This document shows, piece by piece, positions 1 through 64,000 of a stretch of 64,000 nucleotides of DNA (the stretch's first letter is position 1; each line of letters starts with the position of its first letter). The stretch is from an uncultured Candidatus Saccharibacteria bacterium (GTDB lineage Bacteria; Patescibacteriota; Doudnabacteria; UBA920). The stretch is from the NCBI GenBank assembly GCA_964505635.1, contig CAZDIP010000001.1, positions 222,412 through 286,411 of the forward strand, written 5' to 3'. The notes under the pieces are model-generated. The model had not been told where the DNA came from. It did not search any database and saw nothing but the letters and a program-made list of their open reading frames with translations. The translations under genes were made by a program, and so were the position numbers.

Positions 1-1182
1 ATTTTAGTGCTGGCTAGTGAAGAAAGAGCAGGGGAGAAAGCACAACAAGTTGCCAATAAAATTAAACATAAGTACCAAACCGAATTTTTTAAACTTTTCA
101 TTACCGCGCACCCTGACGGATTAGAAGGTGAAATAAAAGGCAAAAGCGCTAATGCCAGCTATGCTGTAAAATCCATGCTGCCAATTTTAGATAATTTAGG
201 CATTAACCATGAGCATGTTTTGGTTTCCAATTTTGACTCCGACACAATTATTCACCCTCAATATTTTGCCAGAGTCATGTACGAATTTATATTTTCTGAC
301 AAGCCTTACCAAAAAAGCTATCAACCGATAGCAATATACAACAACAATATCTGGGACAGTCCGGCTATTGTCCGAGTCGTAAGCGTTTCTAACTCTTTTT
401 GGCAATTTACCGAAAGTTCCAGACCGGATCGGTTAAGAACTTTTTCTTCCCATACAATGACTTTAAAGGCGTTAAAAGAGGTGGGTTTTTGGAAAAAAGA
501 CATTGTTAATGAAGATGGTTATATTTATTGGCAGTGTTATTTGCATTATGAAGGCGACTACGGGGTGGTGCCGTTATTTATCCCCATAAGCCTAGATACC
601 TGTTTGGCTCAAACAACCTGGGAAACCTTAAAAAATCAATATAAACAAAAAAGACGCTGGGCTTATAATGTCGAATACTATCCCCATTTAATTATGCCTT
701 TGCTCAAAAGTAAGGCTCCTTTACACGACAGGCTCTATAAACTGTTTCAATACATGGAAGGTAATTTTAACTGGGCCACTGCCAGCTTGATGATTTCAAC
801 TTTAGGGTGGATGCCCTTGCTTATTGGTGGAAGTGATTTTAGAAACAGCGTAGTAGGTTTTAATCTGCCGCTTATGACAAAAACCCTTATGAATACTGCG
901 CTGGTTTTTTTAATCTTTAGTGTTTATATTAATATGATTCTATTGCCCCCCAGGCCAAAAAAATACGGCAAAAGCAAAACCATTGCCATGTATTTACAAT
1001 GGTTTTTGGTGCCTTTAACTTCGGTGGTTTTTGGGAGCTTACCGGCTATTGAAGCCCAAACCCGACTTATGCTAGGAAAATATTTAGAATTTTGGGTCAC
1101 TCCCAAAGCCCGCAAAGGGGAAAATACAGCGTTGTCTATGAAAGAAATGCAGTCAGCTTCAGACTTAAAAATTAGTCAATGA
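1..1182 (+). CDS. Family 2 glycosyltransferase (processive, cellulose/chitin-synthase-like), 5'-truncated at window edge, C-terminal multi-TM region
   Basis: The reading frame is open to nt 1. It has a DxD (NFDSDT), a TED-like (VNEDGY) and a QxxRW (QKRRW) motif, followed by hydrophobic C-terminal helices. Confidence 0.7.
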   Translation: MLVLASEERAGEKAQQVANKIKHKYQTEFFKLFITAHPDGLEGEIKGKSANASYAVKSMLPILDNLGINHEHVLVSNFDSDTIIHPQYFARVMYEFIFSDKPYQKSYQPIAIYNNNIWDSPAIVRVVSVSNSFWQFTESSRPDRLRTFSSHTMTLKALKEVGFWKKDIVNEDGYIYWQCYLHYEGDYGVVPLFIPISLDTCLAQTTWETLKNQYKQKRRWAYNVEYYPHLIMPLLKSKAPLHDRLYKLFQYMEGNFNWATASLMISTLGWMPLLIGGSDFRNSVVGFNLPLMTKTLMNTALVFLIFSVYINMILLPPRPKKYGKSKTIAMYLQWFLVPLTSVVFGSLPAIEAQTRLMLGKYLEFWVTPKARKGENTALSMKEMQSASDLKISQ

Positions 1183-2255
1183 GGTATCTTATTTTTTTCA
1201 CGTTAAGTTTTATTTCTTCAGCCTTACTAACCCACTGGGTCAGAAAACTGGCTTACAAATTTAATATTCTTGATCTTCCGAATGCAAACAGAAAAATCCA
1301 CAAAAAACCCATACCTTTGTTAGGAGGGTTGGGTATATTTGGATCCTTCTTTTTTATTGTATTTCTATATTTAATTTACAGTAAAGTGGATTTTTCAATT
1401 ATCCCCTTAAAATATTTTTACGGGATTTTGCTGGGGGGTGCTGTTTTAATAACCGGGGGAGCAATGGACGATAAATTTAACCTTCCCGCAAAAATCACCT
1501 GGATATTTCCAGCTCTGGCAAGCCTGATTGCCATTTATTTTGGCATAGGCGGCAATCTTACACAAATTTCTAATCCATTTGGGGGCGTGATTGATTTTAA
1601 TTTAACCCTGAACCTATTTAACTTTATAAATTTCAGTCTTGGATGGTTGGTGGTTTTTTTATGGTTAATGGGTATGATTTACACAACCAAATTCCTTGAT
1701 GGTTTAGACGGCTTAAGCAGCGGAATAAGTTTGATTGGCGGACTTACCTTGTTTGCGCTTTCATTGCTGCCGCATATCAATCAAAATATTACGGCAAGTT
1801 TAGCCATAATTTTTTGTGGAACCTTGGCAGGTTTTTTAATTTTTAACTTTCATCCAGCCTCAATTTTCTTAGGCGAAGGGGGAAGCACTTTACTGGGCTT
1901 TATTCTTGGTATACTTTCAATTATTCTAGGCGGAAAAATAGCTACCGCCCTTTTAGTAATGGGTATTCCCATACTTGATGTGGCCTGGGTTATTACAAGA
2001 CGGATTTGGTATAAAGGCAGTCCCTTTAAGGCCGACCGCAAACATTTACATTTTAGGTTACTGGATTTGGGATTTTCCCAACCTCAAGCCGTTGGAATAC
2101 TATGGTCAATATCCGGAATTTTTGGCTTTATGGCCATATTTTTACAATCTAAGGGTAAACTGATAGCTTTGGGCGGGGTTTTTGTAGTCATGCTGATTTT
2201 AGCTATTTCAGTCGTCTTGCTGTACAAACATAAGCATCCGTACATTGAAAAATAA
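1179..2255 (+). CDS. WecA/MraY-family polyprenyl-phosphate N-acetylhexosamine-1-phosphate transferase
   Basis: A polytopic membrane protein with the PIPLLGGLGIF, DDKFNL and NFINF...DGLDGLS motifs typical of the MraY/WecA family. Its start overlaps the upstream GT2 stop. Confidence 0.7.
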   Translation: MRYLIFFTLSFISSALLTHWVRKLAYKFNILDLPNANRKIHKKPIPLLGGLGIFGSFFFIVFLYLIYSKVDFSIIPLKYFYGILLGGAVLITGGAMDDKFNLPAKITWIFPALASLIAIYFGIGGNLTQISNPFGGVIDFNLTLNLFNFINFSLGWLVVFLWLMGMIYTTKFLDGLDGLSSGISLIGGLTLFALSLLPHINQNITASLAIIFCGTLAGFLIFNFHPASIFLGEGGSTLLGFILGILSIILGGKIATALLVMGIPILDVAWVITRRIWYKGSPFKADRKHLHFRLLDLGFSQPQAVGILWSISGIFGFMAIFLQSKGKLIALGGVFVVMLILAISVVLLYKHKHPYIEK

Positions 2256-2357
2256 CAATATTTATACGGTTGACTTAAACCTTTAAAACTGCTAAAATAT
2301 TAAAGTTAATTATTGACTTAGGCTGTCTACAGGTTGGGCGGCATTAATTACAAAAAG

Positions 2358-2666
2358 ATGAATTTCGCTATAATTCAAACCGGCGGAAAACAATATATTG
2401 TTAAAGCTGGTGACAAAATTCAAATAGAAAAGCTTAAATTAGGCACAGGAGACAGTGTTAAATTTGACAAGGTCTTGTTTACCTTTAACGGAAAGGATGT
2501 AGAAATCGGCAAACCTTATGTTGCCGGGTCTAAAGTTGAAGGTAAAGTAATTAAGCAAGCCAGGGCAAAAAAGATCCATGTCTTAAAATACAGGGCTAAA
2601 AGCAAATATAGGCGCAAAATCGGCCAAAGACAGTATTATACAGAAGTAGAAATTACAAAAATTTAA
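2358..2666 (+). CDS. rplU: 50S ribosomal protein L21
   Basis: The sequence MNFAIIQTGGKQYIVKAGD... is a typical L21 N-terminus with a basic C-terminus. I take the start at the internal Met of the 2334 ORF. Confidence 0.85.
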   Translation: MNFAIIQTGGKQYIVKAGDKIQIEKLKLGTGDSVKFDKVLFTFNGKDVEIGKPYVAGSKVEGKVIKQARAKKIHVLKYRAKSKYRRKIGQRQYYTEVEITKI

Positions 2667-2674
2667 AGTTTATA

Positions 2675-2705
2675 AACCGCCCATTACCAGGGCGGTTTAT
2701 TTTAT
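2675..2705. terminator. Rho-independent terminator (bidirectional, between rplU and the convergent methyltransferase gene)
   Basis: The stem aaccgccc/gggcggtt has loop attacca and is followed by a T-rich tract. Confidence 0.6.
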
Positions 2706-2709
2706 TATT

Positions 2710-3354
2710 TCAGAGCTTTGTAACTTCCCAAACTTCGCATCTTGGTAAAACATCAGCGACAAAATCCCATTCAGCATCTTTATAATTTAATTTTTTCGCA
2801 TTCAGCAAATCAACTCTTTTCATTTCACGTCTTAACAGCCTGACTTTATAACTTTTAGAACTTTTTAAATCATTGAGTAATTTTTTATAAGATTCCAGAC
2901 CATAAACAATTAAGTCGGTATAAATTAACATTCTGCCTCCACTTTTTAAAACCCTTAAAGCTTCTTGCAAATATTTTTTTCGCTCTGTATAAAAAACCAA
3001 TTTCGGATTTCCGCTCAGCAGTTTACGCTTTATAAAACCAGATAAATTCTTGACCAAAAGTTTTTTGCTTTCTCGATCCCATAACCAGTGCAAAGGGGCG
3101 GAAAAAAAATTTCCTACAATTATTTTATCAAATTCTCCTTGACCAAAAGGTAATTTTTTTGCATCGCAAATCTTGAAAGTACAAGAAAAAGTTTTTTTTG
3201 TATTCTTAAAATATTCCGCGATTTTTAGTTTAGCTCTAATAAGTCGCTGGTCGTTAACTTCTGCCAAAAAATATTCGTCCTCAGGTCTGAATTTAATATC
3301 ATATCTTAAAAAATACGGGTTTTCTCCGGCACCTAAGTCTAATATTTTTTCCAT
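2710..3354 (-). CDS. Class I SAM-dependent methyltransferase
   Basis: It has an LDLGAGENP glycine-rich SAM motif and an LKSGGRMLIYTD motif II-like segment. Confidence 0.6.
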   Translation of the reverse strand: MEKILDLGAGENPYFLRYDIKFRPEDEYFLAEVNDQRLIRAKLKIAEYFKNTKKTFSCTFKICDAKKLPFGQGEFDKIIVGNFFSAPLHWLWDRESKKLLVKNLSGFIKRKLLSGNPKLVFYTERKKYLQEALRVLKSGGRMLIYTDLIVYGLESYKKLLNDLKSSKSYKVRLLRREMKRVDLLNAKKLNYKDAEWDFVADVLPRCEVWEVTKL

Positions 3355-3966
3355 TTAAAATTCCCTTCGGCCTTCCATGGCTCTAGTTAGTGTTATTTCG
3401 TCCGCATATTCCAAATCACCACCCATAGGCAAACCACGGGCAATGCGCGTAATTGTAATGTTAGGGAGGTCGGATTTAATTCTTTTAGCCAAATGCATGG
3501 CCGTAGTTTCTCCTTCTAAAGAAGGGTTAGTAGCTAAAATGATTTCTTTAATTTGACTATTTTTTTCCTTCAATCTTACAATTAAGGACTCTATATTTAA
3601 TTTTTCAGGTCCGATCCCTTCAAGTGGATTTAAAACGCCTCCAAGCACATGGAATAATCCCCTAAAAGTACCCGCTTTGTCTATAGCTAACGCGTCCAAG
3701 GGCTCTTCCACCACGCATAAAATACTCTGTTCCCTGGTTTTATCTGAGCAAATCTCGCACGGGTCAGTTTCCACCATATTGTGGCAAATACCGCAAAACA
3801 CCACTCCGTTTTTTAAATTGCTTACTGCCGACGAAAGTTCTGCTAAATCTATATTGTCCCTTTTCAACAAAAAAAAGCCAAGTCTTTGAGCGGTTTTAGG
3901 GCCTATTCCAGGTAACTTGGAAAGCTCATTTATTAATTTTTGAAGAGAGCTTGGTAGTTTGGTCAT
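3355..3966 (-). CDS. recR: Recombination protein RecR
   Basis: It has an HhH segment (LSKLPGIGPKTAQRL), a C4 zinc finger (CGICHNM...CEIC) and a Toprim domain along the full length. Confidence 0.9.
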   Translation of the reverse strand: MTKLPSSLQKLINELSKLPGIGPKTAQRLGFFLLKRDNIDLAELSSAVSNLKNGVVFCGICHNMVETDPCEICSDKTREQSILCVVEEPLDALAIDKAGTFRGLFHVLGGVLNPLEGIGPEKLNIESLIVRLKEKNSQIKEIILATNPSLEGETTAMHLAKRIKSDLPNITITRIARGLPMGGDLEYADEITLTRAMEGRREF

Positions 3967-4001
3967 TTAAATATTTATAAATAAACCTTAATACTAATCA
4001 A

Positions 4002-5381
4002 TTATTCTGCCTGGCTCGCTGCCTGCATGACTGCTTGCGGGGAAACATCAAAAGTTTTATCCAAATTTTTAAAGGAAGTTTTATCCTGTTCAAAATATAA
4101 ATCCACCTGACCCGTAGGTCCATTTCTGTGTTTTTTTACGTGAATTTCCGCAATATTAGGACGGCGGCTGTCTTTGCCTTTATACATGTCCTCGCGGTAA
4201 ATAAACATAACAACATCTGCGTCCTGTTCAATAGAGCCAGACTCACGAAGGTCGGAAAGTTGAGGTACTTTATCGGGACGGTTTTCCACCCCGCGCGACA
4301 GCTGGGAAAGCGCCAAAACAGGAACATTTAATTCACGGGCCAAAATTTTCAAACTTCGAGAAATTTCAGAGACTTCCTGGACGCGGTTGTCAGTATTATG
4401 GCCTTCCATAAGCTGCAAATAATCAACTACAATTAGCCCCACATTATGCTCCGACTGCAGACGTCTGGCTTTGGTTCTTACTTCCATTATATTACTGCCG
4501 GCTGAGTCATCTATAAAAATTGGCGCTTCTGACAATTGCCCCATGGCTTCGCCGATTTTTTCAAAATCCTCATCGTTTAAATGGCCGGTACGTATTTTCC
4601 ACAAATTAACGTCGCTCTGTGAGGATAAAAGACGATCAACCAACTGGTCTTTGCTCATTTCCAAAGAAAAAATGCCAACCGGAATTTTTAAATTTACCCC
4701 AATATGGCGCATTATATCCAAAGCCAGGCTGGTTTTGCCCATGGAAGGACGCGCAGCCAAAACTATTAAATCGGATTTTTGCATGCCGCCAAGCAAGTTG
4801 TCCATATCAATATAGCCGGTTGACACGCCCCTCAAACTGCCCTTGTCTCTATGTAGTTCGTCTATCCTTTCAAAAGTGGAATGGAGGATTGTAGAAATTG
4901 AAATGAAATTCTGTTTTAAATGCTTTTGCGAAACACCAAATAATTTTTGTTCCGCTGCATCCAAAATATTTTCCACTTCACCCTCTTCCTTATAAGCCAG
5001 GCTGCTGATTTCCCCGGCGGTTTGTATAAGCCTTCTTAAACTGCCTTTCTTTCTTACAATAAAAGCGTAATGGACGACATTATTAGCCGAGGGCACCATA
5101 TTTACCAACTGGGTCAAATAGCTGCTGCCGCCAATAGTTTCCAAAAGTTTCTTTTCTTCAAGCAGGTTCGTAACGGTTAAAATGTCTATGGGGGTATTTT
5201 TTGAAAAAAGTTCAACTGCCGTTTCGTAAATCAGCTTATGCCTATGGTCATAAAAGTCATCTGCTGAGATTACGTCGGCAATTTTTATAATTGCGTCCCT
5301 ATCTAGCATAACGCAGCCCAAAACCGACATTTCTGCTTCGTTGTTTTGAGGAGGAACTCTCTGAACTGTAGAATTATCCAT
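4002..5381 (-). CDS. dnaB: Replicative DNA helicase DnaB
   Basis: It has an N-terminal DnaB domain, Walker A ARPSMGKTSLAL and the GLIVVDYLQLM and SQLSR motifs. The length is normal, so no intein. Confidence 0.9.
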   Translation of the reverse strand: MDNSTVQRVPPQNNEAEMSVLGCVMLDRDAIIKIADVISADDFYDHRHKLIYETAVELFSKNTPIDILTVTNLLEEKKLLETIGGSSYLTQLVNMVPSANNVVHYAFIVRKKGSLRRLIQTAGEISSLAYKEEGEVENILDAAEQKLFGVSQKHLKQNFISISTILHSTFERIDELHRDKGSLRGVSTGYIDMDNLLGGMQKSDLIVLAARPSMGKTSLALDIMRHIGVNLKIPVGIFSLEMSKDQLVDRLLSSQSDVNLWKIRTGHLNDEDFEKIGEAMGQLSEAPIFIDDSAGSNIMEVRTKARRLQSEHNVGLIVVDYLQLMEGHNTDNRVQEVSEISRSLKILARELNVPVLALSQLSRGVENRPDKVPQLSDLRESGSIEQDADVVMFIYREDMYKGKDSRRPNIAEIHVKKHRNGPTGQVDLYFEQDKTSFKNLDKTFDVSPQAVMQAASQAE

Positions 5382-5548
5382 AAAAAATAACTAGAATATT
5401 TATAGTTAATTATAACTAAAGTTAAACATTTTTAAAACAGTAAAAAAGCCCTTGTTTAAGGGCTAAACTGCATAAGTTGTGCAGAAATAGGGGACAAATA
5501 AACTCATAAAATGCTAAAATAAGAAAAATTAACACTTTATTTAATTTA

Positions 5549-5863
5549 ATGTCCTCCGAAATAAAAAACGGCGAACCAGCCGAAAAACCAGAAGCCCCGT
5601 CAATTACTTGGACAAAAACCGTTTTGGATAGGTGTGAAAGGCTAATTAATGACCCGACTGAATATAAACCAAAAACATTTTATGACCCAGTTATGCAGAC
5701 TATTGAAAATGAGTTAATACCGAGGCTAAAAATTGCGCCTTACCAAAATAAAGTTATTGTAAGAAATTTGCTTTTGGAATTTCTAAGTAAATACGAAGCA
5801 AGTTTGCCGGCAAGTGTTATTGACAAATTATCTCAGCTATCTACTGAGACAATAGAAAAGTAA
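5549..5863 (+). CDS. Hypothetical small protein
   Basis: A 104-aa ORF divergent from dnaB with no recognisable motifs. Confidence 0.35.
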   Translation: MSSEIKNGEPAEKPEAPSITWTKTVLDRCERLINDPTEYKPKTFYDPVMQTIENELIPRLKIAPYQNKVIVRNLLLEFLSKYEASLPASVIDKLSQLSTETIEK

Positions 5864-5873
5864 CAAGTAAATC

Positions 5874-7214
5874 TTACTTTTTACTTGCCTTCTGTCCTTG
5901 CGGGGTATCTTTGACTTCGTACCCCAAAGACTCGATCTTTAACCTTAATTCATCTGATTTTTGGAAGTCTTTAGCATCCCTGGCCGCCTGGCGCTCAGCT
6001 AAAAGTTTTTCAACTTTTTCTGGTAAGGGTTCTTGGACTTTTTCGTTAAAAAAATTGAGGCCAAAAACTTGATCAGGGCTAACGTTTCCATCATGCAGTT
6101 TAAAACTTAATCCAAGAGCCTTAGGTATGTTCAAATTATCATTTAACGCATCAGTAACCTCAGCGTAAACTTTATCTTCCTCATAATTATCTGTCCGTTG
6201 GGTAATCAGACGATCGGTTTTTTTAAAAGTATCTATGAGGAAGTTCATCTGCGTTTGATAGTGTGCGCCACAGAGTGTGGATCTTAATACATTTCCAGCA
6301 ATTGGATTAAATGCTTCCAGATCTTTTAAAGTATAAAAATTTCCCGCACTCTTTGCCATTTTTCTGCCATCTACCAACAAATGTTCGGAATGAAACCAAT
6401 GATGCACAAAATTACCTTTACCTAGCAAGGCTTGGCTTTGTGCTATTTCATTGGTGTGGTGGGGGAATATTAAATCTACGCCGCCTGTGTGAATGTCTGT
6501 CGGTTCGCCATTAAATGCGACTTTGTTTATAACCGAGCATTCAATATGCCAGCCCGGACGGCCTTTGCCCAAAGTTTCGTGATCCCAATATATATTTCCA
6601 TCAGTCTCTGGGTTATATGCTTTCCATAAAGCAAAATCTGACAAATTGTCTTTTTCATACTCGTCTACTGCCACACGAGCGCCAACTTTTTTGCCTTCTA
6701 TAAATTTCTCTCCAACCAGTTGGCCGTAGTCGCCAAAATCTTTTTGGTATTTTTCAATACTAAAATAAGTACTGCCGTCTTCGGCTTTATATGCATAACC
6801 CTTGTTAATTAGCTCAACAATAAACTCCTGGATTTCCGGCATCTTTTCCGTCACGCGAACAAACTCTATTTCATCTACTAACACGTTAACTTCGCGCAGG
6901 TCGCTAATAAAAGCCAAACGGTATTCTTCTGTAAAATCAAACAATTCTTTTACCCCGGCGTTTTCCCCATATTTCTCAATAGTCCCTTTTATAGTTTTGT
7001 CGTCAATATCCGTTAAATTCATAACCCAGCGTGGCTGATAGCTGTCATATTTAAGCGTACGGTAGAGCAAATCTGCCAAAATAAAACTGCGCAAATTACC
7101 AATATGGGCATAATTATATATAGTTGGACCGCAAGTATACATATTAAAATTGCGGTTTTGGGGCTTTTGAATTTCTTCGATTTCCTTTGTTAAAGTGTTG
7201 TAGAGTTTTAGCAT
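5874..7214 (-). CDS. cysS: Cysteinyl-tRNA synthetase
   Basis: It has the HIGN (HIGH-type) and KMAKS motifs, a zinc-binding Cys/His pattern and the C-terminal anticodon-binding region. Confidence 0.9.
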   Translation of the reverse strand: MLKLYNTLTKEIEEIQKPQNRNFNMYTCGPTIYNYAHIGNLRSFILADLLYRTLKYDSYQPRWVMNLTDIDDKTIKGTIEKYGENAGVKELFDFTEEYRLAFISDLREVNVLVDEIEFVRVTEKMPEIQEFIVELINKGYAYKAEDGSTYFSIEKYQKDFGDYGQLVGEKFIEGKKVGARVAVDEYEKDNLSDFALWKAYNPETDGNIYWDHETLGKGRPGWHIECSVINKVAFNGEPTDIHTGGVDLIFPHHTNEIAQSQALLGKGNFVHHWFHSEHLLVDGRKMAKSAGNFYTLKDLEAFNPIAGNVLRSTLCGAHYQTQMNFLIDTFKKTDRLITQRTDNYEEDKVYAEVTDALNDNLNIPKALGLSFKLHDGNVSPDQVFGLNFFNEKVQEPLPEKVEKLLAERQAARDAKDFQKSDELRLKIESLGYEVKDTPQGQKASKK

Positions 7215-7304
7215 AAAAGCATTATATCAAATATCAATAAAAACAACGATGGGCATTTTCTGTTTAAGCAGAAAATGCCCATCTGATATAAAGCTAAAAA
7301 TAGG

Positions 7305-9008
7305 TTAGACGATTGCCTCTAAATGACCTTTGCGTAATTTTTTTAATGCGCTTAAGGTATTTGCTTCCTCTAAAATCTTTGCCAAATGCAGGCCGCCAAT
7401 AAAGTGAGGGGAAAGTACATAGTCAACACCGTTTTCGTACAGGTACTTGCTTTCAAAATCGTTTTGCGCTGTAAAAATTGTCTTAGGCTTTCTTGGATAT
7501 TGCTTCAAAGCTGCCAAAAGACTCAGGTTATCGTCTAAGTCAGGTACGGTAGATATAATTAATTTTGCCTTATTTAAATTGATCTGTTCTTGAATATATG
7601 GATCGGCAATATCTCCGCAAATAGTAGTTATGCCCGCAAGCTCGTGTTTTAGAGCAATGTGAGGATCAAAATCTACCACAACGAGCTTATGGCTTTTGCT
7701 GCTTAACTCGTGCAAAAATCTGCTGCCTAGACGATTAGCACCCACTAAAATAACATGGCTTTTGAATCCGTCCTCATTAAAAAATTTTTCGGCATTACCA
7801 TTCCCAAAATTAAACCATCTCAAATACGGATGTAAAAAATTATATAAAGGCTTAGTGTACAAAATCATATAGGAAGAAACAGCCATTGTAATTAGACCTA
7901 TAATGGTTATCAGCCCCAAAATATCCCCGGAAACATGGCCGAGACGGTTGGCCAAAGCAATAACCACAAAGCTAAATTCACTAATTTGAGCTGTTGTAAC
8001 AGCAGCAAAAAAAGATGTTCTGGGTGTATAGCCTAAATAACCCATAATCAACATCATTAAAAAGGGCTGAACGAGTATTACAAACAAACTGAAAATCACG
8101 GCCGGCAAAAGCATAGACAACACTCCGGCAAAAGCCAGCTTAGTACCGAATACAATAAAAAATAAGATTAAGAAAAAATCCCGCAAATACTTTATGCGAG
8201 CAGAAATCTCATAATGAACCTGTGTGCTAGCCAAGCTTAAGCCAGCAACAAAGCCCCCAACTTCCAACGAAAACCCAACGGCTGGAAAAGACATAAAAGA
8301 GGCAAGGCCCAAAGCCCAGGCCAAAGCAAAAATCATAAGTAGTTCATCTGACTGGCCGAACCTGTTTAAAAATTTAGGCATTACTTTTTTACTTATCCAT
8401 GACAAAAGTAAGACTAAAATCAAAACCTTAACGCTCATAGCGAGTAAATACTGCCATGTGGGAAGACTTCTAAAAATATCAACCCCCATTTCATGCCCAC
8501 CGGCCCCGCCCAAAAACAAAAGGATAGCCAAAGCTGCAAAATCCTGAATGATTAAAAATCCTACTGTAATTCTGGCATATAAACTTTGTAAATCCTTTTT
8601 ATCCGAAAGTAATTTAACAACAATAATTGTTGAGGAAAAAGTGAGTGCGATGGCTATGTACCAAGCCGTAACATTTGAAAAACCAAAGGCAAGGCTTATT
8701 AAATAACCCAAAGCCGCAGTTAAAACCATGTGCCCTATGCCTGTATAAATCGCCACCTTACCCAATTGGCGAATTCGTTTTATATCCAATTCCAAGCCGA
8801 CCATAAACAGCAGCAAAGTTATGCCGATTTGCCCCAGTGAATCCAATACTTCCTTATGTTCAAGCTGAATATACCCCAAAGGCCCGACTATAAGCCCGGT
8901 TAAAATAAAGGCTATAACACTGGGTTGCTTAAGCCAGCTTACCAGCACGGCAATTAAGCCGGCCAAAACTAAAACCCCGGTAATTTGATAAAAAATAGTT
9001 TGATCCAA
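7305..9008 (-). CDS. CPA2 monovalent cation:proton antiporter (Kef-type) with C-terminal TrkA-N (NAD-binding) domain
   Basis: About 12 TM helices are followed by a Rossmann motif VILVGANRLGSRF. Confidence 0.75.
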   Translation of the reverse strand: MDQTIFYQITGVLVLAGLIAVLVSWLKQPSVIAFILTGLIVGPLGYIQLEHKEVLDSLGQIGITLLLFMVGLELDIKRIRQLGKVAIYTGIGHMVLTAALGYLISLAFGFSNVTAWYIAIALTFSSTIIVVKLLSDKKDLQSLYARITVGFLIIQDFAALAILLFLGGAGGHEMGVDIFRSLPTWQYLLAMSVKVLILVLLLSWISKKVMPKFLNRFGQSDELLMIFALAWALGLASFMSFPAVGFSLEVGGFVAGLSLASTQVHYEISARIKYLRDFFLILFFIVFGTKLAFAGVLSMLLPAVIFSLFVILVQPFLMMLIMGYLGYTPRTSFFAAVTTAQISEFSFVVIALANRLGHVSGDILGLITIIGLITMAVSSYMILYTKPLYNFLHPYLRWFNFGNGNAEKFFNEDGFKSHVILVGANRLGSRFLHELSSKSHKLVVVDFDPHIALKHELAGITTICGDIADPYIQEQINLNKAKLIISTVPDLDDNLSLLAALKQYPRKPKTIFTAQNDFESKYLYENGVDYVLSPHFIGGLHLAKILEEANTLSALKKLRKGHLEAIV

Positions 9009-9088
9009 TTTTGTTTCAATATGAAATATTTTTATTATTTTATCACAATCTTGTCAAAATCCCCAAATTATTGTAAAATAAGACATCT

Positions 9089-9661
9089 ATGGAATTAAGT
9101 ACCATTTTTTTTATTGGTCCCCAAGGATCAGGCAAAGGCACGCAAGCGCGGGCCTTGGCAGAGCGCCTTGGGTTTTTTTATTGGGAGATGGGGGCTATTT
9201 TAAGAGCCATGCGAAACGAAAAGGGTGATTTGGCTAAGCAAGTTACAGAACTTATTGACCAAGGATTCCTACTGACCGATGACATGCTTTTGCAGGTAGT
9301 AAAACAAAAATTATCCATGATTCCAACACAAAAAGGCGTGATTTTTGACGGTATTCCAAGGCGCTTGGGCCAAGCCCAATTTTTGCTCAACGAATTAAAA
9401 AAACAGGGGAGGAAAAATTTTGTAAGTCTGTTTGTCAACTTACCAAAAAGTGAAAGTTTGAGCAGGTTGCTGCTTCGGGCTCAAAAAGAACACAGAGCGG
9501 ACGATACTAAAGAAAAAATAGAATTCCGCTTAAAGCAATACGAGAAAGACACCCTTCCAGTCTTAGATTTTTTAAAGGAAAATACTGCTTTTTTTGAAAT
9601 TGATGGCACGCCCGGTATTGAGACGGTTAAGGAAAATATTAACAAAATTTTACAATTATAA
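9089..9661 (+). CDS. adk: Adenylate kinase (short, LID-less type)
   Basis: It has the P-loop GPQGSGKGTQA, the NMP-binding region and DGIPRR, and sits immediately upstream of map as in the spc operon. Confidence 0.85.
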   Translation: MELSTIFFIGPQGSGKGTQARALAERLGFFYWEMGAILRAMRNEKGDLAKQVTELIDQGFLLTDDMLLQVVKQKLSMIPTQKGVIFDGIPRRLGQAQFLLNELKKQGRKNFVSLFVNLPKSESLSRLLLRAQKEHRADDTKEKIEFRLKQYEKDTLPVLDFLKENTAFFEIDGTPGIETVKENINKILQL

Positions 9662-9672
9662 TTTTATACCGC

Positions 9673-10287
9673 ATGCCTAAAAGCAAAACTTTAAATTTAA
9701 TTTTGTTGGGTGATCCGGCTGCGGGCAAAGCTACCCATGCCAAATATTTATGCCAGGCATTTAATATGTACGACTTGGATATGGGCAAGGAATTAAGAAA
9801 TATTAAAGACGCTAATAAAAAAAAGAGTTTGGGTTTAGACAAAACTCTAGACAAAGGAAAATTAACGCCTACGCAAGTTGTAAGAAAAATTCTGCATGAC
9901 AAAATCCATGGTACGCCAAAAACCAAAGGCATTCTTTTTGACGGGACGCCGAAAATGATAGGCGAGGCCAAGCTGGTAGTTAAGTGGCTTAAAGCAGAAC
10001 AACGGACAAAACCTCTGGTTATTTATATGTCCATTCCCATGAAAGAAACAGTCAAAAGAATGACGGAGCGCAAAGAAGACTTTAAAGGCAAATTTTCCCG
10101 CCGCGCTGACGACGATATAAAGGCTTTGCAAAATCGGGTAAAATATTACCGCGAAAATATTTCTGAAGTTGTAAAATATTTCAAAACAATATATGAATTT
10201 AAAAAAATATCTTCCAACGCCCCGGTACCAAAAGTAAGAAAAATTTTAGTGAAATTAATATCAGATCATGCCAAAAGGATTAATTAA
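9673..10287 (+). CDS. Second NMP/adenylate kinase-like paralog
   Basis: It has the P-loop LLGDPAAGKAT and FDGTPK (a DGFPR-like motif) and lies in tandem with adk. Confidence 0.6.
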   Translation: MPKSKTLNLILLGDPAAGKATHAKYLCQAFNMYDLDMGKELRNIKDANKKKSLGLDKTLDKGKLTPTQVVRKILHDKIHGTPKTKGILFDGTPKMIGEAKLVVKWLKAEQRTKPLVIYMSIPMKETVKRMTERKEDFKGKFSRRADDDIKALQNRVKYYRENISEVVKYFKTIYEFKKISSNAPVPKVRKILVKLISDHAKRIN

Positions 10288-11029
10288 AACCCAGGAAGAA
10301 ATAGAAATTATTGCGGAGGGTGGGAAACTCATCCACAATATTTTGCATAAAACCGCCGGGCTTATTAAGCCCGGTATTTCAACCTGGGAATTAAATGAAT
10401 TCGCCGAAAGCGAAATATACAAAATAGGGGGAAGGCCGAGTTTTAAAAATTATGGCCCTAAAAAAAACCCATTTCCGGCCGGCCTTTGCACTTCGGTAAA
10501 CAACCAGGTTGTCCACGGCATTCCCTCGCGTGATGTAATTTTAAAAAACGGAGATATTATTGGCCTGGACATTGGCATGGAATATAAAGGCCTTTATACG
10601 GACACGGCTATAACCGTAGCGGTAGGAACAATTTCCGCCAAAGCGCAAAAGCTTATAGATACCACAAAAAAATGCCTTTCAGAAGCAATAAAAGCGGCCC
10701 AAAACGGCAACAAAATAGGCGATATAGCTTTTGCCACCCAAAGCACAGGGGAAAAAGCCGGCTTTAACGTAGTTAGAGATTTAGTTGGTCACGGCGTTGG
10801 CTACGACGTACACGAAGACCCGGCTGTGCCGTGTTATGGAAAAAAAGGGCAGGGAATTGAACTTAAGGAGGGCATGGTTTTAGCTATTGAACCAATGCTC
10901 ACTGAAAATGAATATTTTGTGGTCTTTGAACCCGACGGCTGGACCATTTCTACTCGCGATGGCGGCCTTTCCGCGCACTTTGAACACACCGTAGCCATAA
11001 CCAAACACGGGGCGAGGGTATTAACTTAA
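10268..11029 (+). CDS. map: Methionine aminopeptidase type I
   Basis: It has the pita-bread-fold motifs VHGIPS, GHGVG..HE and the metal ligands. Confidence 0.9.
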   Translation: MPKGLIKTQEEIEIIAEGGKLIHNILHKTAGLIKPGISTWELNEFAESEIYKIGGRPSFKNYGPKKNPFPAGLCTSVNNQVVHGIPSRDVILKNGDIIGLDIGMEYKGLYTDTAITVAVGTISAKAQKLIDTTKKCLSEAIKAAQNGNKIGDIAFATQSTGEKAGFNVVRDLVGHGVGYDVHEDPAVPCYGKKGQGIELKEGMVLAIEPMLTENEYFVVFEPDGWTISTRDGGLSAHFEHTVAITKHGARVLT

Positions 11030-11065
11030 ACTCATGAGAGTGCCCTCTAACCGTCTCTAATTGAT

Positions 11066-12844
11066 TTATTTTTTACTTTTTATTTCTTGTAAAACTAAAC
11101 TAGAAAACTCCTCCGACCCCATCTGCCCCAAATCTTTTCCATCCTGAGTTCTAACAGAAATTAAATTCGAAGACACTTCTTTTTCCCCCACAATTATTTG
11201 GTAGGGGATTTTTTGCATTGTGGCTTCGCGGATTTTTTTGCCTATGCTTTCGTTTCTTTCGTCTATTTCTATTCTTAAATTTTCATCTACTGATAGCAAT
11301 TGCTCCCTCACTTTTTTGGCGTATTGTATTTGATTTTCAGAAATTGGCAAAATTACTAACTGAACAGGGGAGAGCCATAACGGAAAACTCCCGGAATAAT
11401 GTTCAATTAACAGACCTATAAACCTCTCCATAGAGCCATAGATTACTCTGTGGATAGCGACAGGTGTTTTTCTACTGCCGTCTTCTGATACGTACTCCAA
11501 ATTAAATCTTCTAGGCTGCTGAAAATCCAGCTGAATAGTACCCATTTGCCACTCCCGTCCAAGCGCGTCTTTCATTAAAATATCCACTTTAGGCCCGTAA
11601 AAAGCACCGTCACCTTCGGCCACAACGTATTCGCGGCCAGATTTTTCTAAAATTCCCCTTAAAGATTTTTCGGCTTTATTCCAAGTTTCAACATCGCCCA
11701 TAAAACTTTCCGGCCTGGTGCCAAGACGATAACGATACTCCATGCCAAAAATCCCATAAAATAATTTTGTAATTTCAAAAACTCTCTCATACTCTTCGGC
11801 TATCATTTCCTCAGTTATAAAAATATGAGCATCGTCCTGCCGAAATTCTCTCACTCGCAATAAACCGTTTAAGGTACCGGCACGCTCGTAACGGTGAAGC
11901 ATATCTGTATCCGATAATCGCAAAGGCAAATCTTTATAGCTTCTTAGCTTGCTGCCAAAAACTACCATGGCGTTCGGGCAGTTCATTGCCTTAACTCCGT
12001 ATTCTTCATGTTCTCCCATGTTGGCCACAAACATATCGCCCCAGTAGTGCTCAAAGTGACCCGAAGTAATGTATAAATCTTTTTTATTTAAAAGCGGGGA
12101 AACAATTTCATGATACTGCCTTTTTTTATGCTCTTTTCGCCAAAAATCAATTAACTCGTTATACAAAACCACGCCCTTTGGCAGCCAGTAAGGCATTCCG
12201 GGCGAAGTCGTATGGAACATAAATAATTCTAGCTGAGGTCCCAATTTTTTGTGATCCCTTTTTTCCGCTTCTTCAAGCATTTTTAAATAGCCTTCCAATT
12301 CCTCTTTAGTTTCAAAAGCATAGCCGTAAACGCGGGTTAGCATTTTATTTTTTTCATCGCCCCGCCAGTAAGCGCCGGCCACCTTAGCTAATTTAAAAGC
12401 ATCCGGATTTATTTCCTTACTGGGATTTTCCACGTGCCCGCCTTTGCATAAGTCTATAAAGTCAGGGGAGTTATGAAAGGTAATTTTTTTACCGCCTTGC
12501 GCAAATTCATTTATAAGTTCGGTTTTATATTCATTCCACTCAAATTCTTTTAAGGCCTCTTCTTTGGAAACTTCTTTTTTTTCAAAATGAGTCCATTTCG
12601 GAATTAATTTTTTTATTTGTTTTTCAATTTTGGGCAAATCTTTTTCGGTCAGAGTATGCCCGACTATTTCAAAATCCTGATAAAAACCATCTTGTATGGC
12701 CGGGCCAATAGCGTTTTTACTGCCAGGCCAAAGCTCCCGCACAGCCGCGGCGGTTAAATGAGCCAGGGTATGGCGAATATTATGAAGTTTTTGTTCTTTA
12801 TCCATATTCTTTACAATTAATTTTTTATGTGCTAACATTTTCAA
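11066..12844 (-). CDS. thrS: Threonyl-tRNA synthetase (lacking N-terminal TGS extension)
   Basis: It has the class II motifs (HRYERAGTLNGLLRVREFRQDDAHIF) and a C-terminal anticodon-binding domain. Confidence 0.9.
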   Translation of the reverse strand: MKMLAHKKLIVKNMDKEQKLHNIRHTLAHLTAAAVRELWPGSKNAIGPAIQDGFYQDFEIVGHTLTEKDLPKIEKQIKKLIPKWTHFEKKEVSKEEALKEFEWNEYKTELINEFAQGGKKITFHNSPDFIDLCKGGHVENPSKEINPDAFKLAKVAGAYWRGDEKNKMLTRVYGYAFETKEELEGYLKMLEEAEKRDHKKLGPQLELFMFHTTSPGMPYWLPKGVVLYNELIDFWRKEHKKRQYHEIVSPLLNKKDLYITSGHFEHYWGDMFVANMGEHEEYGVKAMNCPNAMVVFGSKLRSYKDLPLRLSDTDMLHRYERAGTLNGLLRVREFRQDDAHIFITEEMIAEEYERVFEITKLFYGIFGMEYRYRLGTRPESFMGDVETWNKAEKSLRGILEKSGREYVVAEGDGAFYGPKVDILMKDALGREWQMGTIQLDFQQPRRFNLEYVSEDGSRKTPVAIHRVIYGSMERFIGLLIEHYSGSFPLWLSPVQLVILPISENQIQYAKKVREQLLSVDENLRIEIDERNESIGKKIREATMQKIPYQIIVGEKEVSSNLISVRTQDGKDLGQMGSEEFSSLVLQEIKSKK

Positions 12845-13039
12845 ACAACCTACCGGAGGTCAAGCTGATTTTGCGATCATTTCTTTTATCATCCGCTGCC
12901 GAGAAACCGAACTTCAGGCAGCAAACGAAGCAAATTTCGCAAAATCGCGCAAACGCGGGCGAGCATTCTTCCTCGGAGTTCCGGGGGGTTATAAGACTCT
13001 TAAAGGTACCGCTACCTCCGGTAGGAATCTCAAAAATTC
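12845..13039 (-). promoter_or_regulatory. Structured thrS 5' leader with 12-bp perfect long-range inverted repeat
   Basis: On the thrS strand CCTACCGGAGGT (13021-13010) and ACCTCCGGTAGG (12860-12849) lie about 150 nt apart. The second copy is 15 nt from the start codon. The interior is GC-rich and there is no ORF. Confidence 0.45.
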
Positions 13040-13738
13040 CTACTTTTTATTTTCTAAATCTATTAACTGCTCTTGCCTGTCTTTCATATTATACTTATTT
13101 AAAAGTTCCAAAGCCTTAGGCTTTGCCTCCTGTATTGCCGCGAAAACTTCTGTTTGCGGCTTTTTTAAAATTTTCAGGCATTCTGCTTTTTTTAACAATA
13201 TGCCGGTTTCTAATATTAACCTATGCCATGGCCTTAGGCTAGGCGAATTACTTTGCCTCACTAGGCTTAAAGCGGAATTAAAATCTATCAATGAATCTTC
13301 AAATCCATTTGCCGCCTTGCTAAGGGCCAAATGACCTAAAAATTCAGCTTTGGTAAAATCTTCAACCCCTTTGTCAGCTAAAACTTGTGCATAGGCTTTT
13401 TTATGTTCTTCTAAGGCCTCTAAAAGCCGGCTTAACGAATAAAAAGCATCTCCTTTGCGCAAATGCATAACTGCCAACGCATGTCCGGTTATGTGTTGCT
13501 GCTTGCAAATTTGCAAAGCCTTGTCTATTTGTTCCAGGATTTGATGCAAATATGCAGGATTATTGGTGGCTTTAAAAAATTTTTTAAAAATGTGGACTTT
13601 ATGTCCTATTCCTTCTAAATAATTTTTGAAGTCGCGGCTTTTTAAAAATTCCTTAAGCTGTTGATTAATCAAACTTTCTGCGTCAGTAATTTTTCCAGTT
13701 TCGGAAAGTATTTCAAATTGCTCAAAAATAGAACTCAT
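13040..13738 (-). CDS. Hypothetical protein
   Basis: I take the start at the internal Met (MSSIFEQ...). The extended N-terminus of the 13831 ORF reads through a stable nested hairpin and is probably non-coding. Confidence 0.4.
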   Translation of the reverse strand: MSSIFEQFEILSETGKITDAESLINQQLKEFLKSRDFKNYLEGIGHKVHIFKKFFKATNNPAYLHQILEQIDKALQICKQQHITGHALAVMHLRKGDAFYSLSRLLEALEEHKKAYAQVLADKGVEDFTKAEFLGHLALSKAANGFEDSLIDFNSALSLVRQSNSPSLRPWHRLILETGILLKKAECLKILKKPQTEVFAAIQEAKPKALELLNKYNMKDRQEQLIDLENKK

Positions 13739-14000
13739 AAAACCAAAAGACCCCGGGATTTTAACTGTAAGTCTACAGTAAAAACCCTGGGGTCTTGGAT
13801 ATAAGACCAAGACGTTTCCGTCCCAGTTCACTTAAGTGGCTCTAGAACACTTAAGTCTTTTTATGCTTTTGTCTCAAACTCCTTAGATTGGTTGTCTAAG
13901 TAGTAACGTTTGAAGAACTGAAAAAATTATAACATAAGCCAAAATAGCTGACAAGCTAAGATTTCCACAACTGGTAAAAAATATTGATTTATAAAAACTA

Positions 14001-14032
14001 TTGACATTTTATATATTATATGATATAATATG
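14001..14032 (+). promoter_or_regulatory. Consensus sigma70-type promoter with extended -10
   Basis: TTGACA (14001-06), a 17-nt spacer, then TGaTATAAT (14021-29). An AT-rich UP-like tract lies upstream and the RBS aaagaaagggggg lies before the ATG at 14078. Confidence 0.7.
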
Positions 14033-14077
14033 TAAATAGGCTGCTCCAAGGGCGGCCTAAAGAAAGGGGGGCTATTC

Positions 14078-14329
14078 ATGGCACATGGCCATGAAAACAA
14101 CCATGGCAACGGCCATGGGAATTCGCACGATGCCCACAAAGATGGGCACGGGCATAAAGAAGAATCAACAGCTTTTTTGGCAGTAAGCGCGTTTGTGCTT
14201 CTGCTGATTTGGCTGGTTGGCCGTTTGCCGGGCGACTGGCCAACCGTACTAAGATTATTTCTCGGCATAGGTTTGGCCGGCTTCTTTGCCACTCTATGGA
14301 AGGGAGGCGACGACCACGGCCACCACTAG
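14078..14329 (+). CDS. His-rich small membrane protein (putative metal-binding)
   Basis: The N-terminus HGHENNHGNGHGNSHDAHKDGHGHKEE has 9 His in 27 aa. It is followed by two predicted TM helices and a C-terminal GDDHGHH. A perfect promoter, an RBS and a terminator bound it. Confidence 0.6.
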   Translation: MAHGHENNHGNGHGNSHDAHKDGHGHKEESTAFLAVSAFVLLLIWLVGRLPGDWPTVLRLFLGIGLAGFFATLWKGGDDHGHH

Positions 14330-14362
14330 ACTCGCAATGCTGTACTCGCGAGTCTTTTTTTT
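14329..14362. terminator. Rho-independent terminator shared with the convergent dnaE
   Basis: The stem gactcgc/gcgagtc is followed by a T8 tract. Confidence 0.6.
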
Positions 14363-17300
14363 ATTCCACGTCAACTTTTAAAACTCCGGAAACTTCTTTA
14401 AGCTTGCTGATAAGCTCGGATGCGACATTTACCCGGCTTTGGGCTTTAATTTTTTTAGCATTAGGCCCGCTACCCAAAAGCAGATACACCTGAGCCTGGC
14501 CCGGAAAAGCCGTTAAAATTTGTTTTATTTCATTAAGCGCCGAGGAGTTGCTTAAATTCTGCATATGCAAAACCAAGTGCTTATTTTTTTCAACCTCTTT
14601 TAAAGCTACACTGTAAAGCTCGTCTGAGGGCAGGACCTTAATTTCTTCCGCAATTAACTTAAATTCTTCGTCTTTGTCGGAAAGCCGGCCTCTGACCTGC
14701 ACAATTTGGTCATTTGCCAAAAACGGCAAGGCCGCTTCCATCACTTTAGGAAAAACTAAAACTTCCACGCTGCCGGTGCCGTCTTCCAAGGTAAAAAAAG
14801 CCATGGGGTCATTTTTTTTAGTCAAAGTTTTTTTAAGACGGGAAATTATTCCGCCCATTACCACATTCTGGCCCAGCATATCCAAATGTAAATTTTTAAC
14901 TAAAATTAGGCCGTTCAGCACTTTACGATAATTGTCCAAAGGGTGGGCGGAAACATACATGCCTAAATGCTCTTTCTCCCAAACTAATTTTTCTTCTTTA
15001 CCTGCAGGGGGGAATGATTTTAAGGTTAATTTGCCGAAATGCATGTTTTTTCCAAACAAAGAATTTTGACCCGAATTTTCCGCTTTAAAATGTTCGCGTA
15101 CGAATTCCAAAACCTCATCGGTATTGTTTAGCAAGCTGCCGCGTTCGCCGAAGGCGTCCAAAGCTCCGGCTTTTACAAGCGCCTCCCAGGATTTTTTGTT
15201 AAAGTTTTTAACATGGCATTTTAAAAGAAAATCCTGAAGGGAAAGGAAAACGGGTGAACCATAGGCATTACTATGACGATAACTAAAATCCGCATCTGCA
15301 GATTTATTATTGTTATTGTCATTACTAACCTTGCCCTGCCTGGCCTCCATAATTCTTTGTATCACGTCGCTGCCTAAATTCTTTATGGCATTAAGTCCAA
15401 AACGAATGGTTTTTTCATCCACTACCGTAAAATCTCCCATAGATTCCCGAACATCCGGCGGTAAAACCGAAATACCCAATGCCTTACATTCTTCCACAGC
15501 TTCGTAAATTTTATCTTCATCGCCGCTTTCGGCGGTCATTAACGCCGCCATAAATTCTACCGGGTAATTTGCTTTCATGTAAGCCGTCTGGTAGGATACG
15601 ACCGAATAAGAAGCCGAGTGGGCTTTATTAAAACCATAGGCCGCGAAAGGTTCAATCCAGGTCCAAATCTGCTCGGCCTTTTGGTGGCTCCAGTTGCTGG
15701 TTTTCTGACAACCTTGAATAAATTTAATTTTTTGCTTAGCCATTTCTTCAGGAATTTTTTTACCCACCGCTTTGCGGAATTTATCCACCTCTTCCCAGGA
15801 ATACCCGGCCAAATCATGGGCAATGGTTAGCAAATCGTCCTGGTAAACCAAAATTCCATATGTCCTATGCAGTATCTTTTCAAATGCCGGATCCAGATAG
15901 TTAATCAACTTTGAATTATGCTTGCGTTTAATATAATCTTCTATAAACTGCATGGGCCCGGGACGGTACAAAGCTATCATGGCCATAATGTCAAAAACTG
16001 AGCTGGGTTTTAGTTCTTTTAAATACCTGGTCATTCCCGAAGATCCCATTTGAAACACCCCAAAAGTAAGTCCGTCGGACAAAAGTTTAAAGGTTTTTTG
16101 GTCAGGGTGGGGGAGATTATAAATATCAATTTTAATACCGTGTCTTTTTTCAACCAGATTAACTGCCGCTTCCAGAATAGAAAGATTGCGAATCCCTAGC
16201 AAATCCAGCTTTACAACTCCAATGGCTTTGGAGCTGGCATTAACATCCAAAGCATACATATCATACTGGGTAATAACCCTCTCGCCATCGGGTTCTTTTT
16301 GCAATGGCATGTAGTCGGTTAGTTGGGTAGGGGTAATAACAATGCCGGCCGCGTGAACGGAAGCATGGCGCGCGCAGCCCTCCAATTTTTTTGCAATCGT
16401 CAAAATCCGCCTGGTTTCCGGATCCTGATCGTAAATGGCTTTTAACTCGGGGGTTTTTTCAAGCGCAATGTCTAGCGTCATATGAAAGCCCTGTTTGCCG
16501 ATGGGAATCATTTTGGCAATCTGGTCACACTTGGAATAAGGCACGCCGAGGGCCCGGCCAACGTCCCTAACGGCAGCGCGAGCCATCATGGTTCCAAAGG
16601 TAATAATTTGCGCGACTTTGTCCGAGCCGTACTTTTGGGTAATATAAGCAATGGCTTCGTCGCGGCGGTTATCGGCAATATCAAGGTCAATATCGGGCGG
16701 AGTCGGCCGATGCATGGTTAAAAATCTTTCAAATGGCAGCTCGTAGTAAAGAGGGTCCACATTAGTAATACCTAAAATCCTGCCGACAATGCTGCCGGCA
16801 GCGCTGCCCCTGGTATTGGTAATGGCGCCGATATTGTGGGCGCCTTTCACCGCATCGGCCACCATTAAAAAATAAGTGTCGAATCCCTTTTTACAGATAA
16901 TATTTAACTCATAATTTATGCGCTCAATAATTTCTTCGGGCACCTGTCCGTTTTGTCCATAAATCTCTTTTGCACTTTCATGCACAATTTGATTCAAATA
17001 GGTTTGTGAATCTAGGCCGGAAGGAATTTCCACTTTTGGGAAGTAACGCTGGTCAATCTGGATTTCCAGGTCGCACATATCGGCTATTTTTTGCGTATTA
17101 TGCAAAGCTTCCGGGACGTCGTAAAATAGTTCGTGCATTTTTTCAGGCGACTTTAAAGACAGATCATAACCCCGCATATCCAAACGGTCTTGCTCTTCCA
17201 CAGTGCGTCCCGTGCCAATACATACCATCACATCCTGAGCTTCACTGTCTTCCGGGTATATGTAGTGGCAATCGGCGGTGGCGACCAAGTTTAAACTTCT

Positions 17301-17912
17301 GGATTTGGCCAACGAAATAAGGCGGTTGTTTAAAAGAGTTTCATTTGGATCTTCATGCCTGCTGTTGCGTTGAATTTCAATAAAAAATCTTCCCGGCCCG
17401 AATATACTTAAATACTTTTCCAGCGCCTGGTTCGCTTCATGGTCGGATTTCATGATAGCTTTTGCAATTTCACCCCGCTGGCAACCTGAAAGGCAGATTA
17501 AACCTTCGGAGTGGCTGGCTAGAAGATTTAAATCTATTCTTGGCTTATAGTAAAACCCTTCTAAATGAGCAGTTGTCGTAAGGTTTATTAAATTCCGGTA
17601 ACCTACTTGATTCTGAGCCAACAATGTTAAATGATAGTAAGCCGAATCAATTTTTGCCTCTTTTTCCAAAAGAGAGCGAGGAGCAACGTATGCCTCAAGG
17701 CCAATAATCGGCTTAATGCCGGCTTCTTTGCATTTATTAAAAAATTCAATGGTGCCGTACATAACACCGTGATCAGTAATAGCCAAAGCTTCCATATTAA
17801 GCTCTTTGACACGTTCAACCAAAGGGTCAATTTTAGAAAGACCATCTAATAAAGAATAGTGTGAATGGCAATGTAAGTGAGTAAACTTCATAGGCAAGCT
17901 TAATATTACCAA
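14361..17912 (-). CDS. dnaE: DNA polymerase III alpha subunit
   Basis: It has an N-terminal PHP domain (HLHCHSHYSLLDG), the pol IIIa core and an OB fold. A short low-complexity insert (NDNNNNK) sits near aa 845. The true start may be Met8 (MKFTHLH). Confidence 0.9.
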   Translation of the reverse strand: MVILSLPMKFTHLHCHSHYSLLDGLSKIDPLVERVKELNMEALAITDHGVMYGTIEFFNKCKEAGIKPIIGLEAYVAPRSLLEKEAKIDSAYYHLTLLAQNQVGYRNLINLTTTAHLEGFYYKPRIDLNLLASHSEGLICLSGCQRGEIAKAIMKSDHEANQALEKYLSIFGPGRFFIEIQRNSRHEDPNETLLNNRLISLAKSRSLNLVATADCHYIYPEDSEAQDVMVCIGTGRTVEEQDRLDMRGYDLSLKSPEKMHELFYDVPEALHNTQKIADMCDLEIQIDQRYFPKVEIPSGLDSQTYLNQIVHESAKEIYGQNGQVPEEIIERINYELNIICKKGFDTYFLMVADAVKGAHNIGAITNTRGSAAGSIVGRILGITNVDPLYYELPFERFLTMHRPTPPDIDLDIADNRRDEAIAYITQKYGSDKVAQIITFGTMMARAAVRDVGRALGVPYSKCDQIAKMIPIGKQGFHMTLDIALEKTPELKAIYDQDPETRRILTIAKKLEGCARHASVHAAGIVITPTQLTDYMPLQKEPDGERVITQYDMYALDVNASSKAIGVVKLDLLGIRNLSILEAAVNLVEKRHGIKIDIYNLPHPDQKTFKLLSDGLTFGVFQMGSSGMTRYLKELKPSSVFDIMAMIALYRPGPMQFIEDYIKRKHNSKLINYLDPAFEKILHRTYGILVYQDDLLTIAHDLAGYSWEEVDKFRKAVGKKIPEEMAKQKIKFIQGCQKTSNWSHQKAEQIWTWIEPFAAYGFNKAHSASYSVVSYQTAYMKANYPVEFMAALMTAESGDEDKIYEAVEECKALGISVLPPDVRESMGDFTVVDEKTIRFGLNAIKNLGSDVIQRIMEARQGKVSNDNNNNKSADADFSYRHSNAYGSPVFLSLQDFLLKCHVKNFNKKSWEALVKAGALDAFGERGSLLNNTDEVLEFVREHFKAENSGQNSLFGKNMHFGKLTLKSFPPAGKEEKLVWEKEHLGMYVSAHPLDNYRKVLNGLILVKNLHLDMLGQNVVMGGIISRLKKTLTKKNDPMAFFTLEDGTGSVEVLVFPKVMEAALPFLANDQIVQVRGRLSDKDEEFKLIAEEIKVLPSDELYSVALKEVEKNKHLVLHMQNLSNSSALNEIKQILTAFPGQAQVYLLLGSGPNAKKIKAQSRVNVASELISKLKEVSGVLKVDVE

Positions 17913-17969
17913 AGTGGCCGTGGTTTTGCTATACTAAAAACATACTAAACAAAAATTAGCCTTTATTGT

Positions 17970-18830
17970 ATGTCCCTTTTAAAGGAAAAAGCTTTACTGG
18001 AATTGGAAGAAGCCGAATTTTATGCCGGCCAAACATTAAACCGGTTCCCTCCTTTAATGAAATATGCGTTATACATTATTCTGCTGGGCACTATACCCGC
18101 ATATTTAATAACAAAACAGGTTTCCCGGGCCTACTGGGATAAACACTACAAGAATGCCATGGTTTCCGCTGTGCCTAGTTTTTTGGAAGCTCAGTCGCCC
18201 AAACTTTCCCCCACGACCCTAATTTCACACCAAGGCAGCTATACCGCAGTTTTGGAAATTTCAAATGAAAATATTGACCTAAGTTTGCCTGAAACTTCTT
18301 TCAAAATAGACTTTACAAATAACCTAGAACAAACTGTTTATACCTATGAGGGTAAATTATTTTTACTGCCCAATCAAAAAAAATATATAGTAGTCCCGCG
18401 CTTTCAAACCAATGAAGCTATAAAATCCGCTGATTTTAGTTTTTTACAGCAGCTTAAGTGGCAAAAGCGCCTCAGCATACCCAAAGTTAACCTGGCTGTG
18501 ATCCCGGCTACTTTTGAAAACCAAACTGAACCGGCAGCCTTTGTGATTGAAAGCGGCCTGTCTAATCAAAGTCCCTATAACATTAAACAGGCCAGATTAA
18601 CTTTTGTCGTTAAAGACGTAGATGGAAAAATTATCACAGCCAGCCAAAGGGATGAGTTTACTCTCAAGCCAAAAGAACTTAGAAGCTTCAAACAAAGCTG
18701 GCCCAACCTCTTTATACCTAACGCCTCTAAAATAGAAGTTTATGCGGAAACAAATCCGCTTGACAGAAACAATTTAGGCGTCCAAGCTCAAGATTCAACA
18801 AACGCTTCAGACCTTAGCAGGCCTAATTAA
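17970..18830 (+). CDS. Hypothetical membrane-anchored protein
   Basis: It has one N-terminal TM helix and an extracytoplasmic domain, and lies immediately upstream of the SEDS gene. Confidence 0.4.
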   Translation: MSLLKEKALLELEEAEFYAGQTLNRFPPLMKYALYIILLGTIPAYLITKQVSRAYWDKHYKNAMVSAVPSFLEAQSPKLSPTTLISHQGSYTAVLEISNENIDLSLPETSFKIDFTNNLEQTVYTYEGKLFLLPNQKKYIVVPRFQTNEAIKSADFSFLQQLKWQKRLSIPKVNLAVIPATFENQTEPAAFVIESGLSNQSPYNIKQARLTFVVKDVDGKIITASQRDEFTLKPKELRSFKQSWPNLFIPNASKIEVYAETNPLDRNNLGVQAQDSTNASDLSRPN

Positions 18831-18834
18831 AATT

Positions 18835-19935
18835 ATGCTTCATTTTTTCAGAAAATTCAGGTACGTTGATATCCCTTTGCAAATTACCACCCTGTTGCTT
18901 ATCGCAACAGGGCTTGCTGTTTTGTATAGCACTTCCCTGGCTTCCCAAAACCTGGCCTTGTTTTACAAACAACTAGTTTATGTAGGGGTTGGTCTTGGAT
19001 CTTTTATTTTTTTTAGTTTTTTTGACTACCATACTTTAGCTAAATTAAATCGCGTTATTTATCCGCTGACGATTTTGGTTTTAGCATATCTGCTGATTTT
19101 TGGAAACGTTATTCGCGGCGGTAGGCGCTGGGTAGAACTGCCGTTCTTCAACTTTCAACCGGCTGAATTTGCAAAAATTGTTGTTATCTTAGGCTTAGCT
19201 AAAATTTTGCATTTAAAACGGGGTCAAATTAATTCCTGGTCTATTTTATTATGGTCCTTGGCTTACTCTTTAATCCCTGCTGGTTTAGTAATTTTAGAAC
19301 CTGACTTAGGCTCTGCGCTGGTAATCTTAGGACTCTGGGCGAGCTTGGTAAGCATTAGCCCTATACGAAAAAAGATTATTCTTATTATTATTGCAAGCTC
19401 TCTGGTAGCCTGCGGTATTACCTGGAAATATGCTTTAAAAGACTTTCAAAAAGACAGAATCAAAGTCTTTATTAACCCCGAACTGGATCCGAGGGGGCGG
19501 GGTTATAACGTAAAACAAGCAACTATCGCGGCAGGCAGCGGTCAAATATGGGGCAGGGGACTGGGCAAGGGCTTACAAAGCCAAAATAAATTTTTGCCCG
19601 AAAGGCAAACGGATTTTATTTTTGCAGCCAGCGGCGAAGAAGTTGGTTTTGTCGGCTCAACAGCCATAGTCGGGCTCTTCGCTTTTTTATGTTTAAGGCT
19701 GCTTAATATTATGAATAAAGCGAAAGACGACCTGGGGATGTATATTGCGGGCGGGGTACTATTTCTAATTTTTATACATGCCGTTGTCAACATCGGTATG
19801 AATTTGGGTCTATTGCCGGTTACCGGCATTCCGCTGCCTTTTTTCAGCGCAGGCGGTAGTAATCTGATTATTGTATTAACTGCTCTCGGCATTGCTCAAA
19901 ATGTCAGTCTGGAATCAAAATTTTTGCGTTTTTAA
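18835..19935 (+). CDS. SEDS-family peptidoglycan polymerase (FtsW/RodA)
   Basis: A polytopic protein with the conserved GSGQIWGRGLGKG and TDFIFA motifs. Confidence 0.8.
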   Translation: MLHFFRKFRYVDIPLQITTLLLIATGLAVLYSTSLASQNLALFYKQLVYVGVGLGSFIFFSFFDYHTLAKLNRVIYPLTILVLAYLLIFGNVIRGGRRWVELPFFNFQPAEFAKIVVILGLAKILHLKRGQINSWSILLWSLAYSLIPAGLVILEPDLGSALVILGLWASLVSISPIRKKIILIIIASSLVACGITWKYALKDFQKDRIKVFINPELDPRGRGYNVKQATIAAGSGQIWGRGLGKGLQSQNKFLPERQTDFIFAASGEEVGFVGSTAIVGLFAFLCLRLLNIMNKAKDDLGMYIAGGVLFLIFIHAVVNIGMNLGLLPVTGIPLPFFSAGGSNLIIVLTALGIAQNVSLESKFLRF

Positions 19936-19958
19936 CAACAAGCTGTTATAATTTTTAT

Positions 19959-20351
19959 ATGAACTCCAAAATACCGAATAAGAGCGGAAAAAATTTCGAT
20001 TTTAACAAAGTTATTCAATGGCTGGGCTTTATGCTCAGATGCCCGATTTGCGGATTTAAATATAATTTGGATCAAACCAAAATTATAGAAAGCGAACAAA
20101 ATGAAACCGTTGACGAAGCCAGGGTACTTATTCATTCTGACTGTATAAAATGCAAAAGTTCCGTTATATTTAACGTTGAAATTCATGGGCCGGAAGTTTT
20201 TAGTGTCGGGATGGTAACCGACCTAACCAGGCAAGACAGCCGAAAATTTAAATCCCAACCTTCAATTTCGGCCAATGATGTAATAAATATTCATAAAACG
20301 TTAAAAAAATTTAAGGGAGATTTTGTTTCGGCCTTAAATCCTAAAAAATAA
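19959..20351 (+). CDS. Hypothetical zinc-ribbon protein
   Basis: The pair CPICGF...CIKCKSS gives a C4 pattern. Confidence 0.4.
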   Translation: MNSKIPNKSGKNFDFNKVIQWLGFMLRCPICGFKYNLDQTKIIESEQNETVDEARVLIHSDCIKCKSSVIFNVEIHGPEVFSVGMVTDLTRQDSRKFKSQPSISANDVINIHKTLKKFKGDFVSALNPKK

Positions 20352-20376
20352 ACACGCATTTATAGAACACATAGCC

Positions 20377-20405
20377 TTGCCAAAACAGGGCTATTTTGTT
20401 ATAAT
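20377..20405 (+). promoter_or_regulatory. Promoter for rplY
   Basis: TTGCCA, a 17-nt spacer, then TGtTATAAT. It overlaps the hairpin terminator of the upstream gene. Confidence 0.55.
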
Positions 20406-20491
20406 GGTCAAGATTTAAATTTAAGGATTTGTGAGTAAATAATCTTAATAACGATTATTATGGGCGAATCCAAACAAAGGATAAGCAGAAC

Positions 20492-21169
20492 ATGGATAAA
20501 TTAACTTTGTCCGCAAAACCGCGCGACATCAAATCTGTAAAAATAAATAAAGCTAGAAAGGAAGGCTTAATACCCGCAGTCCTATATGGCAATAAGCTGT
20601 CCAACGCAAACCTATTTTTAAATAAAGGCGAATTTGAAAAAATCTTTAAAAAGGCGGGGGAAAGCACCATAATAAATCTGGTAACAGAGGCAGACAAAAA
20701 AACGCACAACGTACTTATTCAAGAAGTCCAGCACAACTACTTAACCCACGATATTCAACATGTTGATTTTTATGAAGTTAGCATGACCGAAAAGCTGAGA
20801 GCCAAAGTGGCTTTAGAATTCGTCGGTGAGTCTACTGCGGTAAAAAATTTGGGAGGGGTTTTAGTAAGAATTTTAAATGAAATAGAAGTGGAATGTTTGC
20901 CGGTAGATTTACCCCACAACATTGAGGTAAATATAAGTGCTTTAGCGACCCTAACAGATTCAATTCATATAAAGGATTTAAAAGTTCCCGAAAAAGTTAA
21001 AATTTTATCCAGCGCTGACGAAATTGTGGTCAAAGTTCAGCCGCCCAGAGACGTGGAAGCTGAACTTTCAGCTCCGGTTGTTGAGGATGTTAGTAAGGTA
21101 GAAGGCGCGGCCGAAGAAAAACCTGCAACGGAAGAAACCAAGCCTGAGACAAAAGACAAAAAAGAATAA
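20492..21169 (+). CDS. rplY: 50S ribosomal protein L25 / general stress protein Ctc form
   Basis: It has the L25 N-domain (KPRD...GLIPAVLYG) and the Ctc-type C-terminal domain with an acidic tail. Confidence 0.8.
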   Translation: MDKLTLSAKPRDIKSVKINKARKEGLIPAVLYGNKLSNANLFLNKGEFEKIFKKAGESTIINLVTEADKKTHNVLIQEVQHNYLTHDIQHVDFYEVSMTEKLRAKVALEFVGESTAVKNLGGVLVRILNEIEVECLPVDLPHNIEVNISALATLTDSIHIKDLKVPEKVKILSSADEIVVKVQPPRDVEAELSAPVVEDVSKVEGAAEEKPATEETKPETKDKKE

Positions 21170-21191
21170 CTATGCTACAAAACCCATCCGC

Positions 21192-22028
21192 CTAGGCGGG
21201 TGGGTTTTTAATTTCCACAAAGCGCCACAAATTCCCAAAATCTTTATAAAAAATTACTTTCCAACCAGGGAAAAATTTTTTTACAAGCTTGTGTAATTCG
21301 GCTTTTTGCCTCGGATCAAACTCCAGATAAATTTTAGATTCTGGATTTAAGATTTTTGATTGAGAAAGCTGTTTCAAAAATTTTTTTATTATACGCAAAC
21401 CATTTTCTTTTACAAAAATTGCATTTTTTGGCTCGTATTTCAAACCGCTCTTTAACTTTGCGTAGTCGGTAGCAGGCACATATGGTAGATTGGCGATTAA
21501 AATGTCAAATTTTCCTTTAAAATTATTTAATAAGTCCGATAAGACGAATCGGGCCTTGACTTTATGAGCCTTGGCATTTTGTTTTGCCACTTTTAATGCC
21601 GCTTTTGATATATCGCTTGCAATAATTTGAAATTTGATATCTAAAATTTGAAATTGTCTTGCAAGGGAAACTGCTATACACCCGCTGCCAGTACCCACAT
21701 CGAGAATTTTTACTGGCTTTTTACTACTCACTAACCGCTGCTCACTAACCACTTTTTCTACCATCTCTTCTGTCTCGGGCCTGGGGATAAGCACATTCCT
21801 ATTCACTTTAAACCTAAGTCCCATAAAATCTTTATAGCCTAAAATATACGCCACAGGCTCGCCATTAAGCCTTCGCTTAACCATGCTTGATAAACTTTTT
21901 ACTTGATAACTTGATAACTTGCGCTCTGGCGCCAAATACAAAAACTCCTTAGGCTTTTTTAATACATGCGCCAAAAGGAGTTCGATTTCAATATTACTAT
22001 ATTTTTTAAAAATTTTCTTTATCGTCAC
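21192..22028 (-). CDS. prmC: Release factor glutamine N5-methyltransferase
   Basis: It has ILDVGTGSGCIA and the NLPYVP (NPPY-type) motif, and lies downstream of prfA. Confidence 0.8.
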   Translation of the reverse strand: MTIKKIFKKYSNIEIELLLAHVLKKPKEFLYLAPERKLSSYQVKSLSSMVKRRLNGEPVAYILGYKDFMGLRFKVNRNVLIPRPETEEMVEKVVSEQRLVSSKKPVKILDVGTGSGCIAVSLARQFQILDIKFQIIASDISKAALKVAKQNAKAHKVKARFVLSDLLNNFKGKFDILIANLPYVPATDYAKLKSGLKYEPKNAIFVKENGLRIIKKFLKQLSQSKILNPESKIYLEFDPRQKAELHKLVKKFFPGWKVIFYKDFGNLWRFVEIKNPPA

Positions 22029-22296
22029 CGCGGTTAAATTTGTCTCTTAAAATATCTACGAGCTTACTTTTTTCTCTAGGCAACCCTAAATGCTTAGAAC
22101 TGTTTCCCATATTTTGCCTGAAATCCGATAAATTATACCCAGTCACATGCCTAAACCAGTTGAACGCAGCCTCTTCTCCAGGCTGAGACTTAAACCCGCC
22201 TTTAGAATAATCTTCCAAAGCCTTTCTTACATAAAAACTTAGCAATAACAACTCTTTTGTGCTTAAATCAACAATATCCGCTTTTGTAAGAAGCAT
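22006..22296 (-). CDS. Hypothetical small protein inserted between prfA and prmC
   Basis: A 96-aa ORF with no motifs. Its stop overlaps the prmC start. Confidence 0.3.
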   Translation of the reverse strand: MLLTKADIVDLSTKELLLLSFYVRKALEDYSKGGFKSQPGEEAAFNWFRHVTGYNLSDFRQNMGNSSKHLGLPREKSKLVDILRDKFNRGDDKENF

Positions 22297-22411
22297 ATTT
22301 CTTGCAAAAGCTAAATTTATTCCCTGCTTATCGCCTTTTTAAAGTTGATCAAGGCTTTTGATAATATTATCCGATAATTTATCGTAAGAATCATGATCAA
22401 ATTTAGACATT

Positions 22412-23470
22412 TTATTTCTTTAACGCTTCTTTTTTTAATTCCAAATCCGCTTTTTGCAAGGCGGTTATAATGGGGGAGAGCTTGCCTTCCATTATTAAAT
22501 TAATCTGGTTAAAATTTTGGTTTATGCGGTGGTCGGTAACGCGGTCTTGGGGGAAATTATAAGTGCGGATTTTTTCACTTCTGTCGCCGGTCCCAATTTG
22601 CGACTTTGTCATATTGCGGATTTTAGCGTTCTCAATTTCCGCGAAATGCGCGGCTACGCGGGAGCGAATAACCGCTAAAGCCTTTTCGCGATTTTGCGCC
22701 TGGCTTCTTTCGTCCTGGCATTGGGCAGTTATGCCGGTTGGAATATGCAAAATGCGGATGGCGGAATAGGTAGTGTTTACGCTTTGCCCGCCGTGGCCCG
22801 AGGAAGTAGTGGCTTCTATTTTTAAGTCTTTTTGGTCAATTTTATAATCATTTTCTTCCAGTTCCGGCAAAACTGCCACGGTAATTGTTGAAGTATGGAC
22901 TCGGCCAGACTTTTCCGTTTCCGGCACCCTCTGAACTCTATGCACGCCAGACTCGTATTTAAATGCTCCATAAGCGCCACTGCCTGAAATTTCGGCAATC
23001 ACTTCTTTAAACCCGCCCGCGTCATTGCGGTTTGAAGACACCGCGTGAAGCTTGAATCCCTGTTCTTCCGCGAATTTCCCCAGCGCCCTAAAGTATTCAG
23101 CGGCAAAAAGCCCTGCTTCGTCCCCGCCAGCACCCGCCCGGATTTCCACAAGAGCGTCTTTTTCATCGTTCGGATCTTTCGGCAATAAAAATTCCTCAAT
23201 TTGTTCTTTTGTCTTAATTATCTCCGCGTTCAGCCTTTTTATTTCTTCCTCAGCCATTTGTCTAATTTCCCCGTTCTGATCCTGCAAAAGCTTTTGGTTA
23301 TCGAGAAGTTCTTTTTCGCTTAATTCATAATTCTTAATACTCGCTACTACGGGCCCTAACGCCGCCTGCCTTTTTCCCAATTTAGCCAAATCTAAACCCG
23401 CCCGGCCGCTGGACATTTCCTCGGTCAGCTGGTTATATTCGTCTAAAATTTTTTGAAAAGCCAATTCCAT
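22412..23470 (-). CDS. prfA: Peptide chain release factor 1
   Basis: It has the GGQ motif (SGHGGQSVNTT) and a PxT-type domain 2. Confidence 0.9.
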   Translation of the reverse strand: MELAFQKILDEYNQLTEEMSSGRAGLDLAKLGKRQAALGPVVASIKNYELSEKELLDNQKLLQDQNGEIRQMAEEEIKRLNAEIIKTKEQIEEFLLPKDPNDEKDALVEIRAGAGGDEAGLFAAEYFRALGKFAEEQGFKLHAVSSNRNDAGGFKEVIAEISGSGAYGAFKYESGVHRVQRVPETEKSGRVHTSTITVAVLPELEENDYKIDQKDLKIEATTSSGHGGQSVNTTYSAIRILHIPTGITAQCQDERSQAQNREKALAVIRSRVAAHFAEIENAKIRNMTKSQIGTGDRSEKIRTYNFPQDRVTDHRINQNFNQINLIMEGKLSPIITALQKADLELKKEALKK

Positions 23471-23569
23471 AAAAAGACTAAAGTATTATGTATTTAGTAT
23501 AAAGTATAAAAGGATAAAACAAAACCATCCAAAAGACTGATTAGGATGGCTTGTTAAACAATACTCTAA

Positions 23570-23836
23570 CTATTTAGTTTTAGAGACCCTGGCTTTACGG
23601 GGCTTTTTTGTTTTTGCGGCTGACTTGATAGAAGCAGCGGTAGCAGCGCGTTTTTTAAATTTGTCTATGCTGCCGGCAGTATCAAGCAATTTTTGCTTGC
23701 CGGTATAAAAAGGGTGGCACTGGCTGCAAACTTCGGTACGCAGCTCTTTTAAAGTAGACCCGGTTTGAAAACTGTTTCCGCAAGCGCAGCTCACCTGGGC
23801 GGACATATTGTATTGTGGATGAATATTTTCCTTCAT
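23570..23836 (-). CDS. rpmE: 50S ribosomal protein L31 with Lys-rich C-terminal extension
   Basis: The sequence MKENIHPQY...CxC...[12 protein letters not shown] is a typical L31. Confidence 0.8.
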
Positions 23837-23936
23837 AAAAACTATTTTTTGCCTGAATTATGCCAAAAATTCACAGGAATAAATTTGGAAATACTGTAAA
23901 CTCAAGGCTTTAATACTTACAGTATTTTAAGGCTTC

Positions 23937-23965
23937 TTGCCTTTTTCGTCAAGAGGTGTTATAAT
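23937..23965 (+). promoter_or_regulatory. Promoter for rpsB-tsf
   Basis: TTGCCT, a 17-nt spacer, then TGtTATAAT. A leader of about 115 nt carrying a hairpin follows. Confidence 0.5.
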
Positions 23966-24082
23966 TTTTGTAATATTAATTAAGCACACCCTAAAATCTT
24001 TCCTGTTTTAAAAGCCTGAGGGCTATTTTAAAATCAAGATGGGGTGGAAGCATCCTAAATTCTAGGATAAGGAAGGAAATTT

Positions 24083-24796
24083 ATGAAAGATATAAGTCTT
24101 TTAGACTTGCTCAAAAGCGGCGCGCATTTCGGCCATACCACTTCCAGATGGAATCCGAAAATGAAACCCTATATTTTTACTACTCGCAACAACATACATA
24201 TTCTGGACTTGGAAAAAACCCGTATCTGCCTTTTAAAAGCCATGGAGTTTGCAAAACAACTTAGCTCCAAAGGCGGCAGCGTTTTGTTTGTAGGCACTAA
24301 AAAACAGACCAAAGAGATAATAAAACAGGCTGCTTTAAACTCAAATAGCCCGTTCGTAAATGTCCGTTGGCTCGGAGGAACTTTTACCAACTTTAGGACC
24401 ATTCAAAAAACCATAAGGAAATTAGAACGTCTGGAAAATTTAAAAGCCTCGGGTGACTTAGAAAGCCGCTACACTAAAAAAGAAGCCTTAATGATAATAA
24501 GAGAGATAGAAAAACTAAAAAAGCTTTTTGAAGGCATACAAAACATGAAAAAATTGCCGGAAGCCATTTTTGTAACCGATGTCAAACATGATTCAATAGC
24601 CGTTAAAGAAGCTAAAAAAAGCGGGGTAAAAATCATAGGCATAGTAGATAGCAATTCCAGCCCCGAATATGTTGATTACCCAATACCCTGCAACGACGAC
24701 GCAACAAAAGCCATTGAACTTTTGAGCAACGCTATGTCAGAAGCCGTTACCGAAGGTAATCAAACCCAAGTGGTCGTAAAAGAAGAAACCAAATAA
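24083..24796 (+). CDS. rpsB: 30S ribosomal protein S2
   Basis: It shows full-length S2 similarity (GAHFGH, rpsB-tsf gene order). Confidence 0.9.
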   Translation: MKDISLLDLLKSGAHFGHTTSRWNPKMKPYIFTTRNNIHILDLEKTRICLLKAMEFAKQLSSKGGSVLFVGTKKQTKEIIKQAALNSNSPFVNVRWLGGTFTNFRTIQKTIRKLERLENLKASGDLESRYTKKEALMIIREIEKLKKLFEGIQNMKKLPEAIFVTDVKHDSIAVKEAKKSGVKIIGIVDSNSSPEYVDYPIPCNDDATKAIELLSNAMSEAVTEGNQTQVVVKEETK

Positions 24797-24828
24797 TTAA
24801 GGAGCTTGTATTTTAATTAAATAAACAT

Positions 24829-25422
24829 ATGTCTAACGATATTTTAAAAGAGATTCGGGAACTAACAGGGGCCGGGATTCTGGAAATAAAAAACGCCCTA
24901 AGCGAAAGCGGGCAAAATAAAGAAAAGGCGATTGAGCTTTTAAGAAAAAAAGGCGCGCTAAAAGCCGGAAAAAAAGCCGACAGGGTAGCCAAAGAGGGGA
25001 TTGTGGAAAGTTATATTCACCCCGGCGGAAGAGTTGGCGTGTTGCTGGAATTAAATTGCGAAACTGACTTTGTGGCCAGAACTGACGATTTTAAACAGCT
25101 TGCCAAAGACCTAGTCATTCATATTGCGGCTGCTAACCCGATTTATGTCCAAATTTCTGACGTTCCGGCTGAAGTCATAGAAAAAGAGAAAGAAATTTAT
25201 AAAGAACAAGCCAAGGCTGACGGCAAAGCTAAATCTGATGATATAATAAATAAAATGCTGGAAGGCAAGATTGCCAAATATTACGAAGAAGCCTGTTTAA
25301 TGGAGCAACCTTTCGTAAAAAACCCGGATATAAAAGTTAAAGACCTGCTTGCCCAGGCCATTTCTAAAACCGGAGAAAATTTGGTTGTTAAAAGATTTGC
25401 GAGATTTATCTTGGGTAACTAA
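24829..25422 (+). CDS. tsf: Elongation factor Ts (short form)
   Basis: It has the UBA-like N-terminus LRELTGAGILEIKNAL and lies downstream of rpsB. Confidence 0.85.
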   Translation: MSNDILKEIRELTGAGILEIKNALSESGQNKEKAIELLRKKGALKAGKKADRVAKEGIVESYIHPGGRVGVLLELNCETDFVARTDDFKQLAKDLVIHIAAANPIYVQISDVPAEVIEKEKEIYKEQAKADGKAKSDDIINKMLEGKIAKYYEEACLMEQPFVKNPDIKVKDLLAQAISKTGENLVVKRFARFILGN

Positions 25423-25484
25423 AAACAATTAACAAATAACTACCGCCCTTTTAGGGCTATAAGTTATTGGCCTTAGGTTGACGC

Positions 25485-26294
25485 TTGAGTTATCAAATGC
25501 TGCCAAATCTTATATTTCTGTTTTCAATTCTGGGAATTATCCTTCTGATTTTAAGGCGCTTGCCTCAAGCCGATAAAATTAACGAGCCAGAAACAGTAAC
25601 GCCCGAAAAACTCCTGTTCGCCAAGGGTTTGCCTGCCGAAGCCATCTCTAAAACCAAGGGTGCCATAAAATTATGGCTGAAAAAAATTTGGAATTTTATT
25701 TTAGAAGCAAAAGACCTAAAGCCTGCTAACCCCGTTGGGTATAGAATCAAGCAAATTTTCCACGCAAGCCGACCGGTCAAGCAACACAAGACAGATATAA
25801 GCCTTACCCAACCACAACAACAGGCACCTAGGCAAGATGAGGCATATTTTTTTGAACTGATAAAAACCCAGCCTAAAAATTTATCCAACTATAACTTGCT
25901 TGGAAAATATTATCTGGAAAATCAAAATTTTGCCGATGGTAAAGACATATACTTATACTTAAGCAACCACGAGCCCACGAATCCTGAATACTTGGGCAGG
26001 TTAGCATACAGCTGTTACAAGCTTGGGCAGTACGAACAAGCAGCGGATTACTATTCTAAATCTTTGGCTCTTGATTCAATCCAGCCAAACCGCTATTATA
26101 ACTTGGGTATTTGCATGCAGCATTTGGACAAAAACCAGGAAGCGATTGAGCCGTTTTATAAAGCCCTAGAACTGGATCCCCAAAACCCAAAATTTATAAA
26201 TACCCTGGCTAAAGCTTATGAAAAAATGAGTGAAAACGACAAAGCAGAAAAACTTTTTTTAAAGCTCAGGCAAATACAAACAAGTGAAGAATAA
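25485..26294 (+). CDS. TPR-repeat protein with N-terminal TM anchor
   Basis: It has an N-terminal hydrophobic helix and several TPR-like repeats (YYNLGICMQ, FYKALELDP). Confidence 0.5.
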   Translation: MSYQMLPNLIFLFSILGIILLILRRLPQADKINEPETVTPEKLLFAKGLPAEAISKTKGAIKLWLKKIWNFILEAKDLKPANPVGYRIKQIFHASRPVKQHKTDISLTQPQQQAPRQDEAYFFELIKTQPKNLSNYNLLGKYYLENQNFADGKDIYLYLSNHEPTNPEYLGRLAYSCYKLGQYEQAADYYSKSLALDSIQPNRYYNLGICMQHLDKNQEAIEPFYKALELDPQNPKFINTLAKAYEKMSENDKAEKLFLKLRQIQTSEE

Positions 26295-26315
26295 ATAAAC
26301 CCGCCAACTTTTGGT

Positions 26316-26391
26316 GCCGATGTAGCTCAGCTGGTAGAGCATCTCCATGGTAAGGAGAAGGTCTCCGGTTCAATCCCGGACATCGGCTCCA
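26316..26391 (+). tRNA. tRNA-Thr (GGU), CCA encoded
   Basis: A canonical cloverleaf: acceptor GCCGATG/CATCGGC, anticodon loop ATGGTAA, T-loop TTCAATC. An 8-bp long-range inverted repeat flanks it (cccgccaa 26301 / ttggcggg 26397). Confidence 0.9.
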
Positions 26392-26471
26392 GAAAATTGG
26401 CGGGTTTTTGTTTTTGTTGTATAATTCATTCATACGGCTCGCATGCCAAATAAACTTTAATTTTATAAAAT

Positions 26472-26990
26472 ATGGAGAATAATGATTTATTTCATAAAAA
26501 ATATTTGGGTGAATTCGTATACGGCGCAATGGACGGCACAGTTACGACTTTTGCCGTTGTGGCTGGCTCCATAGGCGCTTCTTTAAGCCCGACTATTGTT
26601 TTAATTTTAGGTTTTGCGAACCTTTTCGCGGACGGCTTTTCCATGGCCGCTTCCAACTACCTTTCTACTCAATCAAAAAACGATCTGCAAAACATTCAGG
26701 AAGAAAGTCCAATAAAAACCGCTCTGGCAACTTTTGTTTCTTTTATAACAGTAGGTTTTATACCTTTGTTTTCATTTGTAGTGTCGGCTACTAACTCAAA
26801 TACTGACAAGTGGACATTTAAACTTTCCATAATTTTAACCGGTGTTGCTTTTTTGCTAATAGGATTTGTGAAAGGTAAAGTCTCCGGCCGAGGGCCGGTT
26901 CGTTCCGCTTTGGAAACGCTTTTAATTGGCATGCTCGCGGCAAGCATAGCCTATGGCGTTGGAGTTTACCTTAGAATGCTTGTTGGGTAG
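26472..26990 (+). CDS. VIT1/CCC1-family (DUF125) membrane protein, putative Fe/Mn transporter
   Basis: It has the GAMDG motif and several TM segments. Confidence 0.6.
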
Positions 26991-26994
26991 TCAT

Positions 26995-27038
26995 ATTACC
27001 AAAATTAAAATACCGCAATGCTTGCGGTATTTTAATTT
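26995..27038. terminator. Bidirectional hairpin terminator (VIT gene / tRNA-Tyr)
   Basis: The stem taccgcaa/ttgcggta is flanked by A and T runs. Confidence 0.55.
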
Positions 27039-27123
27039 TGGTGGGCGGTGCAGGACTCGAACCTGCGAAGCCGTAAGGCACCTGATTTACAGTCAGGTGT
27101 AATTGCCGCTATACGAACCGCCC
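27039..27123 (-). tRNA. tRNA-Tyr (GUA), type II with long variable arm, CCA encoded
   Basis: The reverse complement gives acceptor GGGCGGT/ACCGCCC, anticodon loop CTGTAAA, a 14-nt variable arm and T-loop TTCGAGT. Confidence 0.85.
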
Positions 27124-27926
27124 ATACTTGTAAATTTTTTAAGTCTCTCTTCGTGTTTTTTGTTCTTAAAACCTATCTCGGTGATATATTTATTTATGTC
27201 CGATTTTCTGGTTAAGTATACACTATGTACACTAATTTTGGAAGGGCTGAAGTTTAGGTTTAAAAATGCCTGTCTAACATCCGCGAGCAGAAGTTTTGAA
27301 AGGTTGGAAAAAGAAATTTGTACCCCTTTATGCATTTTATAGACCGATCCGTCCGTATCGATTAAACCCCTTAAAACAGATTTTAAATATACTTTCCTCT
27401 TAAAAATCCAGGCAGGTATTTTAACCTGTGATTTGGTTTTATTATGAGCCATCCCTTGCCCTAAAAGCCATTTAACCGCTACTGAAGAGCCAAAATACAC
27501 AACTTGGTCGCCCCTTTTAGTGATAATTGTTTTTGGCTTTGAATTAAATACCTTTTTCATTAATTCTGAAACATGCGGGGCATACTTATCTTTTGTGCCT
27601 AACGTAACCGTGACTTGGGTTTTAGTAATATGACCGTCTCCTAAAATTATGCCTATTAATTCAGCTAAATCGCCGGAATATTTTTTTGGCAAAATAATAT
27701 TTTTATTTATATTATTATATCCGGCTTTTTTATCACGTAAAGTTTTTATATTTAGCCTAACTAATCTGTCATAAACGCTATTCTCTGCTAAGTCTAATAT
27801 TTTTGCAATCTCGTTTATGGCTTTATTTTGTTTGACATATAGAAATACAAGCTGTTGCTTGTTTTTTAAACATTCTTGTCTTGTCCATTTTCTGGCCATA
27901 TTTAGATAATATGTAAAAATTGACAT
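27093..27926 (-). CDS. LAGLIDADG homing endonuclease with N-terminal HTH domain (free-standing)
   Basis: It has two LAGLIDADG motifs (LIGIILGDGHI, LRGLIDTDGSV) and an N-terminal HTH (AINEIAKILDLAENSVYDRL). The 3' end overlaps the first 31 nt of tRNA-Tyr. Confidence 0.75.
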   Translation of the reverse strand: MSIFTYYLNMARKWTRQECLKNKQQLVFLYVKQNKAINEIAKILDLAENSVYDRLVRLNIKTLRDKKAGYNNINKNIILPKKYSGDLAELIGIILGDGHITKTQVTVTLGTKDKYAPHVSELMKKVFNSKPKTIITKRGDQVVYFGSSVAVKWLLGQGMAHNKTKSQVKIPAWIFKRKVYLKSVLRGLIDTDGSVYKMHKGVQISFSNLSKLLLADVRQAFLNLNFSPSKISVHSVYLTRKSDINKYITEIGFKNKKHEERLKKFTSMGGSYSGNYT

Positions 27927-28077
27927 TTCGTCAAATTTTTAATTAACCACTTCGGTATATTAATATCTTTCCTCTACTGACTCGTTTTGCATACAAAGAA
28001 AGCCATCCTGCCTAAAGTCCAGAGTGTGTTAAATTTTCTACAAAATATTATCTCTTACATTCTAAATCCTAAATTTT

Positions 28078-29334
28078 TTACGTTCCTTCCTGCCATGAGG
28101 CCAAATACTTTTTTTGCGCCGGGGTGAGTTCGTCTATTTTTATGTTCATAGCCACAAGCTTTAACCTTGAAACTTTCTCGTCAATTTCTTTGGGCACATC
28201 GTGCACTTTACCTTTTTCAAGTTCTTGATGATGCTTAGCCAGCCATTCGCACATTAAGGCCTGGTCGGCAAAACTTAAATCCATAACAGCGCTTGGGTGG
28301 CCTTCGGCTGCGGCCAAGTTCATTAAACGGCCTTCGCCAATAAGATAGATCTTTCGTCCATCTTTCACGGAGTATTCATGAAGATTAGGCCTTACTTCCT
28401 TATCGCTTGTCGCTAATCGCTCTAAATCTTTCTGATTTATTTCCACATTAAAATGCCCGCTATTGCCTAAAATAGCCCCGTCTTTCATAACAGCCATATG
28501 CTCTTTTACAATTACGTCCTTATTGCCCGTGACTGTAATAAAGACATCGCCCAAGCGCGCGGCTTTAAGCATTGGCATAACTTCAAAACCATCCATGGCA
28601 GCCTGGAGAGCGGGGAGAGGGTCAATTTCTGTTACTATAACTTTTGCGCCCATACCTTTAGCCCTTAAAGCAATGCCTTTTCCGCAATAACCATAACCAG
28701 CCACAACCACAGTCTTGCCGGCAAGTAAAATATTGGTTGCCCTAAATAAGCTGTCTAAGGTAGACTGGCCGGTACCGTAATAGTTGTCGAACATGTGCTT
28801 AGTCGGCGTGTCGTTTATTGCTACTACCGGAAATTTTAATTTACCGTCTTTAGCCATAGCTTTAAGGCGTATAACTCCGGTGGTAGTCTCTTCCTGGCCG
28901 GAAAAAATTTCTTTAAGCTGGCTTTTGCGTTCTTTATGAAGGACAGAAATTAAGTCCGCGCCGTCGTCTACTATAATTTGCGGGTGGAAGTTTAAAACCT
29001 TGTTCACGCACCAATAGTATTTTTCATCGCTAATGCCGCGCCAGGCAAAAACGTTTATGCCTTCTTCAGCCAAAGCCGCGGCTACATCGTCCTGGGTGGA
29101 AAGGGGATTAGAACCGCATAGCGCGACTATAGCGCCGCCTGCTTTTAGAGCTTTCATTAACACCGCGGTTTCTTTGGTTACATGCAAACAACAGGCAATT
29201 GTCAGGCCTTTGAAAGGCTGCTCTTTAGCAAATTCTTTTTTTACAATTTCTAAAACCGGCATTTCTTTTTCTGCAAGCGCGATTTTCATTTTACCCTGCT
29301 TGGCAAGAGAAGGATCTTTTACTTTAGATGACAT
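28078..29334 (-). CDS. ahcY: Adenosylhomocysteinase
   Basis: It shows full-length SAHH similarity, with an NAD-binding GxGxxG (VVAGYGYCGKG) and conserved catalytic segments. Confidence 0.9.
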   Translation of the reverse strand: MSSKVKDPSLAKQGKMKIALAEKEMPVLEIVKKEFAKEQPFKGLTIACCLHVTKETAVLMKALKAGGAIVALCGSNPLSTQDDVAAALAEEGINVFAWRGISDEKYYWCVNKVLNFHPQIIVDDGADLISVLHKERKSQLKEIFSGQEETTTGVIRLKAMAKDGKLKFPVVAINDTPTKHMFDNYYGTGQSTLDSLFRATNILLAGKTVVVAGYGYCGKGIALRAKGMGAKVIVTEIDPLPALQAAMDGFEVMPMLKAARLGDVFITVTGNKDVIVKEHMAVMKDGAILGNSGHFNVEINQKDLERLATSDKEVRPNLHEYSVKDGRKIYLIGEGRLMNLAAAEGHPSAVMDLSFADQALMCEWLAKHHQELEKGKVHDVPKEIDEKVSRLKLVAMNIKIDELTPAQKKYLASWQEGT

Positions 29335-29337
29335 AAA

Positions 29338-30378
29338 TTATATTTTACTATTTTTTAATGCTTGTAAATATTCTTGGGTTATACCTGGGCACAACATTCT
29401 AATTAGTGAAAAAGTTTTTTCTTCATACTCCGCCCAATCAGCCTGTTTAACTGCCGTCTGAGGCGCAGATAAAAATTCAGAAGCTTTTTTTAGCCAGACG
29501 TCATAGGGCCTCATGTAGGCCTCTTTGTCATACCACCCAAAAATACCTTCTTTACGCAAGGCTGACAGACTTAGCAAAGCAACATCCACGTTTTTTAATT
29601 CCAGCCCTTCCGCCCCCTGGCTATTGTTTGCCAAGTATACCAGACCCTTTGTTTTTTTAACATCTAGCCGGTCGGTAGGCGGCTGCCAAACTAAATAGGA
29701 AACAGACTCGCTTTTTACCGCCCCGGGATTTGTGGCAGTATTTTCGTACAGAGAATCTACAAGAATCAATTCGACGTCTTTTAAAAGATGACGGCTAACA
29801 GCTTCGGGGTACTTAAAAAGGCTATCCTTTATATCCCGCGCCCCGTCACGCAAAGCTTTAATTCCGCTAATAGGTTTAACAACGAAACTTCGACCGCTCT
29901 TTTCTTCCTTATAGGAATTCCCGGGTCTGGGAATAAGCATATCCACGCCAAACTGATTGACCAAGACCTCTGTCTCCCTTCTGACGGTTTCGTTCCACTT
30001 TTGAGAGGCTTCCATGTCTCTGCCGTAATCTAAAGCAAATTTCAAACCAGAACCGGCCGCCAAAGAAGCTGCGCCGGCAGCCAAACCTGACGCAAATCTC
30101 CTACGGTTTACCGGATTGCGTGAATGTTCTTCCGATTTTACTTCGGCAATTTGATTAGATCTTAAAAGCAAGCGCTCGGACTGCTCTGGGGTAAGACTGC
30201 CGCGGTTAGATTCAACAAATTTTTTAAAACGCCCTCTAACCTTTGACTCTATAAGCTTTCCGGATGTTGCTTTTAATATGTTGCCCAAATAATCAGACTG
30301 CGGCTTAGTGCTTGGATTTGCTTTTTTTGGCAAGTCTTCATCTGGCTCTTCATCAAGTTGATATATTTTTTCAGACAT
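29338..30378 (-). CDS. Hypothetical protein
   Basis: A 346-aa protein with an internal RRRFASGLAAGAASLAAG stretch and no recognised domain. Confidence 0.35.
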   Translation of the reverse strand: MSEKIYQLDEEPDEDLPKKANPSTKPQSDYLGNILKATSGKLIESKVRGRFKKFVESNRGSLTPEQSERLLLRSNQIAEVKSEEHSRNPVNRRRFASGLAAGAASLAAGSGLKFALDYGRDMEASQKWNETVRRETEVLVNQFGVDMLIPRPGNSYKEEKSGRSFVVKPISGIKALRDGARDIKDSLFKYPEAVSRHLLKDVELILVDSLYENTATNPGAVKSESVSYLVWQPPTDRLDVKKTKGLVYLANNSQGAEGLELKNVDVALLSLSALRKEGIFGWYDKEAYMRPYDVWLKKASEFLSAPQTAVKQADWAEYEEKTFSLIRMLCPGITQEYLQALKNSKI

Positions 30379-30566
30379 AAATACTTAATAAATATAGCAT
30401 TTTTCATGCGAAAAACCAATTTTACACATAAATAGATATATTGATTTATATTATACTTTATGTTAAAATATTCAAAGTAAGCTTTCATATTTGCCTGCAT
30501 TAGCTTCCGCCAAAGCGGACAGGCATCCGGTAGGAAAAAGGTTTTGTTCGCCCCGTCACTTTTCTG

Positions 30567-30756
30567 GCCAGCTTAGCTCATCTGGTAGAGCAACGGTTTT
30601 ACCTGCCCGCCAGTCGCCGAGTGCCGATGTAGCTCAGTTGGTAGAGCAACGGTTTTGTAAACCGTAGGTCGTCGGTTCAAACCCGACCATCGGCTCCAGG
30701 CGATCGGCAGGCGGGTAAACCGTAGGTGGCCGGTTCGAGTCCGGCAGCTGGCTCCA
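30567..30756 (+). tRNA. Split/intron-containing tRNA-Thr-like gene (outer), reconstructed anticodon UGU, CCA encoded
   Basis: Acceptor GCCAGCT (30567-73) / AGCTGGC (30746-52); D-arm 30576-91; anticodon stem ACGGT (30593-97) / ACCGT (30719-23); T-arm GCCGG-TTCGAGT-CCGGC (30729-45). A 114-nt insertion at 30601-30714 lies between anticodon positions 34 and 35. Joining the two parts restores the loop TTT|GTAA. Confidence 0.6.
30623..30698 (+). tRNA. tRNA-Thr (UGU), intact, nested inside the outer tRNA's insertion, CCA encoded
   Basis: Acceptor GCCGATG/CATCGGC, D-arm GCTCAGTTGGTAGAGC, anticodon loop TTTGTAA, T-arm GTCGG-TTCAAAC-CCGAC. Confidence 0.9.
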
Positions 30757-30889
30757 CTGCTTCGTCCGCCTAAGGCGGACTACGCAGTGCAAGCACATCG
30801 TTTTAAAGGATCAAGCGATGTAAATAAGACTGCCTGACGCCCAGGCAATCTGTACTAATCACTATTCACTAACAACTAATCGCTAGAAT

Positions 30890-31057
30890 ATGTCTCAAGA
30901 TCATTTACTTAACATGGAGTGCTCGGTTTGCCACAATATTAATTACCAAACCAAGCGCAACAAAAAAAGTTTGGGCGCGCAAAACAAAAAGCGCCTTGAA
31001 TTGCAAAAATATTGTAAGCACTGCAAAAAAAAGACTTTACACAAGGAAACGAAATAG
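30890..31057 (+). CDS. rpmG: 50S ribosomal protein L33
   Basis: A 55-aa ORF below the ORF-track cutoff. It has the pattern CSVCHNINYQTKRNKK...LELQKYCKHCKKKTLHKETK (C4 zinc ribbon, KNK, LELKKYC..TLH.E.K). Confidence 0.8.
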   Translation: MSQDHLLNMECSVCHNINYQTKRNKKSLGAQNKKRLELQKYCKHCKKKTLHKETK

Positions 31058-31133
31058 TTTAACTAATGACCGATAATTAATAACTTATAACTGGTTGCTT
31101 GTTATAAATTATAAGTTATCGGTTTATTACTTG

Positions 31134-31158
31134 GGGGGCGTCGTATAATGGTAGTATC
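31134..31158 (+). other. 5' tRNA-like fragment (acceptor strand + D-arm), near-duplicate of the tRNA-Trp 5' end
   Basis: GGGGGCG-TC-GTATAATGGTAGTAT matches the Trp sequence GGGGGGT-TC-GTATAACGGTAGTAC. Its acceptor strand GGGGGCG is complementary to CGCCCCT at 31408-14. Confidence 0.5.
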
Positions 31159-31241
31159 CGCCGACGCTAAAGCTGTAGCGGACAAGCAGCGGTCTCCGCC
31201 CCGCCTTTACAAACTTAAATATTATCTCCACGGCATCTGGT

Positions 31242-31315
31242 GGGGGGTTCGTATAACGGTAGTACAATGGTCTCCAAAACCATTTGCGAGGGTTCGACTC
31301 CTTCACCCCCTGCCA
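31242..31315 (+). tRNA. tRNA-Trp (CCA), CCA encoded
   Basis: Acceptor GGGGGGT/ACCCCCT (1G-72U), 3-bp D-stem, anticodon stem ATGGT/ACCAT with loop CTCCAAA, T-arm GAGGG-TTCGACT-CCTTC. Confidence 0.85.
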
Positions 31316-31390
31316 AACGCCGCGGAGCTATATTTCGGCCAATAAACCAAAACCGATTGCGTGCTTGCCCGACGAAGTCTTAACGAAGTC

Positions 31391-31418
31391 GGGGGTTCAA
31401 TTCCTACCGCCCCTGCCA
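31391..31418 (+). other. 3' tRNA-like fragment (T-arm + acceptor 3' strand + discriminator + CCA)
   Basis: GGGGG-TTCAATT-CCTAC-CGCCCCT-G-CCA, with one T-stem mismatch. It pairs with the 5' fragment at 31135-41. Confidence 0.5.
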
Positions 31419-31420
31419 AA

Positions 31421-31450
31421 AAAGTCCCGCTTAGCTGCGGGTCTTTTTTG
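31421..31450. terminator. Rho-independent terminator closing the rpmG-tRNA cluster
   Basis: An A-run, then stem cccgc/gcggg with loop ttagct, then a T6 tract. Confidence 0.6.
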
Positions 31451-31512
31451 TATACCCTTGTGGGTGTTCAAAACTTTTAATGTTATAATTTAATAAAGCA
31501 AATTTAACAAAA

Positions 31513-31995
31513 ATGATTAAAGCAATTTTGTCTGATTTCTCAGAGACAATTCTATTCCCAAAAAATATAAAAAATCATCATAATCTCAACGGCTTACACC
31601 ATGAACTAATGAGAGAGTATGGCGAATACAATGCTTGGGATTATTTTGTAATTAACGAGGAGTTGCTTAATTTTTACCAATCTCTTAAACCACAGTTGCC
31701 GTTATATGTTTTTACAACAGATACTGTCCAAGACCAACCACAAATAAAAGAACGGTTACTGGAAATTTTTGATGATGTTATTTCAGCTAAAGTCTATAAG
31801 ATTGACAAAAAAACACCTGAGGCTTATCAATTCATAGCACAAAAAATAAATCAAAACTCAGAGGAAATTTTATTTATTGATGATAGAGAAATTAATTTAG
31901 AACCTGCTACAAAGGCAGGGTTTCAAACACTACAATACATAGATAACGAGCAGTTGGTTAAAGATATTAAAAAACTAATTAACAGCCAAACTTAA
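31513..31995 (+). CDS. HAD-superfamily hydrolase
   Basis: A small protein with a C-terminal LFIDD motif (HAD motif IV). Confidence 0.45.
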   Translation: MIKAILSDFSETILFPKNIKNHHNLNGLHHELMREYGEYNAWDYFVINEELLNFYQSLKPQLPLYVFTTDTVQDQPQIKERLLEIFDDVISAKVYKIDKKTPEAYQFIAQKINQNSEEILFIDDREINLEPATKAGFQTLQYIDNEQLVKDIKKLINSQT

Positions 31996-32146
31996 CGCTG
32001 CTAACTCGATTTCTAACTCTTCAAGGCTCACAGTTCTAACCACATCCCACAGCCCTGCCATAAAAAACCTATCGGTTACCCGCATAGGTTTTTTATGATG
32101 GAATCTTTAACAAATGCTATAATATATAAAATAATTAATAATAATT

Positions 32147-32557
32147 ATGCAAATAAATTATTGGGCAGTAATTGTTTCGGCCATTGCTTCCATGGTCATA
32201 GGCAGCATTTGGTACGGGCCTTTGTTCGGCAAAATCTTTATGCGCGCCATTGGCATGGACCAGTGGAGCAAAGAGCGGCAGGAAGCGCAAAAAAAGAAAA
32301 TGGGCGTAACCTACTTTGTGCAGTTTGTCGCCAGCATGGTTATGTTTTACGCGCTCGCGCGGTTTATGCATGCTTCCGACGGTTTGGATATTAATGGGGG
32401 GATAAACGTGGCGCTGTGGACATGGGTTGGATTTGTAGCCCCGGTTAAACTCGGGGATGCTATTTGGGGCGGTAAAATGGTCATGTTTTGGCTCGGAGCC
32501 GGCAATATGCTTTTAACCCTTTTGGCCGCTGGCGTTATTTTAGGCGCCTGGCAATAA
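32147..32557 (+). CDS. Small integral membrane protein (DUF1761-like)
   Basis: Four predicted TM helices. The overlapping ORFs at 32095 and 32135 are frame artefacts. Confidence 0.5.
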   Translation: MQINYWAVIVSAIASMVIGSIWYGPLFGKIFMRAIGMDQWSKERQEAQKKKMGVTYFVQFVASMVMFYALARFMHASDGLDINGGINVALWTWVGFVAPVKLGDAIWGGKMVMFWLGAGNMLLTLLAAGVILGAWQ

Positions 32558-32573
32558 AAAGAGGCGTTATTTT

Positions 32574-32603
32574 AAAGGCTCACACGGAGTGAGCCTTTAA
32601 AAA
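32574..32603. terminator. Palindromic terminator element, copy 1 of a repeated motif
   Basis: ttttaaaggctcacaCggagtgagcctttaaaa. Copy 2 at 61328 differs by 1 nt. Confidence 0.55.
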
Positions 32604-32648
32604 TGCCTTAAATTTGGCTGTTTTTTAAGCAAGGGTTATAATGCCGAT

Positions 32649-32897
32649 ATGGGAAAAATGAAAAAAAGCAAAGGTTTTATCCTTTTGGCTCTTTTACTTG
32701 CAGTCTTAATTTTAGCCGTGTTTTTTAGTTTGTATTTTAGGCCTAAAGATAAAATAAAAAATCAGGGGTCGGCGGCAAAAAAAGCGCAAGAAAATCTCCA
32801 GGAAAGCAAAAAAGACCTTGACCAATATCAAACTAAAATTAACGAGGAATTAAAAACTCAGGATTCAGAAAGCAAATTTAATTCAGCTCAATATTAA
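32649..32897 (+). CDS. Small membrane-anchored hypothetical protein
   Basis: It has an N-terminal TM helix and a charged coiled C-terminus. Confidence 0.4.
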   Translation: MGKMKKSKGFILLALLLAVLILAVFFSLYFRPKDKIKNQGSAAKKAQENLQESKKDLDQYQTKINEELKTQDSESKFNSAQY

Positions 32898-32900
32898 ATT

Positions 32901-33542
32901 ATGAAAGAAACAGGGTTATACCAAACAATTGGCAGAGAAAGTTTGGCGGAAAAAGTTCGTGATATGAACTTAGAAGACTATTACGCCTGCCAATATTTTG
33001 GCCGTCATTTGCCGGAATGGGAAAAATTAAAGCCAGAGGCCATAATTATAGCTCCGCAAGCAGCAACTGTTTACCAACCGCTAATAAAAAAAATGTGGCA
33101 AGGTCTTTATAATTTTAAAACTGTTCCTAAATTTTTTAATATTGACCCAAATGCGCTGGTAAAAAATTTACAACTGCCGAAACATCCCGGATTAAAAAAT
33201 ATTTACAGGGCTTTAATATTTGATGACAGCAGTAAATTAAAGAAACAAAATGAACTGCCAACACAATTCCAACCTAATGATAATTTAAGAATATCGTTAG
33301 ACAACCCTTCACTGATTAATATTGCTTTATTTTTACATCAAAACGGGGTAAAAGAAATATGGATGGACTGGGGAAAAAATTTATGGCACCCTGGTTCCCA
33401 AGCAATTTTACAAAGAAAAGTAAACAAAGATCAACTTGAGTTAGTACCTAACAGTAATAGACCTGAAGCTTTAAGGACATCAAAAAAAATGAGAGAACTG
33501 GCGGATCTTACAATAAAAATGCTTAATAACAAAATAATTTAA
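32901..33542 (+). CDS. Hypothetical protein
   Basis: A 213-aa ORF with no motifs. Confidence 0.35.
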   Translation: MKETGLYQTIGRESLAEKVRDMNLEDYYACQYFGRHLPEWEKLKPEAIIIAPQAATVYQPLIKKMWQGLYNFKTVPKFFNIDPNALVKNLQLPKHPGLKNIYRALIFDDSSKLKKQNELPTQFQPNDNLRISLDNPSLINIALFLHQNGVKEIWMDWGKNLWHPGSQAILQRKVNKDQLELVPNSNRPEALRTSKKMRELADLTIKMLNNKII

Positions 33543-33579
33543 TAATAATGCTTCTGTATTTTTATACTATCAATATTTT

Positions 33580-35325
33580 ATGCAGCCCTTGACTAAAGAA
33601 ACATTTAAAATATTTACAAAGCACGCGGATAAATACCGGCGGTTTTTTGTGTTAACCGCGTTGGGAATAATGCTGGCCAGTTTGGCGGCTTTGGCACAGC
33701 CAATAATATATAAAGAATTTTTTGACCAGTTAAACGCGGGAGCGGAAAAAACAATTCTAATTAAGCTGCTTATTTACATTTTTTTGGCCGCTTGGGTGGA
33801 ATGGTCTTTTTGGCGCGTGGGAACCTTTATTTTTGCCAAAAGCCAGTCAAAAGTAAAGGCGGATTTAGCGGTTACGTGTTTTAACTATTTACAAAACCAT
33901 TCTTTGAGTTTTTTTAGCAGTAAATTTGTGGGCAGTTTGGTCAGGAAGGTAAATAAATACGACCGGGCTTTTGAGGACATTACCGACAACTTTTTTTGGA
34001 ATATCGGCAATACGGCCTTTAATATTTTGGCCCTTACGGCAATTACCGCTTACTATTATCCGAGCATTGGTTTAATGATATTTATTTGGAGCGTAATTTA
34101 CGTTTATGCGATACAGAAGTTAAATAAAAAAATCCTGCCCATGCGGATAGAACGGTCGGAAGCCGACACTAAACAAACCGGATTTTTAGCCGATGTAACC
34201 ACGAATAATATTAATTTAAAATTATTTAACTCCCAAAAAACCGAGGGCGTGGCTTTTTCAAAATTGCAAAACGTGCTTCATGAATTGCGCTGGAGAGTAT
34301 GGCGGTTTGCTCTTTCTATTGAGGCTTTGCAGGGAGCCCTAATGATTATTTTAGAATTTGTGGTTATGTATTACGCTATTTCTTTATGGTCAAAAGGCGG
34401 GATGTCAGTCGGCGGATTTGTGCTAATTAATTCCTACCTGTTTGTTATTTACAGAAGGCTTTGGGAATTAGGCAGGCAAAGCATGAGAGTCTACGAGCAT
34501 ATTGCCGATGCCAACGAAATGACGGAAATTTTGCTGACCCCGCACGAGACTACAGACATAACCGGCGCGGCAGAACTTAAAACCAAAACAGGGGAGATTG
34601 AATTCAAAAAGGTGGGTTTTACCTACCACAAGGGCCTTTCAGTTTTGGAAAATTTTAATCTTAAAATAGCGGGCAGGGAAAGAGTTGCTTTGGTGGGCCC
34701 TTCAGGCGGGGGAAAATCCACCATTACCAAACTGCTTTTTAGATTTTACGACATAAACCGGGGCGAAATCAACATTGACCGACAAAATATTTCCACAGTA
34801 ACCCAAAATTCTTTAAGGCAAGCTATTGCTTTGGTCCCCCAAGAACCGATTTTATTTCACAGAAGCCTTATGGAAAATATTCGCTATGGCAACCCCGGTG
34901 CTTCTGATAACGAAGTTTTAGAAGCCGCCAAAATGGCTCATGCCCACGAATTTATTTCCCAATTCCCCGAAGGCTACCACACCCTAGTTGGAGAAAGAGG
35001 AGTAAAACTTTCAGGTGGCGAACGCCAACGGGTTGCCATAGCCCGGGCAATTTTAAAAAATTCCCCGATTTTAGTGTTGGACGAAGCGACTTCGTCTTTA
35101 GACAGCGAAAGCGAACAACTAATACAAGAAGCCTTAAAAACCTTAATGCAGAAAAAAACCGTGGTAGTTATCGCGCATAGACTTTCCACTATCATGCAAA
35201 TGGATAGGATTGTGGTTATAGAAAACGGAAGAATTTTGGAACAGGGCAAGCACGAAGAACTTTTAAAAATTAAGCAAGGCTTATACCAAAAACTTTGGGA
35301 AATCCAGGCAGGCAGTTTCAACTAA
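33580..35325 (+). CDS. ABC exporter, fused permease-ATPase (MsbA-like)
   Basis: Six N-terminal TM helices; Walker A GPSGGGKST; signature LSGGERQRVAIARA; Walker B ILVLDEATS. Confidence 0.85.
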   Translation: MQPLTKETFKIFTKHADKYRRFFVLTALGIMLASLAALAQPIIYKEFFDQLNAGAEKTILIKLLIYIFLAAWVEWSFWRVGTFIFAKSQSKVKADLAVTCFNYLQNHSLSFFSSKFVGSLVRKVNKYDRAFEDITDNFFWNIGNTAFNILALTAITAYYYPSIGLMIFIWSVIYVYAIQKLNKKILPMRIERSEADTKQTGFLADVTTNNINLKLFNSQKTEGVAFSKLQNVLHELRWRVWRFALSIEALQGALMIILEFVVMYYAISLWSKGGMSVGGFVLINSYLFVIYRRLWELGRQSMRVYEHIADANEMTEILLTPHETTDITGAAELKTKTGEIEFKKVGFTYHKGLSVLENFNLKIAGRERVALVGPSGGGKSTITKLLFRFYDINRGEINIDRQNISTVTQNSLRQAIALVPQEPILFHRSLMENIRYGNPGASDNEVLEAAKMAHAHEFISQFPEGYHTLVGERGVKLSGGERQRVAIARAILKNSPILVLDEATSSLDSESEQLIQEALKTLMQKKTVVVIAHRLSTIMQMDRIVVIENGRILEQGKHEELLKIKQGLYQKLWEIQAGSFN

Positions 35326-35376
35326 TATTTCAAGTTGTAAAAATTTATGTTATAATAAATTAATAATAAGATCCCA

Positions 35377-35865
35377 TTGAAAAAAAATTTCATCAAAAAT
35401 CAATCAGGCTTTACTTTAATTGAATTGCTTATTGTCATAGCCATTATTGGTGTACTAATCGGCATTATTGCGGTAGCCTTAAACAACGCGCGTATTCGTT
35501 CCCGTGACGCGAAAAGAGCAGGGGACATGAGGCAAATGATTACGGCGCTGGAACAATACTATATTCAAAACGGTACGTATCCAACGGGTACAGGCTCAGT
35601 GTCTGTGGATGGGGTCATGTTAAGCGACCCTTTAGCCATGGATTCGGCGCTTGAACCATTTATACCGAACTACACCCCGATTATGCCCATAGCCCCTTCC
35701 CCGGCTGACGAAAATTGCTCGGCAGATCAAATTAGGGGTGGCAATAGCTACTGGTACGATGCGGCAATAGACGGCTTAACTTATACCTTAACTTTTTGCT
35801 TGGGCAAAGAAAGCGGAAGCTGGCAGGCAGGCATTAGAGTAGCCACACCAAGCGGAGTTCAATAA
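35377..35865 (+). CDS. Type IV pilin / pseudopilin-like protein
   Basis: It has a prepilin leader with cleavage-site motif G|FTLIELLIVIAIIGVL. Confidence 0.75.
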   Translation: MKKNFIKNQSGFTLIELLIVIAIIGVLIGIIAVALNNARIRSRDAKRAGDMRQMITALEQYYIQNGTYPTGTGSVSVDGVMLSDPLAMDSALEPFIPNYTPIMPIAPSPADENCSADQIRGGNSYWYDAAIDGLTYTLTFCLGKESGSWQAGIRVATPSGVQ

Positions 35866-36008
35866 CGTTCAAATTTATTAAATCCGGTAAATAATGTCTT
35901 ACCGACAGTTTTTGTAATGCTATTGATTTATTGGCAATAATTTAATAAAATAATACCTGGTTAACAAAAAAAATTTTAGTCTAGTAATGTATTCCTTCAT
36001 GTTCTTTT

Positions 36009-37475
36009 ATGTCTAATGACTCCGTGATTTTACGTTTTTCAAATGTTAGCTTTGAATACGACATCCACAAGCAAACTTTGGACGCCGTAAGTTTTTCTGT
36101 GCGCTCAGGTAGCAAATTCGCGCTTATGGGGCAGAATGGGGCGGGAAAGTCTACGCTCTTTAGCTTAATTACCAAAGAAAAAGCTCCCACCGAAGGGGAA
36201 ATCCACATAACCCCGCGCGACGTAAGCATAGCCATAGCCAGGCAGGTTATGCCGGAAGAAATGAAGGAATTAACAGTCCGCGACTATTTTGCTACTGCTT
36301 TTTCCGAAAAAAGATACAATTTAGACAAGCTAATTGCCGAAATTTTGGAGGTAGTTAACTTAAAAGCTCCTTTGGACAAAATAGTAAAAGCCTTTTCCGG
36401 CGGTCAGCAAGCCAGGCTTTTACTTGCCCACGCGCTCATTCAAAACCCGGACATTTTACTGCTTGACGAACCGACAAACAATTTAGACCAAGCGGGAATA
36501 GAGCATTTAACCGCGTTTTTAATAATGTATGAAAAAACGGTTTTAGTAATTTCCCACGACGCGGACTTTTTAAACGCGTTTACCGACGGGGTTTTGTATT
36601 TAGACGTACATACCCACAAAGTAGAACAATACGCCGGCAATTACTTTGACGTGGTTGAAGAAATAAAAGCCAGGGTAGAACGCGAAAATTTGCAAAACGC
36701 CCGTATGCAGGCGCAAATAAAAGAAAAGCGCGAGCAGGCCGAAGTTTTTGCCCACAAGGGCGGAAAACTTAGAGCGGTTGCAAAAAGAATGCGCGAGTCA
36801 GCCGAAGAAGCGGAAGAAAATATTATTGAGGTCAGACGCGAAGACAAAACCATCCGCGAATTTGAAATCCCAGTTCAGGAATATGACCCGTTCTTTGACG
36901 GAAAAATTCTTACCCTAACTTCGGTAACCGCGTTTGTAGACCACGAACCGGCGGAAAAAGAAATAGAAATGGTTATTAGAAAAAACCAGCATTTGTTAAT
37001 TGAAGGACCAAACGGGATAGGAAAAAGTACTTTTATAAATAACTTAGCAACAGGGCAAGCAAAAGGCGCCACTATCGCCAAAGACATTGTGGTAGGTTAC
37101 TACAGACAGGACTTTTCCGGATTAAACTACGAGCAAACCGCTTTTGACGCACTTTTGGAAGTGATGCAAAAAAAAGACGAGCATTTATTGCGCTCAACCG
37201 CGGCCGGGTTTTTGCTGGACGGCAAACTGTTAGGCCAGCAAATTAAATTTTTGTCTGAAGGACAAAAAGGACTTTTAGCCTTTTGTCAGTTAGTGCTCAT
37301 GAAACCAGGTCTGCTAATTTTAGACGAGCCAACTAACCACATAAATTTCCGCCACTTGCCAATAATTGCCAAAGCGCTTAACAATTACCAAGGCGCTATG
37401 GTAATGGTCAGCCACATCCCTGACTTTGTCAACCAAATACGCATAGACACCAACCTAGACCTAAGCTCGCTGTAA
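36009..37475 (+). CDS. ABC-F family ATPase (tandem ABC domains, no TM)
   Basis: Two Walker A sites (GQNGAGKST, GPNGIGKST), two signatures (FSGGQQARLLLA, LSEGQKGLLAF) and an inter-domain linker. Confidence 0.8.
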   Translation: MSNDSVILRFSNVSFEYDIHKQTLDAVSFSVRSGSKFALMGQNGAGKSTLFSLITKEKAPTEGEIHITPRDVSIAIARQVMPEEMKELTVRDYFATAFSEKRYNLDKLIAEILEVVNLKAPLDKIVKAFSGGQQARLLLAHALIQNPDILLLDEPTNNLDQAGIEHLTAFLIMYEKTVLVISHDADFLNAFTDGVLYLDVHTHKVEQYAGNYFDVVEEIKARVERENLQNARMQAQIKEKREQAEVFAHKGGKLRAVAKRMRESAEEAEENIIEVRREDKTIREFEIPVQEYDPFFDGKILTLTSVTAFVDHEPAEKEIEMVIRKNQHLLIEGPNGIGKSTFINNLATGQAKGATIAKDIVVGYYRQDFSGLNYEQTAFDALLEVMQKKDEHLLRSTAAGFLLDGKLLGQQIKFLSEGQKGLLAFCQLVLMKPGLLILDEPTNHINFRHLPIIAKALNNYQGAMVMVSHIPDFVNQIRIDTNLDLSSL

Positions 37476-37634
37476 ACCCCGCACCACTTTTATCAAATTT
37501 CAGCTACCGTCAAATTTAACATTTGATAAATTTTTGATAGTAAACAGCTCTGTTTAAAAGTGCGAGGGGTAAAGCGGGCTTTTTCGTAGATCCTCCGTAG
37601 CTTTAGCAAAGGAGGATTTGTTATACTAAATAAT

Positions 37635-38327
37635 ATGAAATACAAAAATGTCTTAGCGGCTCTTGCTATACCTATCGGGCTACTTAGCATGACTTTGCTT
37701 TACTCTTTAATTTGGCGCTTATTTAATTTACCCAAAGAACAGGAGCTGATTCAAATAATCACCGAATTTTTTAACCGCTACGGTCTGTGGGTGGTTTTAA
37801 TATCTAGTATTATTGAAGGCGCGTTAATTGTTGGTAACTATTTCCCCGGAGGGGTTGTTGTATTTTTAGGTGTAATTGCAGCAGGGCATAATATATCAAA
37901 AATAGTTCTAACAGTTGCCGTTGTTGTTATAGGGTTTTTTATTGGCTACCTGCTTGATTATTTTATGGGAAAATACGGATGGTACAAAATGCTGATTAAG
38001 TTTGGTTTGAAAGAGCAACTGGAAAAAGCAAAATTAAAACTTTCCAAACAAAGCTTTAGCGCAATTTTTTTAAGTTATTGGGAACCAAATTTAGGCTCTG
38101 TTACTGCCACTGCCGCGGGTATTTTAAATATTCCTTTGCCAAAATTTCTTTTTCAATCTCTAATTGGTCTGGTTGTGTGGGATGCTTTTTGGGGAACCTT
38201 AGTCGCGTCTTTAGGAAAGCAAGCACTAAATTTAGTTACCAATTTATCCTATATTATCCCAATCGTGGCAATTTGGATACTTTTAATTTTAGTAAAGCAG
38301 CGTTTTTTTAAAAAAGTTGACACTTAG
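37635..38327 (+). CDS. DedA/SNARE-associated family membrane protein
   Basis: A polytopic protein with the DedA-like segment EGALIVGNYFPGG. A hairpin in the leader sequesters the SD region. Confidence 0.55.
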   Translation: MKYKNVLAALAIPIGLLSMTLLYSLIWRLFNLPKEQELIQIITEFFNRYGLWVVLISSIIEGALIVGNYFPGGVVVFLGVIAAGHNISKIVLTVAVVVIGFFIGYLLDYFMGKYGWYKMLIKFGLKEQLEKAKLKLSKQSFSAIFLSYWEPNLGSVTATAAGILNIPLPKFLFQSLIGLVVWDAFWGTLVASLGKQALNLVTNLSYIIPIVAIWILLILVKQRFFKKVDT

Positions 38328-38384
38328 TGTACATTCGTTTACTCTAATATTAAGAATGTATTTTTAATTCTTTTCATTATTACT

Positions 38385-39521
38385 ATGCAGCCGCTTGCCA
38401 ATAAAATCCGTCCCACATCACTGGATACTTACATTGGCCAGGAACATTTAGTGGGGGGAGGGAAACCTTTAAAGCTTGCTATAGAAAACAAGCATCTTTT
38501 TTCATTTATTTTGTGGGGACCTCCGGGGGTAGGTAAGACCACTTTGGCTAGAATATATGCTAAGGCGGTTAATGCGGAGTATCACGAACTTTCTGCGGTT
38601 TCAGCGGGCAAAGATGATATTAGAAAAATTGTGGAAAAACCGCCTATGCTGAGTCAGCCAAAGATTTTGTTTTTAGACGAAATCCACCGCTTCAACAAAG
38701 CCCAGCAGGATTTTTTACTACCCTTTGTGGAAAAAGGGGACTTGTATTTAATTGGCGCGACCACTGAAAACCCAAGCTTCGAAGTTATTCCGGCTCTGCT
38801 TTCCCGTTGCCGTGTGTTTGTGTTAAATGAGCTAAATGATGAAGAAATAAAAAAAGTCATAGAGTCCGCAAATCTAAAGATTAATAAACAATCAAAGGAA
38901 TGGCTTATTGCCATGGCAAATGGCGACGCCCGTCAGGCGCTGACAGTTATTGATAATTGCCAAGAGCTGTACGGCGAAATAAATTTAGACAATTTAAAAA
39001 ATACCCTTCAGTCTAAATTTCTGCGCTACGACAAGGCCGGGGAAGAACACCATAATACCATTAGCGCGTTTATAAAATCTATGCGCGCCAGCCAACCCGA
39101 CGCGGCGCTTTACTATTTGGCTCGTATGGTAGAGGCGGGGGAAGACCCTTTGTTTATAGCCAGGCGTATGGTGGTGTTTGCCTCAGAAGATATAGGCCTT
39201 ATTCAGCCAACGGCTTTGGTAGTGGCTAATGCGGTATTTGAAGCGTGTCAAAAAATTGGCTATCCCGAGTGCGCCATAAATTTAGCTCACGGCGCAGCCT
39301 ACCTGGCAAGCTGTAAAAAAGACCGCTCCAGTTACGAGGCTTATTTAAAAGCCTTAGATGATGTTAAACAATACGGCAACTTACCGGTACCTCTAAACAT
39401 AAGAAACGCGCCCACCAAGCTTATGAAGGAATTAGGTTATGGCAAGGGCTATGAAAAATACCCCGAAAACAATAATTATCTCCCCGAAAAACTTAAAGGG
39501 GAAAAATATTTAAAACCTTAA
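38385..39521 (+). CDS. rarA: Replication-associated recombination protein A (AAA+ ATPase)
   Basis: It has Walker [12 protein letters not shown], Walker B LFLDEIHR and the MgsA C-terminal domains. Confidence 0.85.
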
Positions 39522-39527
39522 GCTTAA

Positions 39528-39561
39528 TTCGACTGGACAATTCGCGCGAATTGTCCAGTCG
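39528..39561. terminator. Perfect 15-bp palindrome hairpin after rarA
   Basis: cgactggacaattcg-cg-cgaattgtccagtcg. It is the first of four consecutive strong hairpins in this convergent spacer. Confidence 0.55.
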
Positions 39562-39815
39562 AAAATCCATAAAATTAAAACGCCCGATTTATACTCTAGA
39601 CATAACGGGCGTTTTAATCAGGTTTACTCTGGATTCCGGCCTTCCGCCGGTTGGCGGAAGGCCGCGGGATGACATGTTGGCCTTGAATTACGAAACTCAA
39701 TATTGTTCGACTTTCCGCCAAAGGCGGACAGGTAAGGAGAATGATATCGAGTAATTAAGCCAAAATTTTAGATTCTCCACAAGTTCGAAAACTAAAATTT
39801 TTCTGTTTCGTGTAT

Positions 39816-41306
39816 TTAACCCCTAGGCTGACTTAAAGGCATTGGCTGGCCCGGGTCTATAACAGAGGGTTCTTTAATTAATTCTTTAATTAAAGGTACA
39901 ACAACCGAGGAGCGGTAAGAAGGAAAGTCAGTAGGTGCATCTAAAATAGGGAAGACTAAAGCCGGCACTAAAATTTCATAGCCCTCTTTACCCGGTTCAT
40001 TTTTCCACATTTTCATTAACTCTCTTTTGGGCGTGCCTAGTTTTAGTGTCGTCCCAGGCGCGGAATTTTCGTAATACGGGTAATAAATATTATTGCCGCC
40101 GGCTTCCGCGATTTTTAGAATTCTTTCCCAGTTAGTTTCAGCCGGATATTCGGAAGATTCGTAAACCTGGTTATAAAGTTCGTAAACCCCGGAAACTTTT
40201 TTTACTCTGGCATTTACGCTCACCATAAGCCCGCTTATGTTGCCTGACTGGTCGTAAGCGGTTTGGCCGTTTATAACAACCGGGTAAATAACCGTTAAGA
40301 CATCGGGTATCCAGGCTACAGATTTGTCCGGCGCAATTTGGTAATCCCTAAACCACTGTTTTTGCACCACAGATTTGCCGTAACCGCTTTTGTTAATGCC
40401 GTATTGGCTTAAGAAGCCATCGGCAATCGCAATTGTTTCTTCGTCGGAAGGTAGCTCGGAAATATTCAGTCGGTAGCGGTTATAGCAAGCTTCGTCCTGG
40501 CACATTCTGTCCGGTGTCTGCCATCTAAACCAATTTTCGTTTATATTAACACTACCTTCCTTAAAATTGAGGTTAACCATATACCCGAAATCCCTGTCCT
40601 CGGTTAAAGTCAGCATTTCTATATAAGGATTTTGCAAATTTTTAAGGTTAAATGCCGGTACAGAAAAATTCTTTACTATAGAAGCTAAATTTGGGTTTGA
40701 ACCAAAACCTTTTACGCGGCGCATAACTGCCAAATTCTCGTCCTCAAGTTCAACTTTTTCGCCCGCGTACGCAAATTTAAAATTATCGTACACCGGCAAA
40801 ATAGACATATCACCCCCGCCGCCGCTTTGCGGTCTGGCCTTTAAAGCTCCGTCAGATACGGCCGCTGTATTTTGCGCAAAACCGCCTCCGCCTCCTACGC
40901 CCCCTCCGCCCAGACCTTCACGCCCTCCGCCCGGGACTAATTCAGCCAATGAACCAAAAGCTAAAGGTTGTAATTTTGCACCTTTCTCTGCCGCGTACTC
41001 ATAACCGATATTTTTATTTTGTAAGTAGTTTACCCCGGCAATAACCGCTATAGCCAGTACGGCAAAAGCCGGTACTAAAAATTTAAAGCTAAAACGGCTG
41101 GTATTTGCCGCCCTTTCGCCAGAAAGCTGTTCGGCTTTAAGTAAAATTTTCCTGCGCAGAATTTCCGCGAAAATTGGGTCAAACTTTGTATCAGGTGCGC
41201 TTTTAAGCATTTGGCTTAACAGATCTTTTAATTCATTTTCATGTTTCATAAATTCAGAATCGTAATTATACAATTCCTGTAAGATTTGATTAACTTTCTC
41301 GTTCAT
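39816..41306 (-). CDS. Putative anti-sigma factor (single TM, large extracytoplasmic domain, Gly-rich linker)
   Basis: It lies immediately downstream of an ECF sigma gene. It has an N-terminal cytoplasmic segment of about 70 aa, then a TM helix, then a GGGREGLGGGGVGGGGG linker. Confidence 0.45.
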   Translation of the reverse strand: MNEKVNQILQELYNYDSEFMKHENELKDLLSQMLKSAPDTKFDPIFAEILRRKILLKAEQLSGERAANTSRFSFKFLVPAFAVLAIAVIAGVNYLQNKNIGYEYAAEKGAKLQPLAFGSLAELVPGGGREGLGGGGVGGGGGFAQNTAAVSDGALKARPQSGGGGDMSILPVYDNFKFAYAGEKVELEDENLAVMRRVKGFGSNPNLASIVKNFSVPAFNLKNLQNPYIEMLTLTEDRDFGYMVNLNFKEGSVNINENWFRWQTPDRMCQDEACYNRYRLNISELPSDEETIAIADGFLSQYGINKSGYGKSVVQKQWFRDYQIAPDKSVAWIPDVLTVIYPVVINGQTAYDQSGNISGLMVSVNARVKKVSGVYELYNQVYESSEYPAETNWERILKIAEAGGNNIYYPYYENSAPGTTLKLGTPKRELMKMWKNEPGKEGYEILVPALVFPILDAPTDFPSYRSSVVVPLIKELIKEPSVIDPGQPMPLSQPRG

Positions 41307-41443
41307 AAAATTATTTAGTTATTTTGAATTATAAAACCTATGACTTCTTGATTTTAACCACTCCGAACGGAGTGAGGAGTCTCTTGCAAAAGCAATTCTT
41401 CGCTTCGCTCTGAATGGTTTTATGATTCAATTTAAATTAATAT

Positions 41444-42010
41444 TTAGGTTATCGGTTTTACTAGCAACAAATAAAGTAAAGCCATGGGCACTTTAGACTG
41501 TAAAAATTTTAAACTTCGACCAAACTGCATTTTACTCGCCGCTTCGCTCTTGCCCAAAATTTCGGCAATTTCCTTAAAGCTTAAGCCGTCCCACACACGC
41601 ATTATAATTAAATCCCTTTGTTCGCTGTCTAACGTGTCGAGCAATTTTTGCACCTTTTCCATTTCCATTTTAATACCAACCTCTTTGGAAATATTTTGGG
41701 AAGACGGATGACCTAACGCATCATCAATAGGGGATTGGTCCTTATTGGAGCGAAAATGATCAAATAGGGTGTTTCTGGCAATGGTGTAAAGCCAGGTGTT
41801 AAAAGCGCTTTTTTTTGGATTATAGCTTTGAATTCTTTCCAAAGCCTTCATAAACACCACGCTTGTTAAGTCTTCGACGGTTTGCTTATGCTGGGTGCGA
41901 TAATAAAGAAAGTCATAAATTTTCTTTACATAAGCGTCATAAATAACCTCAAATTGCCCTAACTGCCCCTTTTGGCAGCTAATAATTGCCTCATTTATAC
42001 TGGAATTCAT
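41444..42010 (-). CDS. ECF-type RNA polymerase sigma factor
   Basis: It has sigma70 region 2 (VEDLTSVVFMKALERI...FNTWLYTIARN) and a region 4 HTH (LSFKEIAEILGKSEAASKMQFGRSLK). Confidence 0.8.
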   Translation of the reverse strand: MNSSINEAIISCQKGQLGQFEVIYDAYVKKIYDFLYYRTQHKQTVEDLTSVVFMKALERIQSYNPKKSAFNTWLYTIARNTLFDHFRSNKDQSPIDDALGHPSSQNISKEVGIKMEMEKVQKLLDTLDSEQRDLIIMRVWDGLSFKEIAEILGKSEAASKMQFGRSLKFLQSKVPMALLYLLLVKPIT

Positions 42011-42126
42011 ATTTTTTTAGACTTATAATCTTGCAAGTATTATAGCTCATTTTCTTGTGTTAACAGTAATTTATACGCTAAAATTAGTAAAAAGTAACAT
42101 TTTTATTAGCATCCGTTTAGAGCCAT

Positions 42127-42600
42127 ATGAATGAGGTTTTAAAATTTCTTGCCATAAATAAAATTAGCTACAAGCTTTTTGAACACCAAGCGGTATTCAC
42201 CAATGAAGAATCGGGTAAAATAAATATTCCAGAAGTTAAAGACAATGCCAAAAACTTATTTTTACGCAACAACAATAAAACCCAATATTATCTGGTAACC
42301 TTAAGGCACAATAAGCGCGCGGACTTAAAAAATTTTGCCTTAAAATTGGGCGAGAAAAAATTAAGTTTTGGCTCGCCCGAGGACTTAAGAAACATTTTAG
42401 GCCTTACTCCCGGCTCGGTTTCCCCTTTTGGGCTTTTAAATGATCGGAAAAAGCGCGTTAAATTTTATTTTGATAAAGACTTTTTTGAAAAAGAAAAAAT
42501 TTGCGTACATCCTAACATAAACACCGGGACTATTATACTTAATATAGCTGATTTTAATAAAATAATTGAGATTTTGGGATATGAGATTTATGAATTTTAA
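42127..42600 (+). CDS. YbaK/ProX-family aminoacyl-tRNA trans-editing deacylase
   Basis: A single-domain protein of about 157 aa with the YbaK-like conserved segments NLFL...HPNINT. Confidence 0.6.
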   Translation: MNEVLKFLAINKISYKLFEHQAVFTNEESGKINIPEVKDNAKNLFLRNNNKTQYYLVTLRHNKRADLKNFALKLGEKKLSFGSPEDLRNILGLTPGSVSPFGLLNDRKKRVKFYFDKDFFEKEKICVHPNINTGTIILNIADFNKIIEILGYEIYEF

Positions 42601-43618
42601 AAATAAAAAAATTTTGTTTAGTCTGCTTGCGAGCTTACTTTTAGCCGCTTCCTGCGCAAATGATAGTGAACCGGTTAATAAGGAAAACCTGGAAATAAAA
42701 TCGGATATTTTAGAGACCAAACAGGAACAGTTAAAAACTGTTAATATGGTTTCTCTGGAATTTTTAATGTCAAAAACCTTTGACGGCAGGGATTTAACTT
42801 TGGGCGAAGTTTTAAGCGACAATCAATATTACACCCGCTATTATATAACTTACAAAAGCGGGGAGCTGACCATTTCCGGCATAATGAATGTGCCAAAAGG
42901 CACGCCTCCAAAAGGAGGCTGGCCAATTTTGTTTTTAAACCACGGGCATATAGATACAAAAATCTACACAAACGGTCGCGGCCTTAAGCGCGAGCAGGAC
43001 TATTTGGCAAAACAAGGGTTTGCGGTACTTCACAGCGACTACAGAAACCACGCCCAAAGCGACAAAGACCCTAACGAAGAATACAACTTTAGGCTTGGCT
43101 ATACCGAAGACGTAATTAACGCGGTTTTGGCGGTTAAAAACAGCACCCTAGAAAACATCAACAAAGAAAAAATCGGGATGCTCGGCCATAGCATGGGTGG
43201 AGGGATAACTCAAAATATTTTAGTAACAAAACCCGGCTTAATAAAAGCCGCCGTACTTTACGCGCCGGTTAGCGGCAAAGCGGCCGACAGTTTCGAGCGC
43301 TGGACAGTAAAAAGGCCGGAAATTGCCCAAACCATAAAAGAAAAATATGAGGCACCGGAGGAAAACCCCGAATTTTGGGAAAAAATTTCCGCCGAAACTT
43401 ATTTTAAAAATATAACCGAACCTATGTTATATTTTCACGGAACTTCCGACAAAGACGTACCCATTGAATGGAGCCAAAAAACGGTTAGTTTGCTGGAGTC
43501 TTTGAAAAAAAATGTTAAGCTGGTAAAATATCAAAATCAGCCCCACGAATTTACCCCGCCAACTTGGAATGATTTTATGGAAAAAACTGCTAATTTTTTT
43601 AAAAATAATTTAAACTAA
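42590..43618 (+). CDS. Secreted lipoprotein alpha/beta hydrolase (S9/dienelactone hydrolase-like)
   Basis: It has lipobox LLAASC, the nucleophile elbow GHSMGG and a C-terminal Asp/His. The start is taken at the internal Met. Confidence 0.65.
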   Translation: MNFKNKKILFSLLASLLLAASCANDSEPVNKENLEIKSDILETKQEQLKTVNMVSLEFLMSKTFDGRDLTLGEVLSDNQYYTRYYITYKSGELTISGIMNVPKGTPPKGGWPILFLNHGHIDTKIYTNGRGLKREQDYLAKQGFAVLHSDYRNHAQSDKDPNEEYNFRLGYTEDVINAVLAVKNSTLENINKEKIGMLGHSMGGGITQNILVTKPGLIKAAVLYAPVSGKAADSFERWTVKRPEIAQTIKEKYEAPEENPEFWEKISAETYFKNITEPMLYFHGTSDKDVPIEWSQKTVSLLESLKKNVKLVKYQNQPHEFTPPTWNDFMEKTANFFKNNLN

Positions 43619-43634
43619 TTCTTAAACCAATATT

Positions 43635-45050
43635 ATGGAAATGGAAAACCAAGTATTAATTAATAAACCATCTAAGTTATGGCTGCTAGCGTTATTACTG
43701 CCCGCTCTGGCTATATATTTTATTTTTTACTCAAACTCAAACAAACCTTTGGGATATTTAAGCAGCGACATAAAGCTTAATGCCTACATTAAGTCAGGAA
43801 AATTAGCCGGCGTAGCGGCAACTATACCTTTCATAAAATCGGCCAGCGAAAATTACTACTTAAGCTTGGCAGTAGACTTAAGCCGAAACGACAAATTTTC
43901 GCCTGAAGAATGGGTGATAAAAAATATCCCCGTAAAACCTCAGAAAGATTGGTTTTCCAACCTGGCTTTTAAAACCAACGCTGAGCTAAAAAGCCCTCAA
44001 AAAGTCAGGGTGGTTTTAAGTAAAAAGCTAATTTCCGACAATTCCTATAACGAATTTATAAAGGGAGATGACGCGGTGGAAACAAATGTCTCGATGACTG
44101 AGCAACCACTTGATGAAATTTTTGGCAGTGAAAATACAAACTTGCCGGAAGAGTCAATGAAACAGGGGACAGGGGATTTAAGCCCCCAAAATGCCCAGTC
44201 GGCATTAAGTTCGGTGCCGGATTTTAGGCAAAGACCGGCTGAATGCGCGCCAACTGTGGCGGCAAACGGCCTTTACAGCCTGGCTTTTAAGAACGGCGCG
44301 GCAGACAAGCTACCCCAAAACCCCCAGGACATGATAGACGGGCTGAAAGAGGACTTAAAGTGGACTTTTAAAAACGGGGTTTTGCCGGACGATTTTGTAG
44401 CCGGCAAAAACAAATACGCTGTAACCCACGGCCTGCCCATTAAGACTGAAAAAATTGGCGACAAAGATGGCCGGGGGACTTTGGAGGACATAAAAAAGGC
44501 TTTACAAAACCAGGCGGCCGTGGAAATGCGCATAAGATTCGCGGACGAAAATTTAAAAGCTGTCGGCGGCCATATAGTTTCCATAGTCTCAGTCAGGGAA
44601 GTAAACAGGAACACTTTTATTGACATCCACGACCCGGCCAGTCCCACAGGCACGGATACTTACGAAGTTTCGGCCAATGAAATTTTAAATTACCCATACC
44701 ACGACGGAAGTACGGTTATAGGCTGGGGCTTTTCCCAAGTATGGGAAGGCGCGCCTATGGGCGGGCAGTTAGAGCCAATGACAGAAGCAGAATTGCGCGC
44801 GATACGCGAATTTGCCGGAGAGAAAAAAACCATTAAGGCGCTTAACGTAAACGGCAAATATATCCCTTTAACCGAGGTAAGGATAGGCAAGGGCGAACAC
44901 TGCGACGGGCCAAAAGAGCAGTATCCTCACTGGCACTCTACAAACGGGATCGGCGTGACTGCCACTGACGGTACCAAACTGCCTGACAACGACGGCTGCG
45001 GCTATGGTAAAGAAAAGGACGTGCCGGTGGTAGACGTACAAGTCCCTTAA
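43635..45050 (+). CDS. Hypothetical secreted/membrane-anchored protein
   Basis: It has an N-terminal TM helix and no recognised domain. Confidence 0.4.
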   Translation: MEMENQVLINKPSKLWLLALLLPALAIYFIFYSNSNKPLGYLSSDIKLNAYIKSGKLAGVAATIPFIKSASENYYLSLAVDLSRNDKFSPEEWVIKNIPVKPQKDWFSNLAFKTNAELKSPQKVRVVLSKKLISDNSYNEFIKGDDAVETNVSMTEQPLDEIFGSENTNLPEESMKQGTGDLSPQNAQSALSSVPDFRQRPAECAPTVAANGLYSLAFKNGAADKLPQNPQDMIDGLKEDLKWTFKNGVLPDDFVAGKNKYAVTHGLPIKTEKIGDKDGRGTLEDIKKALQNQAAVEMRIRFADENLKAVGGHIVSIVSVREVNRNTFIDIHDPASPTGTDTYEVSANEILNYPYHDGSTVIGWGFSQVWEGAPMGGQLEPMTEAELRAIREFAGEKKTIKALNVNGKYIPLTEVRIGKGEHCDGPKEQYPHWHSTNGIGVTATDGTKLPDNDGCGYGKEKDVPVVDVQVP

Positions 45051-45059
45051 AGTCCAGTT

Positions 45060-46088
45060 ATGAAAAAATTAAAAAAGCTATTGGAAACCTTTAACTATCA
45101 ATTACCAAAACAGTTAATTGCCCAAAAACCGACTGACCCACGCGACAGCGCAAGGCTTTTGGTATATAACAGATCGCTAAATACAATACAGTTCGATACT
45201 TTTTTTAACCTGCATAAATATTTACCAAAGGGTGCGGTTTTGGTATTTAACCAAACCAGAGTAATACCGGCCCGCTTGCCTTTATACAAACAAACCGGGG
45301 GCAGGGTAGACACTCTATATATAGGTCATGATAAAAAATACCTAAAAGTTTTAGCCAACAAAAATTTACCCATTAAAACAAAACTTCACATAGCTCGCGG
45401 CCGCGAGCTATGTGAAGTGGTAAAAAAACATAAAGGCACTTATTTCCTAAAGCCGAGTTTAAAAATTTCTGATTTTAAGATTATAATTTCTAAATATGGG
45501 CTTACCCCGCTGCCGCCGTATATAAAAAACTCACCCTTAACGGAAAAACAAAGGCGTAGCGCTTACCAAACAATGTTTGCTAAATCAGGGGCGTCTGTAG
45601 CAGCCCCGACTGCCAGCCTGCACTTCACTCCCAGAGTAGTTAAAAAACTTAAACAAGCAAAAATTGACCTTAAATTCGTAAGGCTGGACGTTAATTTAGG
45701 AACTTTCGCGCCGCTTAAAGAAAGCCAAATAAAAAACAAAAAACTTCATTCAGAAAACTATTTTATAGACTTAAAAACCGCAAAATTTATTACAAAGGCA
45801 AAAAAGCAGGGACGGCCTATAATTGCGGCAGGTACGACTGTAGCCAGAACTTTGGAAACCTACACTTTAAACAAACAACTTTCCGGCTCAACAGAACTTT
45901 TCATTCGTCCTCCTTACCAATTTAAAATAGTTGACGGGCTTATAACCAATTTTCATGTACCCCAAAGCAGCTTACTAATGTTAGTCGGAGCATTAATAGG
46001 AAAAGATAAACTACTGGAAATTTATGGGTTGGCAATAAAAAATAGATTTAGATTTTTTTCTTTTGGTGATGGTATGTTAATAATTTAA
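45060..46088 (+). CDS. queA: S-adenosylmethionine:tRNA ribosyltransferase-isomerase
   Basis: It shows full-length QueA similarity (VFNQTRVIPARL, LPPYI, AAPTASLHF, TNFHVPQSSLLML, FFSFGDGMLI). Confidence 0.85.
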   Translation: MKKLKKLLETFNYQLPKQLIAQKPTDPRDSARLLVYNRSLNTIQFDTFFNLHKYLPKGAVLVFNQTRVIPARLPLYKQTGGRVDTLYIGHDKKYLKVLANKNLPIKTKLHIARGRELCEVVKKHKGTYFLKPSLKISDFKIIISKYGLTPLPPYIKNSPLTEKQRRSAYQTMFAKSGASVAAPTASLHFTPRVVKKLKQAKIDLKFVRLDVNLGTFAPLKESQIKNKKLHSENYFIDLKTAKFITKAKKQGRPIIAAGTTVARTLETYTLNKQLSGSTELFIRPPYQFKIVDGLITNFHVPQSSLLMLVGALIGKDKLLEIYGLAIKNRFRFFSFGDGMLII

Positions 46089-46276
46089 GCTTAAATAAGC
46101 CAAAAAGTACGCTGTTTTACACAATTTAAACTAAATTATTAAAAACCCTTGACACTTTATAAAAAAAGCCTTGATTTTATTGGGTTTTTTGTTAAAATAA
46201 AACTAGATTTAAATAAAACAACTAATTTATCCCATTTGACCAAGTCGTTAAATTGGGGGAAAAAGGAAACCAAACA

Positions 46277-46549
46277 ATGACCAAGTCAGAAATTTTGCAA
46301 GGTTTAGCCGACAAATTAGGCAAAACCCGCAAAGAAGTCAGTGAATTTATGGACGCCATGGTAGATATGGCTTATACAGTAACCAAGAAAGAAGGCGAAT
46401 TTACCATCCCCGGCTTAGGCAAACTCTTAAAAAAACACCGCCTGGCTAGAATGGGTCGCAATCCTGCAACAGGCCAGCAAATCCAAATTCCCGCTAAGAC
46501 TGTCATTAAATTTAGAGTACTTAAGGCTGCCAAAGACGCCATATTATAA
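46277..46549 (+). CDS. hup: DNA-binding protein HU
   Basis: It has MTKSEIL... and the arm GRNPATGQQIQIPAKTV. A hairpin plus T-run terminator follows at 46565-46600. Confidence 0.85.
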   Translation: MTKSEILQGLADKLGKTRKEVSEFMDAMVDMAYTVTKKEGEFTIPGLGKLLKKHRLARMGRNPATGQQIQIPAKTVIKFRVLKAAKDAIL

Positions 46550-46644
46550 TATATAGCTTTTTGCAAAACCCTGTCCCAATTTATCGGGACAGGGTTTTTT
46601 GTGGTATAATGAATTACGACAGAAAACAAAAATGAAAAAATATC

Positions 46645-47085
46645 ATGAAAACAACTTTAAAAAAACTGCAATTGGAAACTAAAAAGCAGTTTGAGTTGGT
46701 TGATTTAACTTCCCACATTCAAATTGAGGTGGTTGAATCTGGTATTAACAACGGTATAGTGACCGTTTTTTCACCGCATACCACCGCTGGTATTAGGCTT
46801 AACCATAACGAACCGCTTTTAATTCAAGATTTCATGAAAACCCTTTACAGACTGGTGCCGGTTGACGTCAGCTATAGCCATGACTTGTTTGAGGTTAGAC
46901 AAAACGTCGCAGCCAACGAAAGAAGCAACGGACACGCTCATGTAAAAACTTTTTTAATAGGCAGCTCAGAAAGCTTGATCATTGACAAGGGCCATATTCT
47001 TCTCGGACAAAAACAAAGTATATTTTTTGTAGAAATGGACGGGGGCAGGGACAGGGAAGTATATATACGGCTTTTAGGAATATAA
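46645..47085 (+). CDS. YjbQ/UPF0047-family protein
   Basis: It has the HTTAGI motif and matches the family in length. A terminator follows at 47093-47121. Confidence 0.55.
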   Translation: MKTTLKKLQLETKKQFELVDLTSHIQIEVVESGINNGIVTVFSPHTTAGIRLNHNEPLLIQDFMKTLYRLVPVDVSYSHDLFEVRQNVAANERSNGHAHVKTFLIGSSESLIIDKGHILLGQKQSIFFVEMDGGRDREVYIRLLGI

Positions 47086-47149
47086 ATTTTTTAAACAGAG
47101 CGCTAAGGCTCTGTTTTTTTGTGTCATTTTTTCTGCTATTATATATACT

Positions 47150-48001
47150 ATGCGAAAAAAGATTATAATTTTACTTTTTATAATCCTGGCAATTTTTTTA
47201 ACTGCTAGGCTAAATAAATATTTAATCCAAAAGCGGGCTAGACAAGAGGCTTATAATGCGGCTTTAAATAAAAAAGCTGAGGAAATTTCGCTAAAATTTC
47301 TGGAAGGGTGGAATAATACAGATATGGCTGAATATTTGGAACAGCAGGGTGTTTTAAAAAAAGACGAATTTTTAAAAAGCATCAGAGATTTTAACAACCT
47401 CAGCGATTGGGCTTTTTTACCAAAACAGGCGCAAGGCAATTTACAAGGTTTCCTATACCCCGATACCTACCGTTTTTTTAAAAATATTACCGACCGCTCG
47501 CAAACAACCGCCCAGGAAGCAGGAGAGGACGTAATAAAAAAACTTTTAAATAATTTTAAGGCAAAACTTCCGTCTAATGCCGAAATTAAAGCCAAAGAAC
47601 AGGGTTTAAGCCTTTACCAAGCCGTTATTTTGGCCTCCATTGTGGAAAAAGAAGCGAATAATTTCCCTAACGAAAAAGCCACCATTGCCGGAATATTTTA
47701 TAACAGGCTTAATATTGGCATGCCGCTGCAAAGCGACGCGACCGTAAATTATGCGACAGGCAAAAGCGAAGCCAGTCCCAGTTTGGTTGATTTAGAAATA
47801 AATTCGCCGTATAATACTTATAAGCACAAGGGTCTGCCGCCAACACCCATTTGCAACCCTTCCACAGCCTCTATAAACGCGGTTCTAAATCCTATTGATT
47901 CAGAATTTTTATATTATCTCCACGACCAAAAAACCGGCGAGCCGTATTACGCCCAAACCCACGAAGAGCATATACAAAATAAGTTTAAATATTTAAAATA
48001 A
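47150..48001 (+). CDS. mltG: Endolytic murein transglycosylase MltG/YceG family
   Basis: It has an N-terminal TM helix and the YceG-like catalytic region (LQSDATVNYA...YNTYKHKGLPPTPICNPS). Confidence 0.7.
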   Translation: MRKKIIILLFIILAIFLTARLNKYLIQKRARQEAYNAALNKKAEEISLKFLEGWNNTDMAEYLEQQGVLKKDEFLKSIRDFNNLSDWAFLPKQAQGNLQGFLYPDTYRFFKNITDRSQTTAQEAGEDVIKKLLNNFKAKLPSNAEIKAKEQGLSLYQAVILASIVEKEANNFPNEKATIAGIFYNRLNIGMPLQSDATVNYATGKSEASPSLVDLEINSPYNTYKHKGLPPTPICNPSTASINAVLNPIDSEFLYYLHDQKTGEPYYAQTHEEHIQNKFKYLK

Positions 48002-48006
48002 ATTAT

Positions 48007-48381
48007 ATGAACAGGGAAAAAGAAACAGGCTTTGTTAACGATTGTGAATTTTTTTTTGAATTTCCTAACGCGCAAATTAAAGCAAGCGCGGAAGACTTCC
48101 TTAAAAATCAGCTTAAACAAAGTATAGAAACTTTAGCTCATGGGGTAGATAATCACCAAGATATAATATTACATGCTTCAAACGTGGTCATACAACAAGA
48201 CCCAAAAAGGCCTGAGGGTTTAAAAATTGCTTTTAGAGTTAAACCAAACCACCTTAATCCTAAACAGCTCGAAAGCACATTGCTTGATATGCTTCATTCC
48301 CAAGGCTTTGAACTAAACAAGCTTAGCGGAACGGAAGAAACCTACGAAGTTGTTAACGGTGAAATCACAAACCTAAATTAG
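48007..48381 (+). CDS. Hypothetical protein
   Basis: A 124-aa ORF with no motifs. Confidence 0.35.
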   Translation: MNREKETGFVNDCEFFFEFPNAQIKASAEDFLKNQLKQSIETLAHGVDNHQDIILHASNVVIQQDPKRPEGLKIAFRVKPNHLNPKQLESTLLDMLHSQGFELNKLSGTEETYEVVNGEITNLN

Positions 48382-49305
48382 TAAAGAACTGATAAAATTT
48401 CTGTTTCCATTCAAAAAATCTAAAATAGGCATTTCTTTTTTACCCTCCAAGTGGAGGGTTTTTATTTTTAGTGCCGTGTTTTTTCCGCACACCACAAAAC
48501 CGTCTTCCATAACACCGCCGCTTGTTTGTATAAGCGAGGACTGGTGGGGATTGTACTGAATGGACATATCGGTAATTTTTAAAGTTTTACCCTGCCAGGT
48601 AGTCCAAACTCCGGGCCAGGGGTAAAAAGCGCGAAACTGATTATAAATTTCCTGGGCGGTTTTTTGCCAGTTTATTCTGCCGTCAGCCTTGGCAATAATT
48701 TTTGTGTAAGTCGCGGCTCCTTCGTCCTGGGGCAGGGGAGTAATTTTACCTGAAGTGTAATCTTCAATAACTTTGTTAATAACGTTTGCGGATTTGTAGG
48801 CAAGTTTTTCAGAAAGCGTTATAAAATTATCATCAGCTTCTATAGGCAGGGTTTCCGAAAAAAGCCAGGGTCCGTGGTCAACTTTTTCGTCCAAAATAAA
48901 TATGGAGGTGCCGGTTTCCATATCTCCATTTAATAAAGCGTACTGAATAGGGGAGGGACCGCGATACTTTGGCAAAACCGAAAAATGTACATTAATGGTT
49001 TTATATTTTGGCAAGTTAATTATTTCGAGAGGCAAAATTTGGCCGTAAGAAACCACCACAAAAATATCCGCCCCAAAATTTAGCAATTCATTGTAAAACT
49101 GCTTATTACCCTTAACCTTCTCCGGTTTTAATATTTTTAACTTTATTTCATTGGCTAAAACGCTGACAGGGGACTCCTGAATTTCCTGCTTCCTGCCAAC
49201 TTTTCCATCCGGCTGCGTAACCACTGCCAAAATTTCGTGCTGTTTTGCAAGCGCTTCTAGTATAGGCAACGCTACATTAGACGTACCAAAAAATACTATT
49301 TTCAT
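48373..49305 (-). CDS. fmt: Methionyl-tRNA formyltransferase
   Basis: It has the formyltransferase N-domain (HFSVLPKYRGPSPIQ, SLLP motif) and a C-terminal domain. Confidence 0.9.
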   Translation of the reverse strand: MKIVFFGTSNVALPILEALAKQHEILAVVTQPDGKVGRKQEIQESPVSVLANEIKLKILKPEKVKGNKQFYNELLNFGADIFVVVSYGQILPLEIINLPKYKTINVHFSVLPKYRGPSPIQYALLNGDMETGTSIFILDEKVDHGPWLFSETLPIEADDNFITLSEKLAYKSANVINKVIEDYTSGKITPLPQDEGAATYTKIIAKADGRINWQKTAQEIYNQFRAFYPWPGVWTTWQGKTLKITDMSIQYNPHQSSLIQTSGGVMEDGFVVCGKNTALKIKTLHLEGKKEMPILDFLNGNRNFISSLLI

Positions 49306-49528
49306 ATGAATCGCTGATTACTCACTGATAGCAAAGCGGATGTTACGATAACTTAACACAACCCTGTCATTCCGGAATTTTTATATTGTTATTAAAAATG
49401 TCCGAAATCTATTTAATACTCGGTGCTGGATCCCGGACATTTTTTGCTACGATAAATCTCAATTCAAAAAATTCCGATATACCAGAGTGTTTATTCATTA
49501 CTCTCTAACTATAACAAAAATCCTGATA

Positions 49529-49557
49529 TTGACAAAACCGCTTATTTATAATAAAAT
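49529..49557 (+). promoter_or_regulatory. Candidate promoter for the 53-aa ORF
   Basis: TTGACA, a 17-nt spacer, then TAAAAT. It lies about 90 nt upstream of the RBS. Confidence 0.4.
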
Positions 49558-49647
49558 ATTGCGACCTATAGAAAAAAATTGGTGTATGATTGGGGTTTGC
49601 TGGTGGTGATTCCTAGAGGACCTTGAACAAAAAAACAAGGAGATTTT

Positions 49648-49809
49648 ATGTTTAACTTCACTAGGACCGGTTGGTACCGACGGGAGGCTTGGCTGATAAA
49701 GAAAATGGATCGACTGTCATTAGAAGGATGGGTATTTATATCTTTCCTGTGGACTGACGGTCAAATCGAGGCCTACTTCCGGCGCAAAGCAACCAAAAAA
49801 CCCAAGTAA
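49648..49809 (+). CDS. Small hypothetical protein (53 aa) with own RBS and terminator
   Basis: An AAGGAGA site lies 7 nt upstream of the ATG. The product is MFNFTRTGWYRREAWLIKKMDRLSLEGWVFISFLWTDGQIEAYFRRKATKKPK. A perfect hairpin gcgggagcatatgctcccgc plus T8 follows at 49817-49847. Confidence 0.55.
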   Translation: MFNFTRTGWYRREAWLIKKMDRLSLEGWVFISFLWTDGQIEAYFRRKATKKPK

Positions 49810-49844
49810 CCCCATCGCGGGAGCATATGCTCCCGCTTCTTTTT

Positions 49845-50399
49845 TTATTTCACAATCTTTCTTAAAATTTCCGCCTCAATCCTGCAGTCGGTAAGACCGT
49901 CGTGGCGGCTTTGGGACTTAATTTTAAACTTCCGCATTAAATCTTCCAAACTAAATCCGGTAAATTTTTTATTATTTTTAAGCTGGTTTTTTAAAGCCAA
50001 ATGCGCATAAAAAAACGCCCAAAGGTTAAAGTAGTGGTAATCAAACTGCCATTTTAAATTATGTTTATAGTAGGCGGCCCGTAAAAAATCCATATCCACG
50101 GGCCCGCCGTAATAGCTTAAAATTACCCGCTGGGGATTAAACTGTTTGTTAAATTCTTTTAGTACATCTTTAAGCGGGGGAGCGGCATTTAGCCATTCTT
50201 TTTTTACGCCATTTATCCGCATAGACTCCCTGTCTCTTAACTGCCATTTAAGAGGTTTTATGTAAGCATTAAAAACCGCTTTTTCGTTTAAAGTCTTTTT
50301 GTCTAAAAGCACGGCCGAAAGCTGAATTATTTCCTGCCGAAAAGAGTCCAGGCCTGTGGTTTCCAGATCTACCAGTAATAAATCTTTATAAAAATTCAT
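49845..50399 (-). CDS. DEDDh 3'-5' exonuclease (DnaQ/RNase T-like), catalytic residues intact
   Basis: It has Exo I DLETTG, Exo II GGPVDMDFL and Exo III HDGLTD. Confidence 0.7.
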   Translation of the reverse strand: MNFYKDLLLVDLETTGLDSFRQEIIQLSAVLLDKKTLNEKAVFNAYIKPLKWQLRDRESMRINGVKKEWLNAAPPLKDVLKEFNKQFNPQRVILSYYGGPVDMDFLRAAYYKHNLKWQFDYHYFNLWAFFYAHLALKNQLKNNKKFTGFSLEDLMRKFKIKSQSRHDGLTDCRIEAEILRKIVK

Positions 50400-50400
50400 A

Positions 50401-50937
50401 TCAAGCTTCTTTAATTATTTTTCTAAATATTTCGGCCTCAAGGCGCACTTTTTCCATTGCATCGTTTGGATGTTTTTGCTTTAAATTAAAATGGTCTAAA
50501 AATGTATTAAAGGTAGGCATTTTTTTTAAACCGTAATTTAATGTGTAAATATACCCCAAGGTCCATAGCTCTATAACATGGGAACCATAGTCAAACGGCA
50601 CCAAGGCTTTTTTAAATGCGGCCTTTAAAAACAAGATATTGGCCACATTATGGGTTGCCAATAAAAAATTACTGCCCAATTTATTGTGAAATTGTTTTAC
50701 TACATCGTAGACTTTTGCGCTTTTTTTTAAAACATTATATTCAATTCCAAGCAATTTGGAATGCTGATTTATAACGGCATCCAAATAACTTACTCGCACA
50801 AACGAATTGAAGTTGGCCTTTTCCAAAAGATTGTCTTTATCAAGCAGAACTGCTGAAAGCTGGATAACCGAATCCTTATCGGTGTCCTGTCCGGTTGTGG
50901 TAACTTCAAAAAATAATAGATCTTTAATAAATTTCAT
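50401..50937 (-). CDS. DEDDh exonuclease paralog with degenerate active site (likely inactive)
   Basis: It is parallel to the neighbouring gene, but Exo I reads FFEVTTTG (D to E, E to T) and Exo II reads HNVANILFL (terminal D lost). The start is taken at MKFIKDLL. Confidence 0.55.
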   Translation of the reverse strand: MKFIKDLLFFEVTTTGQDTDKDSVIQLSAVLLDKDNLLEKANFNSFVRVSYLDAVINQHSKLLGIEYNVLKKSAKVYDVVKQFHNKLGSNFLLATHNVANILFLKAAFKKALVPFDYGSHVIELWTLGYIYTLNYGLKKMPTFNTFLDHFNLKQKHPNDAMEKVRLEAEIFRKIIKEA

Positions 50938-51015
50938 AAGCAGTAATCTCAAATATACAAATCTTTCCAAATATACAAATTTAAATGCATTGCCTGATTT
51001 GTATATTTGCGAACA

Positions 51016-51495
51016 CTACTTTATCAACTCTTCACCCTGAGTATATTTTTTTATCAAATCAATAATTAAAATTCCGTTAATATGGTCAATTTCATGCTGC
51101 GCCACTCTGGAAACCCAGCCGTCGTCGGTTATGGTTATTTTTTCCCCTAAGTTGTTCTGCCCTTCAATAGTTACTTTTTTTGGCCTTTTAACCATGCCGT
51201 ATACTCCGGGAATAGAAAGGCAGCCTTCTTCGATTTCTACCCTTTTGAAACTTTTGGATTTAATTTTAGGGTTGTAAAGCGCAAAAGTAGGGATTCCCGA
51301 TTTTTCCAGGTTAATAATTACCAGTTTGACTGGTTTTCCAACCTGTGGCGCTGCCAAGCCAATACCATCTGAGTTACGCACCGTGTCTATCATGTCTTTG
51401 GTTAATTTCTTGATTTCCGAAGACAAAGGAAAAACCACAGGCTCTGTTTTAGCCCGTAGCACCGGATCCGGGTATTTTTTAATTGGTAAAGTCAT
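51016..51495 (-). CDS. def: Peptide deformylase
   Basis: It has the GIGLAAPQ, EGCLS and HEIDH metal-binding motifs. Confidence 0.9.
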   Translation of the reverse strand: MTLPIKKYPDPVLRAKTEPVVFPLSSEIKKLTKDMIDTVRNSDGIGLAAPQVGKPVKLVIINLEKSGIPTFALYNPKIKSKSFKRVEIEEGCLSIPGVYGMVKRPKKVTIEGQNNLGEKITITDDGWVSRVAQHEIDHINGILIIDLIKKYTQGEELIK

Positions 51496-51509
51496 AACAC
51501 AAAAGATTA

Positions 51510-51932
51510 TTATACTATTTGCGGATCAGACGGTTCATCCTCAACTTCAACACCGCCTAAAAAAGTAATATCTCCTTCTTGTATTTGATCTGCCGCCCCT
51601 GAATTCCAACCAGGCGGATTTTCAAAATTCGATTCTTTTTTTTCTTTCTCATTAATTTTTTTTTCCATATTATTTTTCTTAATTAAATAAGCAAAAAGTT
51701 TACCTGGGGTTTGGGCATTTTTATTTTCCAAAATTTCTCCCATCAATTTTCTTAAAAAATTATGATCGTAAGTTACTGCCATTTTTAAATAAAAACCAAA
51801 ATGTTTTTTGTCATTCAACTTAACGCTAAGCTCTTCGGCCAGTAAATGAGCAGGGGAGTGGAGATATTTATTTGCCTTAGATTTTTTTTGTACTCTTTCC
51901 GAGGCTTTGGCAATTTTACCTAGAGATTCCAT
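51510..51932 (-). CDS. Hypothetical protein
   Basis: A 140-aa ORF that is Lys/Glu-rich, with no motifs. Confidence 0.35.
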   Translation of the reverse strand: MESLGKIAKASERVQKKSKANKYLHSPAHLLAEELSVKLNDKKHFGFYLKMAVTYDHNFLRKLMGEILENKNAQTPGKLFAYLIKKNNMEKKINEKEKKESNFENPPGWNSGAADQIQEGDITFLGGVEVEDEPSDPQIV

Positions 51933-52000
51933 AATCGGATTATATACGATTTAATTAAAAAAAGCTATTAAAACCCGCGGTTTTAAGCTATAATTGCTTT

Positions 52001-53311
52001 ATGACCACATTTGAAGTTGCCGAACTTAAAATTACCGCGATAACAAAAGCAGAATTTCTTACAACAGTTTTGCGGCGAATTAAAAATAACCAAAAAACCT
52101 GGGTTACCACTTTATACTCTGAATTTTTATATGCATCTATAAAAGACAAAAAAAATCTTGAGATGCTAAATAAAGCAGATATAGCCCTGCCTGACGGCAT
52201 TGGTATTTTTTGGGCACATAAATTTTTAAGCTTGTCCTTAAGTGCAAAGTCACGTTACGGCAAAATTTTACAAGGCCTGTGGCAGGTATTGGTTACTCTA
52301 TATAAATTTTCGCTTCCCGAAGCTTTTGGAGGAACCAAGGGAGAAATTAGCGGATCAAGAGAACGGATCCCCGGCTCAGAACTTATTTGGGATTTGGCAA
52401 GACTTGCGCAAGAAAATAACCTTTCAATTTATCTATTAGGGGGATTTGGCAATACGCCGAAGCTTGCGGCAAATACTCTAATATCTAAATATCCCGATAT
52501 TCAAATTGCCGGATATTCTACTAAAAACCCTGATGATAAAGATATTATTGCAGATCTAAAATCGGCAAATCCCGACATTCTCCTTGTTGCCTACGGCCCT
52601 ATAAGGCAAGAGGCCTGGATATATGCAAATCTAAACAATTTGCCCGCTAAACTGGTTATTGGCCTTGGAGGCACTTTTGATTATTTGGCCAAAAAACGCC
52701 TAAAAGCGGCCAAATTTATAAGCCATGCGGGCTTTGAATGGCTATTTAGATTAATTACCCAGCCTTACAGGCTGAAACGGATTTTCCAGGCCACCTTAGG
52801 TTTAATAGCACTCTTAGCGGAATACAAACTTTTTAACAGCTTGCCCTACAGGCAAAACGCGGTAGCTGTAATTATTAACAAGCAACGTAAAATTTTCGTC
52901 GGACTAAGGAATGAAAAAAATAAACAAGACGACAAACAACCTCACTGGCAATTGCCGCAGGGAGGAATTGAGGAAGGCGAGGATTTCATGCAGGCGGCAA
53001 AAAGAGAAGCTTTGGAGGAAACCGGCATAACTTCTTTAAAATTTATTTTTAAATCAGCCAGTCAAAATTCTTACCTCTGGCCTTTAGGCCATAGCAAAAA
53101 ATATAAAGGCCAGAATCAGCATATTTTTTACTTTTTGTTTACCGGACAGGAAACGGAAGTTAATTTGCATTACCACGACTCGCATGAATTTATGAGTTAT
53201 AAGTGGATCGGACCGGATAAACTATACGAGACTATCCATGACTACAGAAAAAACTTGATAAAAATAGTATTAAACGATTTGAAGGAAATGTCACAAAAAG
53301 CTATAATATAA
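52001..53311 (+). CDS. Fusion protein: WecG/TagA-family (GT26) glycosyltransferase + C-terminal Nudix hydrolase
   Basis: The N-terminal ~250 aa carry the GT26 hallmarks (LPDGIGIFWA, AYGPIRQE). The C-terminal ~150 aa carry a Nudix box GGIEEGEDFMQAAKREALEETGI. Confidence 0.6.
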   Translation: MTTFEVAELKITAITKAEFLTTVLRRIKNNQKTWVTTLYSEFLYASIKDKKNLEMLNKADIALPDGIGIFWAHKFLSLSLSAKSRYGKILQGLWQVLVTLYKFSLPEAFGGTKGEISGSRERIPGSELIWDLARLAQENNLSIYLLGGFGNTPKLAANTLISKYPDIQIAGYSTKNPDDKDIIADLKSANPDILLVAYGPIRQEAWIYANLNNLPAKLVIGLGGTFDYLAKKRLKAAKFISHAGFEWLFRLITQPYRLKRIFQATLGLIALLAEYKLFNSLPYRQNAVAVIINKQRKIFVGLRNEKNKQDDKQPHWQLPQGGIEEGEDFMQAAKREALEETGITSLKFIFKSASQNSYLWPLGHSKKYKGQNQHIFYFLFTGQETEVNLHYHDSHEFMSYKWIGPDKLYETIHDYRKNLIKIVLNDLKEMSQKAII

Positions 53312-53345
53312 AGGAAATCATCTGCAAAACTTTTTTTAACTATTC

Positions 53346-54875
53346 TTGTCAATTTTTATGGTTCGTACCCGCTTCGCTCCCTCACCAACCGGTTTCGTAC
53401 ACATTGGCAGCTTAAGAACTGCCTTATTTTCCTATTTATTTGCTAGGCATAACCATGGCAAACACCTGTTGCGGATTGAGGACACTGACCAAAATCGCTA
53501 CGTTAAGGGTGCGGTGGAAAATTTACTCAAGGTAATGAGCCGGGTGGGTATTGAATTTGATGAGGGTTATTATTTAAACTCAAAAGGAGAACTGGAAGAA
53601 AAAGGGGGATATGCCCCTTATTTGCAATCCAAACGTCTAAGCATTTACCAAACAGCCGCCCAAAAATTAATTGCTGAAAAGAAGGCTTATTATTGCTTTT
53701 GCAGCCAAGAACGCCTAGATGAATTGCGCAAAGAACAGATGGCTTTAAAAAAACCAGCCATGTATGACCGCCTTTGCCGTAATTTAACCCCTGCTCAGAT
53801 AGAATCCAAGCTTAAAGAAATGCGAGATCAAAAAAAATCTCCGGTAATCCGTTTTGCCATTCCTTTGGAGGGCGAAACTACAGTAAATGATCTGATTTAT
53901 GGAAAAATTACCTATGATCACAAAGTTTTGGATGACCAAGTAATTATAAAATCAGACGGCTTTCCAACCTATCACTTAGCAGTAGTAGTAGACGACCACG
54001 AAATGCAAATTTCCCATGTTATCCGCGGCGAAGAATGGTTGCCCTCTACCCCCAAACACATTTTAATTTACAAGGCTTTTGGCTGGCAGCCCACAGCCTT
54101 TGCCCACTTGCCTTTAATTTTAAACTCTGACAAGTCCAAACTTTCCAAAAGACAGGGTGATGTAGCGGTTGAAGATTTTTTAGCCGACGGTTATTTAAAA
54201 GAAGCCTTAATAAACTTTGTCGCTTTTTTGGGTTGGAACCCAAAAACTTCGCAGGAAATTTTTAGCATTGAGCAGCTGGTTGAAGAATTTGACTTAAGCA
54301 AGGTTAACAAATCTGGGGCAGTATTTGATACAAACAAACTGGACTGGCTAAACAGCCAATACATTAGACAAATGGGTATTGCCGAGCTCACGAATTTGCT
54401 TCTGCCTTTTTGGCAAAAATATTGGACTGAAAAAAATATTATTTTTGATAAAACAGCCTTAACGCACAAATATTTTGAAAAGATTGCGGAATTAGAAAAA
54501 GACAGATTAAAAAAACTTTCTGAAATAGGGGAGAGTACCGAGTATTTTTTTGTTTTGCCTGATTATTTAAACGAGCTTCTGGTTTGGAAAAAATCAAACC
54601 GTGAAAAAACAAAAGAAATTTTAGATCAACTAATTAAAATGTTTAGCGGTTTTGAATTAAAAAATTTTAATAAGAAAGTTTTGGAGCCAAAATTAAAAGA
54701 ATTTATTGTTGAAAAAAATTTAGATAACGGTTCGGTTTTGTGGCCTCTCAGAGTCGCCCTTACGGGCCTAGAAAAAAGTCCGGGTCCTTTTGAAGTGGCG
54801 GAGGTTTTAGCCTTTGGTTTGGGAAAAGAAGAAATACTTTCCCGCTTAAATATGGCCATAAAAAAATTACAATAA
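53346..54875 (+). CDS. gltX: Glutamyl-tRNA synthetase
   Basis: It has HIGH-type PSPTGFVHIGSLRTA, KLSKRQG (KMSKS) and a C-terminal anticodon-binding domain. Confidence 0.9.
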   Translation: MSIFMVRTRFAPSPTGFVHIGSLRTALFSYLFARHNHGKHLLRIEDTDQNRYVKGAVENLLKVMSRVGIEFDEGYYLNSKGELEEKGGYAPYLQSKRLSIYQTAAQKLIAEKKAYYCFCSQERLDELRKEQMALKKPAMYDRLCRNLTPAQIESKLKEMRDQKKSPVIRFAIPLEGETTVNDLIYGKITYDHKVLDDQVIIKSDGFPTYHLAVVVDDHEMQISHVIRGEEWLPSTPKHILIYKAFGWQPTAFAHLPLILNSDKSKLSKRQGDVAVEDFLADGYLKEALINFVAFLGWNPKTSQEIFSIEQLVEEFDLSKVNKSGAVFDTNKLDWLNSQYIRQMGIAELTNLLLPFWQKYWTEKNIIFDKTALTHKYFEKIAELEKDRLKKLSEIGESTEYFFVLPDYLNELLVWKKSNREKTKEILDQLIKMFSGFELKNFNKKVLEPKLKEFIVEKNLDNGSVLWPLRVALTGLEKSPGPFEVAEVLAFGLGKEEILSRLNMAIKKLQ

Positions 54876-54951
54876 CTTGCGAAGTTGCTGAGTTAAATAA
54901 TCGCGTAGAAATTTTTGCATAAAAACCCCGAATTATGGTATAATTTTTGTA

Positions 54952-56322
54952 ATGTTTTCTTTTTCTGAAACAAAAATTTTAAGACAAAAGCCCGAGTCCG
55001 ACAAAAAAAAACTTTTGGGCGTGCTTTTGTTTTTTATAATGATATTCTTTGGCTCCAACCTGCTGGTTTTAGCTCAACAAGAATCGCCGACAGCGGAAAA
55101 AAATACGCCTGATCCCAATGTAGAAAAGCTTAACAGCCAAAGGGATCAAAACCAAAAAAAGTTGGAAGAGCTGAACAAACAAATTAAAAATTTTACCCAG
55201 CAAATTCAGGAAACTCAAAAAAAATCCAGCTCCCTGCAAAATGAATTGTTTATTTATGAAAGACAGATAGCCACCACACAATTGCAAATTGAAGCTAAAC
55301 AAACCCAAATAGAAGACACCGGATTGCAAATTACTGAGCTACAAAAACTTATAGAACAACGCTCCAGCGACATAGCGGAAAACAAAAAAATTCTGGCTCA
55401 ACTAATAATCCAATTAAACGAGTTTGATGCGGCTTATGGACTTAAAGCCACGATCGGTTCAGATAATTTGTCAGATTTCCTGGATCAAATACAATATACA
55501 CAAAACTTTCAGGAAAAAATTTACCAGCTTGTCCAGCGAATCAAAGAAATAAAAGCGCGCCTGGAAAAACAACAAGCTGAACTTAAAATTCATTTAGAAA
55601 ATTTAAAGGAGCTGCAAAATCAGCTGGAGATCGCCAAGGAATCTTTAAACGTTCAAAGAAGTCAAAAGCAACAGCTTTTAAACCAAACACGCGGGGTGGA
55701 ACGTAACTTTCAAAAACTTTTGGCTGCAAGCAAAAAAGAACAGGACGACCTGCAGAAAGAAATTGCGGATTTGGACGCCCAAATCAGAGAAAAGCTGGGT
55801 AAAAAAACTATTGCTGCTCAAAAAGGAGTCTTAGCCTGGCCAATGGATGGTATTCTTACTCAAAAATACGGAAATACCGGATTTACTGCTTTAGGCTATA
55901 ACTTTCATAATGGAATTGACGTAGCGGCCCCGGCGGCTCAGCCTATATACGCCGCTGCGGATGGTGAAATTATTAACACAGACTCCAGTAACCAATCATT
56001 CGGCAATTGGGTAGCTATTATACACTATATTTCCACAAAAAAAGGCTCAAGTCAAATTATAACTATGTATGCTCAAATGCGAAGCTTTAGAGTCATGGTT
56101 GGACAAGAGGTATCCCAGGGTGACTTAATTGGCTACGAAGGCAATACCGGAAATACCACGCGTAAATTATACGGCCCAGAAAGAGGGTATCATATTCATT
56201 TCGGCGTGTACGATGCGGAGGGTTTCGGCGTAAATCCCGGTAAATATTCAAACATTTACGGGGCCTATAAAGTGCCTTATGGCTATACTTATAACCCCAT
56301 GGACTTTCTGGGCAGCGAATAA
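54952..56322 (+). CDS. M23-family peptidase with N-terminal coiled-coil (EnvC/LytM-like)
   Basis: It has an N-terminal TM helix and long coiled-coil, then an M23 domain (HNGIDVAAP...HIHFGVY). Confidence 0.75.
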   Translation: MFSFSETKILRQKPESDKKKLLGVLLFFIMIFFGSNLLVLAQQESPTAEKNTPDPNVEKLNSQRDQNQKKLEELNKQIKNFTQQIQETQKKSSSLQNELFIYERQIATTQLQIEAKQTQIEDTGLQITELQKLIEQRSSDIAENKKILAQLIIQLNEFDAAYGLKATIGSDNLSDFLDQIQYTQNFQEKIYQLVQRIKEIKARLEKQQAELKIHLENLKELQNQLEIAKESLNVQRSQKQQLLNQTRGVERNFQKLLAASKKEQDDLQKEIADLDAQIREKLGKKTIAAQKGVLAWPMDGILTQKYGNTGFTALGYNFHNGIDVAAPAAQPIYAAADGEIINTDSSNQSFGNWVAIIHYISTKKGSSQIITMYAQMRSFRVMVGQEVSQGDLIGYEGNTGNTTRKLYGPERGYHIHFGVYDAEGFGVNPGKYSNIYGAYKVPYGYTYNPMDFLGSE

Positions 56323-56327
56323 AAAAC

Positions 56328-57386
56328 ATGAAAACTAAAATAAAAAAATATTTTCTTATTATCAGTCTTTTGCAACTTTGTTTGGTTTGGGCTAATTTTG
56401 CCTTCGCTCAAACAGGCGCCACGGACGATGCCGACTCACCCGACTACCGTCAATTTAAAGTGGAAGAGAGCATAAAAAAATATTTATGCACCCCTTCGGA
56501 AGCCAACGTAACACAACCCGGTTATAACGATTTATACCCCGATAACGCCCAAAACCAAGCCAGCGGAGATTTATACAACTGTATTAATCGTCTATATAAA
56601 TTTGCCATTGCCATTGGCACGAGCATTGGGGTATTTTTTATAGTTTTAGCAGGCTATGTTTATATTGATGCGGGCGGAAACGAAGAATCAATAACAAAAG
56701 CTAAAAGTATCTTAACCAGTACTATTGCGGCCATGGTTATTTTATTTTCAGGTTATATTTTACTTAAAGCTATTAACCCTGAGTTAGTACAATTTAAACC
56801 TATCCAACCTAAAAGCATTCTAAACCTTACCGTGCCGACGGAAAGCCAAAATACAAACAACCAATACTCCACGCCGCTTAGCAATAACTTAAAAGAAGCG
56901 GCTCAAAAAATTTTAAACTTAGATGGCAAAGGCATAAATATAAATAAAACATCATGCGATTGTACAAACAACTGCCCAATTAACACCCTTCAAAGCATAG
57001 CAGCCGGCAATCTACCGCAAAAAGACGGCAGTGGCAGCAGTTGCAATACAGGAAAAGTTTCTGACGTAAGCCTAAGCATGCTAAATGCTATTTTATACGC
57101 CCAAAGCCTGGGTTCTAATTTTAATTTAGGTTCCATAACCGGTGGGCACCACAGTCAAGACAGTCTTCATTACCAGGGCAAAGCTTTGGACGTTACCCCA
57201 ATACCGCAAGTTAGTAATGAGCAATCAAAATTAGTTGCAGCCCTCAGATCCAGCGGAGCAAAAATAATAGCTTTGGAATGCTTGTTAAATGGTTCTAACC
57301 AATATTTAATTTTTGGTAAAGACGTAAATGATTCAGACCCAAGATGCATGGGCAAACCAAATTACCATATACACGCCTCTTGGTAA
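56328..57386 (+). CDS. Secreted M15-family (VanY-like) D-Ala-D-Ala peptidase-like protein
   Basis: It has a signal/TM segment and the zinc motif SLHYQGKALD (SxHxxGxAxD) with a downstream HIH. Confidence 0.6.
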   Translation: MKTKIKKYFLIISLLQLCLVWANFAFAQTGATDDADSPDYRQFKVEESIKKYLCTPSEANVTQPGYNDLYPDNAQNQASGDLYNCINRLYKFAIAIGTSIGVFFIVLAGYVYIDAGGNEESITKAKSILTSTIAAMVILFSGYILLKAINPELVQFKPIQPKSILNLTVPTESQNTNNQYSTPLSNNLKEAAQKILNLDGKGININKTSCDCTNNCPINTLQSIAAGNLPQKDGSGSSCNTGKVSDVSLSMLNAILYAQSLGSNFNLGSITGGHHSQDSLHYQGKALDVTPIPQVSNEQSKLVAALRSSGAKIIALECLLNGSNQYLIFGKDVNDSDPRCMGKPNYHIHASW

Positions 57387-57838
57387 CAAGCTAATCTCAT
57401 TTACCCATATAGCTTTAATGTTAAATATATACCGACCCTTTTAGGGTCGGTTTTAATTTAAAAGAAAACTCCCCTGTTTAATCTACCAAAAAGGGGAGAG
57501 CAATACACATATGCGATTATTTATTTAATTTGTACTTTTAAATTTGCACGATAAAGAATTTTAAAAAGTAAATACTTATTATTTACTTTAATAACTAAAA
57601 CTAAAATAGGTGGTATTCATAAAACTGATAAATAATAATATCAATTAAAAAAGTTTAAGTTGCTTAATAGGCGAATGCTTATCTTAATTATAAGCACATT
57701 GATACCAGTTAATATGACAAGAGTAAAATCTTTATATTATATTCTATGTCGCACAAGGTACATTGTGCGACATAATAGATATTTCAAAATTTGCTTTTCC
57801 CCACCCAGCTTTGTTTAGCTGGACTTTACTTCACCTTA

Positions 57839-59038
57839 TTAAATACTTCTAAAATTTCTGAGTTTTATAACCAACTCCCTTAAAACTAAAAGCACATAAT
57901 CCAGTTCAGCTTTTTTTGTAAATCTACCTAAAGTAATCCTGATTGAAGAATTAGCTTGCTGCGTAGTTTTTCCAATTGCTGTTAAAACGTGAGATGGATC
58001 CTTAGATTCAGAATCGCAAGCGCTTTTAGTACCAATGCTTATTCCGCTTGCATCAAAATATATCTGCAAGGCCTCCCCTTCAACACCTACTATGCTAAAA
58101 TTTATATTATTTGGAAGCCTTAAAACTCCAGGCCCATTTAAACTCACTCCGTTAATGCCTGAAATTTGTTTTATAAAATAATCCCGCAACTTGTACAAAC
58201 GGTAATTTTCTTTATCGCGGTTTATTTGAGCCAATCTAAGGGCTTCAACAAGTCCCACAATACCCGCCACGTTTTCAGTACCGCTGCGAAAACCTCTTTC
58301 CTGTCCCCCTCCAAAAATTATAGGATTTAAATTTAATCCGTTCCTTACAAATAAAAAGCCAGATTGTTTTGGACCATAAATTTTGCTCCCATTGACTGAC
58401 ATTAAATCAACATTGAGCTTTTGGGCATTTAAATCCAAATACCCTGCCGCCTGACATGCATCGGTATGAAAAGCCACAGGAATCATTTTATTTTTATTAC
58501 GACGGCTGTTCTCTATATTAATTATTTTTCCTATTTCAAGAATCGGTAAAATAGTTCCGATCTCATTATTTGCATACATGACTGACACCAAAAAGGTGTC
58601 TTTTCGCAAAGCGTTTTTTACCTGTAAGGCGCTGACAAAACCAAATTTATCAGGTTGCAAATAAGTAACCTTTAAACCCTGTCTCTCCAACTCTTCGCAA
58701 GGCTCTAAAACCGAGCTATGTTCAGTTTTAGTAGTTACAATGTGTCCCCCTTTCCCGCCAAGGAAATTTTTAGCCAGTCCAAATATTGCCAAGTTATTAC
58801 TCTCTGTTCCGCCCGCGGTAAAAATTATTTCTTCCGACCTGCAGTTTAAAATTTTTGAGGTTTTTTCACGCGCTAAATTTATCGCGTCCCTGGCCTCTCT
58901 CCCCTGCGCATATAAAGCGGAAGGGTTCCCATACTGCTTTTTTAAGAATGGAAGCATGGTTTTAAAAACATTTTCATCCAGTGGCGTCGCAGCAGCGTTG
59001 TCTAAATAAATCTCTCTTTTTATATTACTTAGTTTCAT
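57839..59038 (-). CDS. Cysteine desulfurase (class V aminotransferase, NifS/IscS-like)
   Basis: It has a PLP-lysine region SVNGSKIYGPK and an N-terminal conserved NAAATPLD. Confidence 0.8.
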   Translation of the reverse strand: MKLSNIKREIYLDNAAATPLDENVFKTMLPFLKKQYGNPSALYAQGREARDAINLAREKTSKILNCRSEEIIFTAGGTESNNLAIFGLAKNFLGGKGGHIVTTKTEHSSVLEPCEELERQGLKVTYLQPDKFGFVSALQVKNALRKDTFLVSVMYANNEIGTILPILEIGKIINIENSRRNKNKMIPVAFHTDACQAAGYLDLNAQKLNVDLMSVNGSKIYGPKQSGFLFVRNGLNLNPIIFGGGQERGFRSGTENVAGIVGLVEALRLAQINRDKENYRLYKLRDYFIKQISGINGVSLNGPGVLRLPNNINFSIVGVEGEALQIYFDASGISIGTKSACDSESKDPSHVLTAIGKTTQQANSSIRITLGRFTKKAELDYVLLVLRELVIKLRNFRSI

Positions 59039-59128
59039 GTTATTTAAAATGCGCCGAATAAATAAGGCGCGAAGGTAAGTTTTTAATACTAACTTATATA
59101 ACCGATCCAGTCAACCTCATTTGACCAG

Positions 59129-59542
59129 TTAGCGGCCGGATTTACGGAATCCGGCAGCCACAGCCTCTGTCTCAGTTTTAAAACACTGTTCCGGCTTAAC
59201 TGTTTTATAAAATGCCCCTCCCTGCACATGATATATTTTTCCCCCGGAAGATGAAATATTGCCCTTAACAACACATTCGGTTCCCGAAGTTATTAAAGAT
59301 TCCATGCTGCTGGAAGCTGTACCTAAAACCTTATTATCTACTGTTGTTTCTTGCTGTTCTGAAGTTTTTGCCTTTAAGCTTTGATTTGTGTTATAATTAT
59401 TAAGTAAAGAAGGTTTGTTCCGTCTTGTTTTTTCATAGCTGCCGACCCCGTAACCGACTAAAAAAACTACTACAAAACCGGCAATTATCGCCGCTTTGTT
59501 TTTATTTTCAATTATCCACTCTCTACATTCCAAATAAGTCAT
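59129..59542 (-). CDS. Membrane-anchored small protein with C-terminal IYHxxGxxxY...CFxTExEAxxAGxRxS motif
   Basis: It has an N-terminal TM helix, a Ser/Thr-rich linker and a conserved-looking C-terminal module (GGKIYHVQGGAFYKTVKPEQCFKTETEAVAAGFRKS). Confidence 0.45.
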   Translation of the reverse strand: MTYLECREWIIENKNKAAIIAGFVVVFLVGYGVGSYEKTRRNKPSLLNNYNTNQSLKAKTSEQQETTVDNKVLGTASSSMESLITSGTECVVKGNISSSGGKIYHVQGGAFYKTVKPEQCFKTETEAVAAGFRKSGR

Positions 59543-59590
59543 CGCTGATATTATATCACTTATTTATATCAAAAAGCTAAAACATAAATA

Positions 59591-60931
59591 ATGCAATACG
59601 CTTTTATTTTAGGGAGGGTTTACACATTATCCGTTGCCGAAATTATTGCGGTAATGGAAAAAACAGATCCGACTTTAGGTTTGGATGGTTCGCCTATTCA
59701 AATAATTGAGGCTTCAGAAGAAGTGCTAATTATAGAAACACAGAAGCCTCTACAAGCAGAGAAAATACAAAAAAGGCTTGGAGGCGTTATTAAAATTCTA
59801 GAAGTTGTTGATGTTTTAAAAAAACGCGACGGCGACTCAATTAATTTTACCCTTAAACACTATTTCAAACCCAGTGTTTTAAAAAAAAGTTTTCTTAAAG
59901 AATATAAAGGAAAAATTCAAATCGGGCTAAGCGTTTACCTGCTGGACATGGATTTGGCCAAACGCTCCCCTATCCTAAAATTTGAACAAAATAAAAAAGA
60001 AGTTACTGCTTTTGGCGAACCAAAACGCATTGGCATGATGATAAAAAAAACCTTAACCGAAGGGGGTTTTAGCGTAAGACTGGTTTTGCCAGAATTTAAT
60101 TCCCTGTCCTTAGCCTCCGTATCTGTAACAAAAAATTTACTTTTACAAAAGGGGGCGGAAATTTGTATTTTAGCCGGAAAAGATAAAGTCTACACGGCCA
60201 AGACATTAATAGTTCAAGATTTTGAAGACTATGGCCGCAGAGATTACCAGAGGCCAGCCAGGGACGAAAAACAAGGCATGATTCCACCAAAAGTCGCTCA
60301 AATTATGATTAATCTTTCCGGTTGCAAAAATTCAGATACCATCTTAGATCCTTTCTGCGGTATTGGCACAATTATTCAGGAAGGTTTGCTGTTGGGTTTT
60401 CGCATGATTGGTTCGGACATTAACAAAAAGGCAATTAAAGGAAGCGAACAAAATCTGGAATGGTTCCGTAATCGCTATAAGATTGCCCCAGGAAAATACG
60501 GAGTGGAAACTTGCGATGCCACTGAGGTAGCGGCACTTATTGAAAAATCCGGGACCTTTGTAAACGCAATAGTTACCGAATGCACTTTAGGTCCGCTATA
60601 TAGCGAGTACCCATCAAAAACCGAAGTTGAACATAATTTTGTTAGCTTAACAGAACTTTACAAAAAAAGCTTTGTGGAATTTTCAAAGTTCCTTCCCCAA
60701 AAAGCCAGGATAGTCATGTGCATACCGGCTTACAAAAAAACCCGCACAGATTACGAGATGATAAATAATCTTGACTTTTTCGAAGAATTAGGTTATACTT
60801 TTATAGATTTAATTCCTCAAAAATTCTCCAAGCAATTTAAATTTTTGCGTTTAACGGAAAGGCAAACCGCCGTTTATGACCGCAAAGACCAGATTGTTGC
60901 CAGGGAAATAGTAATTTTAGAAAAGAATTAA
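59591..60931 (+). CDS. Putative RNA (guanine-N2/adenine-N6) methyltransferase, UPF0020/Trm11-like
   Basis: It has a DPFCGIGTI SAM-binding motif in the C-terminal half and an uncharacterised N-terminal domain. Confidence 0.55.
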   Translation: MQYAFILGRVYTLSVAEIIAVMEKTDPTLGLDGSPIQIIEASEEVLIIETQKPLQAEKIQKRLGGVIKILEVVDVLKKRDGDSINFTLKHYFKPSVLKKSFLKEYKGKIQIGLSVYLLDMDLAKRSPILKFEQNKKEVTAFGEPKRIGMMIKKTLTEGGFSVRLVLPEFNSLSLASVSVTKNLLLQKGAEICILAGKDKVYTAKTLIVQDFEDYGRRDYQRPARDEKQGMIPPKVAQIMINLSGCKNSDTILDPFCGIGTIIQEGLLLGFRMIGSDINKKAIKGSEQNLEWFRNRYKIAPGKYGVETCDATEVAALIEKSGTFVNAIVTECTLGPLYSEYPSKTEVEHNFVSLTELYKKSFVEFSKFLPQKARIVMCIPAYKKTRTDYEMINNLDFFEELGYTFIDLIPQKFSKQFKFLRLTERQTAVYDRKDQIVAREIVILEKN

Positions 60932-61026
60932 ATCTGTTTAAAAGATATACAAATAACAAGTAATGTATAACTAATAACGGTTATAAATTATCACTTATAG
61001 GTTATTAGTTTTTAACGGAGTAAACA

Positions 61027-61308
61027 ATGGCTCATAAAAAAGCAGGCGGTAGTACTAGTTTAGGCCGCGACTCAGTTTCCAAACGCCTGGGTGTAAAAAT
61101 TTTCGGCAACCAGGTTATAAAAAAAGGCCAAATTATCGTTCGTCAACACGGTAGCAAATTCCATGCCGGTAAGAACGTAAAAATGGGCGGCGATTCAACG
61201 CTTTATGCGTTAACCGATGGCAAAGTCAGTTTTCAAAAAAAACAAGTCAAAAAATTCCATGGCAACCTCAGAACAACTCGCATAGTCAATATTGTTCCTC
61301 AGAAGTAA
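61027..61308 (+). CDS. rpmA: 50S ribosomal protein L27
   Basis: [16 protein letters not shown]...IVRQHG..FHAGKNV is a typical L27. Confidence 0.9.
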
Positions 61309-61327
61309 AGATTGCCTATATCAACAA

Positions 61328-61362
61328 TTTTAAAGGCTCACATGGAGTGAGCCTTTAAAATT
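61328..61362. terminator. Palindromic terminator element, copy 2 (bidirectional rpmA/pyrG)
   Basis: ttttaaaggctcacaTggagtgagcctttaaaa. Confidence 0.55.
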
Positions 61363-63043
61363 ACTTTGATTTTTGCAATTTTGATATTGCCTTTATGAAT
61401 CCGTTAAAAAGCGGATGCGGATTCAGAGGCCGGGACTGAAATTCTGGATGAAACTGGCTCCCAACAAAAAATGGATGATTTTGAATTTCAATTATTTCCA
61501 CCAACTTACCGTCCGGCGTAGTACCGGCGATTATTAACCCGGCTTTTACCATACGCTCCCGGTAAGCATTATTAAATTCATAACGATGGCGATGCCGTTC
61601 AGAAATTTTGGCTTTGCCGGTTTTTTGTATTAAGCCGGAATGCAGATAAAGTTTTTCTGTCAAAGTCCCCCTGCCAATCACACAGTCCCAGGCTCCAAGG
61701 CGCATGGTTGCCCCATATTCCCTGTTTAAAAGCTTTTTTTCCTGATCAGGCATAATGTGGATTACCGGATGCGGATTATCGTCGTCCACTTCCGTGGTAT
61801 TCGCGCCTTTAAGGCCCGCCACATTTCTGGCAAATTCTATAGTCGCCATCTGCATCCCATAACATAAACCTAAATATGGGACTTTATTCTCCCTAGCATA
61901 TTTTATGGTTTCCACCATCCCTTCCGTTCCCCTTTTGCCAAAGCCTCCTGGTACTACAATGCCGTCATAACCTTTTAAAATGGCTTTAGCGCCCTGTTTT
62001 TCCACCTTTACCGAGTCTATCCAGGTTAAAACCGGCTTCACCTTATTGGCCCAAGCCGCGTGCTTTATGGATTCTATAACCGAAACATAGGAATCAGACA
62101 ATTGAAATTTTCCTACACCAAAATATTTCCCAACCACCGCTATTTTTACTTCCTTCTTTACTGTTTTTATTGTCCTGACCAATTTTTTCCAATCTTTTAA
62201 ATCTTTTTTCCTGGGCTTAAACCCAAATTTTTCCAAAATCAACTCCCCTGCCCTTTGATTTTCCAAAATAACCGGTACTTCGTATATGCTAAAGACGTCG
62301 GGATTAGAAAGGACGTATTTTTTATCCACGTTGCAAAACAAAGCCACGCGCTCTTTACGCCTGTCGTCAATTGGAACGCTGCTGCGGCCGACAATTATGT
62401 CCGGCTCAATTCCCATACTGTTTAAAACTCTCACTGACTGCTGCACGGGCTTGGACTTCATTTCACCCAAATAAGAAGGAATTGGCAAATAAGCCACATG
62501 AATGTGCACAACCGCGTTTGGATCTCTTAGCTTCATAATTCTAGTCGCTTCAAAAAATATTCCGTTCTGGTACTCCCCTACCGTACCGCCCAGTTCCACT
62601 AAGCAAAAATCATACCCCTTGCCCGCGGCCTGCCAACGTCGGATAATCTCATCTGTAACATGAGGGATGGCTTCCACATCTTCCCCGCCGTATTCAAAAG
62701 CCCTCTCTTTACGCAAGACTTCAGCATAAATCTGCCCTGTGGTCACATAATTAGCACGTTTTATGGGTTCGCCAATAAAACGCTCATAATGCCCTAAGTC
62801 CTGGTCGGTTTCAATCCCGTCGGTGGTTACAAACACCTCCCCGTGTTCCTGAGGCCGTATAGTGCCGGCATCCTGATTTAAATACATATCTACCTTTACC
62901 GCGCTAACCCTGTAGCCCTTAGCTTTTAAAATCGCGCCCATAGAGGCTGAGGTAATGCCTTTGCCAATGCCGGAAATAACCCCGCCGGAGATAAAAATAA
63001 ATTTGGTGTTTTGATTTTTTTTTGATTGTACTTGGTGAGGCAT
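61361..63043 (-). CDS. pyrG: CTP synthase
   Basis: It has an N-terminal synthetase domain and a C-terminal glutamine amidotransferase domain (GLCYGMQ). Confidence 0.9.
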   Translation of the reverse strand: MPHQVQSKKNQNTKFIFISGGVISGIGKGITSASMGAILKAKGYRVSAVKVDMYLNQDAGTIRPQEHGEVFVTTDGIETDQDLGHYERFIGEPIKRANYVTTGQIYAEVLRKERAFEYGGEDVEAIPHVTDEIIRRWQAAGKGYDFCLVELGGTVGEYQNGIFFEATRIMKLRDPNAVVHIHVAYLPIPSYLGEMKSKPVQQSVRVLNSMGIEPDIIVGRSSVPIDDRRKERVALFCNVDKKYVLSNPDVFSIYEVPVILENQRAGELILEKFGFKPRKKDLKDWKKLVRTIKTVKKEVKIAVVGKYFGVGKFQLSDSYVSVIESIKHAAWANKVKPVLTWIDSVKVEKQGAKAILKGYDGIVVPGGFGKRGTEGMVETIKYARENKVPYLGLCYGMQMATIEFARNVAGLKGANTTEVDDDNPHPVIHIMPDQEKKLLNREYGATMRLGAWDCVIGRGTLTEKLYLHSGLIQKTGKAKISERHRHRYEFNNAYRERMVKAGLIIAGTTPDGKLVEIIEIQNHPFFVGSQFHPEFQSRPLNPHPLFNGFIKAISKLQKSK

Positions 63044-63132
63044 AAAACTCTTTAATATTCGAGCTTGTCGAGAATCTAAAAATTTTAAACTTCCCGACTC
63101 TCCGCTCAGGCGGATCGCTTGAAAAATAATAA

Positions 63133-63987
63133 TTATTTTGTAAATTTAAAAGTTGAAAGTATTTTTTTCCATTCCAAATGAGGTGGAAAAATTTCACCGT
63201 TAAAATCAGGATTAGTCCAGTCAACACCGTTAGATCTAAAATAAAACCAAAATAAGTCCTGCTTATTGATTAAAAAATACTCATATGAAAGAATTCCTTC
63301 AAATAATCCTGATTGGATAAAATAAAATTTATTTTCACCCAAAGAAATAATCTTAAACATATCTAATGACTTAGGATGAAGTCCGCTCCCATCAAAAATA
63401 ACACTGTCCAAAATTATTTCTTTAAATGATTGATCTGTGGGAATAACCTTATGCCTTACAGTCAAAAACAAGTCGTTATTTGGCTCCAAGCTTAACAAGG
63501 TAATAATTGGCACAGAAGGTTGATTGGAATTTTCCAAATCAATAAATTCTTGATATTTACTTGGGTATTTAAACTCAAACCCCAGTTCCTCATTTCTATA
63601 AGTTTTCCAGTCTTTTACGTCTTTTTCATCCGTCAGATTGGCCATATCTGTCCTATTAATTTCCCAATTTTGCTGAGTTTTACTTTCAAAATCCATTACT
63701 TCAAAACCATAAGTGTCAGTGCCTTCAAGATTGCTTGTTTTAAGCAAAACAAATTGGTTGTTATTAAGCCAAAAGCCGTTGTCAAAGCCGCAAGCCGTGC
63801 CGCAAAACCTAAGCCTGCCTTGTTCCGCTTTTATATTGGAAAACAAAATCACGTAAGAATCCGGCTCCCCAAAACTGCTTAAACATACGCCGCGCTCCCC
63901 ATTCGGGCTATTAGCCAGCACGCCCGGGTAGCCATTAAAAGCTTTTTTACAACTATTTGAGTCTGTAAAAATGGTTTTCCCGGCCAA
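63133..63987 (-). CDS. Hypothetical protein
   Basis: A 284-aa ORF. The N-terminal Met lies 13 nt from the window end. Confidence 0.35.
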   Translation of the reverse strand: MAGKTIFTDSNSCKKAFNGYPGVLANSPNGERGVCLSSFGEPDSYVILFSNIKAEQGRLRFCGTACGFDNGFWLNNNQFVLLKTSNLEGTDTYGFEVMDFESKTQQNWEINRTDMANLTDEKDVKDWKTYRNEELGFEFKYPSKYQEFIDLENSNQPSVPIITLLSLEPNNDLFLTVRHKVIPTDQSFKEIILDSVIFDGSGLHPKSLDMFKIISLGENKFYFIQSGLFEGILSYEYFLINKQDLFWFYFRSNGVDWTNPDFNGEIFPPHLEWKKILSTFKFTK

Positions 63988-64000
63988 ATCATATTTTAAA

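Follow-up and report, generated by a model that had tools for sequence, protein, structure and literature searches.

His residues spaced at i+2 and i+4 among acidic and Asn/Gly neighbors are typical of metal-binding segments, and Ni is stored or delivered by soluble cytoplasmic proteins tied to the maturation of urease or hydrogenase, among them Hpn, Hpn-like proteins, and UreE, HypB and SlyD with their His-rich tails. Among small membrane proteins, CbtB has one transmembrane (TM) helix and a His-rich C-terminus that is its likely metal site, and its gene always lies beside cbtA (PMC3596284). DUF2933 genes occur in copper-resistance clusters of the arrangement MerR-CopA-cupredoxin-DUF2933-ICMT (PMC8478169), and CbiN, the two-TM partner of the cobalt ECF transporter CbiMQO, acts on CbiM via its extracytoplasmic loop (PMC7689651). 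Here, we compare with these systems an 83-residue, His-rich membrane mini-protein from a member of the Doudnabacteria. All coordinates refer to the window, the whole 64-kb stretch of DNA that was analyzed.

The mini-gene is carried by a compact transcription unit on the plus strand (window 14001–14362), in which every feature named in a preliminary description of this DNA lies where it had been placed. The parts of the unit are:

14001–14006, plus strand: −35 hexamer TTGACA, identical in L001, L002, L004 and L005 and at the same position in seven other species
14021–14029, plus strand: extended −10 element TGaTATAAT (TG at 14021–14022, TATAAT at 14024–14029), 12/12 with the TG
14037–14059, plus strand: hairpin at the 5′ end of the predicted mRNA, 10 bp with a 3-nt loop, from folding (ΔG −17.1 kcal/mol, z only −1.7)
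14063–14071, plus strand: ribosome-binding site AAAGGGGGG, 6 nt 5′ of the ATG, read from the sequence
14078–14329, plus strand: coding sequence of 83 aa plus a TAG stop, with frame 0 open in 5/5 loci and three homologues
14328–14362, plus strand: intrinsic terminator, from folding, with an 8-bp stem (14328–14335/14348–14355), a 12-nt loop and T8 (14355–14362)

The 17-nt spacer between the −35 and −10 elements ends in TGA, and the full arrangement (TTGACA-17-TGnTATAAT) occurs once in the 64-kb window, against 0.01 occurrences expected from shuffles; the perfect promoter with an extended −10 reported previously is thus present and unique in this stretch. Transcription presumably starts at ~14036. 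The hairpin in the 5′ leader, which had not been described before, may act as an mRNA stabilizer. What had been called a strong ribosome-binding site is indeed a ribosome-binding site, but one built on a run of six G and not on the canonical AGGAGG (the mini-gene homologues have GAAGGAGGG). The hairpin and T8 terminator are borne out by folding: the stem has a ΔG of −11.8 kcal/mol (z = −3.5), a stability that none of 200 shuffles matches; a simple terminator scanner misses the 14328–14362 hairpin because its loop is longer than 8 nt. Its T-run extends into the stop codon (TTA, 14361–14363) of dnaE, which is convergent with the mini-gene. No conserved operator-like element was found at the mini-gene promoter. 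A consensus −35/−10 pair at 17 nt, followed after the stop codon by a GC hairpin and a T-run, is the make-up of a σ70 promoter with an intrinsic terminator and, with its own promoter, ribosome-binding site, 83-codon ORF and terminator, the unit is as isolated and well formed as had been proposed.

Back-to-back with the mini-gene promoter stands that of the thrS leader (TTGTCA-17-TATAAT, 13954 to 13926), which is found at a fixed position in 27 species with a mean score of 9.7/12 (background 7.3; 12 is reached by none). Since this fixed-position promoter shows that σ70-type hexamers are in use in the phylum, high expression of the mini-gene can be soundly inferred, and the gene is probably expressed constitutively and very strongly. 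A maximal constitutive promoter is the opposite of toxin silencing, and the gene contains neither an antisense RNA signal nor an antisense promoter (none lies within 14078–14362); it is therefore extremely improbable that this small, hydrophobic, free-standing and unannotated protein is a type I toxin or a holin-like membrane-damaging peptide. The eight His codons among the first 26 could also suggest a His-codon-rich regulatory leader peptide, and this is just as improbable, because past the stop codon there are only a terminator and a convergent gene, which leaves nothing downstream to attenuate. The leader-peptide and toxin readings, along with a RiPP, were all rejected on context.

The encoded protein has the layout MAHGHENNHGNGHGNSHDAHKDGHGHKEE, then two hydrophobic helices, then KGGDDHGHH, with the following parts:

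14078–14164, plus strand: His-rich N-terminal tail, residues 1–29, with His at positions 3, 5, 9, 13, 17, 20, 24 and 26 (coil in AlphaFold)
14165–14221, plus strand: hydrophobic helix 1, residues ~30–48 (hydropathy peak 2.3; AlphaFold helix 28–49)
14222–14239, plus strand: turn RLPGDW, residues 49–54, from the alignment (invariant P51, then invariant P55)
14240–14299, plus strand: hydrophobic helix 2, residues ~55–74 (hydropathy; AlphaFold helix 54–74)
14300–14326, plus strand: C-terminal tail KGGDDHGHH, from the alignment (DHGHH invariant)

His makes up 11 residues of the protein (13%, against 1.9% in the other proteins of the window), and no ORF of comparable His density is found elsewhere in the window; the nine His first counted in the 27 N-terminal residues are in fact eight. 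AlphaFold, run on a four-sequence alignment, returned a model of low confidence (pLDDT 62) in which the two helices are joined by a short Pro-containing turn and flanked by coil tails. The hydropathy profile agrees, so that the pair of hydrophobic helices named in the preliminary description stands. The two helices may form a membrane hairpin and, if both span the membrane, the two tails would lie on the same side of it. Charge cannot call the topology, because the tails carry a net charge of −1 to −4 and the loop only one conserved Arg.

Homologues were sought by a word-indexed search of 5.8 billion clusters, an exhaustive HMMER search of 1.84 billion representatives and two profile searches. 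All searches together returned only three other family members:

P0001: 93% identical to the window protein
P0002: 84 aa, ~38% identical to the window protein
P0003: 85 aa, ~43–46% identical to the window protein

All three are encoded in the same slot, bounded on one side by the thrS region and on the other by the 3′ end of the convergent dnaE. No Pfam or NCBIfam family and no solved structure matches any of the four members, in agreement with the earlier remark that no characterized homologue could be recognized, and by sequence the family is an orphan. The best score for DUF5134 (14.3 bits, E 0.017–0.042, in 2 of the 4 members, against a Pfam gathering threshold of 29 bits) is consistent with a generic TM match, and DUF5134 was rejected. 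Matches to GFP-fusion entries in the PDB (E 0.008) were likewise rejected; they reflect a chance likeness of GRLPGDWPT to GKLPVPWPT of GFP, and are gone when a profile is used.

A search with the C-terminus of DnaE yielded 78 loci, every one in a MAG of Candidatus Doudnabacteria or Patescibacteria. Of these, only the closest (L006) has the mini-gene, and its product is the same as P0002; in the remaining 77 species there is no His-rich small ORF, no HMM match to the family and no DNA similarity to 13961–14362. No plasmid or viral relatives were found, and an origin from a mobile element was rejected. The family is confined to one genus-level clade of ultra-small Doudnabacteria (Patescibacteria), whose nearest sister without the gene is L007 or L008. 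DNA of the clade occurs in SRR11567540, SRR12487046, ERZ4216102 and JGI 3300045388 and 3300045348.

The 83-aa ORF is a true gene. The sense frame is the only one open in 5/5 related loci, and the antisense ORF is not conserved. For L002 and L004, the dS of the mini-gene (0.44) matches that of the adjacent dnaE (0.42), so the two genes share the same history; the dN of 0.22, compared with 0.022 for dnaE, reveals that the mini-gene evolves tenfold faster. Its overall dN/dS is 0.34–0.51 where dS is unsaturated (dS is saturated for the window against L002 and L004). Between subclades, DnaE is ~85% identical and the mini-protein ~38%, distributed over its parts as follows:

N-tail (residues 1–29): 54–61% identity between subclades, dN/dS 0.15–0.23
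Two-helix core (residues 30–75): 24–29% identity between subclades, dN/dS 0.47–0.68
C-tail (residues 76–83): 62–88% identity between subclades, dN/dS 0.38–1.0 (only ~24 sites)

By these measures, the tails are under purifying selection and are the most constrained part of the protein. Conservation of the His-rich region had been set in advance as the test against a low-complexity artefact, and the region passes it: the tails are 54–88% identical where the helices are 24–29% identical, and it is the tails that are most conserved with the lowest dN/dS, which rules out such an artefact. Nine His are invariant in all (H5, H9, H13, H20, H24, H26 and those of the C-terminal DHGHH). In the N-tail, 13 of the 29 columns are invariant, among them, besides His, G10, N11, K21, D22 and G25. 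Once processed, the N-terminus would read AHGH in the window protein and SDH, an ATCUN-type motif, in the other subclade. Each member has 8–10 His in its N-tail and 3 in its C-tail, spaced mostly by 2 and 4, and none of the four has a His inside its helices. The clustered pairs (HxH, Hx3H) are kept among relatives, as in the His-rich metal-binding class.

The control elements are conserved as well. The −35, the TG and the −10 are identical in L002, L004 and L005 (the extended −10 of L002 and L004 reads TGcTATAAT), and 9 of the 17 spacer positions are identical between subclades. The 5′ hairpin, ribosome-binding site and terminator are conserved in position and not in sequence: L002 and L004 have a 5′ hairpin of other sequence at the same position (TTGCCC-AGAAAA-GGGCAA), and a terminator at the same place with a different 9-bp stem followed by T6–T9. 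The window and L001 differ by ~6% overall (dnaE dS 0.09). An apparent substitution 'hot spot' in the N-tail of this pair, of 9 changes in 87 nt, proved unremarkable, and the remaining unit is unusually conserved.

The promoter also extends beyond the species that have the mini-gene. About 55 of the 78 loci retain the thrS leader block beside the mini-gene (~13735–13925, minus strand), and a perfect TTGACA-17-TATAAT on the same strand as in the window is present in L010, L016, L019, L023, L032, L045 and L047, at 92–108 nt from the leader start in these seven species and at ~83 nt in the window; the slot promoter of L036 is an 11/12 version. The 880 kb of DnaE loci contain 13 perfect promoters, 9 of which lie at the slot site and on the same strand (seven identified by systematic scan, and those of L053 and L071 by position only). 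The promoter region of the window matches that of L032 at 85% over 41 nt. The cargo behind the slot promoter varies by species and consists of short unrelated ORFs, with at least two recurrent families of small membrane proteins, one having a single TM followed by GRxGRxWSG and the other two TMs followed by ESRAENK. Slot ORFs with at least two TMs number 18 on the mini-gene strand and 0 on the opposite strand. The slot small membrane proteins of other species have no His, and homology between them and the His-rich family was rejected by HMM searches, all-versus-all phmmer and hhalign (probability ~1%). Rfam gave no match downstream of the perfect promoters in the slots of L010, L016 and L023, and known structured RNAs were rejected there as well.

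As the promoter is common to species that lack the mini-gene, it belongs to the slot, and the His-rich ORF is lineage-specific cargo. The perfect promoter is an older, conserved feature of a variable high-expression slot and did not evolve for the His-rich protein; moreover, since the slot proteins of other species are unrelated and His-free, the slot itself carries no metal logic. One extension of this view, which we regard as doubtful, is that the slot is a maximal-expression 'landing pad' from which a recently originated His-rich gene was then selected for metal capture. The perfect σ70 promoter, back-to-back with that of the thrS leader, would be retained from species to species as one unrelated small membrane-protein gene after another arises or is captured behind it. 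The His-rich gene, possibly arisen de novo or captured from a GC-richer source, would provide an abundant surface or membrane metal-capture device to an ultra-small symbiont that lacks conventional metallochaperones.

The helices evolve almost neutrally and the family comprises four sequences, so that the gene is young or dispensable, which counts against a metal-binding role. It could be a young and marginally functional ORF that emerged or landed behind an older, very strong slot promoter, would be expressed on that account and would be only weakly selected: the promoter predates the ORF, the four sequences come from a single clade and 77 other species show no trace of them in DNA or protein, dN is 0.22 against 0.022 for DnaE, dN/dS is 0.5–0.7 in the helices, and GC3 is atypical (0.55–0.62, against 0.38 for the genome). 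High GC3 as a mark of high expression was rejected, because the genes for ribosomal protein S2 and EF-Ts are not GC3-rich; the GC3-richest genes are those for a DUF1761 membrane protein and an ORF of unknown function. We nevertheless consider marginal function distinctly unlikely, because the ORF, its length and its architecture have outlasted the saturation of dS between the window and L002 and L004, the N-tail has a dN/dS of 0.15–0.23, with 13 of its 29 columns invariant along with DHGHH, and the ribosome-binding site, 5′ hairpin and terminator are kept by compensating sequences.

A separate observation concerns the structured thrS leader itself (window 13735–13925, minus strand). In an alignment of the leader from 27 species, covariation is strong, with double changes preserving 24 of 38 RNAalifold pairs. 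Under the antiterminator model 95.9% of cells are paired, and neither the pairing nor the covariation score was equalled in any of 500 shuffles. Stem I covaries, and the ACCA in its terminal loop is invariant in all 27 species; ACC is a Thr codon and a tRNA-Thr(GGU) gene lies in the window, as expected of a specifier codon. The invariant CUGGGACGGAAACGUC comprises helix A1 (CUGGG/CCCAG, 100% paired), an 8-nt bulge and helix A2, which covaries. One arm of A1, the 3′ one, doubles as the 5′ arm of a long terminator that also covaries and is followed by a U-run, and the antiterminator and terminator helices are mutually exclusive. In all known T-boxes the bulge is 7 nt long and carries UGGN at its 5′ edge (PMC7583486). 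The bulge of the thrS leader departs from this pattern, being an invariant 8-nt ACGGAAAC in which the GGA alone can pair (with U73-C74-C75, in both tRNA-Thr genes), and no match to Rfam RF00230 (T-box) was found in the window, L035 or L019 at E ≤ 10. The leader follows T-box logic, and would be either a divergent T-box or a new class of thrS leader.

For the mini-protein, our preferred reading, put forward tentatively and at somewhat under an even chance, is that it is an abundant membrane-anchored micro-protein whose tails bind divalent transition metals, making it a buffer, a sponge or a hand-off point. What points to metal is the composition of the tails, with selection acting on their His clusters, together with analogy to Zn, Ni and Co proteins that have His-rich segments. 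The two-helix hairpin would put the flexible N-tail (~29 residues, 8–10 His) and DHGHH on one side of the membrane, where the tails would bind Zn, Ni, Cu or Co through imidazole clusters spaced i+2 and i+4. Its gene is specific to this lineage and uses the pre-existing maximal-strength promoter of the variable slot between dnaE and the thrS leader. Weak matches of the tails are solely to His-rich metal segments (the UreE tail, a ZnuA loop and the insert of a CobW/COG0523-like GTPase).

The neighborhood gives the metal-binding reading no such backing. The gene content of the 64-kb window is all housekeeping (DnaB, CysRS, a Kef-type exchanger, two adenylate kinases, MAP, ThrRS, DnaE, FtsW, L25, PrmC, RF1, S2, EF-Ts and others), and no metal transporter, chaperone or metalloregulator lies beside the gene or within the 64 kb except for an unlinked VIT1-family transporter 12 kb away. 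The check for neighboring metal transporters and regulators that the preliminary description had proposed was therefore negative, and its suggestion of an accessory to a transporter is left with no partner gene. This lack of metal genes nearby fits a small membrane protein whose main job is not metal-related, such as one that modulates an envelope property or a second membrane protein, with His tails that would serve as a pH-titratable charge switch or a surface for protein contacts. The same promoter position drives unrelated, His-free small membrane proteins in other Doudnabacteria, the slot cargo suggests a generic 'abundant small membrane protein' niche, and residues other than His are also invariant in the N-tail. 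Nine invariant His in two clusters, with i+2/i+4 spacing and acidic neighbors, are, however, the classic make-up of a metal-binding segment, and no candidate partner protein was found; we consider a non-metal role rather unlikely.

His-rich antimicrobial peptides perturb membranes, and the tails might also be turned outward for this or a related purpose. As an episymbiont surface or host-directed peptide, the protein would use its outside tails to bind the host, perhaps through metal bridges, or to perturb membranes. The net-negative tails and a loop with the only conserved Arg are compatible with a tails-out orientation, and rapid evolution and restriction to one lineage fit an interaction factor. 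In general, Patescibacteria are described as epibionts (PMC11665869), a lifestyle that fits too. There is no signal peptide or secretion context, though, the two-helix anchor holds the protein in the membrane of its own producer, and the tails are conserved and not diversifying, all of which make a host-directed peptide highly unlikely.

Should the tails bind metal, as in the preferred reading, the mini-protein would serve an organism of very small genome as a minimal metal buffer, free-standing and anchored in the membrane, and would be a simple system for studying the trace-metal supply and tolerance of ultra-small symbionts that lack the usual chaperones and regulators. Whatever its function, it presents a young, fast-evolving micro-protein that is held by selection on its composition-rich tails, not on its helices, and a natural case of a conserved maximal promoter whose cargo has been exchanged from one lineage to another. 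In practical terms its value is modest, given the tiny family, the uncultured organism and a function that is inferred.

Among the described small membrane proteins, CbtB resembles the mini-protein in being very small and having a His-rich tail, but the mini-protein has two helices in place of one and a long His-rich N-tail in addition to its C-tail. CbtB and CbtA were rejected as relatives, since none of the four members gives a Pfam or NCBIfam match to either (for CbtB, even at E ≤ 10), and no CbtA gene is present in the 64-kb window or in the slots of related loci. DUF2933 was compared using two real proteins from a copper-resistance plasmid. These are similar in being two-TM hairpins of ~110 aa with a His run (HGKHGHDHEH); the run, however, follows TM2, and they have the further features of LLLCPxMHIFMH in TM2 and EHGxH in the loop, whereas the window protein has no Cys/Met motif, no His in its helices and no copper cluster. 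There is no Pfam match to DUF2933, and hhalign of the family alignment against the two members gives a probability of 1.2%, so that this family was also rejected. CbiN is likewise a small two-helix membrane protein, though not itself His-rich; it was rejected because there is no model match and no CbiM, CbiQ or CbiO in the window.

Hpn, UreE, HypB and SlyD are, as the mini-protein would be, abundant and very His-rich, with flexible segments that bind several metal ions, but the mini-protein is anchored in the membrane, and no genes for urease or hydrogenase are seen here; its one NCBIfam match, to the UreE tail, is not significant. The loops and inserts of COG0523/CobW, ZnuA and ZIP/CDF proteins have the same HxH, HGH and D/N/K-spaced repeats, and a ZnuA loop is a weak PDB match of the tail. 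Those segments are inserts in large folded proteins, and the resemblance is compositional, whereas the mini-protein stands alone and has no polar parts other than its His-rich segments. One example is L084, a 523-aa metagenomic protein that is a COG0523/CobW-like GTPase by its motifs; its His-rich insert shares an identical nonapeptide (DGHKDAHGH) with the mini-protein tail, and it was rejected as a relative because it matches only in that insert. By kind, the mini-protein would belong with the known small His-rich metal-binding membrane proteins; what sets it apart from them is the lack of a partner gene, the His-rich segments at both ends and the inherited maximal promoter.

Many Doudnabacteria retain a perfect TTGACA-17-TATAAT promoter, divergent from the thrS leader, at one position of the slot (the intergenic space that separates the 3′ end of dnaE from the thrS leader). 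The 880 kb of related loci contain 13 such perfect promoters, of which nine fall at this site, on the strand equivalent to that of the mini-gene, which encodes the 83-aa His-rich two-helix membrane protein; seven of the nine were confirmed by a systematic scan, and those of L053 and L071, two of the related loci, by position only. The promoters and example open reading frames (ORFs) of the slot are as follows.

L010 ~7498, L016 ~8130, L019 ~9254, L023 ~7573, L032 ~8036, L045 ~7178, L047 ~7601, minus strand: perfect slot promoters
L036: slot promoter matching at 11/12 positions
L023 6963-7333, L033 6991-7408, L016 7075-7182, L026 6933-7046, L030 6885-6992, L079 7286-7501: example slot ORFs

The sequences downstream of the conserved promoter differ between species and are mutually unrelated. 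In L010, L016, L019 and L032 the ORFs behind it are short and inconsistent, and the corresponding sequences from these loci found no match in Rfam. Two families of small membrane proteins recur in the slot of other species: one of about 35-40 aa, with one transmembrane helix (TM) and a C-terminal GRxGRxWSG, and one of about 65-90 aa, in which ESRAENK comes after two TMs. Slot ORFs with at least two TMs are confined to the strand of the mini-gene (18, versus 0 on the opposite strand).

The mini-gene itself departs from its genome in base composition, with a GC content of 0.54 (versus 0.39) and a GC3 of 0.55-0.62 across the copies compared (window 14078-14326, L002 164-415 and L004 3611-3865), versus 0.38 ± 0.06 for the genome. 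Its amino-acid composition predicts a GC3 of 0.44, and the observed excess is larger than this accounts for; the gene could have come from a foreign source, or its codons or RNA structure could be under selection. The exact nonapeptide DGHKDAHGH, present in the His-rich N-terminal tails of the homologues P0002 and P0003, also occurs in the long His-rich insert of a 523-aa metagenomic protein (L084 29-1600) that, judged by its motifs, looks like a CobW/COG0523 GTPase. We take the shared peptide to be compositional convergence.

Elsewhere in the window, two adenylate-kinase-family genes (190 and 204 aa) lie in tandem at 9089-10287 (plus strand), a pair that is unusual for a reduced genome. An ORF of 277 aa with a LAGLIDADG domain (27093-27926, minus strand), which overlaps or abuts the same-strand tRNA-Tyr gene at 27039-27123, possibly encodes a tRNA-gene-associated homing endonuclease.

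Several further elements surround thrS and the mini-gene.

13735-13925, minus strand: structured, T-box-like thrS leader, from conservation and covariation in alignment A4
13954 to 13926, minus strand: thrS leader promoter
13040-13831, minus strand: 263-aa ORF with a listed GTG start
~12845-13165, plus strand (L004 2837-3030): candidate small RNA gene, divergent from thrS
L002 1-46, L003 306-350, L004 3452-3496: GC-rich hairpin-forming element TCCCGGCTCGCGCCCTCGGCTGCACTCGGGCTTGGCCGGGA

The 263-aa ORF, located between the thrS leader and thrS, is present in the window and the related locus L001 only and has no match in Pfam; in L004 it is missing, and the corresponding stretch holds no ORF. Its listed start falls within the leader, and the true start is probably M33 (ATG ~13735), directly after the leader's terminator. 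The element at ~12845-13165, conserved in the window, L001 and L004 only, is possibly a small RNA gene, with a promoter-like site (12810-12838), terminator-like hairpins (13020-13044 and 13137-13160) and, in the L004 copy, a long closing stem. In the sister subclade, the TCCCGGCTCGCGCCCTCGGCTGCACTCGGGCTTGGCCGGGA element lies in the stretch that separates the thrS leader from the promoter of the mini-gene; the window lacks this element.

Across the 27 loci of A4, both CUGGGACGGAAACGUC and the ACC (Thr codon) of the Stem I terminal loop are invariant in the thrS leader, and covariation is seen in both the antiterminator and terminator helices. The bulge of this leader reads ACGGAAAC, in contrast to the canonical UGGN-ACC of T-boxes, and the Rfam T-box model does not match the leader. 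It may represent a divergent T-box or a new Patescibacteria leader class.

Follow-up and report, generated by a model that had tools for sequence, protein, structure and literature searches.

LAGLIDADG enzymes cleave double-stranded DNA at specific sites and leave 4-nt 3' overhangs. To our knowledge, homing endonucleases have been thought to persist in essential genes solely by way of introns or inteins, or else to reside intergenically in phages. The enzyme considered here is encoded in a 64,000-nt stretch of bacterial DNA (the window, by which the whole of the stretch analysed is meant), and it is predicted to share with I-DmoI, I-Tsp061I, PI-PfuI, PI-SceI and the Tli VMA intein a common fold, namely a single-chain pseudo-dimer with two acidic-ended LAGLIDADG helices. 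I-DmoI, I-Tsp061I and the intein enzymes lie within introns or inteins and splicing mends the host gene, whereas the window enzyme is free-standing, has an extra N-terminal helix-turn-helix (HTH), and would have its host gene preserved by duplication of a gene segment. Enzymes of the I-ShaI type in CPR bacteria are mostly single-domain homodimers encoded within group-I-like insertions in 16S and 23S rRNA genes (PMC11270868). They come from the same host group and enzyme superfamily and likewise target highly conserved RNA genes; the window enzyme, in contrast, is a double-domain protein with an HTH, lies outside any intron and is tied to tRNA-Tyr.

Free-standing endonucleases offer two further comparisons. 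SegB of phage T4 is a GIY-YIG endonuclease encoded in a tRNA gene cluster, and favours transmission of the tRNA region beside it. The likeness lies in the placement of a free-standing endonuclease gene among tRNA genes, although SegB (mentioned in PMC13096335) belongs to another nuclease family and a phage genome, and its gene is intergenic rather than fused and is accompanied by no duplicated tRNA fragment. A likeness in mode of entry is found outside the phages: here too a conserved gene would have been invaded without an intron, with a second copy brought in for the displaced stretch and the old one left as a relic. The systems in question are the free-standing LAGLIDADG ORFs of fungal mitochondria, such as that of Allomyces atp6, which insert at gene ends and bring a replacement end. 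Those cases concern the 3' ends of organellar protein genes, whereas the window cassette is proposed to have replaced the 5' portion of a bacterial tRNA gene and to have captured that gene's transcription.

The endonuclease gene and its product

The initial annotation described a free-standing LAGLIDADG gene with two motifs and an N-terminal HTH, located outside any intron or intein, and each element of that description was upheld. The uninterrupted ORF occupies 27093..27926 on the minus strand (277 aa), and both the family alignment and the position of the promoter indicate ATG 27899 (M10) as the probable true start, for a protein of 268 aa (Table 1). Its product matches the Pfam profile PF14528 (LAGLIDADG_3) over two stretches with 47.8 bits (E = 1.8e-12), above the curated cut-off of 22.5, which places it in the LAGLIDADG superfamily. 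The catalytic residues D97 and D192 are invariant in an alignment of 48 family sequences averaging 53% identity, as are L87, E89, G92, L95, G96 and G98 of the first motif, G187, D190, T191, G193 and S194 of the second, and W14, L26, Y30, N34 and R54 of the HTH region.

In the AlphaFold2 model (pLDDT 91) an N-terminal three-helix unit (residues 16-32, 37-44 and 48-57, pLDDT above 88) is joined to two alpha-beta-beta-alpha-beta-beta-alpha halves in one chain, and both LAGLIDADG helices terminate in an acidic residue (LGD97G and TD192G). Profile matches to the HTH are weak (HTH_40, HTH_7 and Sigma70_r4_2, E 0.02-0.1), and homologues have precomputed HTH matches in Pfam. Because PDB chains searched by sequence yielded no match, the fold itself was searched; the best Foldseek matches were intein endonuclease domains, I-Tsp061I and I-DmoI (probability 1.0), at a sequence identity of merely 17-20%, and WhiA, bI3 and I-AniI were also among the structural matches. 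The window's gene has a GC content of 32.7%, against 39.5% for other ORFs, a difference that would suit a mobile element. Judged from its sequence and modelled structure, the ORF is an intact, free-standing double-motif LAGLIDADG nuclease with an N-terminal HTH, and would be expected to cleave DNA.

An intron-encoded gene was rejected, as Rfam gave no intron at either the gathering or the E <= 0.1 threshold; at the latter, relaxed setting the region 26200-31700 held four tRNAs and no other RNA. An intein was likewise rejected, there being no intein flanks and the ORF having its own promoter and start codon. The structural match to WhiA raises the question of whether the protein is instead an old, vertically inherited LAGLIDADG-HTH host factor of the tRNA operon, that is, an immobile DNA-binding regulator. 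WhiA is a conserved transcription factor with a C-terminal HTH that has lost its catalytic residues, regulators of its type would be almost universal in a clade and passed on vertically, and the two proteins have in common a LAGLIDADG scaffold combined with an HTH. The window enzyme departs from it in the N-terminal position of the HTH, the invariant catalytic Asp and a patchy distribution, and the LAGLIDADG_WhiA profile scored 21.3 bits, under its cut-off of 23.2; on these grounds it does not belong with the domesticated regulators of the WhiA type.

Table 1. Features of the endonuclease-tRNA-Tyr locus, in window coordinates
Feature	Position	Strand	Basis or detail
Approximate left edge of conserved cassette	27958..27985	-	similarity to L247 begins here
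tRNA-Tyr D-arm-like fragment, TACCGAAGTGGTTAATT	27941..27957	-	matches tRNA-Tyr positions 8-22
Sigma-70-like promoter (predicted)	27906..27934	-	TTGACG 27934-27929, 17-nt spacer, TATTAT 27911-27906
Endonuclease coding sequence	27093..27899	-	268 aa from M10; mechanical ORF reaches upstream to 27926
N-terminal helix-turn-helix domain	27756..27881	-	ORF residues 16-57
LAGLIDADG motif 1, LAELIGIILGDG	27633..27668	-	L87-G98, catalytic D97; C-terminal end of helix 85-97
LAGLIDADG motif 2, LRGLIDTDG	27348..27374	-	L185-G193, catalytic D192; end of helix 178-192
ORF tail / tRNA-Tyr 5' end overlap	27093..27123	-	31 nt; tail GGSYSGNYT plus stop
tRNA-Tyr(GUA), class II tRNA	27039..27123	-	ARAGORN; Rfam, 57.7 bits
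Terminator hairpin with U-rich tail, directly after tRNA-Tyr	27000..27040	-	folding

Linkage to tRNA-Tyr and the probable transcription unit

ARAGORN and Rfam agree on the limits of tRNA-Tyr, and the ORF therefore ends 31 nt inside it, as first annotated, with its TGA stop (27095-27093) forming tRNA positions 29-31 on the same strand. This overlap is not a matter of chance, since it was found again in 64 of 80 related loci, and the remaining 16 have a gap of 0-17 nt. The family is large and belongs to the Patescibacteria, in many of which the arrangement is repeated. Those 80 non-redundant loci are its members among the matches listed, and in 80/80 of them the gene adjoins a tRNA-Tyr of the same orientation; as would be expected of a homing gene, the family occupies one defined site in a conserved host gene. 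The gene ends between -39 and +17 nt from the tRNA 5' end (with one read-through outlier), and tRNA position +1 follows 10-47 nt after the last conserved Arg codon. Family stops fall at tRNA positions 13-15, 29-31 and 35-37, from which it follows that all three reading frames are used. Linkage to tRNA-Tyr persists though the neighbouring genes vary among loci, and the order S2-Tsf-TPR-tRNA-Thr-gene-tRNA-Tyr-tRNA-Thr-L33-tRNA-Trp is often kept. The linkage is a fixed, family-wide arrangement of which the overlap is a structural part, and a published description of it was sought and not found.

The predicted promoter matches the consensus at 10 of 12 positions, and its -10 box ends only 6 nt before ATG 27899, which suggests a leaderless mRNA. 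Among 74 family loci, TAnnnT occurs 5-9 nt ahead of the ATG in 61 (at exactly 6 nt in 45) and a Shine-Dalgarno-like motif in 4. The final 70 nt of the family ORFs held no promoter signal beyond that of a within-ORF control, and the endonuclease gene is probably co-transcribed with tRNA-Tyr. The terminator hairpin that follows the tRNA has a folding energy of -22.9 kcal/mol (z = -8.7), and 0/200 shuffles folded equally well. It could also serve the convergent gene at 26472..26990. For the neighbouring 172-aa protein an exact match was looked up and none was found.

This transcriptional arrangement bears on two other views of the gene. According to the first, an ancient arrival by homing has since become immobile and is retained as the sole promoter of a single-copy essential tRNA-Tyr, so that deletions would be lethal; the promoter upstream of the ORF, the lack of a promoter signal between ORF and tRNA, and the tight or overlapping junction in all loci are what such a history would leave behind. 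Capture of a promoter, however, guards DNA and not a reading frame or an active site, whereas here neither catalytic nor DNA-contact residues vary and the ORFs are mostly intact, and the clean empty sites of close relatives described below show gain or loss of the gene to be possible. A stranded element is therefore regarded as improbable. According to the second, the protein acts on RNA, helping class II pre-tRNAs (Tyr and Ser) to fold or be processed in the manner of a maturase, which would account for co-transcription, and one may point to related families that adjoin tRNA-Tyr and tRNA-Ser and to the maturases bI3 and I-AniI among the structural matches. Nevertheless, tRNA-Tyr matures without this protein in most bacteria and in many Patescibacteria, the HTH is of a DNA type and the metal-binding Asp residues are intact, both of which favour DNA cleavage, and no RNA structure other than the tRNA was found, which leaves an RNA-level helper very unlikely.

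Occupied, empty and decayed sites

Comparison with loci that lack the gene uncovered empty tRNA-Tyr sites in close relatives, namely L141, L193, L126, L147, L132, L101, L120, L198 and L091. Occupied L050 stands beside empty L141, L193 and L126, in which ClpB is 80-86% identical to that of L050 (86% in L141 and L193), and the distance from the ClpB stop to tRNA-Tyr is 7 nt in L141 and 92 nt in L193; occupied L062 and L060 likewise pair with empty L147 and L132, respectively. Empty sites came from a scan of metagenomes for the tRNA-Tyr D-arm pattern, which is not specific to Patescibacteria, the matches listed (at least 120) being mostly from other bacteria or phage tRNA arrays. Decayed copies are present as well: L051, L082, L084, L086 and L087 are truncated at the N-terminus, and the copy in L162 is internally deleted and frameshifted, with a second tRNA-Tyr at the locus. 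Occupied and empty alleles among relatives and degenerate copies, both of them marks of a homing gene, are thus found in the family. The gene is full-length in 82 of the 88 loci of the completeness count, a share that exceeds what a simple cycle of invasion and decay would lead one to expect and that is in part explained by sampling, which favoured intact motifs.

Pairwise-identity Mantel tests gave Spearman coefficients of -0.02 to 0.30 between the endonuclease and its flanking markers, against 0.37 to 0.64 between pairs of markers, and as the tests are noisy because of a star-like phylogeny, they carry supportive weight only. Part of the signal is vertical, with non-zero correlations between the endonuclease and Tsf (0.30) and S2 (0.28). 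A phage vector is unsupported, in that the viral contigs scanned held no close relative and merely distant, partial ones (at most 36-42% identity over fragments).

These observations return us to the possibility of a domesticated host factor. Its attractions go beyond the resemblance to WhiA: identity is about 50% across very diverse Patescibacteria and copies are mostly intact, synteny from S2-Tsf to L33-tRNA-Trp is often conserved, divergence partly parallels that of Tsf and S2, and the promoter motif is strongly conserved, as a putative binding site might be. A resident regulator is, on the other hand, difficult to reconcile with absence from close relatives, with truncated and frameshifted copies, with the lack of co-divergence with ClpB-side markers and with two invariant catalytic Asp residues where WhiA has none, and the same site can be held by other ORFs (a different HTH-ORF family takes the same tRNA-Tyr position in L142, L166 and L170). 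Domestication is accordingly considered unlikely, and the locus is best read, with good though not complete confidence, as a free-standing LAGLIDADG homing endonuclease cassette that has the tRNA-Tyr gene as its home and would spread by homing.

The upstream fragment and a proposed history

A short D-arm-like sequence lies upstream of the promoter, and over 771 kb its motif has 43 occurrences upstream of family genes, 18 in annotated tRNAs, of which tRNA-Tyr was the sole type found, and 20 elsewhere. A general promoter element was rejected, as the fragment is limited to the upstream flank of the endonuclease and to tRNA-Tyr. In L025 the fragment equals tRNA positions 1-25 exactly and in L048 positions 1-26, the similarity to tRNA-Tyr stops near position 22-29 every time, and none of 27 tRNA-Tyr loci without an endonuclease has an upstream fragment. 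The fragment in the window may be compared with that of L247, the closest relative of the locus among the matches listed (ORF 81% identical): identity is 38% upstream of 28000, which is a random level, 56% over 27958-27999 and 100% from 27957, with the block 27928-27957 identical at 30/30 positions and no relatedness in the flank that lies upstream, from about 27985 on. The sequence suggests that the fragment is a displaced 5' piece of the tRNA-Tyr gene. Insertion of a whole gene that left both old halves was rejected for tRNA-Tyr, since 3' fragments sought downstream of the functional tRNA were absent.

Alleles of tRNA-Tyr with a AGAGTGGTCAATTGCA-type D-arm and with a ...GGCAGAGTGGTCAATTGC... 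D-arm occur. The fragment matches the locus's own tRNA in 0 of 36 loci with a clear fragment, which is indirect evidence that the enzyme would spare its own allele. In some occupied loci, such as L016, the D-arm of the functional tRNA resembles the upstream fragment type, which makes it uncertain whether immunity would stem from a difference in the D-arm. Occupied and empty alleles of the L050 clade have the same D-arm type, and the fragment is therefore probably carried along by the cassette and not formed anew at each insertion. It may also be an operator. I-TevI, an intron-encoded GIY-YIG enzyme, represses its own synthesis through a sequence at its promoter that resembles half of its homing site, and the D-arm-like motif by the endonuclease promoter (-54 to -9) could by analogy play a similar part.

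The cassette consists, in order, of the displaced D-arm-like fragment, the promoter, a probably leaderless endonuclease ORF, a complete tRNA-Tyr gene and the terminator. Its proposed point of entry into tRNA-Tyr is near position 26/27, where the D-arm gives way to the anticodon arm, and the 5' segment brought along as a substitute, into which the ORF reads, would leave the essential tRNA complete. As the replacement D-arm would differ from the displaced one, the occupied allele would resist cutting, whereas cassette-free tRNA-Tyr alleles would be cut by the enzyme and repaired by copying the cassette in, with part or all of the tRNA co-converted. With tRNA-Tyr transcribed from the endonuclease promoter, the host could neither silence nor crudely delete the gene. 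RNase P would release the tRNA by cutting at its 5' end, in most lineages also removing the stop codon of the ORF and keeping enzyme levels low, and the conserved fragment at the promoter may serve in autorepression.

That tRNA genes are moved or replaced with the help of the enzyme, as the initial annotation had suggested, stands in part. The displaced 5' fragment and the decayed copy with an extra tRNA-Tyr in L162 are evidence that the endonuclease is linked to the exchange of part of a tRNA-Tyr gene. The two 'nested tRNA' loci, at a distance of 3 kb, are real and are without an endonuclease ORF. A broader proposal, which we hold tentatively and with slightly more doubt than conviction, is that of a distinct homing-endonuclease lifestyle, in which the gene is fused 5' of an essential tRNA, brings a substitute 5' segment, captures the promoter and has RNase P in the role of splicing. 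It would embrace related families at tRNA-Tyr (Patescibacteria) and tRNA-Ser (Omnitrophota) and an unrelated HTH-ORF family at tRNA-Trp and tRNA-Tyr, and such elements would generally drive the replacement of tRNA genes in ultrasmall bacteria; the split 'nested' relics in the window, whose outer tRNAs lie at 30563-30766 and about 31133-31427, may be among the outcomes.

If this is true, segment duplication in a tRNA combined with promoter capture would add a third way of entering a bacterial core gene, and would account for the unusual tRNA-Tyr variants of Patescibacteria and for their tRNA gene relics. It would mean that an active selfish nuclease at an essential single-copy tRNA is tolerated even by genomes of this small size, and that annotation should treat ORFs running into tRNA genes here as real. 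How translation, RNase P and tmRNA act together on an mRNA with a stop codon inside a tRNA would become a testable question, and enzyme engineering would gain a set of small natural nucleases, each a single chain with an extra HTH and a foreseeable target in tRNA genes.

For the second HTH-ORF family, which occurs at tRNA-Trp and tRNA-Tyr, the upstream flank was searched for tRNA fragments, as was that of the Omnitrophota genes, and none scored above shuffled controls. The Omnitrophota sister family lies directly upstream of tRNA-Ser in four of five loci, and in the fifth the ORF runs into a degraded tRNA 3' end.

The endonuclease gene and its place beside tRNA-Tyr

The minus-strand ORF that the initial annotation described as a free-standing LAGLIDADG endonuclease with a helix-turn-helix (HTH) domain is uninterrupted, and it matches Pfam LAGLIDADG_3 at 47.8 bits (cut-off 22.5, E = 1.8e-12); all NCBIfam matches are to intein-containing proteins and are limited to their endonuclease parts. 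The AlphaFold2 model, built from 48 homologues and confident (pLDDT 91, pTM 0.80), has a three-helix N-terminal unit, in agreement with the HTH, followed by two alpha-beta-beta-alpha-beta-beta-alpha halves, and its top Foldseek matches are intein endonuclease domains, I-Tsp061I, I-DmoI, WhiA, and LAGLIDADG maturases. Only the annotated start at 27926 did not stand: M10 (MARKW...) is the first position of the family alignment, and its ATG is preceded, at a distance of 6 nt, by a promoter-like site (TTGACG, 17 nt, TATTAT), so that the true gene probably begins at the ATG at 27899 and encodes 268 aa. As ARAGORN and Rfam both place tRNA-Tyr(GUA) on the same strand at the positions tabulated, the ORF does stop 31 nt inside the tRNA, and its final nine residues, GGSYSGNYT, are encoded by the tRNA.

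A protein search with this endonuclease returned over 450 clusters (90% identity), of which the best 120 are 232-298 aa long (most about 260), share about 50% identity with the query, and come from Patescibacteria in every case where the source is named. The catalytic residues D97 and D192 and many further positions are invariant in 48 sequences, with a mean column identity of 53%. In three contexts from different lineages, one of them with wholly different neighbour genes, the endonuclease lies directly upstream of tRNA-Tyr(GUA) and overlaps it, and a scan of GTDB with one genome per species yielded 80 further loci, from at least 380 matches, in many Patescibacteria groups. Spacing was surveyed with a tblastn and ARAGORN script in 80 non-redundant loci for which tRNA-Tyr was called. 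In 64 of them the ORF extends 6-39 nt into the tRNA, apart from one outlier with 151 nt of read-through, and in the other 16 it ends 0-17 nt short of the tRNA. From the final conserved Arg codon to tRNA position +1 there are 10-47 nt (median 21.5). The stops within the tRNA are TAG at positions 13-15, TGA at 29-31, or TAA formed by anticodon bases 35-36 and A37; all three reading frames are used, and therefore the tRNA-encoded tail is not selected as protein. On sequence grounds, the conserved trait is the juxtaposition itself and not the encoded tail. The earlier description was correct and its interpretation, as a plausible driver or footprint of tRNA gene mobility and replacement, largely right, but the regularity of the arrangement was understated.

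The usual gene order is tRNA-Thr(UGU), endonuclease, tRNA-Tyr, tRNA-Thr(GGU), L33, tRNA-Trp. Many loci are rearranged in everything but the endonuclease-tRNA-Tyr pair, which in the window and in locus L001 lies in reverse orientation with respect to the tRNA-Thr genes on either side. These two also have Thr(GGU) and Thr(UGU) in swapped order relative to loci of the L004 type (window 24083-31315 compared), and the window has extra genes around the pair, namely a VIT1-like gene, an AhcY-like gene, and a 346-aa ORF. Two matches bear unexpected titles and may be mislabelled bins or real transfers: L069, ‘uncultured Gammaproteobacteria’, has a layout typical of Patescibacteria (tRNA-Thr, endonuclease, tRNA-Tyr, tRNA-Thr, tRNA-Trp), and L086, ‘Nanoarchaeia archaeon’, has a partial endonuclease match with no nearby tRNA. 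L033 encodes a double-LAGLIDADG paralogue of 191 aa that lacks the HTH, shares 27% identity with the query, and does not adjoin a tRNA.

Coordinates of the endonuclease, its tRNA, related loci and neighbouring genes
Feature	Locus	Position	Strand	Remarks
Endonuclease ORF	window	27093..27926	minus	uninterrupted, 277 aa
Probable true gene	window	27093..27899	minus	268 aa
TGA stop	window	27095-27093	minus	31 nt inside tRNA-Tyr
tRNA-Tyr(GUA)	window	27039..27123	minus	ARAGORN and Rfam agree
D-arm-like fragment	window	27957-27941	minus	TACCGAAGTGGTTAATT
VIT1-like gene	window	26472-26990
AhcY-like gene	window	28078-29334
Outer tRNA-like gene	window	30563-30766		halves 30563-30600 and 30716-30766
tRNA-Thr(UGU)	window	30623-30698		intact
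tRNA-like 5' half	window	about 31133-31175		GGGGGGCGTCGTATAATGGTAG...; by eye
tRNA-Trp	window	31242-31315		intact
tRNA-like 3' half	window	about 31393-31427		...GGGGGTTCAATTCCTACCGCCCCTGCCA; by eye
Apparent decaying module	L162 (groundwater contig)	1-1794		Tsf, TPR, D-arm-like fragment, decayed endonuclease, tRNA-Tyr (standard D-arm type), 214-nt spacer, tRNA-Thr(UGU), 2-nt gap, second tRNA-Tyr
LAGLIDADG paralogue	L033	8404-8979	minus	191 aa
Second HTH-ORF family, tRNA-Trp loci	L011	6378-7028
	L030	2933-3583
	L062	4038-4700
	L074	1512-2189
	L080	7808-8476
	L066	9285-9946
Second HTH-ORF family, tRNA-Tyr loci (metagenome)	L142	108-764
	L166	592-1227
	L170	about 4420-5040

Transcription and the upstream tRNA fragment

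A TAnnnT hexamer lies 5-9 nt before the ATG in 61 of 74 loci (at exactly 6 nt in 45) and a Shine-Dalgarno-like motif is present in only four of the 74, a combination that points to a leaderless endonuclease mRNA. The flank before the ATG has a promoter score of 8.53, with scores of at least 10 in 29% of loci; in the final 70 nt of the ORFs the promoter-like signal is not above that of within-ORF windows (mean 7.06 vs 6.76 of 12). The window's tRNA-Tyr is immediately followed by a strong hairpin whose tail is U-rich (dG -22.9 kcal/mol, z = -8.7). The simplest reading of these signals is one predicted transcript comprising the leaderless mRNA and tRNA-Tyr.

Alignment of the 50 nt preceding the start codons across the family loci revealed a motif such as AGAGTGGTCAATTGCA, 10-60 nt upstream of the endonuclease start, that represents the D-arm of tRNA-Tyr. 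The flank of locus L025 is exactly tRNA-Tyr positions 1-25 and that of L048 positions 1-26; the similarity always stops near position 22-29, with a median alignment score of 25 as opposed to 18 for shuffles. When searched for in loosened form, the motif has 81 occurrences in 771 kb: 43 in endonuclease flanks, 18 in annotated tRNAs, among which tRNA-Tyr is the sole type found with it, and 20 elsewhere. The fragment is absent from 27 of 27 empty loci, that is, tRNA-Tyr loci without the endonuclease, and a search downstream of the functional tRNA found no tRNA-Tyr 3' fragments. In each of the 36 loci where the fragment is clear, it bears no resemblance to the 5' part of the locus's own functional tRNA (median score 12, against 24 for the best match in the library).

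Between the window and L247, its closest relative (protein 85% identical), similarity is lost upstream of about 27985. The fragment and -35 box (27957-27928) are identical at 30 of 30 positions and the tRNA part at 38 of 38, whereas the promoter spacer is only 54% and the ORF 81% identical; the fragment therefore belongs to the conserved unit and, judged by these identities, is more strongly constrained than the coding sequence. Occupied and empty alleles of the L050 clade share one D-arm type, and in some occupied loci the functional tRNA itself is fragment-like; the fragment therefore probably travels with the cassette of fragment, promoter, endonuclease ORF, tRNA-Tyr, and terminator.

Patchy presence, decay and possible mobility

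Empty sites were sought by scanning metagenome contigs with an endonuclease-independent tRNA-Tyr pattern, which is unspecific and also matched phage tRNA arrays and numerous bacteria of other groups; Patescibacteria loci were recognised by their neighbouring proteins. A set of Patescibacteria tRNA-Tyr loci without the endonuclease was recovered. In empty L141 and L193, ClpB is 86% identical to that of occupied L050 and its stop lies 7 and 92 nt from tRNA-Tyr; in empty L126 it is 80% identical. L147 and L132 are empty counterparts of L062 and L060, and in L101, L120, and L198 tRNA-Thr(UGU) is followed after 1-34 nt by tRNA-Tyr, with no endonuclease. When L050 is aligned with its empty relatives the tRNAs are nearly identical, and similarity returns no more than about 5 nt from the 5' end of the tRNA.

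In five loci the endonuclease is decayed, with the N-terminal HTH or the first of the two LAGLIDADG domains missing. The endonuclease of L162 has an internal deletion and a frameshift, yet still abuts tRNA-Tyr; a second, different tRNA-Tyr follows the tRNA-Thr downstream, and the locus has the appearance of an endonuclease-tRNA-Tyr module that was acquired and is decaying next to the resident gene. Between loci, endonuclease identity tracks the flanking markers (Spearman -0.02 for ClpB, 0.30 for Tsf, and 0.28 for S2) more poorly than the markers track one another (0.37-0.64); L081 and L010, for example, are 72% identical in S2 but only 43% in their endonucleases. The GC content of the window's gene is 32.7%, compared with a mean of 39.5% in other ORFs (z = -2.0). 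Patchy presence, decay, weaker tracking of the markers, and low GC fit what one expects of a homing endonuclease gene and speak against a domesticated essential factor. We regard a domesticated regulator, one of the two main rival readings, as an unlikely explanation of the locus.

Given the observed anatomy, fixed site, patchy presence, decayed copies, displaced tRNA fragment of a different type, and single promoter, a homing cassette is in our judgement the probable explanation. The cassette would have inserted into a tRNA-Tyr gene around position 26/27, the tRNA being kept functional by a replacement 5' segment; the ORF would run into the tRNA because the cassette carries this segment. Cassette-less alleles would be cut by the enzyme, and repair would copy the cassette in and co-convert the tRNA. 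Immunity might come from the variant D-arm, a step that fits poorly with the L050 clade and with the fragment-like functional tRNAs. Capture of an essential tRNA's promoter would protect the element; that the element is stranded, having lost its mobility and being retained through this capture, seems to us improbable. For the homing cassette, RNase P cleavage would free the tRNA and, in the 64 overlapping cases, would also remove the stop codon, so that ribosome rescue should limit enzyme production. An operator at the promoter has been described for I-TevI, and by analogy the conserved fragment at the promoter may be an operator.

The rRNA insertions of these bacteria carry LAGLIDADG enzymes, mostly single-domain, of which I-ShaI has been characterised (PMC11270868), and their tRNA genes carry group I introns, which in Patescibacteria tRNAs bear only a few endonucleases, of the HNH kind (PMC13011429). 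Neither the enzyme class nor its selfish logic is new. Searches of open-access full texts found no report of a free-standing LAGLIDADG gene joined to tRNA-Tyr, an absence that is not proof; as far as could be found in that literature, the location, the duplication of a tRNA segment, and the predicted shared transcript are new.

Other ORFs beside tRNA genes and nested tRNA loci

A second HTH-ORF family occupies the same position before tRNA-Tyr in three metagenome loci and precedes tRNA-Trp in others. Its members have about 200-225 aa, an N-terminal HTH, and conserved LYW(A/C)EG.K, (F/V)NSDP, and (F/Y)WS motifs; a Pfam search gave no match besides the HTH. The ORFs end at -38 to +8 nt relative to the tRNA, and the one in L166 ends in the same tRNA-encoded tail. 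Many loci have tRNA-Trp without this ORF, and no tRNA fragment was found upstream of the family.

The endonuclease family profile also matched hundreds of 320-350 aa proteins with a longer N-terminus from Omnitrophota. This HTH and double-LAGLIDADG sister family adjoins tRNA-Ser in five of five contexts examined (L242-L246), in four directly upstream (isoacceptors CGA, GCU, GGA, and GCU; spacing between a gap of 58 nt and an overlap of 9 nt). The ORF of L242 runs into or through a degraded tRNA 3' end, and tRNA-Ser(UGA) lies upstream. Bacterial Tyr and Ser tRNAs are both class II.

Elsewhere in the window, an intact tRNA-Trp lies between two tRNA-like halves recognised by eye; trial joins of these halves yielded few calls, and weak ones. 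An intact tRNA-Thr(UGU) likewise lies between the two parts of another tRNA-like gene (acceptor GCCAGCT...AGCTGGC), one of the ‘nested tRNA’ loci of the initial annotation; no ORF or Rfam intron is present there, and the halves joined in silico give a valid cloverleaf, e.g. Thr(GGU).

Follow-up and report, generated by a model that had tools for sequence, protein, structure and literature searches.

A tRNA-Thr gene nested within a second tRNA-Thr gene in Patescibacteria, and the probable insertion cassette that carries it

Organization of the nested tRNA locus

Positions 30567–30756 of the window (the whole 64-kb stretch of DNA analysed here) hold an intact tRNA-Thr(UGU) gene on a base-paired stalk, the two together lying inside a second tRNA-Thr-like gene. 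The sequence elements that an initial annotation had listed for this segment all match the sequence. The features of the locus and of its immediate surroundings are as follows.

30441..30469, + strand: promoter-like site TTGATT, 17 nt, TG-n-TAAAAT; a consensus match only, presumed start of the precursor
30493..30546, + strand: probable decayed 5′ half of an older tRNA-Thr(UGU) ('level 0'); family D1; ends GGTTTTG (through G35)
30506–30519: TCCGCCAAAGCGGA hairpin interrupting the level 0 5′ half
30547..30566, + strand: TTCGCCCCGTCACTTTTCTG, likely the 5′-arm remnant of an older cassette that would have brought the present outer tRNA
30567..30601, + strand: outer tRNA-Thr, 5′ part (positions 1–35); A at 30601 versus G35 in related copies
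30602..30622, + strand: cassette 5′ arm CCTGCCCGCCAGTCGCC (30602–30618) and 4-nt linker GAGT
30623..30698, + strand: inner (cargo) tRNA-Thr(UGU) with encoded CCA (ARAGORN, Rfam); taken as the functional gene
30699..30715, + strand: cassette 3′ arm GGCGATCGGCAGGCGGG; base-paired with the 5′ arm in the rod; inverted repeats I1 and I19
30716..30756, + strand: outer tRNA-Thr, 3′ part (positions 36–76, including CCA); family D2; 76% identical to the inner 3′ half
30755..30789, + strand: hairpin with 17-nt arms around TCCGCCTAAGGCGGA, directly 3′ of the outer CCA; inverted repeat I2

A single tRNA is detected within 30567–30756 by ARAGORN and Rfam. This is the inner tRNA-Thr(UGU), which is called by both (76.7 bits against a gathering score of 29) and which has the attributes expected under RF00005: an above-threshold cloverleaf, a 7-nt loop UUUGUAA with U33, and an encoded CCA. 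The outer tRNA as encoded is called by none of the tools run (ARAGORN, Rfam, and ARAGORN with introns allowed, a mode that the initial annotation had recommended). When 30601–30714 is removed in silico, the outer parts join into a perfect tRNA-Thr(tgt) of 76 nt, in which CCA is present and 21 of 21 stem pairs are in place; its loop reads UUUGUAA with these boundaries, which are those of the initial annotation, and UUUAUAA with the boundaries common to the wider family described below.

The minimum free energy fold of 30560–30760 is a nested cloverleaf (−99.3 kcal/mol, z = −5.8, with none of 200 shuffles as low), which bears out the nested folding proposed at the outset. The stalk had been described as two short flanking helices; it is indeed present, but it is longer than this, and in the predicted fold it links the outer anticodon stem with the inner acceptor stem as a near-continuous rod, made up in that order of two 7-bp segments separated by a bulged U, a 3-bp segment bounded by C.A and A.C mismatches, and a last segment of 6 bp. 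The inner and outer copies have identical 20-nt stretches in common. A single promoter-like site (30441–30469) precedes the nested tRNAs, and none is seen between 30470 and 30623, inside the nested structure, or between the outer halves.

The hairpin at 30755–30789 belongs to a small TCCGCCTAAGGCGGA-type hairpin family that is also found inside dead outer tRNAs elsewhere. At three other loci (L121, L143 and L152; loci are designated L followed by a number), outer copies have a hairpin of this type in the anticodon loop or the T loop, and L124 has the variant TCCCGCAAAGCGGGA.

A recurrent cassette within tRNA genes

Two scans reveal that the arrangement recurs. The first covered one genome per species and sought a tRNA D arm too closely followed by the start of a second tRNA, yielding at least 120 loci. 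Most of the matches listed are partial 5′ tRNA copies preceding an intact tRNA, and about a dozen of those listed are nested tRNAs on a stalk like that of the window, nearly all of them in Patescibacteria (CPR) bins; in one of these, from a Kerfeldbacteria bin (L013), the stalk is almost identical to the window's and both tRNAs are Thr(GGU). In the second scan, of metagenome contigs, 35 loci were found in which the 17-nt 5′ arm of the window's cassette has GGCAGG 72–102 nt after it. Of these 35 metagenome loci, 33 have the identical 17-mer, as does L013 (the other two, L131 and L135, look like products of chance or decay), and it occurs once in the 64-kb window. The metagenome loci, L013 and the window together provide 25 distinct tRNA-hosted copies, from Patescibacteria (CPR) metagenomes, with the consensus CCTGCCCGCCAGTCGCC-NNNN-tRNA-GGCNNNN-GGCAGGCGGG. 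The arms are identical across lineages in which the RpsB and Tsf proteins are only 38–71% identical to those of the window. Viral contigs contain six matches to the 17-mer, which look like chance: five are in GC-rich DNA (60–69% G+C), and none has an adjoining tRNA or partner arm.

These copies have several features in common. First, the insertion points are at or beside the loops of the folded tRNA: in the anticodon loop in 12 of 25 (flanks TTTG-cassette-TAA, or ATG-cassette-GTAA in Thr(GGU)), in the D arm in another 12 (GGTAGA-cassette-GCA, and once GGTA-cassette-GAGC), and in the T loop in one (L140, TTC-cassette-GATT, a tRNA-Pro within a tRNA-Pro). No target sequence is common to these sites, the flanks being AGA/GCA, TTG/TAA, ATG/GTA and TTC/GAT. 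Second, the nested loci all fold as a cloverleaf on a rod on a cloverleaf, and the mismatches kept in the rod (U.G and C.A) hint at recognition by a protein. Third, in 25 of 25 copies cargo and host run in the same direction and their anticodons match (the hosts being Thr UGU, CGU or GGU, and Pro GGG), a regularity that is partly built into the searches because the first needed two tRNA D arms and the second an exact 17-mer with a tRNA-sized cargo. Finally, empty hairpin copies of the cassette are found outside tRNAs in L122, and inside already dead outer copies in L003, L043, L070 and L125.

The boundaries of the cassette can be placed by comparison of these sites. Only the limits CCTGCC...GGCAGGCGGG excise precisely at all three site classes, and removal of this segment restores perfect tRNAs in L128, L133, L136, L140 and L145; the insertion is therefore precise and without target duplication. 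In the window these limits correspond to 30602–30715. The 114-nt length given for the insertion at 30601–30714 stands, as does the perfect tRNA-Thr(tgt) that its removal leaves, but the restored UGU anticodon depends on which boundaries are used. Nine other UGU/CGU anticodon-loop copies have G35, the window with A30601 being the sole exception, and because A replaces G35 the outer loop is UUUAUAA (anticodon UAU) with the family boundaries. The outer UGU is recoverable only by borrowing the last G of the cassette.

Occupancy of orthologous genes and decay of the outer tRNAs

Relatives have in common the gene cluster rpsB-tsf-TPR-tRNA-Thr(GGU)-tRNA-Tyr-tRNA-Thr(UGU)-rpmG-tRNA-Trp. In the window, L138, L144, L146, L149 and L154, the anticodon loop of the Thr(UGU) gene carries the cassette, and in L129 the D arm of that gene does; the Thr(GGU) gene is interrupted at its anticodon loop in L013 and L152, and at its D arm in L133. 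The other Thr gene is uninterrupted in the window (Thr(GGU) at 26316), L013, L129, L133, L138, L144, L146, L149 and L154, and was not found in the short L152 locus. The presence of the cassette therefore varies between orthologous genes, and the same gene has been struck at different positions. A search for orthologues through neighbouring genes gave no homologue of the upstream 346-aa ORF except itself, and the rpmG product was not on record.

The initial annotation had named decay of the outer halves in relatives as an outcome that would speak against a retained outer tRNA, and such decay is what was found. The inner tRNA is intact in all 25 copies, with 20–21 of 21 stem pairs and CCA. By contrast, only seven outer tRNAs keep all 21 stem pairs (L013, which however has C33 and no CCA, L128, L133, L136, L140, L145 and the window), six are damaged with 17–20 (L123, L130, L144, L146, L149 and L154), and at the remaining loci, 12 of the 25, the outer copy is dead, being truncated or carrying further hairpins. 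The orthologous pair L138 and L154 is informative. Their tRNA-Tyr and tRNA-Trp genes are 100% identical, Thr(GGU) matches at 73 of 76 positions, rpmG is ~93% identical, and the cassette and cargo are identical over ~109 nt. The outer 5′ halves are ~40% identical and unrecognisable in L138, and the outer 3′ halves differ by four substitutions in 30 nt and an 11-nt deletion in the acceptor strand. Judged from these comparisons, the outer halves diverge like unconstrained spacer, whereas the functional tRNAs are conserved.

Cargo and host lineages

The nearest relatives of the window's inner tRNA are the cargo tRNAs of other cassettes (0.92–0.93 identity), and over its first 28 bases it does not differ from stand-alone Thr(GGU) genes. 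The outer tRNA is nearest to other outer tRNAs (L128, 0.86; L146, 0.79), and it has the acceptor stem GCCAGC/GCTGGC in common with the uninterrupted native Thr(UGU) gene of L133, whose own nearest match is the L146 outer (0.88). Because inner and outer tRNAs cluster separately, cargo and host represent two tRNA lineages that differed before they met, and the differences between the two in the window probably predate the insertion. The compensatory changes between the two tRNAs had been taken as a sign that the outer halves were maintained; this argument falls away, since the outer tRNA resembles the uninterrupted native Thr(UGU) of relatives and the inner one belongs to a separate cassette lineage.

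Nesting reaches three levels in L033, L013 and L143/147 and, probably, also in the window. In L033 two 5′ halves are stacked with a single 3′ level, L013 has an additional decayed Thr(GGU)-like 3′ part downstream, and the 'outer' tRNA of L143/147 is preceded by ...GCGGTATCG/CCCGCCCGCCAGA, corresponding to an older host and arm. The Doudnabacteria bins L007 and L033 contain the same two tRNA types with their roles swapped. In the window, 30493–30546 is 78% identical to the outer 5′ half when an 18-nt hairpin block (the TCCGCC hairpin) is left aside, and the local alignment score of this level 0 copy was matched by 17 of 2872 random windows (p ~0.006). On its 3′ side is TTCGCCCCGTCAC, which resembles the arm of the L003 element, and TCGCCCCGTC is found both in 30547–30566 and in the 5′ arm of L003's nested element. 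Neither a matching 3′ arm nor a 3′ remnant of the level 0 gene was found downstream of the outer tRNA. Because a decayed 5′ half and arm-like sequence lie upstream, the window's outer tRNA was itself probably the cargo of an earlier insertion.

Candidate enzymes and similar elements

Clustering of the ORFs at 47 loci gave mostly conserved-synteny families (TPR, tsf, rpsB and ABC) and no recurrent transposase beside the cassette. Small GIY-YIG ORFs of one family are present at four distinct loci (five contigs), ~250 bp from the cassette in L132 and L137/148, and a LAGLIDADG ORF lies within the window's tRNA cluster. Phage T4 SegB is a free-standing homing endonuclease encoded in a tRNA gene cluster, and the nearby LAGLIDADG and GIY-YIG ORFs could in a similar manner drive the spread of a neighbouring tRNA allele. 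These ORFs are a lead only: most of the 25 loci have no homing-endonuclease ORF in the available flanking DNA, and the GIY-YIG loci are too few for a link. Two further modes of cutting or targeting were rejected. The sequence TTAC is a known target of the IS200/IS605 family, and GTAA in the Thr anticodon loops complements it, but the D-arm and T-loop flanks have no common tetranucleotide. An RNase III-type cut at the boundaries of the initial annotation would, by our own reasoning from the fold, have the 2-bp offset but leave 5′ overhangs, which is the wrong polarity.

MITEs, REP sequences, Rickettsia palindromic elements and mitochondrial GC clusters are small non-autonomous palindromic elements. 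The cassette resembles these and other hairpin elements (PMC2800124) in being short, GC-rich within an AT-rich genome, self-pairing at its ends and devoid of a protein, and in lying both inside and between genes; it differs in that its loop carries a complete tRNA gene, that it targets tRNA genes without target duplication, and that the window has a single copy. As regards a MITE, terminal inverted repeats are present (the 17-nt ends match at 13 of 17 positions), but a target-site duplication is absent, exact tRNAs being restored in the five loci listed above, and on that ground this classification was rejected; we find one copy in 64 kb and, in the 47 loci, no recurrent adjoining transposase. 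Phages and genomic islands are said to integrate into tRNA genes by means of tyrosine integrases. The cassette is like such elements in that anticodon and T loops are targeted and the incoming DNA preserves tRNA function, but those measure kilobases, carry an integrase gene, rebuild just the 3′ part of the tRNA and leave att sites as direct repeats, whereas here a whole tRNA lies within a 114-bp insert in a nested, split host. A tRNA-targeting integrative element was rejected, the insert having no ORF and the duplicated tRNA parts being nested and not att repeats. By analogy, the way the cassette works would appear closest to that of a small palindromic selfish element, with the integrating-element logic of restoring tRNA function added. 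Searches of open-access full text yielded no account of one tRNA nested within another, or of a cassette like the window's, which is apparently undescribed.

A proposed history of the locus

We think it likely that a small tRNA-carrying cassette disrupted the resident tRNA-Thr(UGU) gene and functionally replaced it. Of the readings put forward initially, recent targeted insertion is the one that the comparisons favour, the cassette being discrete and recurrent, variable at orthologous genes, and present at three tRNA positions. It looks like a tiny gene-replacing mobile element, not a new kind of intron.

From these features we infer its transcription, processing and route of insertion. The segment 30602–30715 would be one copy of a ~110-bp non-autonomous cassette in which a complete tRNA gene is enclosed by two GC-rich arms of imperfect complementarity; it would have inserted into the resident tRNA-Thr(UGU) at the anticodon loop, in the same orientation. 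The resident gene itself was probably brought by an older cassette, with a decayed 5′ half left upstream. Because there is a single promoter-like site upstream and none inside, the cargo most likely uses the resident promoter, and the promoterless cassette would be read from there within a single long precursor transcript that also takes in the relic and the outer 5′ half. In this precursor the arms are predicted to fold into the rod and so isolate the cargo tRNA as its own folding unit, which would matter because the inner and outer copies contain identical 20-nt stretches. RNase P and 3′ processing would then free the cargo tRNA, perhaps after cleavage of the rod, and it would take over the function of the broken gene, of which the outer halves would be the remains. 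We propose that those in the window are still pairing-competent because the insertion is recent, although A already replaces G35. The same-anticodon rule fits selection, because an insertion that kills a needed tRNA would survive only with a replacement. Possible drivers of insertion include a transposase or nuclease acting in trans, or the nearby free-standing homing endonucleases.

Alternative explanations

It is unlikely, in our judgement, that the cassette is instead a new protein-dependent bacterial RNA intron, with an endonuclease that recognises the rod and cuts both strands at its base, a ligase that joins the exons, two tRNAs from each precursor, and spread possibly by reverse ligation and reverse transcription. 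The three positions in or beside the loops of the folded tRNA do recall the archaeal introns of Thermoproteales (PMC4090602). Placement at or next to loops, together with the common orientation of all copies, is a pattern that an RNA-level process would also give. Excision is exact to the nucleotide, the cloverleaf-rod-cloverleaf fold is general among nested loci, distant lineages keep the same arm sequence and its fixed mismatches, and seven of the 25 outers, the window's included, keep all stems. However, outer genes decay freely, and hairpin-only copies within tRNA genes are seen only in outers already dead. The same-anticodon replacement tRNA in every tRNA-hosted copy would serve no need in a spliced host, an argument that loses some force through the search bias, and with the family boundaries the window's outer anticodon would be UAU. 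We know of no splicing endonuclease in bacteria, nor of any archaeal intron that contains a tRNA, and among seven proteins (four from the window and three GIY-YIG ORFs from elsewhere) none has a Pfam match to a splicing endonuclease or RNA ligase. If this minority reading were true, it would represent the first protein-dependent tRNA intron system in bacteria.

Known intron types fit no better. A bulge-helix-bulge intron was rejected since neither the minimum free energy fold nor either of two manual registers has two 3-nt bulges 4 bp apart; at the foot of the continuous rod the two cassette boundaries are juxtaposed, with an offset of 2 bp around a single bulged U in the window. Group I introns in the anticodon loops of bacterial tRNAs, including those of Patescibacteria, are 184–894 nt long and have a ribozyme core (PMC13011429), and a 2026 survey of Patescibacteria tRNA introns covers group I introns only. 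The present case is similar in that tRNA genes of the same phylum are interrupted in the anticodon loop (33/34 to 36/37 in the group I introns) and that standard finders miss the host (PMC13011429), but 76 of the 114 nt of the cassette are tRNA, it is also found in D arms and a T loop, and its hosts decay. The early view that the insertion is too short for a group I intron holds: only 38 nt of it are non-tRNA, and Rfam gives no match other than tRNA, either with E up to 1 in 25000–33000 or at the gathering score in the whole window. With decaying outer genes in relatives and no known splice motif or ribozyme, the intron reading of the initial annotation gains no positive support. We regard as quite unlikely a related proposal, in which the rod is the recognition element of an undiscovered CPR RNA cleavage-ligation system; the cassette would be excised from the D arm, anticodon or T loop, the exons sealed, the excised piece made into a second tRNA, and the element spread through an RNA intermediate.

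A local origin with no mobile element, by duplication or gene conversion of the resident tRNA into an existing hairpin or by unequal recombination of tandem copies, seems very doubtful as a general account. It would explain why inner and outer tRNAs have the anticodon and often the anticodon stem in common, and it accounts for some individual loci: inner and outer are at least 92% identical in L154 and L152, the two 5′ levels and one 3′ level of L033 are as expected from unequal recombination, and a hybrid T stem in L123 points to conversion between copies. It does not account for identical arms in distant lineages, with ribosomal proteins only 38–71% identical, for orthologous genes struck at different positions, or for the derivation of the window's cargo and host from different tRNA lineages, and we found no simple rearrangement that turns tandem copies into nested ones.

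That the outer gene specifies an unligated split tRNA, its halves paired through the acceptor stem, anticodon stem and rod after release of the inner tRNA, is highly improbable. The halves are pairable (21 of 21 stem pairs, with the rod holding them together) and the outer gene encodes CCA, but the break falls within the anticodon. Escherichia coli ThrRS recognises G35 and U36, and with a break at this place both decoding and recognition of G35/U36 by ThrRS would be lost. In addition, ~38 nt of arm would be left on the halves, the 3′ half has no separate promoter, and the outer halves decay in relatives; this second reading of the initial annotation also goes without positive support. Nanoarchaeum reportedly has split tRNAs, and the likeness is that complementary sequences join two tRNA halves; unlike those tRNAs and archaeal introns, the present locus has a bacterial host, halves on one transcript, and host genes that are not maintained. 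A Nanoarchaeum-type split tRNA was rejected, the halves being 114 nt apart on the same strand with no promoter-like site between them. Finally, an assembly error (a chimeric or collapsed tRNA repeat), which had been raised as a possibility and which the identical 20-nt stretches might have produced by misleading an assembler, is effectively excluded because the same architecture and arms recur in more than 30 independent contigs and bins from different studies, with differing cargo and host sequences.

Implications

If the preferred reading of a tRNA-carrying insertion cassette is true, the locus would illustrate a minimal selfish element of ~110 bp that breaks an essential, strongly transcribed gene and supplies a working copy of it; the cassette would therefore gain expression and could not be lost. 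Its insertion would be precise, without duplication, and aimed at structured sites in tRNA genes, and repeated invasions would give rise to nested layers of dead tRNA genes. The locus would also provide a natural example of a tRNA matured from within another folded tRNA. For the Patescibacteria, such cassettes would explain a class of split or partial tRNA matches in their genomes, and would bear on tRNA annotation and on completeness scores that are based on tRNA counts.

Gene order around the nested tRNAs

The tRNA neighborhood of the window departs from that of its relatives. In the relatives, the genes for tRNA-Thr(GGU), tRNA-Tyr and tRNA-Thr(UGU) lie on the same strand with spacings of about 100–900 nt depending on the locus. 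In the window, unlike these, tRNA-Tyr is inverted, and it is separated from Thr(UGU), the site of the nested tRNAs, by a LAGLIDADG-type ORF, ahcY and an orphan ORF. The features concerned are:

27039–27123, minus strand: tRNA-Tyr, adjoining the LAGLIDADG-type ORF
27093–27926, minus strand: free-standing LAGLIDADG-type ORF (Pfam LAGLIDADG_3, 1.8e-12)
29338–30378, minus strand: orphan 346-aa ORF, immediately upstream of the nested tRNAs

The final 31 bases of the LAGLIDADG-type ORF overlap the start of tRNA-Tyr. A search of 5.8 billion proteins with the 346-aa product returned itself and no other homologue, and a Pfam scan gave no match.

Small GIY-YIG nuclease ORFs of 81–100 aa are present at several of the loci recovered in the genome and metagenome scans (L-numbers); three of them were scanned against Pfam and gave E values between 1e-15 and 1e-16:

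L132, 1249–1534: about 250 bp from the cassette (the tRNA-bearing insert)
L137, 2021–2267 (the same as L148, 9421–9667): about 250 bp from the cassette
L143, 2279–2582, and L011, 5259–5526: 1.7–4 kb away

At L134 (positions 1960–3748), ARAGORN reports neither of the expected genes for tRNA-Thr(GGU) and tRNA-Trp after the cassette-bearing Thr(UGU) gene and tRNA-Tyr. Some other element may interrupt these two genes, such as the group I intron that has been reported at 36/37 of Thr(GGU) in this phylum (PMC13011429).

Small hairpins and partial tRNA copies

A family of small hairpins, TCCGCC-n(2–6)-GCGGA, is represented at five sites in the window, with none expected by chance:

30506–30519
30765–30779
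39643–39658
39714–39728
63101–63114

Hairpins of the TCCGCC type also occupy anticodon or T loops of the decayed outer tRNAs of L121, L143 and L152; L124 carries the variant TCCCGCAAAGCGGGA. The sequence TAAACTCCA often follows these hairpins. At 39714–39745 the hairpin TCCGCCAAAGGCGGA is succeeded by CAGGTAAGGAGAA, and 11 bases of the latter, GGTAAGGAGAA, are identical to the 3′ part of the anticodon arm of the window's tRNA-Thr(GGU); this match could be a tRNA relic, or simply a ribosome-binding site.

Among the matches listed, many intact tRNA genes of Bacteroidota have, upstream of them, an incomplete duplicate of their own 5′ part (L009, L016, L019, L021, L029, L034, L038, L046, L076, L078, L080, L081 and L114), the D loop of the duplicate being replaced by a hairpin (TCCCGATAGCTATCGGGA or similar). 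Truncated tRNA copies are arrayed in L006, L045, L065 and L095, again among the matches listed, and in L066 a Thr fragment has its positions 9 and 10 separated by CCTGCCTGCCGGCAGGCAGG.

Possible exchange of cargo, and nesting beyond the cassette family

The only non-Thr copy of the cassette (L140, 520–638) places a tRNA-Pro(GGG) inside the T loop of another tRNA-Pro(GGG). Its cargo is bordered by GC... and ...AAAGCGGCTCCA, which resemble the termini of a Thr tRNA carried there earlier and suggest that the cargo can be exchanged. In two Doudnabacteria bins, the same two types of tRNA-Thr(CGU) appear in swapped roles: L007 has the GCCGGCG type as its outer tRNA and the GCCGACG type as its inner one, and in L033 the arrangement is the opposite. 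The arms at both loci are CCCCCACACCAAAT and ATTTGGTGTGGGGG, with GTAAA on either side, possibly a 5-bp duplication; the window's cassette family, in contrast, has no flanking duplication.

Finally, nested or stalk-borne tRNAs with unrelated arms are found, among the matches listed, in L011, L017, L040, L083, L108, L113 and L119, with identities Ile(UAU), Ala(UGC), Val(UAC) and Lys(CUU); in L108 one tRNA apparently lies within the T loop of another. Given these unrelated arms and other tRNA identities, the nested-tRNA architecture is wider than the single cassette family of the window.
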